Source of the DNA: Squalus acanthias | Taxonomy: Eukaryota | Assembly (NCBI GenBank): GCA_030390025.1 | Contig: CM059432.1 | Location: 99,016,001-99,080,000, forward strand | Length of the DNA: 64,000 nt | Reading direction: 5' to 3' | Part shown: piece after piece, positions 1-64,000 of the stretch | Layout of the letters: each line of letters starts with the position of its first letter | Position numbering within the stretch: the stretch's first letter is position 1 | Notes under the pieces: generated by a model | Told to the model about the DNA's origin: nothing | Seen by the model: only the letters and a program-made list of their open reading frames with translations | Database searches by the model: none | Made by a program: the position numbers and the translations under genes

Positions 1-1973
1 GCAGGGCTGCACCGCGCCGCAGGAGATACCCCCAACACAGGGTTTACAGGCAGAGGATGAGCTTCCTCAACATGAGTGAGCAGCAGTGACAAAGGAGCCT
101 GAGACTTTTGCGAGAGGTAGGGGGTGATTTTCTCAATGGGGAGCTTTTGGAGGCGGGACTCCCACTTGTCGGGTTTCAGTCCCGCCTCCATCAACTTCTG
201 GCCAACCCAGGCTATTTTCCCTTGATTGACCTTGTTAAGCCCAGCGGGCTTAGCAGGCCAATTAAGGGAAAGCCAGTTGCAGAGAACGTCAACGTATGAT
301 GTTTCATCTGTCAAAAACATTTGACAGATGAATTGTCATCGTTTGACAGCTCTATGAAGCTGTCAAACAGTGACATTCTCTGTAGTTTGATGAGGTCTTG
401 AATTCAAGACCTCATCAAACTTCTTTCTCTTACAGAATTGAGATGGTTGTTGCATCTGACAATGAAACGGCCATCTGTCATCTCCAACGCAGAGGTCCGA
501 GACTCTCCGCATACAAACCGACTGAAGCCTGCAGGAAGAAACAAAGGTACACTTTTACTAACACTTTGCACTTACCTCAGATACTCACCTCTACACCCTT
601 GCACCCAATAACTTACCTTCACAGCACACTTTTGCACCCCCCGACCCCGCAGACCCAGTACTCGCCTCGCTGACCTGGCGGGTTTCGGAGCCTTTGGGAA
701 GCCCGCACTTGTGAGGGCAAAAAGGGGATAATCCTATTTTCTGACTGTTAACTACCTGTTAACAGGCAGTTAATACGCTTTAATCCCTTCCCGCCTCCAA
801 GGGTATCGGACCCGGCGCGGGACGGCTACCCGCCTCCTGGCAAGATGGCATGGAGGTGAGTTGGGGGCGGGTTGTGCATCCGCCCCCAAATTCTGCATTT
901 TTCCCAGCAGTCCCGCCTTCATACATGCCTCCCCAGGGCTGGCAAAATCACTCCCGTAGTCGCTGACATCTGCACAATGCTGCACCAATACCTGGAGCCC
1001 AGAGGAGTGTGTGGACAATCCTTACCAGTGGCTGTCAAAGTCACCAACGCCCTAAACTTCTTTGCTTTGGGCTCCTTCCAGGGATCAGCTGCAGACATCA
1101 GCGGCATCTCCCAGTCGGCTGCACACACCTGCATCACGCAGGTTACCGATGCCCTCTTTGCAAAGTCGCACAATTACATCCACTTCTCCACGGATGAAGC
1201 AAATGTGACCGTGCATGCGGTTGGCTTTGTAAATATGGCAGGCTTCCCAAGGGTGCATGGCATCGTAGACTGCACACATGTGGCCATTAGGGCACCCCAT
1301 CACAACCCAGCTGTATTTGTTAACCGCAAGGGATTCCACTCCTTTAATGTCCAGCTGGTGTGTAACCACAGGAAGATCATCATGCATGTTTGCACAAAGT
1401 ACCCTGGCAGTTGCCATGACACCTTCATCCTGCGGCAGTCTACTGTGCCTCAGCTCTTCAATCCGCCAACGCAACTTTCCGGATGGCTACTTGGCGACAA
1501 GGGCTATCCCCTGAAAAGTGGCTCATGACACTGATGAGGAGGCCATCAAACGAGGCTGAGGAGCTGTACAATGTGAGCCACATTTCGACCAGAAGCATCA
1601 TCGAGCAAACCATCGGCTTGCTCAAAATGCGAGTCCAATGCCTCGACAGATCTGGTGGAGCCCTGTAGTATGCACCAGCCAGGGAGTCCAGAATCATCAT
1701 GGTCTGCAGTGCCCTGCACAACATCGCACAGCAGCGTGGCTTAGCGTTGCCTGAGGAACAAGTGGCTCAGCGCACAGCCTCCTCGGAAGAAGAGGACGAG
1801 GACGAGCAGGAGGACGAGAGGAGGACGAGGAGGAACATTAGGAGGAGGATGAGAGGAGGACGAGAAGCCATGCCTTGCGGAGCCGGATGTGGCCAACCCA
1901 GCAGCACTCGACCAAATTGCTGGCCATCAGGCAAGGGATGCATTCATTCATGCCAGATTCGCTTATGCTTTAA
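1..1973 (+). pseudogene. Harbinger (HARBI1-like) DDE transposase of copy A, disrupted
   Basis: Motifs [66 protein letters not shown] and an acidic tail. Broken by TGA at 87-89, the MITE at 120-955, a frameshift near 1515 and a stop at 1666-1668. Confidence 0.93.
120..955. mobile_element. Harbinger-type MITE family 1, copy 1
   Basis: TIRs GGGGGTGATTTT / AAAATCACTCCC and TSD GTA (117-119, 956-958). Removing it restores the transposase frame LRLLREV-VADIC. Confidence 0.93.
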
Positions 1974-2620
1974 CCACAGGTGGCTGGCAGATGGAGATGA
2001 ATGTCAGGACGAGCTTCTTAACATGCCATACATCATCTGTCCAATAAACGGTGCTTTCCTATCACTCTCACCACCATCATTACAAATGCAAGTAGCCCAG
2101 AGCCCTCACTGTGCAACTTCCATTTCTCAGCACATATAGGCCAAAAATTCAAATCTTTGCCATCACTTTTGTTTAATACAATCTGGATGACAAGCGGTAC
2201 TTTTTCATACAATAAAACACCCAAGTGACTACCCTTGTGAATATTTGTGTGTTAACTTCCTCTTATGAGTGTTTCTACGTGGTGCTTCCCCTGTGGCTTC
2301 AGCAGATGTAGAGGCACCTTGCTGCGCCAGCTTAGATGCCTTTGGCAGGCATCCTCTGGGTTTGGGAGCCTGGGAGGGCTCTGCAACAGTCTGCTCTTCC
2401 TGCGGCTGTGCAGGGGCTGAGACGGCCATCTCAGTTGGGTGCCGAATCTGGGGCTCTGACTGAGGGCTCCGCAGTGGCATGGTCGTGTGAGCGCTTGGAG
2501 AGGAGCCCGCACTTCCTTGTTGTCGGCCACCAACATCCCTCCCATGGGTCACCTGCACTTCACTGCTAGCAAGTGGCTTGAGAGCACCTTGTTGCACAGC
2601 AGTGGGGCCATGAGGACTCT

Positions 2621-5392
2621 GGTAGGCCAGAGGATTGGGAAATTTTTAGAGGATGACTAAAAAAATTATAAAGAGGGAGACAATAGAGTATGAGAGTAAA
2701 CTAGCAAGTAATATAAAAACAGACAGTAAGAGTTCTACAGGTATATAAAAGGGAAGAGAGTAGTTAAAGTAAACGTTGGTCCCTTAGAGGATGAGACTGG
2801 GGAATTAATAATGGGAAATAGAGGAATGGCAGAGACGCTAAACAATTATTTTGGATCGGTCTTCATGGTAGAAGACACTAAAAACATCCCAATAATAATA
2901 GATAATCAAGGGGCTATATAGAGAGGGAGGAACTTAAAACAATCTCTATCACTAGAGAAAAAGTACTAGGCAAACTAATGGGGCTAAAGGCTGACAAGTC
3001 CCCTGGACCTGATAGTCTGCATCCTAGGGTCTTAAAATAAGTGGCTGCAGAGATAGTGGATGCGTTGGTTGTAATCTATCAAAATTCCCTGGATTATGGA
3101 GAGGTCCCAGTAGATTGGAAAACCGCAAATGTAACGCCACTATTCAAGAAAGGAGGGAGACAGAAAGCAGGAAACTATAGGCCAGTTAGCCTAACATCCG
3201 TCATTGGAAAATGCTGGAATCCATTATTAAGGAGGTAATAGCAGGACATTTAGAAAATCATAAGACTATCAAGCAGAGTCAACATGATTTTATGAAAGGG
3301 AAATCGTGTTTGACAAATTTGCTAGAGTTATTTGAGGATGTAACAAACAGGGTGGATAAAGGGGAACCAGTAGATGTAGTGTATTTGGATTTCCAGAAGG
3401 CGTTCGATAACGTGCCACATAAAAGATTATTGCACAAGATAAGAGCGCATGGGGTTGGGGGTAATATATTGGCATGGATAGGGGATTGGCTAACTAACAG
3501 AAAACAGAGAGTCTGCATAAATGGGTCATTTTCCAGTTGGCAATCAGTAACTAGTGGGGTGCCACAGGGATCAGTGCTGGGGCCTCAACTATTTGCAATC
3601 TATATTAATAGTTAATAATTTGAATGAAGGGACCGAGTGTACTGTAGCCAAATTTGCTGATGATACAAAGATAGGTGGGTTAGCAAGTTGTGAGGAGATA
3701 ACACAAAGGGTTGGATTTTGTCAATGGGGACGTGATGGAGGCGGGACTCCCACTTTTGGGTTGTAGTCCCACCTCCATTGACTTGTGGCCAACCCATTGT
3801 ATTTTCCCTTGATTGACCTTGTTAAGCCCGCCCAGCTTGGATACAGGTGACGTCAGCCATTGAAATTTCATCTGTCAAGAGCTTTTGAAATTTCAACATT
3901 TGACAGCTCTGTGAAGCTGTCAAACACTGACAATATGATTTCTAACGTGAGTCCCTGTACTTAGACTCAGTTAGAAATCAATCCAGCACAGAAAGCAGAG
4001 ACTGCAGCTTTTGACAGCTCCGCTGCCATTCTGCTTTCTGTGCCGGTGAGCTGAGGGACTCCCGAGAACTGAAGGAAGGAAGCCTGCAGGACAAAGTTAA
4101 GGTAAGTACAAGTTCTTAAAACACTTTACACACACCAAACACACTTACCTCTGCACTCATGCACCGATCACTCACCTGCACAACAGACATCTCGACCCCT
4201 CCAAGCCCTCCAGACCGACGGTCTGCCTCGCTAAATCGGCGTGGTTCGGACCTGTCGGGAAGCCCTTCAGGGCTAAAAATAGGGATTAGGCAAAAAACTG
4301 CCTGTTAACCACCTGTTAACAGGCAGTTTATTGGCACTAATCCCCTTCCCACCTCGGGGAGGCAGGTCCCAGCACAGGTCGGGTACCCGCCTCCTGTAAA
4401 ACTGGCATGGAGGCGGGTTGGGGGCGGGATGGGTTCGGGACCCCCGAATCTGCTATTTTCCCACCCCATACGCCTCCAAACCCGCCTCCACGGGCCAGTG
4501 AAAATTGAGCCCAAAGAGTCTGCAAAGGGATATAGATAGGTTAAGTGAGTGGGCAAAAATTTGGCAGATGGAGTATAATGTGGAAAAATATGAGGTTATC
4601 CACTTTGGAAGGAAGAATAAAAAAGCAAATTATTATTTAAATGGAGTGAGACTACAAAATACTGCGGTACAAAGGGATCTGGGGGTCCTAGTACATGAAA
4701 CACAAAAACTTAGCATGCAGGTACAGCAAGTAATTAGGAAGGCTAATGGAATGTTGGCCTTTATTGCAAGGGGTATGGAGTATAAAAGTAGGGAAGTTTT
4801 GATGCAACTTTACAGGGCGCTGGTGAGACCGCACCTGGAGTACTGCGTACAGTTTTGGTCTCCATATTTAAGGAAGGATATACTTGCATTGGAGGCAGTG
4901 CAGAGAAGGTTCACTCGATTGATTCCTGGGATGAAGTGGTTGACGTATGACGAAAGGTTGAGCAGGTTGGGCCTATACTCATTGGAGTTTAGAAGAATGA
5001 GAGGTGATCTTATTGAAACATTTAAGATTCTGAGGGGGATTGACAGGGTGGATGCTGAGAGGATGTTTCCCTAGTGGGGGTATCTAGAACTAGGGGGCAG
5101 AGCTTCAGAATAAGGGGTCGCCCATTTAAGACGGAGATGAGGAGTAATTTCTTCTCTCAGATGGTCATGAATCTTTGGAATTCTCTACGCCAGAGAGCTG
5201 TGGAGGCGGAGTCATAGAATATATTCAAGGCGGAGATTGACAGACATTTGAACTACAAGGGAGTCAAGGGGTATGGGGAGAGAGCGGGAAAGTGGTGTTG
5301 AGGCCAAGATTGGATCAGCCATGATCTTATTAAATGGCGGAACAGGCTCGAGGGGTCGATTGGCCTACTCCTGCTCCTGTTTCTTCTGTCTC
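2621..5392 (+). mobile_element. 5'-truncated CR1 (HER1-like) LINE, RT region pseudogenised
   Basis: [50 protein letters not shown] and the CR1 3' UTR (GGCCTACTCCTGCTCC). Inserted in Myb exon 3 and interrupted by the MITE at 3708-4512. Confidence 0.93.
3708..4512. mobile_element. Harbinger-type MITE family 2, copy 1
   Basis: TIRs GGGTTGGATTTT / AAAATTGAGCCC and TSD AAA (3705-3707, 4513-4515). Splits the CR1 RT just after FADD. Confidence 0.9.
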
Positions 5393-7176
5393 TATACTGA
5401 CAGTCCTCAAAACGGGGACGTCCATGTACCTCTGGTGTCTCTCTTCAATAGATGTCCATCTATTCTCCATAGCAGACCATGTATTTAGAAGAGTCACCAT
5501 GCTTTATTGAGTCTAGCGACTTATGTCCTCCAAGGAGGTTGCCACCCTCTCCATGGTGGCACGTTCATGCGCCATTGCCTCCACCATGGCATTGCTCATG
5601 TTTGAGATGGACTCCTCCATTCTCTGCATACTCACAGTTACTGTGGATGCAAAACCTGCCAGAGACTCCTGCACTTGTTGCTGAAGTTCCAGCACCGCTC
5701 TCTTTATGGATGGCCCCAGAGGCACAGCGTCTGCATACAGCTGAGCAGAGCTAGGAGAGTCCTGCGACCTCCGACGAGGACTCTCCACTGCTGTGGCTGT
5801 CTCCACCATCTGCTGCTGCTCACTTGTGAGCTGTGATACACCAGGTGACAACACTACTCTATGTGGCGATGGACCCACCGAGGTGTGCGTCTCTGTGCTG
5901 GTGCTGGGTGCGCTGAGTTCTTGAGACGCTGTTCCCTCAGAGGCTGCAGGCTCCTCTGAGGAGTTGTCTTCCTCTTCCTCCTGGACAGTGGGGAGGGGGA
6001 CTCTCGATGTTCCTGTGGGAGAGTAAAGGTATGAGTTAGACATCTGATATTTAGATAGCAGACACATCCTATTGTGCAGATGATCAAAAGTCAATCTCAA
6101 TGAACATCATCTGCCATTTCAGTCAATCATGAAATGTAAATGAGAGGGTTTAAAATCTATTCTGTCACCAGCTTCATCTAATGCGCCCATCTCTCTGTCC
6201 TCCAATTCCAGCTCCTCGCCACCACCCACGATCCCCTGAGCAGCCTCCTCAGCGCTAGTCAATGTCGCAAGGGATGGTGGCCCTCCTCCTGTCTTCGCTC
6301 TCTCCCTCTTATTGTGGGTTATCTTTTCCTGCAAGAGGGACACAAGTTGAGATTCATCAAGATTGATGGAGTGAGTGTGAAGAATCCATAACATAGAAGC
6401 TTAGAGGGAGGCCACGATGGAGTGGGGTGCCAAGAGGAAGGAGCCACCCTGTGCATTGTTAGTTGTTATCATTGCATAACAGCGAGAGCAAGTGTGAGGG
6501 GTGCAGAGTAGGATGGTGAAGTGATTCAGTACATAGAGAGAGAGGGATAGTTAAGGGTGCAAGGGAAGTAAGGGTAAGGTGGGATGTGGAGGAGCAGGCT
6601 GACAATGCAGAGTGCTGCTGATGAGAAGAGAAGGGAAGCAGAGTGAAGGTAAGTGTGATGTGATACTCACTTTTGAAGAGCGCAGAAGATCATTGAAGCG
6701 TTTTCAGCACTGGACACATGTGTGAGCAAACTGACCTTGCGCTGACCTCCTCAGCAATTCGCAGCTAGGCTGCCTTTGTTTGCTGAGGAGGCTTCCTCCG
6801 GCCATCGCGAGGGAACAGGATGTCCCTGCGCCCTCTTAGTCCCTCCACAAGAGCTTGGAGGGAGTCTTCAGCAAACCTTAGAGAAGCCTTTGTCCTTGCA
6901 GCAGTCATAATGAGCTGGACGATTCCCAAAGCAGCAGAAAGGAAATGAGAAGCTAAGGCTACATGAAGCCCTTTAAAAACAACAGAATGAGTGACATCAG
7001 CAGAGGCGAGCAGAGACCCGCTCCCACTCATTGGGCTGCGTAGCGTGCATGGTGGGCTTAATGAGCCCACTTAACTCAAAATCTAGATTGAGGAGCGGCT
7101 GAAACCAGCAGCGGGACCGGAACCCACCCACCAGGCAACCCGACTCCAACCCGCCTCCTCCATTAAATTCGCGGCC

Positions 7177-7720
7177 AGGAAGTTTAAGTTAGAGTGAGTG
7201 AATTCAATGGTCAAATCAGGTACAGAAAGTGAAATAAGGAGAAGAAAAGAAAGATTGGATTAAGAGAGAGAAAAAAGAGACAGAAAGAAAAAGTTTTAAA
7301 ATTTACATTTAAAAAAAATCCCCAACAACAATTAAAAGCTGAAAGAATGAGACCACACAGTTGTAAAGGTTAATTTTCAGTGCGAGAGAGATTGTTCAGC
7401 AGCAATTAAGACTTATCACGCCATTAAAACAGGATACTTAGGCTGAAATAGACAAGCCCTAACTTTCTGTGGCGAGCTTAGTCTGTATCTACCATGCAAG
7501 AACAGGAAGTGCACGTCGTTCAACACATTTGAATGGGGAGCCAGACAGTGAGATGCTGTTTTTGCGCAGTTTATGGAGGAGCAACGCATCTTGGACAGCA
7601 ACTTCTGGCATTTGATGTTTAACTGCGCATCTGCACTCGCTGGAAGTTGCTGTCCGATTTGTGCATAAATAACGGTGAGCGCCGTTCGCCTCACCGTTAG
7701 TTTTACTATAAATTCTGGCC
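7177..7720. mobile_element. Right part of a Harbinger-type non-autonomous element, probably the target of copy A
   Basis: Ends in AAATTCTGGCC (7710-7720), the same terminus type as the other MITEs. No left end is visible. Confidence 0.45.
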
Positions 7721-8527
7721 AATTATTGTTATTTATACAAGCACTATTAAAATGTTATTAGTATTTTCTGCACTCTAATGCAAAATTGTTTGTTCTATTT
7801 AGTTGCACCATGTTATGATGTGCTGTTAATTTAAATACATAACTTTTATTGTGCAGAAGAAACTGCTACACATTTGCACATGGTTCTGGTTAGACATTTT
7901 CGTGATGCCAAGAAGGATTGGTCAAGTGCAATGTTGTGGATCCAAAGCCATTACCCAGGTTGTTAGGTTTTCATAAATGTTAATTAGAAATCTTAGCAAG
8001 TGTCAGAAAAGTCTTGCTGGTCTCTTGCCCCATTGGAAATACTTTTTGTTGTTCTTCCTAGTTTAGGGCAATGTGCTTAATCAGTAGAGTTAAAGATGAC
8101 TTTCAGATGATAGTTATGTTCTAATGTAAAATAACTAGAGATCGTAGCTTATAAAATATTTCATAAATCACAGCCATGAATTGATTTAAAGAGTATTATT
8201 TGCGGCAAGTTTTCCTGTGAGACCAATAACGGTTCTTCAAATTCAGCTTAGTTGAATGTTGAATTATTTAACACTGATAAAATATTAAGTGACGTTCTAA
8301 TAGTAGACGTCTAGTACATGTGAGTATTATGGGAAACTCCTGAAAATCAATGTGCAAAATAATTTACTCACCTGTTAACAAATTTATTCTTTTTTATTGC
8401 AATAACAAAATTACATTTTTTTAAATCATGCTTTTTTCAACCACACATATACCTAAAGTGAATTTCATGCAATGATTCAAGAACTTTAACATATAAAACA
8501 ATTAATCCATGAAATTTTTGTATCTAT

Positions 8528-9373
8528 GGGCGCGATTTTGCCAGTCCTGGGGAGGCGGGTATGGAGGCGGGACTGCTGGGAAAAAGACAGAATTTGGGGG
8601 CGGGTACCCATCCCGCCCCCAACCCTGCCTCCGTGCCATCTTCCCAGGAGGCGGGTACCCGACCCGCGCCGAGTCCCGTCTCCTTGGAGGCGGGAAGGGA
8701 TTACAGCCACTTAACTGCCTGTTAACAGGTAGTTAACAGGCAGATAAGAGGATTATCCCCATTTTACCCACAAAAGTGCGGGCTTCCTGAAGGTTGTGGA
8801 TCCCGCCAGGGTCACCGAGGCGAGTAGTGGGTCTGCGGGGGTCTGCGGGGTGCAAAAGTGCTGCTGTGAAGGTAAGTGATGGGTGCAGTGTGGAGAGGTG
8901 AGTATGTGAGGTAAGTGGAAAGTGTTAGAAAAAGTTTACTTACCTTTGTTTCTTCCTGCAGGCTTCAATCGTTGGGTATGCGGAGAGTCTCGCACCTCCG
9001 CGGCAGAGATGACAGAAGGCTGCTGCATTCTCCAATGCAACAACCATCTAATTTCTGCAAAAGAAAGCGGTTTGATGAGTCTTGAATTCAAGAACTCATC
9101 AAACTACAGAGAATGTCAGTGTTTGACAGCTTCACAGAGCTGTCAAACGATGACAATTCATCTGTCAAAAATTTTTCACAGATGAAACGTCATACGCTGA
9201 CATTCTCTGTAACTGGCTTTCCCTTAATTGGCCTGCTAAACCCGCTGGGCGGGCTTAACAAGGTCAATCAAGGGAAAATAGCGTGGGTTGGCCACAAATT
9301 GATGGAGGCGGGACATCAACCCGACAAGCAGCAGTCCCGCCTCCAACGCACCCCCATTGGCAAGATCACGCCC
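8528..9373. mobile_element. MITE family 1, copy 2 (inverted relative to copy 1)
   Basis: Reverse-complement homology to 120-955 along its length. Ends GGGCGCGATTTTG / CAAGATCACGCCC. Confidence 0.92.
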
Positions 9374-9741
9374 ATATCAGTCTGAGAATATACAACCCTT
9401 CATTGCCAATGTGTCATTTGTTTTTTATTAGACAAATTATATAGCACACATTGCAGATTTTGTTTTCAGCTTTCCTTATAAAATATTGAAAACTAAAAGT
9501 AAATGGAAGTTGACAACATTTATTCATGTGTCTCCCAAATACAACATCTAGGTGGATCTTCCCTGAGTCAGCTCTTTATTCAGCAGACACGTGAGGCTAT
9601 CAGGGATAGATGCTCTACCCTTCAATCTATGGAAGCTCCAGGCACTCAGATTAATGCTGAGATTTTCCCCGATGGGCATTCTGATCTCACAGTTTAACAT
9701 TCTGTCCTTCCTCTAACAGATGATTGAGACTAAAAGATCAG

Positions 9742-10305
9742 GGGGGGAAAATTGGGTGGTGCCCATTTTGGGACGCTAACGTTGCCGGGGCACTGCGCAT
9801 GCATGGCGGCATGTAGCGCCGCTTCATTGCAGGCCTCCTGGGGATTAAAGGCGAGGGGCTTAGTGCTGCGCGCACCGGAGAGCGGGGTTCCGTGAAACTC
9901 AAGAGGAGTGCCGGGCTGAGCGATTGATTCTGGAACCCTGCATAAAAAAGTGAAAGGGGGCAGGTGCTGGCAATTGGCCAAAATTAAAATGGCCGCCCGA
10001 CACCTGCCCTTTAAGTAGTGCCGCTGCCACTGCAAAAGCGCCCCCTGATCCTGTTAGACCTATCGTCCAGCGATAGGTCAGGGGGCGCAAGGGAAGTTTG
10101 CGGCCGGGGCGCTGCGCACGGCGATGACATCATCACCGGAGGTGCAGCGGCACGGGTCACTACCAGCTACTGCTGCTGCTAACCTCCCGCTGAATTTCGC
10201 AGGAGGCATTAGCGGCGCTGCGCCCGGGCGCTAGGTGATTTGCGTCCCCATTAGCACCCCCAGGGGGCGCTAACGAGAAGCGCAAACCAACCCACTTTTT
10301 CCCCC
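9742..10305. mobile_element. GC-rich Harbinger-type MITE (family 5)
   Basis: Ends GGGGGGAAAATT / ACTTTTTCCCCC, flanked by CAG/CAG. Terminal regions resemble 30230-31123 in inverted orientation. Confidence 0.75.
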
Positions 10306-10714
10306 CAGCATTTCAAGCATTCTCCAGACTTATGGATTGACATTCAAGACCTGGACTGATACTTATTTTGCTCTCAGCTGCTGCTTCAGATCCTGTTGTG
10401 TATTTTCTTAAAACTAGATAATCTTATTACCATTAGCATGTTGTTAATGTAATTTTGCAATGGGGAAAATCATCTGAGACAGTCTCACATTACATGGAGA
10501 AACGTCACTTAATTTGGTTAGGTTGGCAAAGAATTAAGGTTTTAGCAGCAAAGATCAGCTCTGGCATATAATACAAGTTGCATGTAAACATTAAAATGGA
10601 TTTACTAAGTCATGATTTATTATAAATGTGAGAATTGCAACCAATCAATTACACCAAGTGATCTGTTGTAGTGATTCTTCACTCAGTATCTTACCAACTA
10701 AACTCATCACACAA

Positions 10715-11510
10715 AATGACACCACAGAAACAGACCAATTGGCTCAGCTGGTCTCTGTCGGTATTTATCCTCACACCTTACTTCATCTAACACTATTAAC
10801 ATTCTTCTGTTCATTTCTCTGTCATTCACTTATCTGTCTTCCCCTTAAATACATCGATGCTATTCACATCAACTACTCCATGTGGTAGCAAGTTCCACAT
10901 GGGAACACCACCACCTCCAAGTTCCCCTCCAAGTCACCCACCATCCTGACTTAGAAGTATATCGCTGATCCTTCATCAGTCGCTGGGTCAAAATCCTGGA
11001 ACTCCCTCCCTAGCAGCACTGTGGCAGTACCTTCACCACACGGACTGCAGCGGTTCAAGAAGGCGGCTCACCATCACCTTCTCAAGGGCAACTAGGGATG
11101 GGCAATAAATGCTGGCATTGCCAGCGACGCCCATATCCCATAAACGAATAAAAAAAAAATTCTAACCACTCTCTGGGTAAAGAAGTGTCTCCTGAATTCC
11201 TTATTGGATTTATTAGTGACTATCTTATATTCTGGAGAAAAGAGCCCCAGCCTCTTCAGTCTTTCCTGATAGTTATAACCTTGCAGTTCTGGTATTATCC
11301 TTGTAAATCTTTTTGGTACCTTCTCCAGTGCCTCTATATTCTTTTTGTAATATGGAGACCAGAACTGTGCACAGTACTCCAAGTGCAGTCTAACCAAGGT
11401 TCTGTACAAGTTTAACATAACTTCTCTGCTTTTCAGTTCTATTCCTCTAGAAATGAACCTTAGTAACTTGTTTGAATTTTTTATGGCATTGTTAACCTGC
11501 ATTGCTACTT
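10715..11510 (-). mobile_element. Old CR1 3' fragment with a nested LINE-B 3' end
   Basis: Minus-strand ORF LYRTLVRLHLEYCAQFWSPY...FFTQRVV. Confidence 0.85.
10901..11159 (+). mobile_element. 3' end of second CR1-group LINE family (LINE-B) with A-tail
   Basis: Matches 20590-20845 (GGTCAAAATCCTGGAACTCCCTCCC...AATAAATGCTGGC) and ends in poly-A. Confidence 0.85.
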
Positions 11511-12545
11511 TTGTTTACATTATGCTTCGATGTTTTGCATACCCTGTGATGAAGTCTGGCACCCTGATTACTACTGGGCAACAACTGATGAGCTGAATTA
11601 AAAAACTTAATTCATCTCTAAAAATGTGTAATCCATTCATTGATTTGATTATTTAGAGTATCTAGAAACTGCAACAACACATGAAAATTTTGCTTAATTG
11701 TTATTCAAATGAAGTGTGAGCTCACAAATGAGTATTTAAGAACTATTCACTAAACTTCACTGATCTGTGAGGTAACAGTTGCAAATTAAATTGCAAAAGA
11801 TTTACACTACTTGGGGACATTTTCAACTTCAGCACTCAGAGCACGTATCAAGAATTTGAACACATGCTCCCACACCCACCCCCCAAATCTCCATCCAATT
11901 GATTGACAGCAGCTTCTTACTACAGAGAGGGATTAGAGCCAGAAGAAGCTAGAATCAGTGTTGTCACAATGTTATTATGTATAGGGACCTTTAAAATCAG
12001 ATTTTACCAATTTCCACCAAGAAATTCCCTGATTTTTTTGGATGATGTGTCAGTAAAAGTTGATTATAACCCAAATTTGAGAAGAAAATCCCAAATTTCC
12101 CATTGTTTTCCAAGCAAAAATGAGGTTCAGAGATACATGTACATCACATTCGTAATGTCAAGATGCATGTGAATAGCATTAATAATGACTACAGCTATGC
12201 TATTATCAAAGTGGATACAATGATCGCAGTAAACCATTCACAGCACTTACTATTTCATATTTCAGTCGGCTATTAAAAAATATTTGTGCTTCACTATTCT
12301 ATGGTAGCGGTGTGCTACTTTAAACATTAAATTTAGCAATCAACATTTTGCAGTGTACAACCCATTCACAAATGTCAGAAATATATCTTAGTGCTAAAAT
12401 AAATTGACTATTTTGTGATCATGGAAACTTATATTATAATTACGTTACTTTTGGAAGTGCCATGAAGGACCATAAAAGTGGTGTCTGTGAACTGTGTAAA
12501 TAATTGTCAGTTGTCATTTAGCTTAACTGTGCCTTGTTAGTCTCT

Positions 12546-13187
12546 GGAGTAGCGTTTAACCTCCAGTGGGTTTTGGGCAGGTGGGGGGAGGGGGCAGGAC
12601 AGGTGCAACACGCAATCACAGGCCTAGGTTTGAGGCCCAGGTTATTTAAACTCCCGGGCCTCACCTGAATGCAACCTGTCATTTGCCCACCTGAAACGGG
12701 TGGAAAGCGGCAGCAAGATGGTGGGAAGGAACGAAGGTTCAGGTGGCCAGAGGTTGCCAGCTGCCACCAGTGGAAGTCTCACCAGCAAGCAGATAAGTTA
12801 CGAGGGAGGGATTACGCGAGTAACTCACGAGAGGGAAGGAGGTAGTCTGGGGCAGGGGAGCCCAAGGCATACTCCTACTCTTCCTCACCCCAAAAGGAAA
12901 GTTTTAAACTTAGGTCGAAGAGACTCTTTGTTCTCCTGACAGCTGCCGTCTTGGATTCACCCGCCGGCAAAGTCGTGGCGGCTTCGCCACTCAGGTGAAA
13001 ATACAATCCTATTAATGTCATTGGACCCCCGACTTGCACTAATTCATGAAATAGCCACCTGAATCCACTGCGAAGCTAGTGGCAGAAAAATGAAAATGGA
13101 CGACAATGGAGTGGGAATTGGAGCTGCTTCATTTTAACAGCTCACCCGCTCCTTTCCCACAGAGCAAGGAGAGTTGAAATTACTGCC
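12546..13187. mobile_element. Probable decayed Harbinger-type MITE
   Basis: GC-rich island in AT-rich DNA with imperfect termini GGAGTAGCGTTTAAC / GTTGAAATTACTGCC. Confidence 0.5.
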
Positions 13188-13244
13188 TTTTGTTTGTTTT
13201 ATTAAGTTTTAGTGTTCAAATTGAAAATAATAGATTTTTACAGG

Positions 13245-13681
13245 GTATTTTTTAAATGGTGAGAGATTGGGAAATGTTGGTGTTCAGAGGGACCTGTGTG
13301 TCCTTGTACACGAATCACTGAAAGTTAACTTGCAGGTACAGCAAGCAATTAGGAAAGCAAATGGTATGTTGGCCTTTATTACAAGAGGATTTGAGTATAA
13401 GAGTAACGATGTCTTACTGCAATTATATAGGGCCCTGGTGAGACCACACCTGGAGTATTGTGTACAGTTTTGGTCTTCTTAGTTGCTTGCTGTATCTGCA
13501 AGTTAAATTTCAGTAATTCGTGTACAAGGACACCCAGGTCCCTCTGAACACCAACATTTCCCAATCTCTCACCATTTAAAAAATACTCTGATTTTTTATT
13601 TTTCCTACCAAAGTGGATAACTTCACATTTCTCCACATTATAGTCCATTTGCCATGTTCTCCACATTATATTCCATTTGCC
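13245..13681. mobile_element. Two CR1 RT fragments in fold-back (inverted) arrangement
   Basis: 13245-13350 is the near reverse complement of 13481-13586. Both encode LGNVGVQRDLxVLVHE. Confidence 0.85.
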
Positions 13682-16200
13682 AGAGAGGAGGAGGGAGAGG
13701 AGGAGGGAGAGGAGGAGGAGGAGGAAGAGGACAAGGAGGAAGGGAGGAGGCAGGCAGCAAATCCCCCTTCCGGACAGGCAGTCCGTGAATGCCTCATCAG
13801 ACTCCGATTCGAGTGAATGAAACCCCAGTTCCCCGTTGTTCACCACATCCCCATCATACTATTCCTCTGTCACAGAACATTACAGCGTCCTCCTGAGCAC
13901 AAAGCTGAAATAAAAGTCACCACGAAACAAAAATTCCAAACAAAATTAATACATTTACCAGTATTCAATTAACATTACAACATGAACTAATCACCCTTGC
14001 GCAATCCCTTAGCACCTGTCGTTCGTGTGGCTTTTCCTACTTTAGTGCTCCTACGCAGTGCTCTCCCAGTGGCTGCGGCCTGGCTGGTGGAAGGCTGCTG
14101 AGTTTCAGTCGAGGAGAAGACCTTGCAGGACGACCTCAAGCAGCTCTAGACCTAGGCCTGGCTGCAGACTGCACCACCTCAGCATGGGCGGCAACAATCT
14201 GGGCTGGCTGGATGACAGGCAGCGACAAGGGCAATGGCGGAGTGGCAGTGGGGGGAACAGAAATGCTGTCATCCTGAAAGAGGACAGCAGGCTCCTGCTC
14301 CACAGACCCACTGCCACTCCCCAACGTGGCACCTCAGCATTCCTAGAAATCTGTTGGAGCACAGATTGCTGGCCTGCTGCGATACCCTGCAAGCCCTGAT
14401 TGACAGTGGTAAACCAAGCCATGATGGCAACAGTCTGAGCTTGGGTGCTCGCAAGCTGAGCCTGCAGAAGAGCAGTCTGTGCTTCTGATGCAGCACTGAG
14501 ACGTTGGGTCGCTTCTGCCTGTGCTTCAATGGAAGCCGCCACATCGTCCATCACACGCAGCATCATGTCTTGCTCCACAAGGTCTCTCCTGGAGTTGTCC
14601 ATCATTTCCAGCCTGGAAATCATGGGCTCCAAGCTCTGCGCAAAGCCCCGGCCAATGTTGGAGGTGGACTCCTCCATGCTTCTTGATATTGCCAAGAGGC
14701 TCTCTGACAGGCTTGCCATTGCACCAAGCATTTTGGTGTGTATGGCCATCACCCTTCTTCTGAAGGCCACCCCATCGAGGTCATCATATGAGTCATGTGA
14801 AGCAGAACTCGCACACAAACTCGCCCTCTAGGGAGCTGGCCCCTGAGCTACCCTATCCCCTGGCCTGGCTGCAGCCCACTTGTGCCCGGTGCCTCACCAT
14901 GTGCAGATCTTGCATCTATACTGTCCGCTAAAGTCCGCGCAATGCCAATTTCTGAGCTGATGTCTGCGAGTGTCAGATGCAGTGACAGTGTGCCTTCTTC
15001 TTCTTCTCCTCCACTCTCCTCCATTACTTCGGGGTTAGGCCGGCCTGCTCGTAGTTCTTGGTTATCTGAAAGCGGAAAGGCACAAGAGTCAGGCTATGGT
15101 GAGGGGAGGGGGGGAAGCAAGATATCCAGGCATACACCATCAGCAGCTCGTAACTGAGAAGAGATTGTGGGATGAGGAGGAAGTGGGATGCGAGAAGAAG
15201 GAATAGAAATGAGCATACCATTATTATCAGCAAGTGCTTCAACTTTGCCCGTTGCCATGGCCTCGGTGACTTCCCCTCCATTGATGTCGAGCACCGACTC
15301 CTCCAGTTGGTTCAAGGTATGTAAAGCAGATTGGCTGCCTCCCATCTGCCGCTGGTCCCGGCGGTTGTGAGTCACCTTGGCCTGCAAGAGAAAGGGAAGT
15401 GTTTCAGTAAGTGTAATGCAATGTGTTTGGTGATGTGCCTGCCATAGTTGAATAGCTGTCAGCGTGTGCAAGGTATGAGATGTGGGTGTGACTGTTGTAG
15501 CAGTGGTAAGGTTGTGTGGGTGAAGTGAAGCTATGTTTGTGATGTATGAGTGATGATAGGTAGAGCTTGTTGGTAGGTGAGTGATGGGGGTGTGGTGCAT
15601 TGAGCAGTGTGTGATGCTTGTGGTGAAGATGGTGGGATATGGCATTTGCTGAAGCCTTCACTCACCTTGACCTGCCGTGTGAGGTCAGTAAGCTTCTTTC
15701 GGCACGGTATCAAGGCCCATGGCACCGACACTGTTGGCCGTGACGTAGGTAGCTATCTCTTGCCAGAGCCTTCTGCAAGTTGGCTTTGATAGGTTCCTGC
15801 CACCCTGCGGGAATAGGACCCACCTTCTCTCCACTACCATGACCTGGGCCTCGAGGGTAGCACCGAAAACTTTCTGGCTCTTTCTCTGTGTTGTTGCTGT
15901 GCCATGGCTTAAGTCTGCAATGACAATGAGATGCTGCTACATCAAAGCACCTCCCCTTTAAGTAGTGGAGGGAGACAAAGCTAAACATTACTGGCCATTA
16001 GACTGTACCCAATATTGGGCCACCTGTTGAGTGCTAAGCCACTCAGCAGTGCGTTTGGCGCTGAGATCAGTACTCCAATCATTATAATGAGTAGTCAGCA
16101 CGAGTTTTGGTGTGCTGCCTGGACCACTTTCAACAGGTGCAGACAAATAGCACTCGGCTTTGACACCGCCCATTTTCAGGCCTAATCCAATTTCTAGGCC
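13682..16200. mobile_element. Harbinger copy B, left-truncated
   Basis: Acidic transposase C-terminus on + (13682-13816, ...RECLIRLRFE*), Myb-like gene on -, terminus CCAATTTCTAGGCC at 16200. Confidence 0.85.
14000..15905 (-). pseudogene. Myb/SANT-like gene of Harbinger B (3 exons, frameshifted)
   Basis: Exon 1 15905-15666 (MAQQQHRERARKFS...RRLWQEIA...CRKKLTDLTRQVK|GTGAGT). Exon 2 15381-15219 (AKVTHNRRDQRQMGG...|GTATGC). Exon 3 from 15065. The 3' end is approximate. Confidence 0.8.
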
Positions 16201-16445
16201 ATCTTCTCTACATCTACCTATCAAACTCCTTCATATTTTAAAGACCTCTATTAGGCGTCCCTTCATCCATCTCTTTTCAAGAGAAAAGAGTTCAAGCCTG
16301 TTCAATCTTTCCTGATATTTATAACCTCTCAGTTCTGGTATCATCCTTGTAAATCATTTTTGCACCTTCTCTAGTGCCTCTATATTCTTTTTGTAATATG
16401 GAGACTAGAACTGTGCACAGTACTTCAAGTGTGGTCTAACCAAGC
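16201..16445 (-). mobile_element. CR1 3' RT fragment
   Basis: Similar to 11230-11400 (RPHLKYCAQF). Confidence 0.75.
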
Positions 16446-17540
16446 CAGTTGTATACGCGGGGAGCAATTGTGCTGTAGAGCGTACATCGGGCAGGTGGTG
16501 GGTCAATCACCTCTTCCTGAATATTGACATACTTTCTTTTTAATCTTCCTTATCAAGACTTTCAACCCCGTATCGTCTGTAATCGGGCCTTGGTGCTCGT
16601 AGTCTGGGTCTTTACTAAACCTTTTCACGGGGGCGTATGGTCTATAAGGAACTACAACTTGCTGTAATTAATTGCTAACTACGGTGAGAGGAAAACCTTT
16701 TGCTTTGACAGGAACCATATCAACAGAATTGTTTATCAATTAGGAAAGTTTGCCAAGGTCAAATGGTCACTACAAGCTGGAAATGTTTTTCTTTAATTGC
16801 TTCCTTTGGCACGTATTTATTTATTCACTCGATATGACCTGGCTTTTGAGCATTAGAATTTTAAACCCTGTAACAGCATCTGTCCATAAGAACCTCTGAA
16901 TATACAAAAGTGGAATTTTAACCCTATCCTACTGTATAGGATTTGATCTTTTTAAAAGACATTTTTAATATGATAAAATGTTATATAAATGCAAGTCTTA
17001 TTACATCCTAGTATATATTCCATGGCAGCGAGTACTACTTTAAAAAACAAATTGAGGAATGTGACAATTTAAATACTAGTGTTTGAATTGTTTGCTTCTC
17101 TGTGAGACCTTTCCTGTATTATGGCTATGTTTGTTTTTTGAATCAATTTAAAAAAGCCTGTTTGATTTTTTTTGTGCCAGACCACTCTGCAAAATCAACG
17201 CATGCTGCGCCAAACACAGACTTTCAATCATATAGTTTGATAGCTTATTCATTCTGGAGAGGCTTGCTTTCTCTCATTAATCGCCAACCTCTAATGCATA
17301 AACATACAATTTTGAAACATGTGACCCCTATCAAATGAGATTTAGTATGTACAACATACAAGATCAGCCAATCACGAGGCACTTATAATAATAAGCTTTT
17401 ACCACTTCTGAAGCTAAGGAGCTTCTTAACCAGTGTAAAGCTCCCACATTTGGTTAATGCAGCTGCGGAGTGTGAAATTGCAGGAGAGAATGTCTGAATG
17501 CCATTATAGTGATGAAGCTGTCCAACTCCAATGGACACTG

Positions 17541-17617
17541 TGGGGATAATTTTTACAACTCCGCACTATGGTTCAGTGAGTCTTGTCACTGACAGCGTGG
17601 ACTCGTAAAATTATCCC
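17541..17617. repeat. 77-bp hairpin micro-MITE
   Basis: GGGATAATTTT...AAAATTATCCC terminal inverted repeat. Confidence 0.55.
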
Positions 17618-17689
17618 TCATTGTGGAGCACAGAAGGACATTCATGATGGGTGAGAAGACCAAAAGTAGAGAATGAGATATGTATGGGA

Positions 17690-18510
17690 GTATATGAGGT
17701 TACAGATTGTGATGAAATACAATTCTGCTGCTGCTGATGGCCCACAGCGCCTCATGAAGGCCCAGTTTTGAGCTGCGGGATCTGTTCTGAATCTATTTGA
17801 TTTGGCACAGTGGTAGTGCCACACAACACGATGGAGGGTGTCCTCAGTGTGAAGACGGGACTTTTTCTCCACAAGGACTGTGCAGTGGTCACTTCTACCA
17901 ATACTGTCATGGACAGATGCATCTGCGACAGGTAGATTGGTGAGAATGAGGTCAAGTAGGTGTTTCCCTCATGTTGGTTCTCTCACCACCTGTCGCAGGC
18001 CCAGACTGGCAGCTATGTCCTTCAGAACTCGGCCAGCTCGGTCAGTAGTGGTGCTACTGAGCCACTCTTGGTGATGGACATTGAAGCCCCCATCCAAAGT
18101 ACATTCTGTGCCCTTGCTAACCTCAGTGCTTCTTCCAAGTGGTGTTCAACATGGAGGAGTACTGATTCATCAGCTGAGGGAGGGAGGTAGGTGGTAATCA
18201 GCAGGAGGTTCCCTTGCCCATGCTTGACCTGAAGCCATGAGACTTCATGGGGTCCGGAGTCAATGTTGAGGACTCCCAGGGCCATGCTCACCCAACTGTA
18301 TACCACTGTGCCACCACCCCTGGTGGGTCTATCCTGCCTGTGGGACAGAACATACCCAGGGATGGTGATGGAGCTCCCCCAATTTTGGCAAAAGTCCCCA
18401 GATGTTAGTGAGGAAGATTTTGCAGGGTCGACTGGGCTGGGTGCACCTTTGTCATGTCCGAAGCCAGTGTCTAGGTCAATGCCGAGTGGTCCATCCGGTT
18501 TTATGCTTAT
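17690..18510 (-). mobile_element. LINE-B endonuclease (APE) region fragment
   Basis: IPGYVLSHRQDRPTRGGG, EVSWLQV, TTYLPPS: APE domain of a CR1-group ORF2. Confidence 0.8.
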
Positions 18511-19594
18511 TATTATGCTCCCACATGCATCAGTGGAGATGGTAATGAATGGCAAATAGCAAAGGCACGGCTGGAGTAGCACGGATGAGGCTGCTGTCTC
18601 TCAGGGTGATACCACATTCAGCTCATCCAGTCCAATGTTCAAATGACAGAAGATGTACCAGGAAATGAGTTGCCAAAATGTCAGCCATGACAGAAAGAGA
18701 TGTAGGGCCATCTCATGACCCAGTATAAGGAGGTACAAGACCACTTCAAACCCAATAGGCTGCTATTAACACCCAGTAGCCAACGATCTCACCTATTCAT
18801 GTCACTGAAGAAATGGATAGAAGGAGCACTAGGTTAACTTCTAGAGCCACACATCACCAATAGACCATTAAAAGACATACACCAAGAATTTCCTCAGGAA
18901 ATTTCCAGATTGACCATTCACGCGGTGTATCCAAGGTTGCCGCTGAAATTACGGCAGCTGATTGGGAGAAAGCCCGAGAAAAGTCCTGGTGACAATATCA
19001 ACTAGAGGGAGCACTCGAGTAAAACATACAAGTCACATAAACAATCACTTTTAGGACAATACATTTGGTTGCACTCTATTTCAACTTTGCCCAGAGAGTT
19101 TTCTTTTGATGATGCGGAATAAGGTAGAAACACATCAAAAGATGAACATCCATGGTAATTGAGGTAGTGCAGAGGTCAATGTTGGTGAAGGTGAACTAGA
19201 TCATTACATAGTGCACATGGGCACGTGACAGTTAGTGAATTGGATGGTTAAAGCACTTAGATGAAAGCCTTGCTGTGAGATCTTGGTGCACTACTTCTGC
19301 TAACTGCAAAGGTGTTTCATCGGGGATATCTTCCAGATCATTGTCCGTATCCTTCTTTAACCCAACCTATAGTTGGGCCACTTCCTCCAGCTATCGGCAC
19401 AGGTATAATGAGCTAAATTAATTTCTTCTGTTCTGCAAATTTCTTTAATTCTATGATGTATGGTTCAGCCTCTTTGGGTAACAAAGTCAGGTAACATGCA
19501 GCAGACAATGATGTTCTTGAAAATCCTGGGTGGGGACTGCTATACTGTGATATGCCCACCTAATTTGTGCAGGCATCAGAAGCTTTGCTATAGT

Positions 19595-20845
19595 ATGCTC
19601 AAGACTTGTGCTCCAGAACTAGCTGCACCTCTAGCTAAGCTGTTCCAGTACAGCTACAACACTGGCATCTACCCGACAATCTGGAAAACTGCCCAGGTAT
19701 GTCCTGTCCACAAAAAGCAGGACAAATCCAATCCGGCCAATTACTGCCCTATCAGCCTACTCGCAATCATCAGCAAAGTGATGGAAGGTGTCACCGACAG
19801 TGGTATCAAGTGGCACTTACTTACCAATAACCTGCTCACTGATGCTCAGTTTGGGTTCTGCCAGGACCACTCAGCTACAGGAGTTCCTCAGGGCAGTGTC
19901 CTAGGCCCAACCATCTTCAGCTGCTTCATCAATGACCTTCCCTCCATCATAAGTCAGAAGTGGGGATGTTCGCTGATGATTGCACAGTGTTCAGTTCCAT
20001 TCGCAACTCCTCAGATAATGAAACACTTCATGCCCGAATGCAGCAAGACCTGGACAACGTTTAGGTTTGGGCTGATAAGTGGCAAGTAACATTCGCGCAA
20101 CAAAAGTGCCAGGCAATGACTATCTCCAACAAGCGAGAGTCTAATCACCGCCCCTTGACATTCAACGGCATTACCATCGCTGAATCCCCCACCATCAACA
20201 TCCTGGGGGTCACCGTTGAACAGAAACTTAACTGGACCAGCCACATAAATACTGTGGCTACAAGAGTAGGTCAGAGGCTGGTTATTCTGCGACGAGTGTC
20301 TCACCGCCTGACTCCCCAAAGCCTTTCCACCATCTACAAGGCACAAGTCAGGAGTGTGATGGAATAATCTCCACTTGCCTGGATGAGTGCTGCTCCAACA
20401 ACACTCAACAAGCTCGGCACCATCCAGGACAAAGCAGCCCGCTTGATTGGCACCCCATCCACCATCTACCGTGGCTGCAGTGTGTACCATCTACAAGATG
20501 CACTGCAGCAACTCGCCAAGGCTTCTTCGGCAGCACCTCCCAAACCCGCGACCTCAACCACCTAGAAGGACAAGGGCAGCAGGCGCATGGGATCACCACC
20601 ACCTCCACGTTCCCCTCCAAGTTACACACTATCCTGACTTGGAAATATATCACCGTTCCTTCATTGTCGCTGGGTCAAAATCCTGGAACTCCCTCCCTAA
20701 CAGCACTGTGGGAGTACATTCACCACAAGGACTGCAGTGGTTTAAGAAGGCGGCTCACCACCACCTTATCAAGGGCAATTAGGGATGGGCAATAAATGCT
20801 GGCCTTGCCAGCAATGCCCACATCCCAGGAATGAATTAAAAAAAT
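19595..20845 (+). mobile_element. LINE-B RT and 3' end, internally deleted
   Basis: [34 protein letters not shown] and a 3' end with AATAAA and A-tail. Confidence 0.88.
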
Positions 20846-21004
20846 AGTGATCCTGGTGGTTGCATGGGTCCTGTTGCATTTTCATCACCTGGCTGTTGCA
20901 AGAGTATGATTGCCAGGGTTACAGAGCACAGCCATTGTCTTCCAGATACCATCCTTCTAGCCTGACTTTTCCTTAAGATAATCCAGGCACAGAAAATTGC
21001 CTTA

Positions 21005-21680
21005 AATAAATGAATCATGATTGATGTCTGGTGAGTGAACCTTCATCTTCATGATCCTGTGTTGCTGATCACTGATCACTTGGACATTGATGGAGTGGAA
21101 TCCCTTGAAGTTCACAAACACCATTGCATGGTGTATAAGGGCCAGGATAAGCCATGGGTGCCTTTAATAATGCTCTGGACACTGGGAATTGTACACTACA
21201 CAAAGATTACAGTGCTGTCTAATTCTACTGCTTGCTTTCATGTGCAAAGTGATGAAGGTGTTTACCCTAATGAACAACACATCAGTTACTGACCAATTCT
21301 GAGGAAGGGTTCGACCCGAAAAGTTGTCTCTGTTTCTCTTCTCTTTGATGCTGCCTGACCTGCTGAGTGTTTCCAGCACTTTCTGTTGTTACATCAGTTA
21401 TTTGCTTGGCGCATCTGTGCACTGTGGATTGATCAAGTTTGCATTTGTGCCCTGAGGTAGCTTGGAAGGAGCCAAAGGCATAGAAGTTCACCACTGTGGC
21501 CAACTCCATAGTCATCCAGCAATACTGGCCCTGTTGTTGACATTTTATACAGGTTAGATTTCAGCAGATAGTATCAGTCACTGCCTCCTGGGTGAATGAA
21601 GCCTGTAAATGCAGCTACTCTACAACATTCCTAAGTAAGTGCGCCTGAGTCTGCACATATGGTTGCCTGGTAAAAGGCGG
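21005..21680 (-). pseudogene. Decayed Harbinger transposase fragment (N-terminal to middle)
   Basis: VVNFYAFGSFQ...QSTVHRCAKQITDV and KGFHSINVQV on -. Split by the 102-bp insertion at 21289-21390. Confidence 0.75.
21289..21390 (+). mobile_element. 102-bp Penelope-derived hammerhead-containing retro-insertion
   Basis: 10-bp TSD ACATCAGTTA (21279-21288, 21391-21400). Contains CTGAGGA-A-GGGT-TCG-ACCC-GAAA and GATGCTGCCTGACCTGCTGAG. Confidence 0.8.
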
Positions 21681-21880
21681 GCACAGACGATGCACATCTG
21701 GTGCAAGCCAATCTTCAAAAAGCTCAAATAGAGAACGCCACTGAGTCCAATTTAAGAGTTTTAATTGGAAAAATGAAAAATCCAGCAATACACCTTTAAG
21801 TGCCCACTTCCTGAAAGCATGTCTGCCCCACGAAAAAACATTGGGAAATCAGCTAAATTCTTTCTACTTTTTAATAATCA

Positions 21881-22300
21881 AGGGGTGAAATTGGACCTCA
21901 TTGTGCCCGTTTTCCAGATGAAAAATGGATGCAAAGAGATACAATTTAGGGGCCTATCCCTAACAGCGGCAAAACGCGTCCAATACCATATTGTTTCAGG
22001 TTCTCTCAAAGCGTCCCTGACAGACACCTAAAGCAGGCATTCGGCACCTTGAATATGCTAACAAGGGGCCTACCGGCTGCTTTCGGACCCAAACCAGAAA
22101 TTGATTTACCCTGAACGCAGCAAGAGTGCACATTTGACATATCCAACGGCCCTTAAAAAGGACCACATGGGGAACAACAGCCTTCCACCAGCTTTGAGGA
22201 GGCCACAACAGGAGCATCTCATAGGAGCAGTAGACTTATTAAAACCTATTTCAAGAAAAGCACATGTGTTGATCACTTGGATAAGAAAGTAATAGAAGAC
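21881..22300. mobile_element. Left end of a Harbinger-type element (approximate extent)
   Basis: Begins GGGGTGAAATTGG. Internal motifs are shared with 23960-24260 (GGGGCCTA...CTGAACGCAGC...CCTTAAA). Confidence 0.45.
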
Positions 22301-23029
22301 AATTATTATATTTGCCATTAAACACCTGAAGTGTAGTTTAATAGTAGGTTCTGCATCTGAATTGTCAGTACATCATTGACATAGATATTGTCTGAATGTA
22401 AAACAATGCTGGTTTAAGGAAGTGGTGAAGGATGTATCAAAGACTTTAGCAGAGGGGTTCTGTGTAAGTTCTCAGGGCAGAGGTATGAGCAGCTCATCGG
22501 AATCGCTGAGCTATGAGCTGATCCCTCACACCTCTTGCTACATGGCTCTGAGCTGGCCCTCCTTCTTCTGCAGCTTCCTTGCCTTTCCCCTGGTCTTTCT
22601 TGTCTGATGAGGACTGCTTCTGCTGCTGCTTCTCTGTCTCCTCCAAATGCAGGCCACTCTGAAATGCGAGTTTATACAACATGCAGCATGCCACAAATAT
22701 GCGGTAGACTCTCTTTGTGGCAGAATGTAGTGAGCTCCCCGACTGGTCAATGCACCTGAATTTCTGCTTCAGCATCCCCATAGCGTGTTCCATAATGACC
22801 CTAGCAGTCCCCTGGCTTCTATTATGTCTGTGCTGCTTGGGCATGGTGGGGTTGTGCAGGGGTCTCATTAGCCACATCTGTAGTGGGTATCACATGCTCC
22901 CCCCTCACAGCCATCATAGCTGGCAGCTGTCCTTCATTCTACCAGTAGATTTCACACTTCATTCAGCCTTAATCTGTCACATTAACACCACCTCTAGCCT
23001 TGCATATCTCTTAATGTCTCTTAATGTCT

Positions 23030-23248
23030 CTTCATCTCCTCCTTTGTTCCTTTATCCCCTCCCCCTTTTCCCAGCTTTACCCTGGCCTTAAATCTATTTG
23101 ATTTCCAGCTCTTCCCAGTTCTGATGAAAGGTCATCGACCTGAAACGTCAACTCTCTTTCTCTCTCCACGGATGCTGCCTGGCCTGCTGAGTTTTTCCAG
23201 CGTTTTCTGTTGTTATTTCGGATTTCCAGCATCTGCAGTATTTTGCTA
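23030..23248 (+). mobile_element. Penelope-like element terminal fragment
   Basis: Pyrimidine-rich tract, hammerhead core, then GATGCTGCCTGGCCTGCTGAG...TTCCAGCATCTGCAGT. Related pieces lie at 21289, 23420-23515 (-) and 34280-34346 (-). Confidence 0.7.
23117..23153 (+). ncRNA. Minimal type I hammerhead ribozyme motif (Penelope-type)
   Basis: Stem I AGTT/AACT, core CTGATGA, stem II AGGTC-ATC-GACCT, GAAA, then CGTC. Confidence 0.7.
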
Positions 23249-23959
23249 TCGCATCATATTACCATCCTGACAGAGTCCAATATTGAGGGGTAGGAAACTG
23301 TCTCTGCAAAAATGCATCACGGCAGCTCCCTGGCTACCATGCACAGACCTGTATGATGGTGTACCTGTGATCGGCTAAAATCGGGGCTAAAAAAAATGTG
23401 TCAATGCTGGATAACTGAATTAAAACAGAAAATACTGGAAACACACAGAAGGTCAGTCTGCATCTGAAAGAGAAGGATGCAATAATGTTTCAAATGGAAA
23501 GCTACATTAGAACTAATCTTAATAAAATTAAATATAAAAGTATTCTCAGACAGGCATCAGAAAGGGAATTAGAACAGCAAAAAATGAGTTAATTGTTCTT
23601 TAAATATTGCCCCTCAGCTTGCTATGACTGGCCAATGTAATGTCCAATACACAGCAGCTCCAGAGAAAGAGTTGGAGTGTCACCAGAGTTTGAGGAATCC
23701 TGGCCATGTCACTTTCAGTTTGCTTGAGGTGGGATGACAGAGATCATAGATTGCTCAAGATTCAATACTTTTTGGAAACCTAGATAAGTATTGGACTGAT
23801 GATTTTTTTAAGCTGTACAGAATTCCTGTTAATCCTGAGCCTGTGTAATGCAATTTGATACAAGATGGCCCAAGCTATTATCAAACCTGTTTTTATACTG
23901 TAAAAAAGGCCATTTCAATTCAGTTCATGCATTAAGTTAGATGTTCTGGTACACACCCT

Positions 23960-24688
23960 GGCCTAGAAATTCATTGACGCCTTCTTGTTTTACAGGTGCA
24001 CAATGGGCACCTCAGCATCCAATATGGTGGGCAGCGGGCAGAAAGAGTAAAGGCTGAAGTATAGGGGTCCAGAGCTTGTGCCTGACACAGGCACTAATTC
24101 TTTTGCAAATACAAGTAGGGGGCCTATCACCTGTTTCAGGACCGCTTCCTGAAATTGTGTTGCTCTGAACGCAGCCAGCACTGAGCCCATTGCCTTCAAG
24201 ATAACCAAGTCCTAACTGACAATCCTTAAAGGGACCGCTGAAGGCAGCTTCAAAAAGGTACATTTTTTAAAAACTATTTACCTGATTGTGGAGCCAGGAG
24301 GGGCAGAAGTGCTCCTCCTGGCTCCACAACAGTCCCGAAGACCGTTGTCGGTCCCCACTCAGCTCTCTCCCGATCATCTCTCTCACTTCTCATTGCCTCC
24401 ACCCCTCTTGATTGCTTCCCCCTCCTCCTAATCATCTCCCCCACCATCCCCAAGAAATTACCTGAGGGCTGCTGCCGGCGGTGCAGTGGCCTGAAATTTA
24501 AATCGGCTTCACCAGTGAGCTGCCTGGGGAGGCTCAGCAGGCATCTGCAGCTCACCAGTCTAATTTAAATGAGGCCCAAGGCCCAATATCCCACTATCGA
24601 GTGTGACTCAGGCCTACCTGTTCTGGCGCAGTGATCGTTCTCTGCGTCCAGTTCGCTCCAGCGGGCCAAAGCTATCCAATTTCACCCC
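23960..24688. mobile_element. Harbinger-type MITE
   Basis: Ends GGCCTAGAAATT / AATTTCACCCC with a GC-rich interior. Confidence 0.6.
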
Positions 24689-25667
24689 TCCCCTGACTTT
24701 TGCTCTCCCTCAGAAAATCTGCTGGAGCTTTATACTGGAGATTTACATATTGGTGCCTGCTTCATATCTCTAATCAAATTTGAAAGCACTCGGAGATTTT
24801 ACTCTAGATTTACTCCAAGTTCCAGAGTATTCATTTCCATGAAGCATATTTTTCATATATTTTCTTCCTCATATCTAATGCCTTGCTCCACACATATCCT
24901 TTTGATCAAGGGGGTGGTGATCTTCACCAATGCCACACTGTAACCAGGCAATACAAAATACATGTCAAGCAGTGAATGACACACTATCTTTACATGGCCA
25001 ACTATTACGATTGTGCTGCAAATTAATTTACAACAAATGCAATTTCCAAGTTTAGGTTAGAATTGTATTGCGATATCCTTAAAAAAATAAGAAATATAAC
25101 ACGGGGCGAGCTGCATACTCATAAATGTCAAGTGGTTAGCTATCACTTAAGGCATGTCTATCATGCTAATGTGAGCAATCTATGAAGGAAAGCTGGATAA
25201 GGATGGCAGACGCTGACATTACATACTGCAGAAATATGAGGATCAGTATGTAGAGGATTAAAGTATATACAATGTACTATCTGCTTTTGGTATTGACATT
25301 TTCTTCAGGGTAAATGTCCTTAACCACCCCTCAAAAACATAGTCTAAAGGGACTGGCAAAGCAATCAAGTCGGCAAATATATTTGCAGTTAACGATGGTC
25401 ATGTTTAGTTACTGTTTGATTAATCACCTTTTCTTCCACCTTCCATATTTTTATAAAATTGCCTGCAGACTTTCATAAAAACGGTGAAGAGCACAATTCT
25501 AATTACTTTTATGACCAGGTGGAATACATGATGATTGTACAGATGTCTAGTCACACTTTATGGTTTTGTTGATGTACAAACATAAACAACGCACACTGTA
25601 GATTTGGGGGGAATTATGGGGTAACTTTCTGGATGTCAGCTGTTAGGGCTTTTAATAGAGGAATAAT

Positions 25668-27964
25668 GGCCTAGAAATTCGATAAAGCCCGAAAATGCGT
25701 GGTGGCACTGCGGGGAGAGATTAGCTCGCACCCGTTTAAAAATCGCAGGTAACACGTTATTTTGGTGCTGCCTGCTGATTTGAATGATTTTAGCGCACAG
25801 CCCAGCAACGAATGCACTGCTTCAGGCTGTGCACTCAGCAGGAGGCCCAATGTCACATCCCTGTAGCGTCCCTGGGGCAAGGCTGCGTTATCTTAAAACA
25901 AGGCTGTCATATTATAAAGTAGTCTTGAGCCCTTAAAGGTGAACTGCCTTCTGAAAAAAAATTAAAAATCATTCAAAACTATGCAATCATTAGCCGTTAA
26001 AGCTCATCTGCCTTCTAAAAAAAAGTTAAAAATCATTCCAAACTAGGCAGTCTTCAGCTCTTAAAGTGGAACTGCCTTCTGCATGTAAAAAATGGTAAAA
26101 GTGCTTCAGCACTAACACAAATGACTCAACAAGCCAGGGAAGGAGCACTCAAGTTCTCGCACTCAACACTCCAGCTTTGTGCGGGGGTCAACACTGGAAG
26201 AGAGGTCCTCTACCCACAGGGGGCCAGGAGTCCCTCCAGAAAGAAAGATGTGAGAACAGATCGTCGAGGCGGTCACTGCCAGCAGTGTTGCCCCCTCCAC
26301 CTGGCTCCAGTGCCCAAAGACGTTTCATGATCTCAGACCAGTGGTCAAGGTCAGTAAATGCATCTTCAAAAGCCGTCTCCTACCAACTGCACCACTACCC
26401 TCACAAACTGCTCAATGCACGACCGTCCCCTCATCACCTACCAACAATCTGTACCAAACACGAGGCACACCTCACATTCCTAGCTTCACCTCACCCCCTT
26501 GGAGGAGACAGTGCAGGCCATTATTGGCAGGGGCATGGCTGAGCCCTTGGCCAACGGCGGGGCTGAAAGAATACAAAATGTCGGTATCCTCATATGTTAT
26601 CGTCATTCTCACATCCCACTTCTCCCTCATCCCACAATATATTCTGATGTCCAAGCTGTGCATGGTATAAGCATGTAAGTCTTACTTTCCCACCCTCTCC
26701 TCACCACAACCCTACCCTTATGTATTTCTCAGTTCACACACACAAGAAATCCAGCCTGCCCAGCCAGTGGTTGACCAAGAAGAGGGAGAGGAGAGTGAAG
26801 AAGAAGAAGAAGAAGAAGAAGAAGAAGAGAGAAGAAGAAACACTGTCACTTGATTTCACACTCCTAGCCACCAGATCCTCGAGGTCGTTTTGCAAGGCCA
26901 TCTGCAGTGACCCACTGAAAGTCAGCAGCCTTCCACCAGCCATGCTGCAGCCACTGGGGTAGTACTATGTAGCATCACTAGGATAGGCAAAGGAACACAC
27001 AAGACAGTCACTAAGGGAATGCACAAGGGTGATTAGTTGATTTTTTTAATGTAATATTGAATGCATATATGGATAAAGTTGGATTGGAATGTTTGCTTTG
27101 TGGTGGTTTCTATTTCAGCATTGTGGCCAAGAGGACGTTGAGATGGTCAGTAACAGAGGGAAGGTAAGGTGTGGGACAAATGCTGAAAGGGGAATTGGGG
27201 TTGTGTTCACTAGTACTGCAGGCGGATGTTTCGATCCTGGATATCCCGGCCAGAAAGGGGCTGTCTGGGTTGCATCCTTTCTTCCGCCTCCTCCACTTAT
27301 GCTTCTTCTTCTTCCTCTTCTGCATCTTCTTCTTCTGCTTCCTCCTCTTCTGCTTCTTCCTCCTCCCTCTGTGAGCAGCTTGCCCCCTTTGCTGCCTTTG
27401 CTTCATCTCTATGTGATGTTGCAGCCCAAGGGGAACTACAACTAGAGCCCCCAGGACTGGGAGCAAGCGTTGTTCTCAGACACCTTCTTTAACAGCCAAA
27501 GCCTTGCAAGCGTCCAGCAGCACTCCCTGCACTCGCTGCACTTTAACAACTTTTTAAATGTATTGCACCAAGCCACTACTTCAAAAAAATATTTTCAGAA
27601 GTCCAGAAGCTGAAATCGAAACTTACCTGAAAGATGTGTGTGTCCCTTTAAGAAGCGCTGACTATTGTCTCTATACAATTGCTGCAAACATTTTCTTCTC
27701 TGCATAGTTAGGAGAGGGTGTTATGGTGTACGGCGACATCCAAAATCGCAGCTGCGTGTCAAATCAGGCGTTGCGCGCCGATTGATGTCACGATCTGCAC
27801 ATTTACATTGGAGAGGTGAGCGCAGGCAACGGAAGGACTAATGACCTCTCCAAAATCGTGGCTGCTATGTCCTGCGCCGGAAGCGGGCAGAAACGAGGCG
27901 GCCGCCATTTTTTCAAGAAAACCGGTATTAACAGCTGTGGCTACTACGGGGAATTCCCGCGGCC
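25668..27964. mobile_element. Internally deleted Harbinger copy E
   Basis: Ends GGCCTAGAAATTC / GAATTCCCGCGGCC and TSD AAT. Myb exon 1 remnant on + (MTQQAREGALKFS, 26121-26350), (GAA)n acidic tract and transposase N-terminal remnant on - (~27480-27200). Confidence 0.75.
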
Positions 27965-29039
27965 AATGTTTTTGCAAGCTGAACAATTTACAATTTATTG
28001 GTCCCTCTGATGATAAATATTTACTACTCCAAGTAATATTTTGTATAGGTGCAAGGTGAGTACAAAAGGTCTATGTGTGTCCCTCAAATCAGCTAGGCAC
28101 TGGGAGATTGCCGTAACCCAAATTAAGATATTAAGACTGTCCCTAATTTTCCATGCCAATGCTTTCTTCTTCTGCTAGTCATAGTATAAGCAGTTGAAAT
28201 CCTTTCTCTTCCTGACAATGTTGTGTCTCATTCATATCAAAGTGAAGCATCTGAATGGTAAGGTAATGCCATATGTGGAAGACCACAACCATTGCGCACA
28301 TTTTGACTCTGCTTACATTGTAAACTGCCCCCCACCCCCAGCTCTCACTGAGCTGTCAAGGCTCCAGAATTACAGTTTGAGGACAATGTTGGTTTGCTCA
28401 ATGACAGAATTGTCTTGCCTGTTTGGTTTTACGTATATTCTTATGCTAACTGTGGGTTGTGCAAGAGGCAAAGAGTCACTTATTCAGGTCGCAGCCCATA
28501 TCCCACAAGAATAAGCCTTGCAGCAGATCATCGTGTACTGAAGCCAAAGATGGGGGAGGATGAAGAACTTATGTGTTGATTGCAGATGCTTTGCATTCGC
28601 ATACAATGTTCATCATTGTGCACTGCAGGCCATGTGCACATTGATTGAATGGAAGACTTTGTGCTTGATATACGTCATGAATGGTTTTATCTCCCAATGA
28701 GTGAAATTGAAATCACCAAAGATCTTGAGGAAGGCAATATCTCTGCATCTCTATGTAAATGAATGAGTCTACATAACTTGTCAAACAGAGATGTCTTGAG
28801 TATAGGTGGATATCACATTCTGGATAAAACCTAATAAATCAGTACCAAGTGACAAGAATGAACCGGTGTTGAAAAAAATCTGACCTTCGCAGCCACTGGC
28901 ACAGTAGTTTTTACCACAGAGTAATTCCTCAAGTCATTTTATGCCATCTTTGTCGAAAGCCTCAAGTCCCTAGACACAATTCCTCTGTTAGTCTCAAATA
29001 TGACACTCTGGTCCTATAGACCCTTTACTTTAGATGTTG

Positions 29040-29163
29040 GAGGTGAATTTCCTCACTGCTCCTCCTGCGCCACTGAGGAAACTTTGGCAGAAGTTCAGCG
29101 GAAATCACATTTGGCCAAATTTATGGCGGAGGAGCGGGGGGAAGCCGAAAGGAATTTCACCTC
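29040..29163. repeat. Short hairpin micro-MITE
   Basis: GAGGTGAATTTCC ... GGAATTTCACCTC terminal inverted repeat. Confidence 0.55.
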
Positions 29164-29381
29164 TGTGGTGTTCTCTTAAGATTCTGTTACTATGTGCTTA
29201 AATCTTCTCTTTTACTTTCTCCTACCCTAAAAGTTACAATAAGAACAAAAGCTGTGCCACTGTCTGTTTGCAGGGTTTGACCATAATTTCATCCTGATAG
29301 TACCACCATCAAACTAAACTTATAAGGGACATTATTTTTATTAATTTGATCATGGGATATTTAAAAAAAAAAGAATTATTG

Positions 29382-31401
29382 GGTTATGGGAGCCACTATC
29401 AAGGCAACCTTTACTGCCCATCCTGTGAAGGAATAAGCCATATTCAGAAAAATACACCATTCTATGAAAGAATTCTAGCCTTATTAAAACATGACAAACT
29501 AGGTCTGGAAATCTAGAAACCTGGCTATGAAAAGCTGTATTGTTAATAGCATTCAGGCTATTGGGATAAGATAAGTTGTTGACACTGAATCAATAACCTT
29601 ATTGAAACAGGAGGTTGGAAGCTCCTGAACGTCTGAAGCTTTGGAAAGAATACAATGGTACAACCTGTTAAGGTGTCCTAAATTACACTTCAGAAAGAAA
29701 CACAGAAAATTAAGAAATATATGCCTTCGTAAAAATCACATCAAATGAAACACAGGAGACACGATTCTGTGTTGCAACCAGCTGAGGTAACTAAGAATTG
29801 CATAGATCACCCTGGTTGAGGTGTTTTAATTTACACGTCGTAAAAAGACACAAACAGAAGACCTTGGTAAGAATGACATCAAATAGATGCACTTGCTGTT
29901 ACACCGTTTTTTATGATAAGCTTCGAACACCTAAAGGAGAGACATGAGTCTGCATTGCTACCAGCTGAACTGACTGTAAGAATAGCAGGGCTCAGCAGAA
30001 AAATGACTAGAGATAATTAGCTTACATCAACAGAAAACTTCAAAGGACATACCACTGAAAAAGGATATAAATATTGAACTTTCAAATGGGATGATAGATT
30101 CGCTGTAAAGGGGTAAAGCGATTCTCAGGCTTCTGAGGCAAGCTCTGTAAGTCTACAACTCTTTGTACCTCGGGGATCAAGGTATTGTACTGTATTTGAT
30201 TTTGGTGGATATCCTGGAATAAAGACTAAGGGGTAAAAATTCAGTTGGTTGCGCCTCCCGTTAGCGCCTTAAGAGGGCGCTAATGGGGCGCAAAGCCGCT
30301 AACGCCCGGGCGCAGCGATGTTTGCGCCACTCGGGAACTTAACTAGAGATTGTGCGGCGGCGCTAAAACTTACCGCTGCGACCACCTGCGCGCGCAGATT
30401 GTGACGTCATTCCATGGTGCAACGCCCTTGTGGCGCCCCGGAGCGGAAATTGAGTGGCGCCCCCTGCCTTACCACCTGGCGCATCCAACGACCAGAAGAC
30501 TGGAACGCTATCAATCGCTGTGGGGCTGGGGGGGGGGCGCTATTTAAAGGGGGCCTCTTCCTGTCTTTTATTGTTGGTGGCATTTTTGAACTACGCATTC
30601 TGAGAGAGAGAGGGAGAGACTTCTGGAGAGATTCAACGTTGTGTGAAGGAGTTTTGGGTACTGAGCAGCACTTTGCAGGTTCATTTTGATTTGCCATTCC
30701 TTGTATCGATTTAGCAGAGACTGTGGGAGCTGCACTCTGAGCTCTTTGCCTGGTACTCTCCATTGATCTTTCCAGCACATTTGATGTGCAAGTCTCTCCA
30801 GGCCGAGATTCAAGGCTGCAATGAACAGGATGTGGATGGAAAGCAAGATTAAGCATCCCCTTTAAGAACTGGCCCGTGCCATTGTGTGTGTGTTCCATTG
30901 CTGACTGACATTACATGAGCTTCGCCAGCGCTCTGAGTTAGCGCCTCACTCCTTGGCCTTTGCGCCTTAAGACAGGTGTGCAGCGCCTGATTTAGCGCTC
31001 CACTCACCTCCCGGGGCGGTAAAAGTGAAGTTTCCAGTCAGTGCCGATAATTAGCGCCAGGCGCTAATATTTGCGTCCAGACGATATTTGCGCCCCAAAT
31101 GGGGCGCGACCTAATTTTTCCCCCTAAGAACTGTAAAAATGTAACGAAGTTAAGATTTGAGAATAAGGATCTCTGATAATAAGATTGTAAAAGCTTACTC
31201 TTTTTGGAACCGTTAATGTTGCGATTGAAACACCTACTGTAATTACATGTCGTTTCTTTAATTAGTCTATATATTTTTAGAATTGTCTCACATAATACTT
31301 CTGTATCAAACTCGCAAACTTAATCTCTGTACGCTCTTTGGTGAGGAGTTGCAGAATTCTGGGGGAGTTATCCGGACCCTCATAATATCCGGAACGTTAC
31401 A
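29382..31401 (+). mobile_element. Possible solo LTR, interrupted by a MITE
   Basis: Ends resemble (T)GTTATGGG...CCCTCATAA(C)A. TATA-like GGATATAAAT near 30063 and AATAAA near 30218. No internal LTR coding sequence. Confidence 0.35.
30230..31123. mobile_element. GC-rich Harbinger-type MITE (family 5 relative)
   Basis: TIRs GGGGTAAAAATT / AATTTTTCCCC and TSD TAA (30227-30229, 31124-31126). Confidence 0.85.
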
Positions 31402-31604
31402 GTCTAGCTAAACTTATTAAAAGTGCTATCTGGAGGACAGTAACATCTTCAGGTTGTTCCTTTCCTTTAGGGAGAGATAGTCTGGACCTTTAGACCCAAT
31501 TAAGCGTCTTTAGGATTCAGCTACCTCAAACTTTAGTTGAAAGTGAACGTCTGGGGAATATGCCTGATCCGGTGTAGCCCTAAAAGGGCTAGGACTAGTA
31601 ATTA

Positions 31605-33110
31605 TCCCTTCAATCCCTAGTTGTCTTTGAGCAGATAGGGGTGAGACTTCTTCTTGAACCGCTGCAATCCACATGATGAAGGTACTCCCATAGTACTGTT
31701 AGGTAGGGAGTTCCAGGATTTTGACCCAGCGAAGGTAAAAGAATGATGATATATGTCCAAGTCAGGATGGTGTGTGACTTGGAGCTGAATTTGGAGATGA
31801 TGGTGTTCCCCTGCACCTGCTGTCCTTTGGGAGATGCTGTCAAAGAAGCCTTGGTGAGTTGCTGCAGTGCATCCTGTAGATAGTACAAACTGCAGCCATG
31901 GTGCAACAGTGGTGGAGGGAGTGATGGTTAAGGTGGTGGGTGGGCTGCCAATTAAATGGATTGCTTTGTCCTGGATGGTGTCGAGCTTCTTGAGTGCTGT
32001 TGCTGCAGCTGCACTCATCCAGGCAAGTGAAGAGTATTCCATCACACTCCTGACTTGTGCCTTGTAGATGGCGGAAAGGCTTTGGGGCGTCAGGAAATAA
32101 GACACTCACCGCAGAATACCTAGCCTCTGACCTGCTCTAGCAGCCACAATATTTATGTGGCTGGTCTAGTTGAATTTCTGGTCACTGGTAACTCCCAGGA
32201 TGTTGATGGTGAGGGATTTGGCGATGGTAATGGCCCAAAAATTAGTGCTGCTACGCGAGAGTACGCACTGCGTACTCTCGCGTATTCTGTCTCCAATTGC
32301 CGGTTTTCTGCATGCACTGCGCATGCGCTGAAAACCGGCACTTGGTGAATGGAAAAGGGGGCGGTTCCTAGGTGAACCGCGTGCACGCTACAGGCTGCGC
32401 GCATGCAGTGCACTTAGTGGTTTCAACGCGCAGGTAAGTATGGAAGATTTTACACATAAAAAAAGGAGGAGTAAGACCCACTTTTAACAAGGTAAGTAAT
32501 GAATTAAGTATTATTTTGAATTTTTTTTAACAGGTATATCTTTTTTAGAGACTTTAAAGACAGGTAAGTTTATTTTTATAACTTTTTAAAAGATTTTAAA
32601 TTTTTTCAAAAATTTTATTTTTTATTTAAAATGGTTAATTTATTTAACTATACTTATTTTATTAATGTGATGGTTTTTTTTTAAATTTAATTGAGGTTTA
32701 GCTGTTCTTTTGGGGGGGTATAGATTCATAGCTTTCACAGCACTTATGTGAAAGTTATGAATGGAAGATGGTGTGCTGCCATTGGCTCTAACTGAGTCAC
32801 GTGATCCCACAGCTCGCACGAATTAACTACGCCTGTGGGATACGCAAGCCCAGCACAGCAGCTGTCCAGAACATCAAGTTCGTGCGAGCTGGAACTGAAA
32901 AAGCCAACGCGCAGTGAGAGATCGCGGGGAAGCCTTACCCTCGCACGAAGGCTTCCTCACGAATTTTTGGGCCATTGTCATTGACTGTCAAAGGGAGGTA
33001 GTTAGACTCTTTCTTGTTGGAGTTGGTTATTGCCTGACAATTGTGTGCACAAATGTTACTTGCCACATATATCAGCCCAAGTCTGGAGTTTGCAGCATGC
33101 GGGCATGAAT
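31605..33110 (-). mobile_element. LINE-B 3' fragment, interrupted by MITE family 3
   Basis: LTPQSLSAIYKAQVRSVMEYS...KLDTIQDKA on -. Confidence 0.85.
32232..32973. mobile_element. Harbinger-type MITE family 3, copy 1
   Basis: TIRs GGCCCAAAAATT / AATTTTTGGGCC, flanks AAT/ATT. Inverted homologue at 48183-48925. Confidence 0.9.
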
Positions 33111-33549
33111 TACTTCATTATATTGATGACCAAGTAAGGTTTTCAATTATTACCGATCCCCAGTTGCTCTTAAAAATTAGTGATGGGCCTTTTTTCCTGA
33201 ACCACTACAGTCCTTGTGTTGATGATGTACCACAGTGGTGTTAGTTAAGGAAATCTAGGATTTTCACCCAGTAGCATGAAGGATATATGTATGCAAGTCA
33301 TCATGATGTATGACTTGGAAGGAAACTTGGAGGTGATAATGTTTCCATCATATTGTCCCTCTTGGTTGAAGAGGTTGTGGAGCTGGGAGATGCCTACATA
33401 CATCCTTTGAGCAATACAAAAGTGCAATATGACTCAATGTAATTGAATCTGGTTCTCCGCCATTTGATGAGCTTGACCGGTGTTTACACGGAAGGTTGGT
33501 AAACTTTATTTCTGAGATCAGAAACCTACAGTAGAAGACTAATTCAATT

Positions 33550-34261
33550 GGCCCCAATATTTACAGGCAGGCGGGGAGAGTGCGAGAGAGGCTGAAAATG
33601 GTCGAAAAATCCTGAAAGGCCAGGGATATGCAAGTCCTGCTGAACTTAACGGCAGGACCGCATTAACAATTTTTGGATCCATTTCCCGCCTGGCAGCTAG
33701 CAAAATGGACAGTCTGGCCGACGGCTGAGGGGGAGACTAGCGGTAGGATGGATGGAACAGCAATCAGTAGTGGGTAAGCAATCAGGAGAAGCAGAGAGGC
33801 AGCAAGCGGGAGGGCAGGGAGGGGGGTCATTGGGGAGAGAGGTCGCCAATCGGGAGGGCTGGGGGAGTGGGGAGTGAGGCTGACGATCGAGGCTGGGAGA
33901 GGCTGAAGGCTTCTTCGATAGGCCAATGGGGGGCATTCCTGGCCCAAAAGGAGTGCTGAGAAAGGCACTTAGCTTGTGAAGCCGGCAGCTCCCACCTCCC
34001 TTTCACATCCGGGTCTCCTGACCACTGGGAAACCCGCGCAGCAGCAATGAATTTTAATTGCATTGCGGGAGCCCTAATTAAATGTGTTAATGAAGTGTCC
34101 CGCCTCTCCACATTGGGACACTCGGACACCCTGATGTCCGCCACCATAAAAAAGGTGGCAGGTGCGTGCGTGGCGGGTTGGGGATGTGTTCCCCATAGTT
34201 AACTCTTTTACCCACACCCCCGCACCTCTCCCGCCCATCGCGGGGGGTTAATATAGAGCCC
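33550..34261. mobile_element. Harbinger-type MITE
   Basis: Ends GGCCCCAATATT / AATATAGAGCCC and TSD ATT (33547-33549, 34262-34264). Confidence 0.75.
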
Positions 34262-34799
34262 ATTGGCTTTATTTGTAATAAAAACAGAAAATGCTGGAAC
34301 ACACAGCAGTGCAGGCTGCATCTTTGGGGAGAGAAACAGAGTTAACGAGGGAAATTTTAACATTGAAGATCATGTGGGTTTAGGTGCGGGTGGGGGGGGT
34401 TAAAGTTGGTGAAAATGGCAGCACATCCAAAGTCGGCTCCAACACGCCGATTGCCGGGTTTAATTCAGGTGCATTTGGCTGCGTGCGCTTAACTCTCTCG
34501 GAGAGGCACGTTAGTGATTTGAATATTTAAATCAGTGCATTCCAACAATATTTTAACCGGCATTTAAATTTAACAGCACATGCATGGGTTTCCCAGGCTT
34601 CCTGAAACGCGGCAATGAAATCAAGGCAAGAAGACTGAATGGAAATTCATGGGGCTCATTAAACGCCAGGCAAATACAGCGATAAATACTCAGTACTCAC
34701 AACTACTTTCTTACCTCCCACTGGGAAAGGGCTTATTGAGAATACTTGTGGTGAGAGACTAATTTGTGAACTTTGCAGGTAGTGAGAATCAAAATCAGG

Positions 34800-36637
34800 A
34801 TGAGTGGTGCCTTGGCCTCCTTAGTTTGGACCTCGGACAAGGAGCAAGATGACCATCAGCCACAGCAACAGCCTGCTGTGGAGAGACCTGTAGGTATTCA
34901 GCAGATGGGTTGAGCTCTCAGGAGGCACTACCCGCAAAACAGGGCCTACAGGGAGAGGCCCAGCTTCCTTGACCTCTCGAAAGAACAGTGCTTCTGAAGG
35001 CTCAGATTATCACGTCAGTTGGTGACAGACATCTGCAGCCTCCTGGAAGACCCGCTGGACCTGGTGGCCAGGCATTACCTGTACTTCTGAATGTGACCAC
35101 CGGCCTCAAACATTTTTCCTCTGGATCATTTCAGGGCACTACCAGAGACATATCCAGAATCTCCCAGTCGGCTGCACATACATGCATAAGGCAGGTCACT
35201 GATGGATTGTTTGCCAGGGCTGGGAATTATGTGAACTTCACCTGCGCCTTCACTAAGACCGCCTATTTCCATCTCCGTAACATCGCTCGACTCCGTCCCT
35301 GCCTCAGCTCATCTGTTGCTGAAACTCTCATCCATACCTTTGTTACCTCTAGACTTGACTATTCCAATGCACTCCTAGCTGGCCTCCCACATTCTACCCT
35401 ACGTAAACTTGAGGTCTTCCAAAACTCGCTGCCCGTGTCCTAACTCACACCAAGTCCCGTTCACCCATCACCCCTGTGCTCATTGACCTACATTGGCTCC
35501 CAGTTAAGCAACGCCTCGATTTTAAAATTCTCATCCTTGTTTTCAAATCCCTTCATGGCCTCACCCCTCCCTATCTCTGTAATCTCCTTCAGCCCCACAA
35601 TCCCCCGAGATATCTGCACTCCTCTAATTCTGGCTTCTTGAGCATCCCTGATTATAATCGCTCCACCATTGATGGCTGTGCCTTCAGCTACCAACGCCCT
35701 AAGCTCTGGAATTCCCTCCCTAAAGTTATCTGCCTCTCTACCTCTCTTTCCTCATTTAAGATGCTCCTTAAAAACCTACCTCTTTGACTAAGCTTTTGGT
35801 CATATGCCGTAAGAGCTCCTTGTGTGACTCGATGTCAAATTTTGTTTTATAACACTTCTGTGAAGTGCCTTGGAACATTTAACTGCATTAAAGGTGCTGT
35901 ATAAATACAAGTTTTTGTTGTTATTGTTGTTGTGATGACACCAGTCAGAATGAGTGGGTGCTCAGGTTTGCATCTCTGGCTGGCTTCCCCCAGGTGCAGG
36001 GCGACATTGATTGCACACACATTGCAATCCGCGCACCCCAAGTTGAACTAGGAGTATTCGTGAACCACAGGGGATTTCATTCCATCAATGTTCAGCTGGT
36101 ATGCAACCACAAGATTCCCGTTGGGGGGTGGGGGGGACAGCGGCTGCTATGATGCTTTCATCTCGCGGCAGTCCAAGCTCCCTGAATTCTTTGGACCCAC
36201 AAGCAGACTAAAGGGGTGGCTGCTAGGAGACAAGGGATACCCCTTTCAAACTTGGCTGATGACACCCATGAGAAACTCCACCAATGAAACCCAAGAGCTC
36301 ACGAAAGCCATATGAGAACCAAATGCGTCATTGAGCAAGTGATCGGCATGCTCAAGATGTGCTTCATGTGTCTGGACAGATCTGGAGGTGTCCTTCAGTA
36401 CTCGCCAGTCAGGGTCTCCTAATGATCACGGTATGTGGCGTTCTGCACAACATTGTGCAGCAGCGAGGATTGAAGCTACTGGAGGAACATGGTGCTGAGC
36501 ACACACCATCTGCGGACGAATCCAATCAAATTGAGGAGGAGGCAGAGGATGAAGGTAGCGATCCCAACGCAGCACCAGCCACCCACATTGCTGTCTGGGA
36601 TGCCAGGGATTCCCTTATGGCTGTGAGGGTCAGTTAG
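34800..36637 (+). pseudogene. Harbinger DDE transposase of copy F, disrupted by L2
   Basis: RRHYPQNRAYRER, SGSFQG, GDIDCTH, NHRGFHSINVQLVC, GDKGYP, IEQVIG. Contains frameshifts and stops. Confidence 0.9.
35245..35931 (+). mobile_element. L2 LINE 3' fragment
   Basis: AYFHLRNIARLR...FVTSRLDYSNALL, LHWLPVKQR and the 3' end GGTGCTGTATAAATACAAG(TTG)n. Confidence 0.88.
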
Positions 36638-36944
36638 TCACTACCACTGGACTAATGTTATAATCACATCCACTGGACACTTTCCCCCCAACCCCTAATC
36701 CGACTGACACAAAGCAGTCTTGTAACCAGCCACCCATCCATTGCACATCCCTCCATTGGTCCTCGTCAATTCATGTCTTCCCATTCATCATCAAGCAATT
36801 GAAAAGGCACTTGCCACCCAGTAACCAAGAATGTACAACACGGGAAAGTGGTGCAAAGTAATACATTTTATGTGATTCTACTAAACAACGGAAACTTAAC
36901 AACATAACATTTTCTCAAACAACCATGTGCATACCCTTGTACAA

Positions 36945-39432
36945 CTACAAAGCTTTACTCTTCCTTGTCCTACTGCTCCTACATGCTGCAACCCCTATGG
37001 CTTCAGCAAAGGTAGAGGCAGGCTGCTCAGATCCCTGCTCTGATCATTGAGATTCTCTTGGCTAATGACCTCTCGGTGTTGGATCTCGTGAGGGCTTCGT
37101 CAAAGACTGCTCCACCTGCACCTATATAGGGGCAGACTCGGCTATCGGGAGGGACATGAGGCAACATGTCAGGTACTGGCGGAACAGGGGACAATGGGTG
37201 AGAAATGGGAGCACTTTGAGTGGAGTTCCCACTTCCATGTCCCCTTTCGCCATCATCCCTCTCATGAGCCAATAGCACTTCACTCCTACCACTTAGTTAG
37301 AGAGTACCTTGGTGCAGATCAGTGACATCCTGAAAGACTAAAGTAAAGGCACCAGACATGTTGGCATCCAGAGTCTGCATGGCCGTGGTCAAGGCATGCA
37401 TGGACTCATTTGATTGCCATGATTGATCCACGGAGTTGGCCACTCTATCCATGGAAGAAGACATCCTCACAATGCCAGGCGACATCAACCCACTCATGCT
37501 TGAGCTGGACTCCTCCATTCTCTCTGCAATCATGGATAGCGTGTGTGGAAGGCCTGTCAGTACATCTCAGATTTTATGCGGCCCTTCAATGATTACCCTT
37601 TTCATTGATGGTCCCCAGGGTACAGCATCTGTGTCTAGCTGACCAGTGCTTGGAGAGTGCTGGGCCCACCAATGCAGACTCTCCACAGGTGTCCCTACTA
37701 GTACTGTCACTTGTGAACTGTGAGTCACCAGGTGAAATCCCAACTACCTGTCTAACTGGATCCACCGAAGTGCAAGTATCTGAGCTGGTGCATGAGTCCT
37801 GTGAAGGTGCACCCTCAGATAGAATCAGCTCCTCTGAGGATTCGTCGTCTGTGAGATTCGCCAACTGCAGCTGTGCGCATGAAGGCCCTGGCAGAAAGAT
37901 AAGGGCCAAAAAATTCGGCCCTTCCCGCGTGAGTACACAGTGTGTACTCACCCATATTGCTTCCCGAAGTGCCGGTTTCCTGCATGCACTGCGCATGCAC
38001 GGGAAACCGGAACTTCCGGTATGGTGAAGGGGGCGGTTCCTAGGTGAACCGCGTGCGTGGTAGAGGCTGTGCGCACGCAGCACACTTAGATTTTTTTTCA
38101 GGTTTCTACGCGAGGGTAAGTATTGAAGATACTACGCTAATAAAAAGGAGGCGTAAGACCCCTTTTGAACAAGGTAAGTGGTTAATTAAGTATAATTTTA
38201 AATTTTTTTCAACAGGTTTATCTTTTTTAGATACTTTAAAGAAAGGTAAGTTTATTTTTATAACTTTTAAAAAGTCTTTTAATTTTTTCAAAAATTTAAA
38301 TTTTTGTTTAAAGTGGTTAATTTATTTAACTATAGTTATTTTATAAACGTGATGGTTTTTAAAAAAAATATTTTAAGTTTAGCTGTTCTTTTGGGGCCGA
38401 TTTCAATTCACAGATTTGACAGGTCTCCTGTCAAATCTATGAATGAAAGATGGTCTGCTGCCATTGGCTCTCCATGGGCCACGTGATCCCAGGGGTCGCA
38501 TCGCACTAACTGCGCCCCTGGAACATGCAAGCACTGCGCGCCGGCTCTTGGGAGAGGCCCAGGACCCGAAGTTCCCGTGGGCCCAAAACACAACAGCAGG
38601 CGCGGTGGGTAAGAGCGCGCGCGATCCTTACCCACGCGGCAAGCTGGACATGCAAATTTCTGGGCCAAGATATGAACGAGTACTGGCAAGGTAAAAATGT
38701 TGTAACTTATCATTATGAAGATGATGATATTTCATTCGCTGTTGAAACCAAGTCAACATGACTGAGTATTGTATGACATGTGGGTTGCTGATATTTAAAT
38801 CGGTCACCAGGTAGCTGGGAGACCCCCATCTCCCCATCTCCAATGGTCAGGAACACCGAAACACCACTAATCTCCAACTCTTCCTCCTCTGTAGTTATCA
38901 GCTGTGAGATCTGTGGAGGACCACCTCCAGTCTTCTTCCTCTCCCTTGTGTTCTGCACTCTCTTCTCCAGGGAAAGAACTGACCTATGAGTGCATTTGGT
39001 GAGGGTGACTTTCAGGGAGAGGAATCAAATTGATAAGGATCAGGGTGAATGGCAGTGGTGGATGGATAGATGGGGATGTAAGGAAGTGCATGGAAAGAGA
39101 ACGATGGTTCGGGTGATGCACACATCAGGACGTAGGTGAGTATGCAACTGTACTCACCTTTCCTGACCTGGTTAGGTTATTCAAGCACTTCCTGCACTGA
39201 ATCAAGGAACGTGGCACAATGCTCCTGCTGCTGCCCTCCTCGGCCACCTCCAGCTGCTCACAGCAACTATATATGTAGATATACCAAGAATTTCCTTCTT
39301 TGTTGCACCAGCAGGTTACTTCCTCCCATTGCTGGGAAAGAGTATCTCTTTACGAACCCTCATTGCACCCAGCAGTACATCAAACAATGCATCACTAAAT
39401 TGAGGCGCAGCCCTTGACCATCCTGAATCCAT
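36945..39432 (-). pseudogene. Myb/SANT-like gene of Harbinger F (3 exons)
   Basis: Exon 1 39432-39158 (MDSGWSRAAPQFSD...QCRKCLNNLTRSGK|GTGAGT). Exon 2 ~38967-38808 (RERKKTGGGPP). Exon 3 from 37877. A MITE sits in intron 2. Confidence 0.82.
37894..38666. mobile_element. MITE family 3, copy 2
   Basis: Ends GGCCAAAAAATT / AATTTCTGGGCC and TSD AAG. Homologous to 32232-32973. Confidence 0.9.
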
Positions 39433-40101
39433 TATGAAACTTCTCCCTCTCTTTGTGCAAACTCCTAATTCCTCCAAATTCCATCTTTGGATTGGCCCTT
39501 TAAATACTCTACGCACCACGCCCGCTGCAGCGCATTCAACGCCAAACCCGGAAGTAATATTCTAATTGGTGGCTACATTAAAATGCCACAGACCGACGCA
39601 CTGAAAGTTCTTCCGGGTTTCCCATGTGCCTCAGAGTTATTATCGGGGCCAACGTTTCAGGTCGATGACCTTTCATCCAAAATGAGAACTGATATTTGTG
39701 TTGTGCTCTTATATCATGGGTAACGTTAATGACACCCAGAAAATCAGCCTCATGCCTTCCCTTCCATGAGTTAGAATCTAAGCAGCAGGAAAGGAGTTAG
39801 TCGATTTAGCTTTAGACATAATTGGGAATTTCCTCACAGTTACCCCCAGCTCACACTGCAACGAAAACCAAGTATACATGTGTTAACGGGGATTTTGTCG
39901 CACTTCCTGGCAAATTGCAGCAGCAGAGCATAAGTAGCTCTAAGGAAATTCTTGGTACAGCTACATATATAGTTGCTGTGAGCAGCTGGAGGTCACATTA
40001 ATCTAGGGGTAGACAATAATTTGTGAGCAGCAAGCAGGTGCAATTTCTGTAGCAGTAGAAAAAGTTTGAAGGAATTTTGAAATCTTTCAGTCTGAACTGA
40101 A

Positions 40102-43100
40102 GGGCTCGATTTTAATTTCTGAGGCGGGTTGGAGTCGGGTTGCGTGGAGGGCGGGTTCTGGAGCCGCTTCCGGCGGGATCAACTGCTGATGTCCGATTTT
40201 GATTCAATGAGCTTGTTAATTTCATGGAGGCACGCTGGCCGGTCCAATGCGTGTGATCGGGTCGGCTGGCCGCCTCTGATGACGTCACATTAGCAGCTGC
40301 TTTTAAAGCTGCCATCCAGCCTAAGCCTTTCCATTGTGGTTTCCTGGACTTGATTTAAACGCTATGACTTCTTCCAGAGGCAAGGCAGCTCCTCGTTTTA
40401 ATGATGAGTCCCTCCAAGTTCTTGTGGATGCTGTCAGAGGGCGCAGGGAGATTTTCTTCCCTCCTGATGATCAGAGGAAGCCTCCTCAGCAGACCAAGGC
40501 AGCCTAGCTGCGCATTGTTCATGAGGTGAGCGCAAGGTCCATTTATGCACTCTCATGGATCCAGTGCCGCAAAAGGTTTAATGATCTTGTGCGAACATCA
40601 AAAGTGAGTATCCCATCTCACTTGCCTTCACTCTACTTCCCTTCTCCTCTCATCACTAGCACTCTGCGTTGTAAGCCTCCTCCTTCACATCCCAACTTAC
40701 TCTTACTTCCCTTGCACCCTTTCCTATCCATCTCTGTCTCTGCACTGAATCACTTCAGCATCCTGCCTATGCACCCCTTAGACTCGCTCTCACACAGTGA
40801 CAACAACTAACAACGCACAGGGAGCTACCTTCCTCTTGGCACCTTACCCCATCTTCGTCTCACTCAAAGATTCTATGGTAGGGATTATTCACACTCACTC
40901 CATCACTGTGGCTGAAACACCGCTTGTGTCCCTCCTTGCAGGAAAAGATAGCCCACAAAAAGAGGGAGAGAGCAATTACTGGAGGAGGAACACCTGCACG
41001 AGCAACATTGACCAGTGCTGAGGAGGCTGCTAACGAGATTGTTGGAGGTGGCGAGGACCTGCAAGTGGGCGATGGAGAGACGGGCACACTAGAGGAAGCT
41101 GGTGACATAATAGGGTTTCATCCCTCTCAGAAAGCAATGGCATATGACGTTCATAGAGAATGGCATTGTATCATCTGCTCAAAAGGATGTGTCTGCTACA
41201 TCAATATCAGATGTCAAAATCATACCTTTACTCTCACACAGGATCATCGAGAGCTCCCCTCCCCACAATCCAGGATGAAGACCCAGACAACTCCTCAGAG
41301 GAACCTGAAGCCTCTGAGGGAGCAGGCTCACCAGGACTCAGCGCACCCAGCACCAGCGCAGCAACGCACACTCAGTGGGGCCATCGCGAGTTAGAGTAGT
41401 GTTGGCACCTGGTCTATCACAGCGCACAAGTGAGCATCAGCAGATGGTGGAGACAGCGATAGCAGTGGAGAGTCCTCGGTGGAGGTCTCAGGACTCTCCT
41501 AGCTCTGCTGAGCTGCATGCAGATGCTGTGCCTCTGCAAGGGTTTGTCTCCAGGGTTAGTGCGAGTGTGGAGGGAATGGAGGAGTCCATCTCTAACATCA
41601 GCATTGCCGTGGTGAAGGCAATGGTGCATAAACGCACCACCATGGATAGGATGGCAACCTCCGTGGAAAGGCTGGCTACCTCAGTGGAAAGGATGGCTAC
41701 CGCCATGGAGGAAATAAGTCGCCAGAGTCAGGAAAACATGGTGACTGTTCAGAATAGAATGACATCTCTGGAGGAGCGATGGGCAGCTATTGAGCAGAGA
41801 GACCAAAGCTTCATGGATGTCCTTGTGATGAGGACTGCCAGTGCAGATACGGGTCCTCATGGTCCCCCTGAAGTGCAGCAAGGTGCTCTCCAGCCACTTG
41901 CCAGCACTGAGGTGTGGCTGACCCTAAGAGGGATGTTGTTGGCAGGACAGAAGGAAGTGTGGGCTCCTCTCAAAGCGCTCACACGACCATGCCACTGCGG
42001 AGTCCTCGGTCAGAGACCCACTTTGCAGAGACAACTGAGATGGCCGTTTCAGCCCCTGCACAGCCGCAGGAAGAGCAGACTGTTGAAGAGCCCTCCCAGG
42101 CTCCCAGGCTCCAAGCCCAGAGGACGCCCGCCAAAGGCATCTAAGCAGGCGCAGTATCCTAGTCAGCAAGGTGCCTCTACATCTGCTGAAGCCACAGGGG
42201 AAGCACCATGTAGAAGCACACGTCAGAGAAAGATTAAGCACCTATAGTCACAAGGGGAGTCACTTGGGTGATGTTTTTTTTTTCTGACTCTTGCTGGTTT
42301 ATTATCCTTTTGTCATATGTTAAAGATAACTTATGTCAAACATTTGATTGTGTGGCCTATGTGTTATGGGAAATGGCAAAAGCGCATTGAGGGCTCAGGG
42401 TGACTTGCTTTTGTAATGCTAATGGTAAAAGTGATAAGGAAATAACAGGGTATAGCAGAGATGAAGTATGACATTGGACAAGTGTCGCCTACAATTACAG
42501 AGCCATATGGTGGCCACCTATGGTTGAAGAGTAAGCTTATGCTAATGTGGTATTGCAGTGTGCATACCCTGGTTGACGGTAGCAGTGAACTGGAGGGATG
42601 CTGCATTGGTCACAACAGGGCATGCAAGGCGCACCTCATCCTCCTCCTCCTCCTCTTCCCAGGAAGATCTGCGCTGAGTCACGCAGCTGCTACTCCTCCG
42701 ATTATGAGGACCAGGATGAGAGGGCATAAATTTTTCTCATCCCCTTGCTATAGATTTCATTTGAGGCAACAATCTTGCAAGTGTACAGTTGAAGTTGCCT
42801 GAAATAATTCCATTCAGGTCACACTGCAGATGGGTGTCAGCTTGAACAGTCACAAGGTCAGTAGATGTACAAAATCTTATCCCATACCTACAACAGCAAA
42901 GTTGTTGCATTTGAATGTCAGCCATGTTTCAGGGGCACTTTTAAAGCACTCCACCAATGCATACAAATCAGGTCCTCCAGCAACTCGTCTCCTTGAACCT
43001 GGTCTGTTTCTGACAAGTCGGGAAACAGGAGCCAGAAGCACAAAAATGGGAAACCACTATGAAAATAGGATTAGCAAGGCAGTTAACAAGCTGTTAACTG

Positions 43101-43278
43101 CCTTAACTACCTGTCCCACCAGTTCCAGATGGGTCAATTTGGGAGCAGCTAAACAGACACTCAGGAAAATCGGGTAGGGCGGGATGGAGGCGTGTTGGGT
43201 GTCTGAAGACATTTTTTCCGATTTTCGCAACAGACCCACCTCCAAACCCGCCTCCTCAGGGCTATTAAAATCGAGCCC
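40102..43278. mobile_element. Harbinger copy C, transposase internally deleted
   Basis: 15-bp perfect TIR GGGCTCGATTTTAAT / ATTAAAATCGAGCCC. Myb-like gene on +, only a short acidic transposase remnant on - (~42730-42600). Related to copy A. Confidence 0.88.
40364..42247 (+). pseudogene. Myb/SANT-like gene of Harbinger C (3 exons)
   Basis: Exon 1 40364-40603 (MTSSRGKAAPRFNDES...TKAA*LRI...WIQCRKRFNDL|GTGAGT). Exon 2 40942-41101. Exon 3 41242-42247 with frameshifts. TAG at 40505-40507. Confidence 0.88.
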
Positions 43279-44417
43279 ACAGTGTTCCTTCACGGCAAAA
43301 TAAATCAAACTGAAAATATTTGTCTAGCTGGGAAAGTTGCTGTGATGTTTTTAAAGAAAAATTTTCAAATAACCATTCAAGGCAGTTCATAAATAATGCA
43401 TTTTACAAGGATACAAAGTATGCTTACTAACACAACTACCACAATCACCCTCAAAAAGTAAAGGTTTGTGAAAAAACGAGTAAATACAATCATTTCCGCA
43501 TAAATATAACATTGTGCAAAGACATATTTACATCTTTCCTCAGCCCTTTATGAAAACTACTTTAATTCTGAACCATGCCTTGATATGTTTTGTTAAATTT
43601 TTAATGAAATGCTTGAAATTTCATTGCAATCCTGAGAAAGAAAACAATAATTATTGCAGCTGTAATAAATTATACAATAATTTTCCACAGACACAGTGAC
43701 AAAAAATATTATTGATATTGTTCCATATAATATTCACCACACATATCTGTTGCTGCCTGTTAATTGCATACCATCAAGAAGTTGAGTTTTCAATTACAAT
43801 TAATAATATGCTACGATACCCCAGATGAACAAACACTCACTTGCCATAGCTATGGTCCCTGTGAGTCATTTTAATGTCATGTCTGAAATAGAGGCTGCTG
43901 CCTCGAACCGCACTGAGAGCCAGATGTGTGCCAATAAATTACCACATCTTTATCTAATCAGTTCTTCATGCTGATACTTCCCCTGCTCCAACAAAATAAC
44001 ATGAGCAAGGAACATGGTGAATATAGTCTCTTGTGCCTTTCAAAGCCATCATTTATAATCTGTGAGTCAAACATCCCTTCTGGGAACCTGCTCTTGAAGT
44101 TTCTCATCATAAATCTTCATTGGGAAGCTTCCAATCTATCTTAAGCATGACTCTTTTCACATGTAAATAAACAGAAACCTGCTTTATTTAAACCTGGTGG
44201 ACTTCTGAGACATCAGTGCTAGCCAAACGTAATTACTCTTCATGTATGGTGCAACATGCAAATTGTAAGTAATTCAATATGTGCGACCATTTCCAGTTCT
44301 ATTCATTGCATAGCAGATAACATGCACACCAAAAGGAGTAAGGTCATTTGAATGCATAGCGTTATGTTGCAAGTCATTGCTTACTAAGGGGACAATGATT
44401 AAAATCTAAATTGTAAT

Positions 44418-45161
44418 GGGCCGTATATTCCGATGCCTACGGGTGTGTACGAGTTGTGTACACACCCGTAGGGACATCGGAAATGCCGGTTTCAGGCATG
44501 CGAAGTGCATGCGCTGAAAACCAGCATTTCCGATCTGTCAATCTACGTCTGCCCTACAGAAGGGCCTCTGTGGGCGGATAGTTCTGCTTTCTGGAGAACC
44601 TCCGCCCGCTGAAAACCCTTAGAAATCTTACGCCTGGTAAAAACAGGCGTAAGGCCTGCTTTTACCAGTATAAGAGTTGAAAAAAAGTTTTTAAAAAACC
44701 ATTTTCACTCATTTATCATTTAAAAATACTTTTAAAAAAGGTAAGTTTATTTTTAGCCCCGTAAAAAACTTTAATTATTTTTTTCAAAAATTAAATTTTT
44801 GTTTAAAATATTTAATTTATTGTAATTTGAACTCATTTTAAAAAAGTGATGGTTTTTAAAAAATGTATTTAATGTTTTACTGTGTTTTTGGGGTGATCTC
44901 CATTCATATATTTGACAGGTCTATCTGTCAAGTGTATGAAGGGAGATTCCTTTCGCCTATTGGCTCCCCATGGCCCACGTGATCCCAGGGACGCTTGCGA
45001 ACCACATGCACCTCTGGGATACGTGGGCCCTGCGCATTTCGAGTTTGGAGAGGCCCAGGAACGGAAGTATACGCACCTCGGGAGCCCTCAGGTAAGTTCG
45101 TAGATTTTTCCAGATCGGAAGCCTCCGCACGCAGGAAGCCTCCGATCGGAAAATATAGCCC
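44418..45161. mobile_element. MITE related to family 3
   Basis: Ends GGGCCGTATATTCCGAT / ATCGGAAAATATAGCCC. Shares the AT-rich core and CCATGGCCCACGTGATCCCAGGG with 37894-38666. Confidence 0.8.
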
Positions 45162-45366
45162 AAAATAATTCCTGACCAGTTGCCTTTTCTAATATCCTCA
45201 CTGTTTTACTGATACTTCAATGAATAAAATCTTTTTACTGTTTAGAATGGAGGACATTTCTCTTACAAAGCAAAATAAAACCTTCCAATGTTTTTAATTT
45301 AAACAACAGTAACTTGCATTTATATAGTGCCTTTTAATATATGCTTCAGAGAAAGGCATAAGAAAA

Positions 45367-45831
45367 AACTTTCATTTATATAGCGCCTTTCATGACCACC
45401 GAATGTCACAAAGCGCTTTACAGACAATTAAGTACTTTTTTTTGAAGTGTAGTCACTGTTGTAATATGGGAAACACGGCAACCAATTTGCACACAGCAAG
45501 CTCCCTCAAACAGCAATGTGATAATGACCAGATAATCTGTATTTTAGTGATGTTGATTGAGGGACAAATATTGGCCAGGGCACCAGGGATAACTCCCCTG
45601 CTCTTCTTCAAAATAGTGCCATGGGATCTTTTTCGTCCACCTGAGAGAGCAGATGGGGCCTCGGTTTAACATCTCATCCGAAAGACGACACCTCCAACAG
45701 TGCAGCACTCCCTCGGTACTGCACTGGAGTGTCAGCCTAGATTTTTGGGCTCAAGTCCCTGGAGTGGGACTATGAACCCACAACATTCTGACTCAGAGAC
45801 AAGTGGTGCTACCCACTGAGCCACGGCTGAC
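45367..45831 (-). mobile_element. tRNA-derived DeuSINE (SacSINE1-like) with L2-type tail
   Basis: On -: A box TGGCTCAGTGG, B-box-like GGTTCATAGTCCC, Deu-type core GATGAGATGTTAAACCGAGG...AAAGATCCCATGGCAC, and tail GGCGCTATATAAAT like the L2 3' ends. Family assigned by recognition, not by search. Confidence 0.75.
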
Positions 45832-46026
45832 AATCTAATAAAATAGATGCACAGCCAGGAAGGGAGAGATTAGAGGGTCGATTGAAAGTTTGGTTGAAGA
45901 GAAGGATTTTGGGAAGGTTTTTAAAGTGCTGGGTGGATCCAAAACTGGGGGAAAGGCAACCGAGAGGGTTCAGGCGCATGGATGGCCTTGTAGCAGGCTG
46001 GAAGATTTTTTGGGGCCAGGAAGACC

Positions 46027-46130
46027 ATTCAGGCTCCTCCCGGCCCCATAAAAATCTTTAAATAAATCTCTACTTATCATTCAGGCTCCTCCCGGCCCCA
46101 TAAAAATCTTTAAATAAATCTCTACTTATC
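46027..46130 (+). repeat. Perfect 52-bp tandem duplication
   Basis: 46027-46078 equals 46079-46130. Confidence 0.9.
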
Positions 46131-46205
46131 TGTTTTCTGAGCAGCTTCTGTTGTCCATTTGAGGACCACTTGTTAGGCCACTCAATGCCTAATACCAGTG
46201 GACGG

Positions 46206-47105
46206 AGTTTTCGCATATTATAAATAGGCTCTTGCCTGAAAAGCCCTGGTGAAGGCCCCAAGGAAAATGGCAATGGAAGGATCTAGAACGGAAGCGGGAA
46301 CAGGGTATTAAGTTCTGCACCACAATTTTCAGGGTGCTACTGCCCTGTTCCCACTCGGGTCGGAGTCTCAAAATTGGAGCCTAAGGGGGTAATTTTAACC
46401 TAAATCATGGGAAAGCCACTGGATTGGGTGGAATATCGGTTTTACACCCCACCCAATATTAGTCTCCATTGACTTCAATGGGGAGTAAAATCGAATGGGG
46501 TGTAAAATCAGCATTGCACCCAATCCCATCAGTTTCCCGACGGGTGGGTTTAGGTAAAAATATCTGCTAAATTTCTGCCATGAGCTGTAATTGGATTGGT
46601 AAGTTTTCATCACTTCAAAGCCAGTACACACTGTGCACTGGAAACTCAAAATCTCTTCGGTGCCCTAAAACTGACATAGCCTATGTCAGTTTTCGCATAT
46701 TATAAATAGGCTCTTGCCTGAAAAGCCCTGGTGAAGGCCCCAAGGAAAATGGCAATGGAAGGATCTAGAACGGAAGCGGGAACAGGGTATTAAGTTCTGC
46801 ACCACAATTTTCAGGGTGCTACTGCCCTGTTCCCACTCGGGTCGGAGTCTCAAAATTGGAGCCTAAGGGGGTAATTTTAACCTAAATCATGGGAAAGCCA
46901 CTGGATTGGGTGGAATATCGGTTTTACACCCCACCCAATATTAGTCTCCATTGACTTCAATGGGGAGTAAAATCGAATGGGGTGTAAAATCAGCATTGCA
47001 CCCAATCCCATCAGTTTCCCGACGGGTGGGTTTAGGTAAAAATATCTGCTAAATTTCTGCCATGAGCTGTAATTGGATTGGTAAGTTTTCATCACTTCAA
47101 AGCCA
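46206..47105 (+). repeat. 418-bp direct duplication with 64-bp spacer
   Basis: 46206-46623 appears identical to 46688-47105. Confidence 0.92.
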
Positions 47106-48182
47106 AAACTGCTTTACATCAAAACTAGCTGTATTTTAACTGAGCTAGTAATTACTATTGATCTGAATATTGGTTTGAAGAAAGATTTGTAGCAGTAAGG
47201 AAGTATAACTCTTGATCTATTGCAATCATTACTTTTACCCATTTTGTTTTTGTAACTTGCTTTGTGCTTGAATCAGTGGCATTTACTCATGACATTATCC
47301 ACAAGTCTGTGAAGGTGATACCACTGTATATGGGGACAGTTTGTGGCATTTGACAAGTGAGGTTCTAGTGGAAGGGATGCTTTTGTGCTAGAAGAGCATG
47401 AAAGCAAATTGATTAGGTTATTAAGTCATTTTGTTACAAAGCAAATGTAATCTGTCAGCCTGTTGAAAAGTACTGATATCGTTAGCTTCACAGCTACAAT
47501 TTGAAATCTTTTTAATTCTTAACAATCAGCAAAAGGTCAGAATGACTCAGTGTTGATTTTTTTTAAAAAGACGGTTTGGGAAGACACAATGGCAGTTATA
47601 TGTTTATTATGGCCATTATGTCTGACAGCAGAGCACTGTTACAGCACCTCAAAGGATCCACGGCAATTAATATATTGTGTTCCGCATCTTGTCTAGTGTC
47701 TAAAATACATTCTCAATTAACCACATTTATTTCCTTCCTGTCTGGAAACAACTTCATTTTTTTGAAAGAATAAATCATGCCTGCCATTTCAAATCCATAC
47801 AGCACATACTCAGCACAGCCACTGGGCTTACTCGATTCTTTACTGGAAATATATAACGTAATATTTCAAGGAAAGGTTCAGCAGTTTGTGGGAATCTCTG
47901 ACAGGTCAATTTATAATTTAACTCATGCTCCACGATCTGAAATGTTCTATATGTATTTCTGTACATATAGTTTTTGTTATCTAATTCGGTTCTACCACAG
48001 ATACCTACTCGAGCACAGTGGTGCCAGCCATTCCCTTATACAGTTTAGTTGCCTGCTCCTTTCTGAGGTTGACTCCCACTGCAAGTTAGCTGCTAGTGCG
48101 GTAGCAGGAACCGAGAGTGCAATAATTGAATTCCTGTGATCTGGACCGACCTCCGTGTCTTGAACTCATGTACTCTTTTATT

Positions 48183-48925
48183 GGCCCAGAAATTGATCTC
48201 GCTCTGTTCCCGCGGGGGTAAGCCTTCCCCGCGATGTCTCACATCGCTTATGCTTTTTCAGATCCAGCTCGCACGAACTTGATGTTCCAGACATCAGCTG
48301 TGCTGGGCTTGCGTATCCCAGCGGCGTAGTGAATTCGTGCGAGCTGTGGGATCACGTGACTCAGTTAGAGCCAATGGCAGCACACCATCTTCCATTCATA
48401 AGTCTCACAGCATGGCTGTGAAATCTATGAATCTTACACCCCCCCAAAATAATAGCTAAACCTCAATTAAATTTAAAAAAAAAACCATCACATTAATAAA
48501 ATAAGTATAGTTAATTAAATTAACCATTTTAAATAAAAAATTAAATTTTTGAAAAAATTTAAAATCTTTTAAAAAGTTATAAAAATAAACTTACCTGTCT
48601 TTAAAGTCTCTAAAAAATATATACCTGTAAAAAAAATTCAAAAAAATACTTAATTCACTACTTACCTTCTTAAAAGCGGGTCTTACTCCTCCTTTTTACA
48701 TTTCCAAAATCTTCCCTACTTACCTGCGCGTCCAAAGCATGAAGTGCACAGCGTGCGCGCAGCCTGTAGCGCGCACGCGATGCACCCAGGCCCCGCCCCC
48801 TTTTCAGAAGAGCAATTGCCGGTTTTCAGCGCATGCGCAGGGCATGCAGAAAACCGGCAATTGGAGTGGGAATACGCGAGAGTACGCAGTGCGTACTCTC
48901 GCGTCCCGGGATCAATTTTCGGCCC
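48183..48925. mobile_element. MITE family 3, copy 3 (inverted)
   Basis: Ends GGCCCAGAAATT / AATTTTCGGCCC and TSD ATT. Reverse complement of 32232-32973. Confidence 0.9.
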
Positions 48926-49109
48926 ATTATTTCTGAAGGGAAAATACAATTAGGCGTCATTTGATTTGGTTTGTTAGATGCTTTATTATGCAATAGGTCA
49001 AACAGTTAAAACACAAGGAGCATGCATACACTAGTCCACTTGGGGGGATCCTTACTTAATACAGAAAAGTAAAGTTGCTTTGCCATTTGTCCTGCTGAAC
49101 TTGTAGAGT

Positions 49110-52100
49110 TCATACGTGGCTAGACGAATGGTGCAAGGGGGAGGGATTCAAATTATTGGGACATTGGAACCAGTTCTGAAGGAGGTGGGACCAGTACAAA
49201 CTGGATGGTTTGCACCTGGGCAGGACCGGGACCAATGTCCTAGGGGGAGTGTTTGCTAGTGCTATTGGGGAGGGTTTAAACTAAAATGGCAGGGGGTTGG
49301 AAACCTGTGCAGGGACACAGAGGAAAGGGAAGCAAGGAGAGAAGCAAAAGACAGGAAGGAGAAAAGCAAAAGTGAAAGGCAGAGAAATCAAGGGTGTAAA
49401 TCAAACATGGCCACAGTAAACAATAATTCTAAAAGGTCTAAGAGTGTTAAAAAAATAAGCCTGAAGGCTTTGTGTCTTAATGCAAGGAGCATTCGTAATA
49501 AGGTGGATGAATTAGCTGTGCAAATAGATGTAAACAAATATGATATAATTGGGATTACGGAGTCATGGCTCCAGGGTGACCAAGGCTGGGAATTCAATAT
49601 CCAGGGGTATTCAATATTTAGGAAGGACAGGCAAAAAGGAAAAGGAGGTGGGGTAGCATTGCTGGTTAAAGAGGAGATTAACACAATAGTAAGGAAGGAT
49701 ATTAGCTCTGATGATGTGGAATCTGTATGGGTAGAACTGAGAAATAACAAGGGGCAGAAAACGTTAGTGGGAGTTGTATACAGACCCCCAAACAGTAATG
49801 CTGAGGTTGGGGATGGCATTAAATGGGAACTTAGAGACGCATGCAATAATGGCACAGCAGTTATGATGGGTGAATTTAATCTACATATAGATTGGGCTAA
49901 CCAAATTAGTAACAATACTGTGGAGGAGGAATTCCTAGAGTGTATACGGGATGGTTTCCTGGACCAATATGTCGAGGAACCAACTGGAGATCAGGCCATC
50001 TTAGATTGGGTATTATGTAATGAGAAAGGATTAATTAGCAATCTTGTTGTGCGAGGCCCTTTGGCGAGGAGCAATCATAATATGATAGAATTAAGATGGA
50101 GAGTGAAGTAGTTGACTCAGATACTAGGGTCCTGAATTTAAATAAAGGAAACTACGATGGTATGAGGCGCGAGTTGGCTAGGATGGATTAGGGAACGTTA
50201 CTTAAAGGGTTGACGGTGGATAGGCAATGGCAAACATTTAAAGATCGCATGGATGAACTACAGAATTTGTTCATCCCTGTTTGGCATAAAAATAAAACAA
50301 AAAAGGTGACTCAACCATGGCTAACAAGAGAAATTAGGGATAGCATAAGATCCAAGGAGAGGACATATAAATTGGCCAGAAAAAGCAGCAAACCTGAGGA
50401 TGGGGAGCAGTTTAGGATTCAGCAAATGAGGACAAAGGGATTAATTAAGAGGGGGGAAATAGAGTATGAGAGTAAGCTTGTAGGGAACATAAAAAATGAC
50501 TGTAAAAGCTTCTATAGATATATGAAGAGAAAAAGATTGGTGAAGTCAACTGTAGGTCCCTTGCAGTCAGAATCAGGGGAATTTATAATGAGGAACAAAG
50601 AAATGGCAGACCAATTAAATACATACTTTGGTTCTGTCTTCACAAAGGAGGACACAAACAACCTCCCAGAGATGTCGGGGAACATAGGGTCTAATGAGAG
50701 GGAGGAACTGAATGAAATCAGTAATTTTAGGGAAATGGTGTTAGGGAAATTGACGGGATTGAAGGCCGATAAATCCCCAGGGCCTGATAATCTACATCCT
50801 AGGGTACTTAAGCAATGGTCCTAGAAATAGTAGATGCATTGCTGGTCATCTTTCAAAATTCTCTAGACTCTGGAACAGTTCCCATGGATTGGAGGGTAGC
50901 TAATGTAACCCCACTATTTAAAAAAGGTGGTAGAGAGAAAACGGGGAATTATAGACCGGTAAGCCTGACATCGGTAGTGGGGAAATTGCTAGAGTCCATT
51001 ATAAAAGATGTAATAGCAGAGCACTTGGAAAACAGTGACAGGATCGGACAAAGTCAACATGGATTTACTAAAGGTAAATCATGCTTGACTAATCTACTGG
51101 AATTCTTTGAGGATGTAACTGGTAGAATAGATAAGGGAGAACCAGTGGATGTGGTGTATTTGGACTTTCAGAAGGCTTTCGACAAGGTCCCGCAGAAGAG
51201 ATTAGCGTGCAAAGTTAAAGCACATGGGATTGGGGGTACGGTACTGACTTGGATAGAGAACTGATTGGCAGACAGGAAGCAAAGAGTTGGAATAAACGAG
51301 TCTTTTTCCGAGTGGCAGGCAGTGACTAGTGGGGTACCGCAGGGATCGGTGCTAGGACCCCAGTTATTCACAATATATATTAATGATCTAGACGAGGGAA
51401 CTAGATGTAATATCTCCAAGTTTGCAGATGACACTAAGTTGGGTGGGAGTGTGCGCTGTGAGGAGGATGCAGAGAAACTCCAGTATGTTGGACAGGTTGG
51501 GTGATTGGGCAGATGCATGGCAGATGCAGTATAATGTGGATAAATGCGAGGTTAGCCACATTGGTGGCAAAAACAGGAAGGCAGGTTATTATCTGAACGG
51601 CAATAGATTGGGAAAAGGGGAAGTGCAACAAGACCTGGGTGTCCTTGTGCACCAGTCGCTGAAGGTAAGCATGCAGGTGCAGCAGGCGGTTAAGAAGGCA
51701 AATGGTATGTTGGCCTTCATAGTGAGAGGATTCGAGTACAGGTGCAAGGATGTCTTGCTGCAGTTGTACAGGGCCTTGTTGAGACCACACCTTGAGTATT
51801 GTGTGCAGTTTTGGTCGCCTTATCTGAGGAAGGATGTTCTTGCCATGGAAGGAGTTCAGCGAAGATTCACCAGAGTGATACCTGGGATGGCAGGAATGAC
51901 GTATGAAGAGAGATTGGGTCTATTAGGCTTATATACACTAGAGTTTAGAAGAATGAGAGGGGATCTCATTGAAACTTATAAAATTCTAACAGGACTAGAC
52001 AGACTAGATGCAGGAAGGATGTTCCCGATGGCGGGGGAGTCCAGAACCAAGGGTTACAGTCTAAGGATAAGGTGTAAGCCATTTAGGACTGAGATGAGGA

Positions 52101-52352
52101 GGAATTTCTTCACCCAGAGAGTGGTGAACCTGTGGATTTCTCTACCACAGAAGGCAGTTGAGGCCAATTCATTAAATATATCCAAGAAGGAGTTAGATAT
52201 ATTTCTTAAGGCTAAGGGATCAAGGGATATGGGGAGAAAGCAGGGACTGGGTACTGAATTTGGATGATCAGCCATGATCTCATTAAATGGTGGAACAGGC
52301 TCGAGGGGCCGAATGGCCTACTCCTGCTCCTATCTTCTATGTTTCTATGTTT
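49110..52352 (+). mobile_element. CR1 LINE with ORF1 3' end and disrupted ORF2
   Basis: DGLHL (ORF1 esterase end), APE motifs (LNARSI, ITESW), RT motifs ([21 protein letters not shown]), several stops and frameshifts, and a (TCTATGTT)n tail. Confidence 0.93.
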
Positions 52353-53118
52353 CTCCCTCGCATCCATTTGCTGTCTTCACTCCTTTTGCAGCCTTTATGT
52401 CGCTTTTATGACTTCTGGGCATAGATCTTGACTTTTTGCGTTAGTGTAAAACGGGTGATAGCAAATTAGCAGCCCGCTATAGATCTCTTCCAATTTTTAT
52501 TTCCATTGAGTTCATTTCTAAAAAGGTTCTCTTCAAATACTAGCAGAGATCAAAGAAATTTGTTGACAGCAAGATGCTAGATGTCTCCTGAACGACCAGA
52601 CATTGCAAACGGACGGGCCATTGCTTGGGATTTGTGTGAAACAACCGCCCAAACTGCATTCAAATCATCTGTCTTCTGCCCGTGCATGGCAACCCAGCAT
52701 GGGTCTGTCTGCCATATCTATTCCCTTTCAGGCAAGCTTCTGCCCAAAACATATATTAAAACCACTTATGTCCAACCTCACTGAAGAAATCCAAGCAATT
52801 ACACATATGCAAATTAATACTGCCATGGAGGCTCCTCAACAATCGAGTATTCCATGCCACTGCAGATATACCGTGAGGTTAACAAACTGAAGTTTTCCAT
52901 TCCTATAGAAATGTGTCATAAATAGATCTTTTCAGCCTTACAGCATAAGCGTAGCAGCCATTGAAATTTTCTTTCAGTGCAAAAGAAGGAGGAAAGGGCA
53001 TAGGAAAATCACAACTTGTAGAAAAAGTTGCTCTGTACAGTGGGTTCTGCTCAGTAGATGGAGCTATCTGGGCATGATAGAGGACTATTACCTTAGGAAG
53101 CTCAGGATCAGAAAATGT

Positions 53119-53282
53119 GCCCTGAATTTCTGTAGGAGTTGTCCCAATCTCTCACCATAACTTTTGCAGGAGAACAGTGGAACTCTCAGAAAAATGGAGT
53201 AAATTACCATTTATGCCATTTCTCTGAGACTTCTGCCAAAGTTATGGCAGGAGATTGGAAGAAGCCCACAGGAATTCAGGGC
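53119..53282. repeat. ~164-bp fold-back micro-MITE
   Basis: GCCCTGAATT...AATTCAGGGC termini with internal arms CCAATCTC..CCATAACTTT / AAAGTTATGG..GAGATTGG. Confidence 0.65.
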
Positions 53283-53491
53283 CAGAGATTATAACTGCAG
53301 TATGCTGACTAGTCCAAACAGACCTCCAAGCAGCTAACCATCTACATAGCATTACTACTGCAGAGAAGAATTTATATGCCATTGAGGCAATTAAACGTGC
53401 AACAGCATTTTGAAGCTAAAGAAAGGTTGGATGACTGCTTGGGGGTATGGGCTATGTGGCGCAACTATAGGCGATATGACCTAGACACTAA

Positions 53492-54246
53492 GGGGGCGAT
53501 TTTGCCAGCCCTGGGGAGGCGGGTATGGAGGCGGGTCTGCCGGGAAAATGGCAGAATTTGGGGGTGGCTGCCCAACCTGCCCCCAATCCGCCTCCATGCC
53601 ATCTTCCTAGGAGGCGGGTAGCCATCCCGCGCTGGGTCATGTCTCCTTGGATGTGGGAAGGGATTAAAGCCTATTAACTGCCTGTTAACAGGTAGTTAAC
53701 AGGCAGAAAATAGGATCATCCCCTTTTTGCCCTCACAAGTGCGGGCATCCCGAAGGCTCCGAAACCCGCCAGGTCAGCGAGGCGAGTAGGGGGTCTGCGG
53801 GGTGCAAAAGTGTGGTGTGAAGGTAAGTGATGGGTGCAAGAGTGGAGAGGTGAGTATCTGAGGTAAGTGCAAAGTGTTATTAAAAGTGTACTTACCTTTG
53901 TTTCTTCCTGCAGGCTTCAGTTGATGTGTATGCGGAGAGTCTTGGACCTCCGCATTGGGAATGACAGGTGGCCTTTGCATTCACAGATGCAACAACCATC
54001 TCATTTCTGTAAAAGAAAGAAGTTTGATGGGGTCTTGTATTAAATTTTTTTGACATGAAACGTCATACGTTGACGTTCTCTGCAACCGGCTTTTCCTTAA
54101 TTGGCCTGCTAAACCCGCTGGGCGGGCTTAACAAGGTCAATCAAGGGAAAATAGCATGGGTTCGCCAGAAGTTGTTGGAGGCGGGACTGAAACCCGACAA
54201 GTGGGAGTCCCACCTCCAAAAGCTCCCCATTGACAAAATTACCCCC
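53492..54246. mobile_element. MITE family 1, copy 3 (internal deletion)
   Basis: TIRs GGGGGCGATTTTG / CAAAATTACCCCC and TSD TAA. Homologous to 8528-9373. Confidence 0.93.
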
Positions 54247-55454
54247 TAAGAGAACAAATACAAAGTGCTGGATTTTCAATGACCCGTGGAGTCGGGTTTG
54301 GAGGCGTGTGGGGGGTTAAAGTTGCAGATTCGGGGGTCCCGACCCCATCCCGCCTCCAACCCGCCTCCATGCCAGTTTCGCTGGCAGCGGGTACCCGACC
54401 TTTGCTGGGACCCGACTCCCCGGCGGGAAGGGATTAGTGATAATTAACTACCTGTTAACAGGTAGTTAACAGGCAGTTTTTTGGATAATCCCTATTTTAA
54501 AAGGTGAAATGTGGGCTTCCCGACAGGTGGCAACCATGCCAAGTTATCGGGGCGGACCGTGGGTCTGCAGGGGTTGGAGGGGTCGATATGTCCGGTGGGC
54601 AGGTGAGTGATGGGTGCATGTGTGCAGAGGTAAGTGTGTAAGGTAAGTGCTAAGGGCTGGATTTTGAATGACCCTTGGAGTTGGGTTTGGAGGCGTGTGG
54701 GGGGTTAAATTTGCGGGGTCGGGGGTCCCGACCCCATCACGACTCCATCCCGCCTCCACGCAATTTTGACAAAATCAGTCGCGGGGGTTCCCAACTCCGT
54801 CCCGCCTCCAAGAGGCGGGAGATGCCAAAAAAGCCCTTAACAAGCCCTAAATTGGCTCTGTAATGCCATTTTGAAACGTTTTAGCTAGTTTAGCCCTTTT
54901 CCCACGTGAAGTACGCCTGATGTGAAACACTCCAGTGAAACCTGGCGGGAGCACAAGTGGATAGCTGACTATCAGCTGCAGGTCCACTATTACAACAGAG
55001 ATGTGATGAAGGTAGTAGTAGTATTAGGTCTGAAAGTTGCCTCAGATGCTGTTGCATTGAATGTCTTCAGAGACTGAATGGCATTTGCTGTGAGAGGACT
55101 TGGATGCAAAAAAAATTCTCTCTCTCTCTCTCTCACCTACATTTTGCATCCAGGTCCACTCACATGAAAAGCCAGGCAGGTCCTCTCTCACCAACAGCCA
55201 GACAGTCTCTGACAGCATAAGAACATAAGAACATAAGAAATAGGAGCAGGAGTAGGCCAATCGGCCCCTCGAGCCTGCTCCGCCATTCAATAAGATCATG
55301 GCTGATCTGATCCTAACCGCCAATCTACAATCTATCACAGAACCATCTCCTGCATCTAACAGAATTGCACACACGAAATAGGAGCAGAATCAGGCTACAC
55401 AGTCCCTGGGCCCGCTCCACTAACCACAGGGCCATGACCGATCCGAACCTAGAC

Positions 55455-58406
55455 TCATGTCCAAATTCCTGCCCGCTCCCCGTAACCCTTAATGCCCTTT
55501 ACTTCTAGGAAACTGTCTATTTCTGTTTTAAATTTAATTAATGTTGTAGCTTCTACAGCTTTTTGTGGCAGCATATTCCATGGACCTACCACCCTCTGAG
55601 TGAAGTAGTTCCTCCTCATCTCAGTTTTGAAAGAGCAGCCCCTTATTCTAAGACTATGTCCCCTAGTTCTCGTCTCACCCGTCATCGGGAACATCCTCCC
55701 CGCATCCACCCGATCCAACCCCTTCACAATCTTATATGTTTCAATAAGATCGCCTCTCATTCTTCTGAACTCCAATGAGTAGAGTCCCAATCTACCCAAC
55801 CTCTCCTCATATGACCGCCCCCTCATCCCCGGGATTAACCGAGTGAACCTTTTTTGCACTGCCTCGAGAGCAAGGATGTCTTTCCTTAAGTAAGGACACC
55901 AAAACTGTATGCAGTATTCCAGGTGCGGTCTCACCAATACCTTGTACAACTGAAGCAATACCTCCCTATTTTTATATTCTATCCCCCTAGCAATGAAAGC
56001 CAACATTCCATTTGCCTTCTTAATCACTTGCTGCACCTGCATACTAACCTTTTGAGTTTCGTGCACCAGGACCCCCAGATCCCTTTGCACTTCAGTACTC
56101 TCCAGTTTCTTGCCATTAAGATAATAAATTGCTCTAGGATTTTTCCTGCCAAAGTGCATCACCTCACACTTTCCAGTGTTGTATTCCATCTGCCAAATCT
56201 CTGCCCACTTACTTAGCCTGTCTATGTCCCCTTGCAGGTTTTTTATGTCCTCCTCACTCACTACTTTCCCTCCCATCTTTGTATCATCTGCAAATTTTGA
56301 TATGTTACACTTGGTCCCTTCCTCCAAATCGTTAATATAGATTGTGAAGAGTTGGGGACCCAGCACTGACCCCTGTGGAACACCACTAGTTACTGATTGC
56401 CAGTCTGAGAATGAACCATTTATCCCAACTCTTTGCTTTCTGTTAGATAGCCAATCCTCTATCCATGCCAGAATATTACCCCCAATCCCGTGATTTTTTA
56501 CCTTAAGCAATAATCTTTTGTGTGGCACCTTGTCAAATGCCTTTTGGAAGTCTAAATACACTACGTCCACTGGTTCCCCTTTATCCACTCTATATGTTAC
56601 TTCCTCAAAGAACTCCAGCAAATTTGTCAAACATGACTTCCCCTTCGTAAAACCATGCTGACTTTGTCCTATTAAATTATGATTATCCAAATGTCCTGTT
56701 ACTGTTTCCTTAATAATGGACTCCAAAATTTTACCTACCACAGATGTTAGGCTAACCGGTCTATAGTTACCAGCCTTCTGTCTACTGCCCTTTTTAAATA
56801 AGGGTGTTACATTAGCAGTTTTCCAGTCTGCCGGGACCTTAGCGGAATCCAGGGAGTTTTGAAAAATTATTACCAATGCATCTACAATCCCTACCGCCAC
56901 TTCCTTCAAGACTCTAGGATGTAAGCCATCAGGTCCAGGTGATTTATCCGCCTTGAGTCCCATTATTTTACCGAGTACCACTTCCTTAGTGATTTTGATC
57001 GTGTTTAGCTCCTCTCCCCCTATAGCCCCCTGTTTGTCCAGTGTTGGGATATTCTTAGTGTCCTCTACTGTAAAGACTGATACAAAATATTCATTCAGTG
57101 TTTTTGCCATCTCCATATTTCCCACCATTAATTTCCCGGTCTCATCCTCTAAGGGACCAACATTTACTTTAGCCACCCTTTTTCTTTTTATATAACTATA
57201 AAAACTCTTACTATCTGTTTTTATATTTTTTGCTAATTTACTTTCATAATCTATCTTCCCTTTCTTAATCAATCTTTTTGTTATTTTTTGCTGCCTTTTA
57301 AAGTTTTCCCAATCCTCTGTCCTCCCACTAGATTTCGCTACCTTATATGCCCTTGTTTTTAGTCGAATACTATCCTTAATTTCTTTACTTAGCCACGGAT
57401 GACTGTCCTTTCTTTTACACCCTTTTCTTTTCAGTGGAATATATTTTTTTTGGAAGTTGTAAAATAACTCCTTGAATGTACACCACTGATCATGTGTCGT
57501 CTTACCCTTTAATCTATTTTCCCAATCCACTCTACTCAATTCCGCTCGCATACCTTCATAGTCTCCTTTATTCAAGCTTAGCACGCTTGTTTGAGATCCA
57601 ACCTTCTCACCCTCTAATTGAATATGGAATTCAACCATGTTATGGTCACTCATTCCAAGGGGATCCTTTACTAGGACATTTTTAATTAATCCTGTCTCGT
57701 TACACAGGACCAGATCTAAGGTTGCTTGCCCCCTGGTCGGTTCAGTTACATACTGCTCAAGAAACCCATCCCTAATACACTCAATGAACTCATCCTCAAG
57801 GCAGCCCTGCCCCATTTGATTTGTCCAATTAATATGATAGTTAAAATCCCCCATAATTATAGATGTTCCCTTATTACATGCCTCAACTATTTCCTGATTG
57901 ATACTCCGTCCAATAGAGTTGCAACTGTTCGGAGGCCTATAGACTACGCCCACTAATGTTTTTTTTCCCTTATTATTCCTTATCTCCACCCAAACTGTTT
58001 CATTATCATGATTTTTTGACCCAATATCATTACTCTGTATTACAGTGATTCCTTCCTTTATTAACATAGCCACCCCACCTCCCCTTCCTTCCTGCCTGTC
58101 CTTCCTGATCGTTAAATAACCTGGTATGTTTAATTCCCAGGCATTGTCACCCTGCAGCCATGTTTCTGTAATGGCCACAATATCATAACCATATGTAGTT
58201 ATTTGTGCCATTAACTCGTCTATTTTGTTACGAATGCTACGTGCATTCAGATAGAGAACTTTCAAATATGCTTTGTGGCACTTAGTTCCTGCTTTTTCAC
58301 TTTTTACCAGTTTACCTTTTACTCCACACACTCTGTCCCTTCCTGCCACGCTCTGATTTGTGATTCCCCTACTGCTACCTATGTCTATGACCCTCTCTGT
58401 TGTCAT
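55455..58406 (-). CDS. CR1 ORF2: APE endonuclease and reverse transcriptase (983 aa)
   Basis: Uninterrupted ORF. APE motifs YLNARS, ITETW, GDFN, SDH. RT motifs [29 protein letters not shown]. Confidence 0.96.
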   Translation of the reverse strand: MTTERVIDIGSSRGITNQSVAGRDRVCGVKGKLVKSEKAGTKCHKAYLKVLYLNARSIRNKIDELMAQITTYGYDIVAITETWLQGDNAWELNIPGYLTIRKDRQEGRGGGVAMLIKEGITVIQSNDIGSKNHDNETVWVEIRNNKGKKTLVGVVYRPPNSCNSIGRSINQEIVEACNKGTSIIMGDFNYHINWTNQMGQGCLEDEFIECIRDGFLEQYVTEPTRGQATLDLVLCNETGLIKNVLVKDPLGMSDHNMVEFHIQLEGEKVGSQTSVLSLNKGDYEGMRAELSRVDWENRLKGKTTHDQWCTFKELFYNFQKKYIPLKRKGCKRKDSHPWLSKEIKDSIRLKTRAYKVAKSSGRTEDWENFKRQQKITKRLIKKGKIDYESKLAKNIKTDSKSFYSYIKRKRVAKVNVGPLEDETGKLMVGNMEMAKTLNEYFVSVFTVEDTKNIPTLDKQGAIGGEELNTIKITKEVVLGKIMGLKADKSPGPDGLHPRVLKEVAVGIVDALVIIFQNSLDSAKVPADWKTANVTPLFKKGSRQKAGNYRPVSLTSVVGKILESIIKETVTGHLDNHNLIGQSQHGFTKGKSCLTNLLEFFEEVTYRVDKGEPVDVVYLDFQKAFDKVPHKRLLLKVKNHGIGGNILAWIEDWLSNRKQRVGINGSFSDWQSVTSGVPQGSVLGPQLFTIYINDLEEGTKCNISKFADDTKMGGKVVSEEDIKNLQGDIDRLSKWAEIWQMEYNTGKCEVMHFGRKNPRAIYYLNGKKLESTEVQRDLGVLVHETQKVSMQVQQVIKKANGMLAFIARGIEYKNREVLLQLYKVLVRPHLEYCIQFWCPYLRKDILALEAVQKRFTRLIPGMRGRSYEERLGRLGLYSLEFRRMRGDLIETYKIVKGLDRVDAGRMFPMTGETRTRGHSLRIRGCSFKTEMRRNYFTQRVVGPWNMLPQKAVEATTLIKFKTEIDSFLEVKGIKGYGERAGIWT

Positions 58407-58444
58407 TTTTATTTTTTGCTCTCTTGAAACCTCCCCCCCACTAA

Positions 58445-59401
58445 TTAGTTTAAAGCCCTCTCCACAGCCCTAGTTATTCGATTCGCCAGGACACTAGTCC
58501 CAGCACTGGCCAAGTGAAGTCCGTCCCAACGGAACAGCTCTCTCCTGCCCCAGTACTGGTGCCAGTGTCCCAAGAAGCAAAACCCATTTTTCCCACACCA
58601 GTCTTTGAGCCACGCATTCAACTCCCTGATTTTATTTACCCTAGCCAAATTTGCTCGTGGCTCAGGTAGTAATCCAGAGATTATTACCCTCGAGGTTCTG
58701 CTTTTTAATTTGGCCCCTAGCTGCTCAAACTCCCTCAGCAGAACCTCTTTCCTTGTCCTATCTATGTCATTGGTACCAACATGGACCACGACAACTGGAT
58801 CCTCCCCCTCCCACTCCAAGTTTCTCTCCAGCCCAGAGGAGATGTCCTTAACCCTGGCACCGGGCAGGCAACACAGCCTTCGGGACTCTCGCTCTTGGCT
58901 GCAAAGAACCCTATCTATCCCCCTAATGATACTATCCCCTACCACTACAACATTTCTTTTTACTCCCCCCACTTGAATGGCCCCCCTTACCACGGTGCTG
59001 TGGCCAGGTTGCTCATCCTCCCTGCAGTCCCCGCTCCTATCCACACAGGGAGTAAGAGCCTCGAACCTGTTGGACAAGAGCAAGGGCTGCGGCTCCTCCA
59101 ACACTACCTCCTGGATCCCTGTACCTGCTTCACTCGTAGTCACACCTTCCTGTCCCTGACCACGGGCTACTTTTGAATTAGTTACTCGAATTGGTGTGAC
59201 TACCTCCTGAAACACGGAGTCCAGGTAACTCTCCCCCTCCCTGATGTGTCGCAGTGTTTGAAGCTCGGACTCCAGCTCATCAACACGGAGCCGGAGTTCC
59301 TCGAGCAGCCAACACTTACTGCAAATGTGTTCACCGTGAACATCAATGGTGTCCACCAGCTCCCACATATTGCAGCAGTAACACATCACCTGCTCTCCCA
59401 T
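58445..59401 (-). CDS. CR1 ORF1: zinc finger/leucine zipper and SGNH esterase-like domain (318 aa)
   Basis: CxxC...CxxC followed by heptad LEELRLRVDELESEL, then GDSII, GTND and DGLHL blocks. This is a known CR1 ORF1 architecture. Confidence 0.93.
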   Translation of the reverse strand: MGEQVMCYCCNMWELVDTIDVHGEHICSKCWLLEELRLRVDELESELQTLRHIREGESYLDSVFQEVVTPIRVTNSKVARGQGQEGVTTSEAGTGIQEVVLEEPQPLLLSNRFEALTPCVDRSGDCREDEQPGHSTVVRGAIQVGGVKRNVVVVGDSIIRGIDRVLCSQERESRRLCCLPGARVKDISSGLERNLEWEGEDPVVVVHVGTNDIDRTRKEVLLREFEQLGAKLKSRTSRVIISGLLPEPRANLARVNKIRELNAWLKDWCGKNGFCFLGHWHQYWGRRELFRWDGLHLASAGTSVLANRITRAVERALN

Positions 59402-61004
59402 TCTATGTAATTAATTAAAAATGTATTATTTACCCTTCAGTTAATTTATGCCAGCAGTCTCTGCTACACCACAGATACCCGAGAAACTATAAAATTGAAG
59501 TTTTGTCTAAAAAAAAAGAGAAATACTCACCAACCAATCACTTACCTGCTTTCTGGTGACGTCACACTTCGATTTTTTTTTACCTCTCTCCTGCTCTCGG
59601 CTTGGTGAAAGCCTACCTGGTCGCTGCCGCCTTTTACCGCCGCCGCCTCGCCGCTGTTGCTCCACCCAGGTCCGCCGCCTCTGACATCATCAGAGGTGAC
59701 TTTCAGACTGAAACCACTAATTGGTTCTTGGGTTCCCACATACTGGAACTCAATTGCCCAATTAAGTGAAAATTCCATCATTCATCCACATTAATCTGGA
59801 GTCGGGGGCGGGGGGGAACACGAAATGCGGATGACACGACCCCAACCCGACCCCAAGACAAAATCCAGCCCTTAAGTGTGGGAAAAAGTTTTACTTACCT
59901 GAACTTCCTCCTGCAGGTGTCAGCCCTTCAGTTCTCGGGAGTCAGAAATCTCACCGGCACAGAAAGCAGAAAAGCCGTGGTCCTGTCAAAAACTGCAGCC
60001 TTCTATTTTCTGTGGTGGAATGATTTCTAACTCAGCCTGAGAGGAAGAACTCAAGTTAGAAATCATATTGTGAGTGTTTGACAGCTTCACAGAGCTGTCA
60101 AACGCTGATATTTCATCTGTCAAAAGCTCTTGACAGATGAAATGTCAATCTGTGACATCACCTGTTGCCGGGTGGCCCTTAATTGGCCTGCTGAGCCCAC
60201 TGGGCGGGCTCAACAAGGTCAATCAAGGGAAAAAACAGTGGGTTGGCCACATCTTGATGGAGGCGGGTATACAAGCCAAAATGTGGGATTCACGACACCA
60301 ACCCGACCTGAGTATCAAAATCCAGCCCAAAGATGCTAATGTGCGAACCACAATCATCATTGAGAAGATATTTGTGGTGCGAATGCAGCACCTGAGATGT
60401 TTGGGTTGGTGGATGAAGTGCACCTGCCAAGCATGAAGGACCAGCAGAAAAGCAGCCACGACAAATTTCCATCAGTTATATATTTTTTCTGTGCTGCTAA
60501 TTTACGGTAATATTCAACCCCTACCTTGTCGCGCTTCCTTAAATCATGAGATATCTGTATTGTTGCCTTACTGACATGTTATTTTGATTGCTGCATACTA
60601 ATAAAAAAAAACATTTCCTGCAATGATAGTAGTGTTTCCCTTTCAGTAGCTGACATTGTCTTTTGGCTATTAGGCCAGAGGATCCTCGGGAGTGTGTCTA
60701 TATTTGTAGATGATCCCCTGGAATGTGTTAACTAGTTGCAGGGGGACTCTGACTGCAAAAACAAATGAAAACCATTCCTCTATTCCAATGGTGTTCAGCC
60801 ATGCTCTCCGGTAATTGCACATTCCATATTTGCATTACTGAAGTTGATGGGCTTTCAACTGGTTAAGTGGCATCTTGCTGCTTGTGAGGTGTTGAAGGAT
60901 CATTATTACAAGTGCATCGTGATTGGCTGTTACATGCTCATTATTGGTAACAAGTCAATTTTTTCTGGAATTGCAAGCTGCAAAGAGGTGTGTTGCTGTG
61001 TTTT

Positions 61005-63285
61005 CATAGAATTACATAGAAATTACAACTGGCAAACAGGCCATTCGGCCCAACCAGTTTGTGTTGGTGTTTATCTTTCACTCGAGCAGTAGTCCTATTC
61101 CTACGTATTTGCCCTGTTCCCATATCCATTTATTCTCTTTTCCTTCAACCACCTATCTAACCTATTCTTTAATGTTGACATGGTCTTTGCATCAATTACT
61201 AATCCTGGTAATGCATTCCACAGCCTCCTAATCCTCAGTAAAAATGTTTCTCCTGCTCTTTGTCCTACGTCTCTTGCATTTAATCTCATTTCTATGTCCT
61301 CTCATTGTAAACCTCTCAACAGTCTGTTTCTATTTACTTTGTCCCATCCCTTCATAATTTTAAACACCTCTGTCAAATTACCCCATAATCTCCTCTGCTT
61401 TTACAAAAACAGTCACAATTTTTCAAGTCATTTCTTCGTATTTGTATTTCCTTACACCAGGCAGCATCCTAATAAATTTGCTCTGTACCCTCGCTATTGC
61501 CTCAACATCCTTCCTATAGCGTGGAGATCAAAACTGCACATGATACTCCAACTGTGGTCTTACTAACAATTTATACAAATCCACCATAATATTCGACTTC
61601 TATATTCCATACCTCTTGTTATTAAAGACCCAGTGTTACATTTGCTTTATTTATGGCCTTAGGTGCTGCTTTTAAAGTCTTATGAACCTAAACCCTCAAA
61701 TCCCTCTGCTTTCTCAAATCAGATAACATTCCCCATTCAAAGTATAAGCATTACTTTTATTTTTGTTACCAAAATATAGCACCTCACATTTACTGACATT
61801 GAATTCCATCTTTTGCCCATTCCATATTGCAGCTTCCTTTAGTACTCAGAATTATTTTCTATGCCCCCTATTTTAGTATTGTCTGCAAATTTAAATGCCA
61901 CACCCTCTAGCCCTATATCCAATTACTGATGTACACAGTGAACAGAAGTGGTCCCAGACAGAATGCTGTAGAACACTGCTCCCCATTCTTACTCTATTTC
62001 CTCCCTTCTAACTTGTTTTAAATCTAATTTACTACTCTTCCTCTAATTCCATAGCACTTAATTTTCTCCAGTAGCCTGCTCTGTGAAACCTTATCCAAAG
62101 CTTTTTGAAAGTCCATATGAACACCATCCATTGCATCTCCCCCATTCACCATAGCTGTCATCTCCTTAAAAGAACTCTACCAGAAATATCATACGCAATC
62201 TTCCTTTCTGAAATCCATGTTGACTGCTTCTAATTGTTTTTTCTTCAACTAGATGGTTATTAATTTCATCTTTAAACCAGTTAAATATTGGGAAGTCCAA
62301 AGCCATTGTCTTCGGCCCCTGCCAGAAACTCTGTACCCTTGCCACTGATACCATCCTCCCCCCTCGCCACTGTCTCAGGTTGAACCAAACTGTTTACATA
62401 TTCACTATCCTATTCGACCCCAAGCTGAACTTCCTACCCCATATATTCTCTATCACAATATCCGCCTACTTCCACTTTTGTAATATTGCCCACCTCAGCT
62501 CCTGCCTTAATCCATCTGCTATTGAAACCCTCATCCATGCCTTTGTCAGCTCCAGACTTAATTATTCTAATGCTCTTTTCACTGGCTTCCCATCATCCAC
62601 GCTCTGTAAACTTCAGCTCATCCAAAACTCTGCTGCCTGTATTCTATCCTGCACCAAGTCCTGCTCACCCATCACCAGATGTTGACCTACATTAGCTCCT
62701 GCTCTCCCCCAATGGCTCTAGTTTAAAAGTCTCATCCTCGTGTTTAAATGCTTTCATGATCTTGCTCCTCGCTATCTCTGTAGCCTTCTACAACCCTACA
62801 TATCCCCAGAATTGTCCGTTCCTCTGACTCTGCCCTCTTGTGCATCCCCCACCCCCACCGCCCCATCGCTTCGCCCCATCATGGGCAGGCACGCCTTCAG
62901 CCATCTAGGCCCTATGCTCTGGAATTCTCTCCCTCCACCTCTCCACCTCCCTCTCTTCCTTTAATACCTTCCTTCAACCCACCTCTTTACCCATGTTAAA
63001 AGTGCTACATAATTATAAGTTGCTGTTGTTTTAATTAAAAATTCCAAAATTTTCTTTGCCACAGATGTTAAACTAACCAGCCTGTAATTACCTGGGTATT
63101 GCATTGATCACTCTCCAGTCCTCTGTCCCATATCCACGCTCAATAGAACCTTGAACCATAAGTTCTAAGGGCTCTGCATTACCTTCTCCCATTTCCCTCA
63201 GGATCTTTGGATGTAATCCATCAGGTTCCAGCACTTTGCCCTCCTTTAGCTTAAACAACTACTATTTCATGTTATTTGCTTTAAG
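61005..63285 (-). mobile_element. Old, highly decayed CR1, interrupted by L2
   Basis: RRLWNALP, SQHGFQKG and LVEF remnants with a CATAGAA tail near 61005-61020. Resumes at ~63040-63285. Confidence 0.75.
62330..63030 (+). mobile_element. L2 LINE 3' fragment
   Basis: AYFHFCNIAHL...ETLIHAFVSSRLNYSNAL, LWNSLP and 3' end AAAAGTGCTACATAA...GTTGCTGTTG. Confidence 0.82.
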
Positions 63286-63287
63286 TA

Positions 63288-64000
63288 CTTTACAGCAAGA
63301 CCTGGACGATATTCAGGCTTGGGCTGATAAGTGGCAAGTAACATTTGAGCCACACAAGTGCCAGGCAATGACTATCTCCAACAAGCGAGAGTCTAACCAC
63401 CGCCCCTTGACATTCAACGGCATTACCATCGCCGAATCCCCCACCATCAACATCCTGGAGGTCACCATTGACCAGAAACATAACTGGCCCAGCCACATAA
63501 ATACTGTGGCTACAAGAGCAGGTCAGCGGCTGGGTATTCTGCAGCGAGTGGCTCACCTTATGACTCCCAAAGTCTTTCCACCATCTACAAAGCACAAGTC
63601 AGGAGTGTGATTGAATACTCTCCACTTGCCTGGATGAGTGCAGCTCTGACAATACTCAAGAAGCTTGACACCATCCTGGCCAAAGCAGCCAGCTTGATTT
63701 GCACCCCAACCACCACCTTAAACAGTCACTCCCTCCACCACCGGTGCACCGTGGCTGCAGTGTGCACCATCTACAAATGCACTGCAGCAACTCACCAAGG
63801 CTTCTTCAACAGCACCTCCCAAACCCGCGACCTCTACCACCTAGAAGGACAAGGACAGCAGGTGCATGGGATCACCATCACCTCCAAGTCACACACCACC
63901 CTGACTTGGAAATATATTGACGATCCTTCATCGTCGCTGGGTCAAAATCCTGGAACTCCCTCCCTAACAGCACTGTGAGAGTACCTTCACCACACGGACT
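63288..64000 (+). mobile_element. LINE-B RT C-terminal fragment (runs off window)
   Basis: LQQDLDDIQAWADKWQVTF...; highly similar to 20040-20735. Confidence 0.88.

Follow-up and report, generated by a model that had tools for sequence, protein, structure and literature searches.

Splice-donor motifs occur far above chance, and on both strands, within a short cassette in the middle of a non-coding PIF/Harbinger-type element, one copy of which occupies positions 8528-9373 of the window (viz. the whole 64,000-nt stretch of Squalus acanthias DNA that was analysed). The consensus of this element (family 1) contains four AGGTRAGT motifs, distributed over both strands within about 100 nt, whereas 1000 dinucleotide shuffles contain 0.035 on average and never more than 1; when only the cassette was shuffled, the maximum in 5000 shuffles was 2, and the background of this motif in 1.187 Mb of gene regions is 0.085 per kb. 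The consensus of a diverged second family (family 2) contains three, versus 0.06 by shuffling. The explanation that we tentatively favour, at somewhat less than an even chance, is that the donor cluster represents promoter-proximal U1 snRNP sites that were selected in the master copies of this MITE.

The splice-signal cassette and the element carrying it

In copy 8528-9373, direct reading places the GT of donor 1 (AG/GTAAGT, the slash marking the exon/intron boundary) at 8872, that of donor 2 (AG/GTGAGT) at 8898 and that of donor 3 (AG/GTAAGT) at 8911, and these are followed by TACTTAC at 8937-8943, a pyrimidine tract, and an AG at 8960-8961. The segment ACTTACCT at 8938-8945 reads AAG/GTAAGT on the minus strand, and both the order of these signals and the perfect opposite-strand donor are as a preliminary description of this DNA had claimed. 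A GT donor, a branch point, a pyrimidine tract and an AG, viz. the signal set of a U2-type intron, are all present. However, where that description saw a complete intron of about 90 nt with three alternative donors, the candidate introns starting from donors 1, 2 and 3 measure 90, 64 and 51 nt, of which just the 90-nt length is comfortable within vertebrate intron size limits, and splicing of any of them is unsupported by the RNA results described below.

The element carrying the cassette is a non-autonomous PIF/Harbinger MITE, being short, non-coding and present at high copy number. Within 8528-9373 all open frames are shorter than 110 aa. Inverted ends of about 16 nt are seen in the 30 listed loci of family 1 (one of them truncated) and in 30 loci of family 2, and an exact 3-bp target duplication is found for 13 of the 30 family 1 copies and 19 of the 30 family 2 copies. 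Harbinger elements are characterised by 3-bp target duplications and by a transposase plus a Myb-like protein, and the inverted ends of families 1 and 2 are shorter than the 25-50 bp given for PIF/Harbinger, according to the available part of PMC9179366. An exact two-anchor pattern spanning the cassette has at least 8,498 matches in the 3.7 Gb genome (reversed control, 0), and first-look candidates genome-wide number 8,990 for family 1 and 6,221 for family 2. A transposase piece in the window matches DDE_Tnp_4.

The coordinates of the different features are listed in Table 1. With regard to the other copies in the window, the cassette at 53818-53915 is as previously described, but the same order does not fully recur in the inverted copy at 525-618, where TACTTAC is gone via a 5-nt deletion. 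The statement that family 2 keeps the motifs holds in part: donor 3 is absent from the copy at 4080-4180 and from the consensus, whereas the split copy retains it (54600-54650). The window sits in a MITE-rich stretch, with about 10 family 1 and 2 copies per 264 kb (the window plus 100 kb on each side) versus 6 per 1.187 Mb of gene regions. The family 1 copy within the Harbinger transposase frame (window 1-2650) has a TAG duplication. The stretch 54246-60329 is a nested insertion: a family 2 MITE is interrupted by a donor-less MITE, and the latter in turn by a CR1-like LINE, which lies on the minus strand at 55430-59560 and has open frames of 321 and 1004 aa. The 5' end of this LINE (59527-59550, minus) carries tandem donors, CAG/GTAAGT GATTGGTTG/GTGAGT, that resemble donors 1 and 2 of the cassette. 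A 418-nt direct repeat with 100% identity and its copies 482 nt apart is also present at 46206-47105, and it reflects either a recent duplication or an assembly artefact.

Table 1. Features of the splice-signal cassette, of the element and of its relatives in the window
Feature	Positions	Strand	Remarks
MITE family 1 copy, 846 nt, non-coding, PIF/Harbinger type	8528..9373	+	TIRs of about 16 nt and 3-bp TSD in the family
Left arm, apparently collinear with transposase-side end of longer Harbingers	8528..8860	+	TIR, GGAGGCGGG repeats, TTAAC..GTTAA palindrome at 8711-8736
Donor 1	8870..8877	+	AG/GTAAGT; GTGAGT in other subfamilies
Donor 2	8896..8903	+	AG/GTGAGT; GTAAGT in other subfamilies
Donor 3	8909..8916	+	AG/GTAAGT; absent from family 2 consensus
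Reverse donor AAG/GTAAGT	8937..8945	-	On the plus strand, suits a branch point 19 nt ahead of the AG
Pyrimidine tract and CAG, acceptor-like	8946..8961	+	Equally a purine-rich exon end before the reverse donor
Row of four to five hairpins	8977..9190	.	Kept in three subfamilies despite different sequence; no strand preference
Right arm, homologous to Myb-side end of a longer Harbinger family	9106..9373	-	CCAAT at 9227-9231, TGACG, leader hairpin
Minus-strand RNA excess, approximate span	8850..9130	-	Family-wide reads, related species
Family 1 copy inside Harbinger transposase frame	120..955	-	Reverse donor damaged
Family 1 copy with internal deletion in hairpin block	53492..54246	+	Cassette intact
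Family 2 copy	3708..4517	-	Two donors and reverse donor
Family 2 copy, left half	54256..54654	+	Split after donor 3 by nested insertions
Right half of the family 2 copy begun at 54256	59873..60329	+	Reverse donor, acceptor-like AG, right arm

Two-arm structure and the search for a longer parent

The left arm appears collinear with the transposase-side ends of longer Harbinger elements (judged by eye from an unscored alignment), its consensus has a CpG observed/expected ratio of 0.71, and it is likely the promoter of the transposase gene. About 250 nt of the right arm, including the CCAAT, TGACG and leader hairpin, can be aligned with the end of a longer family on its Myb side, and this arm likely corresponds to the promoter of the Myb gene. 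This longer family was found by pattern (10 matches, 8 of them looking like that family), and its transposase-side end is seen in one deleted copy only. The space between the arms is occupied by about 160 nt of further hairpins and by the 90-nt cassette. From this arrangement we infer that the MITE joins two inward-facing promoter ends, with the cassette at their meeting point.

The preliminary description had allowed for the motifs tracing to a native intron of the autonomous parent. No cassette was found in the longer Harbinger families sampled (sets of 30, 30 and 20 loci, 20 Myb loci, and 8 copies). The 30 intact-transposase loci belong to another TIR clade and show no match to families 1 and 2; the 30 loci of the window's transposase family have the left end alone in common with the MITE; and the cassette is lacking in 20 Myb loci and in the 8 copies of the closest longer family. 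A third family (20 loci) was considered as a template and rejected: its copy in the window has a short leader intron, but its consensus is without the donor. No sampled element matches both arms closely, although related arms were found.

If the cassette were nevertheless a passive relic, then the reverse donor and its C/A tail would be an old Myb exon 1/intron 1 junction, or a leader intron, of an unsampled parent; the plus-strand donors would be reverse complements of CACTYACC intron motifs, perhaps duplicated locally in an element rich in palindromes; and the constancy of the signals would reflect ancestry and pairing. We regard this as somewhat unlikely. It is favoured by the resemblance of the cassette minus strand to the start of Myb intron 1, which in several families is C/A-rich with CACTYACC motifs, begins with AAG/GTNAGT and contains CCCATCACTCACCT or CACTTACCTT. 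Local alignment of the cassette with Myb intron 1, compared with shuffles, gave uncorrected p values of 0.024 (family 1), 0.061 (family 2) and 0.019 (the piece at 59872), and with intron 1 of the closest family 0.025 for family 2. However, the uncorrected values were 0.17 for family 1 with the closest family, and 0.51 and 0.13 with intron 1 of the window family, and a profile search for this likeness found nothing significant. The likeness is borderline and suggestive only.

The leaders of the longer elements bear on the same question. In the intact autonomous clade there are 26 strong-donor matches in 30 leaders, which speaks for a relic, but within the same broad TIR clade as the MITE strong sense leader donors are seen in just 2 of 23 and 2 of 20 copies (in the first set 23 of 29 leaders could be anchored). 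The homology of the right arm to the closest family also ends about 160 nt short of the reverse donor. Further, in a sister MITE family an AAG/GTGAG donor is present in all 3 copies read, whereas the related longer family has it at that place in 0 of 8, which points to a gain in the MITE lineage. This sister family (about 880 nt; four loci, viz. L121, L122, L126 7645-8525 and L099) has sense donors in its left half and reverse donors in its right half, and its right arm continues into the first Myb codons. The 30 intact loci (L031-L060) lie on many contigs, are nearly identical and hold stop-free transposase frames of 385-391 aa, and their leaders carry, besides the strong donors, a GTAAGTAAGTAAGTATGTATG run. 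Judging from these frames, the intact Harbinger family may be young and possibly active.

Constancy among subfamilies and decay after insertion

The spacers had been said to differ between families while the motifs persist. Shared variants are found in 4 of 28 donor-core columns versus 42 of 94 spacer columns (p=0.004, a value that is too small, the 16 sequences being related to each other), a comparison that covers 2 consensuses and 14 copies after 2 of the 18 rows, members of the consensus subfamilies, were dropped, and that excludes +3 from the cores. The contrast thus stands for the donors, except that GATGGGTGCA, the ten letters following donor 1, is as constant as they are. Among the 100 listed rows of at least 8,498, read by eye, donors 2 and 3 vary between subfamilies mainly by A/G at +3, a restriction that is unexpected if the signals are relics. 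In the same 100 listed copies donors 2 and 3 usually have opposite +3 letters. The middle letter of TACTTAC is T, C, A or G across the listed rows, and in 5 of the 100 TACTAAC, the strongest branch-point form, takes its place. Based on the constancy of the donor cores, the alternation of A and G at +3 and the lack of the cassette in longer families, the donors look to have been selected in the lineage of the element, in agreement with what the preliminary description proposed for these non-coding elements.

The inserted copies, in contrast, are unprotected. The +1 G of donor 2 is mutated in 231 of approximately 7,950 genomic copies (2.9%, the denominator being estimated from 100 rows) and a matched spacer G in GGT context in 209 of 8,707 (2.4%), giving a ratio of 1.2 (p=0.047, for one donor and one control position and with that estimated denominator). 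A faster loss of donor GTs, as a by-eye tally of the 100 listed rows had indicated, was abandoned, the genome-wide ratio being just 1.2. Donor decay after insertion is about neutral, as a relic would also have it, and any selection acted on the master copies.

Decay this close to neutral speaks against a role for the host in the majority of copies. If the donors served the host, either as U1 pads against premature polyadenylation in introns or as marks against the silencing of intronless RNA, both of which had been put forward, then perfect U1 matches on both strands would act in either orientation; we consider such a function highly improbable. The donors in genomic copies decay at no less than the neutral rate, and the element occurs at modest density, with 6 copies across the 1.187 Mb of gene regions sampled. 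For the orientation of intronic copies the sample comprised 1.187 Mb between same-strand exons of the spectrin family, each span being assumed to be a single gene. Families 1 and 2 gave 2 sense and 4 antisense copies, and a third donor-bearing family 5 sense and 10 antisense; pooled, 7 of 21 are sense and 14 of 21 antisense, so that the check for orientation bias gave no significant result (p=0.19, an underpowered count with 6 copies of families 1 and 2). As regards silencing, HUSH acts on long single exons and protection by introns is independent of splice sites, in the part of PMC7619638 that was available, whereas the element is 846 nt.

RNA across the cassette

RNA was examined in two paired-end runs (X17 and X18) from a related species, in which the same insertion is present and about 91% identical; the reads were mapped to two copies, all copies of the family being pooled. 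In a strand control on a spectrin exon, first mates fall solely on the strand antisense to the gene, at mean depths of 3.4 and 3.5 versus 0 (few reads per run), and antisense first mates are the usual dUTP direction. Across 8881-8954 the RNA opposite to the three donors exceeds the donor-sense RNA by 13-14:1 in X18 and by 1.6-2:1 in X17, with an excess in the same direction on the second mapped copy. Relative to the rest of the element, and divided by the DNA contig depth as a rough correction, minus-strand cassette RNA is 6.6- and 7.2-fold enriched, and plus-strand RNA 0.7-fold in one run and 4.0-fold in the other. The dominant cassette RNA is therefore sense to the lone reverse donor and to the Myb-side promoter, contrary to the earlier view that the plus strand is the main intron strand. 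The minus-strand excess climbs from about 9130, which fits a start near that position, and falls between 8880 and 8845. In X18, outward RNA is also seen at both arms (minus 2-5:1 at 8511-8660, plus about 2:1 at 9177-9361), which is not seen in X17.

If the cassette were a portable intron or an exon trap, then either the 90-nt intron would be spliced or its donors would join downstream host exons in the manner of HelibatN3. The textbook succession of signals, from the donor via the branch point and pyrimidine tract to the AG, is consistent with this, as are a middle letter of TACTTAC that is tolerable for a branch point in all its forms, the appearance of TACTAAC, the enrichment of plus-strand RNA in one run and the antisense trend in introns (14 of 21, with the p value given above). 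However, in both runs the RNA depth is maximal within the proposed intron, and no donor-to-acceptor joint was found among the 15 joints listed of 117 or the 15 listed of 50, listings that are dominated by other signals and that rare splicing or a very short first exon could escape. Loose read ends at the donors are likewise not found among the few listed. The lengths from donors 2 and 3 are unfavourable as well, and the cassette sites lie 340-435 nt inside the element, away from its termini, due to which splicing at the cassette cannot remove the insertion. We therefore hold a portable exon/intron cassette, as proposed in the preliminary description, to be improbable, and its suggested check for spliced junctions turned up none among those listed. 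Splicing of the 90-nt intron probably does not take place to any large degree: the acceptor also serves as the end of the exon in front of the reverse donor, and the opposite donors are predicted to pair in either transcript.

This pairing belongs to a larger structure. The block 8850-9200 folds far better than its shuffles (z -7.7 for family 1 and -5.1 for family 2), and in all three subfamilies the reverse donor is predicted to be paired with the nearest opposite AGGTRAGT copy at a probability of 0.97-0.98. Any pair of donors on opposite strands inherently makes up an inverted repeat, due to which the bidirectional feature may be one more palindrome of this element. A search of Rfam yielded no family near its cut-off (best 24.6 bits versus a cut-off of 97), and readings as an Rfam-type RNA, a tRNA-like RNA or a miRNA were set aside as lacking Rfam support.

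If the Myb-side promoter gave rise to a structured non-coding RNA as a discrete product of about 280 nt, containing the hairpins, the donor and a U1-like anti-donor tail that masks the donor, then this would fit the observed minus-strand excess, which begins at about 9130 and has a sharp edge near 8850, the short loose ends at 8887 (median 22 and 27 nt) and, in three subfamilies, the hairpins with the predicted helix of donor and anti-donor. This is nonetheless a long shot: the opposite strand folds equally well, no Rfam family matches, the family 1 consensus is without AATAAA, the accumulation of read starts at 8847 may stem from clipping where the copy has two mismatches, and the reads are skewed towards some variants, so that few host loci could give rise to the peak. 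Three further features were tried and rejected. The strand control spoke against a plus-strand start at 8847, as which the RNA step there had first been read; a candidate Pol III terminator (8855-8858) has a longer T run upstream of it on that strand, and families 1b and 2 are without the run; and an 81-nt minus-strand intron has an AG that is absent in family 2. In an intronic repeat of the spectrin gene (L291:8026-8073) many reads jump backwards by 35-40 nt, as many as 1,750 of them in X17, probably because a related repeat that is highly expressed contains a tandem array.

Donors as putative promoter-proximal U1 sites

Returning to the explanation by promoter-proximal U1 snRNP sites, the transposase-side and Myb-side arms would act as two inward-facing promoters, each with the donor cluster behind it. 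The donors may then bind U1 snRNP in the nascent RNA, this binding would keep transcription from both promoters productive, and productive transcription could hold the copy open to the transposase and thereby raise its chance of being mobilised. In human and mouse cells, Restrictor is blocked by a strong 5' splice site near the start of a transcript, with no need for splicing, as set out in the accessible portion of PMC12211998. A literature search over titles and abstract openings of open-licence papers found none that links the transcription of non-autonomous DNA transposons to their mobility.

Other MITEs of this genome are informative in both directions. A distantly related family (32228-32975) has three perfect donors, and in a third family, the sister family described above, the donors face inward from both arms. 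However, a donor-less family (of the type at window 54654-55200) is abundant too, with 8 matches in 1.187 Mb, which indicates that donors are not needed for success and goes against the U1 sites; the predicted pairing, which would mask the reverse donor, is likewise a poor fit with U1 binding. The second MITE clade (TIR GGCCCAAAAATT), found at 32228-32975, 37900-38660, 44714-45068 and 48212-48929, carries three co-oriented AG/GTAAGT donors in AT-rich DNA, and over its first 116 nt it matches the autonomous family with intact transposases. A broader version, in which the non-coding DNA transposons of this genome would repeatedly have evolved strong U1 sites behind their own promoters, which would let master copies evade early termination and remain transcribed and mobile, with a hairpin RNA of about 280 nt whose U1-like tail masks the donor in the present case, seems unlikely to us. 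If it were true, then there would be selection on RNA-processing signals in elements that lack an RNA step.

Comparison with known systems

MITEs that move by cut and paste code for nothing and are mobilised as DNA, and selected splice signals are unexpected in them; among the non-autonomous PIF/Harbinger elements are the Tourist-like MITEs such as mPing. If the signals described here are mere relics, then the element is an ordinary Harbinger MITE. If, however, the donors are kept for U1-dependent transcription, then a rule that separates productive from attenuated transcription would be tied to the copy-number success of a transposon. In addition, thousands of cassettes combining a putative promoter with donors constitute raw material for new first exons.

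Introner elements, reportedly the subject of Huff et al. 2016, are DNA transposons that also bear splice signals, but they have these at the element ends and are removed as a whole from the host RNA. The cassette sites are instead located mid-element and 90 nt apart, and the element is thus no introner. For Harbinger MITEs, a donor cassette was not found described in titles and abstract openings of open-licence papers, and the part of PMC10901741 available does not cover such cassettes. The present analysis covered the RNA strand, the neutral decay and the Myb-side homology of a donor-bearing Harbinger MITE.

The bat Helitron HelibatN3 carries the NUBPL promoter and a splice donor, and its splicing into host exons has been demonstrated (PMC4778049, in the portion accessible). 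Like the present element it is non-autonomous, belongs to the DNA transposons, has a donor behind promoter-like DNA and has reached many copies, but HelibatN3 captured both promoter and donor from a host gene, whereas here the arms are transposon-derived, the donors are multiple and on both strands, and splicing is not seen. The likeness to the Restrictor/U1 system lies in a strong 5' splice site within the first stretch of a transcript, which would let an unspliced non-coding transcript escape attenuation (PMC12211998, as far as its text was available). That system, however, was described for human and mouse reporters and genes and not for transposons or for this lineage, and the mechanism is only inferred for the present element. 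Compared with the known PIF/Harbinger MITEs, the distinguishing characteristics of this element are that both putative promoter arms, strong donors on both strands and the row of hairpins have been retained together.
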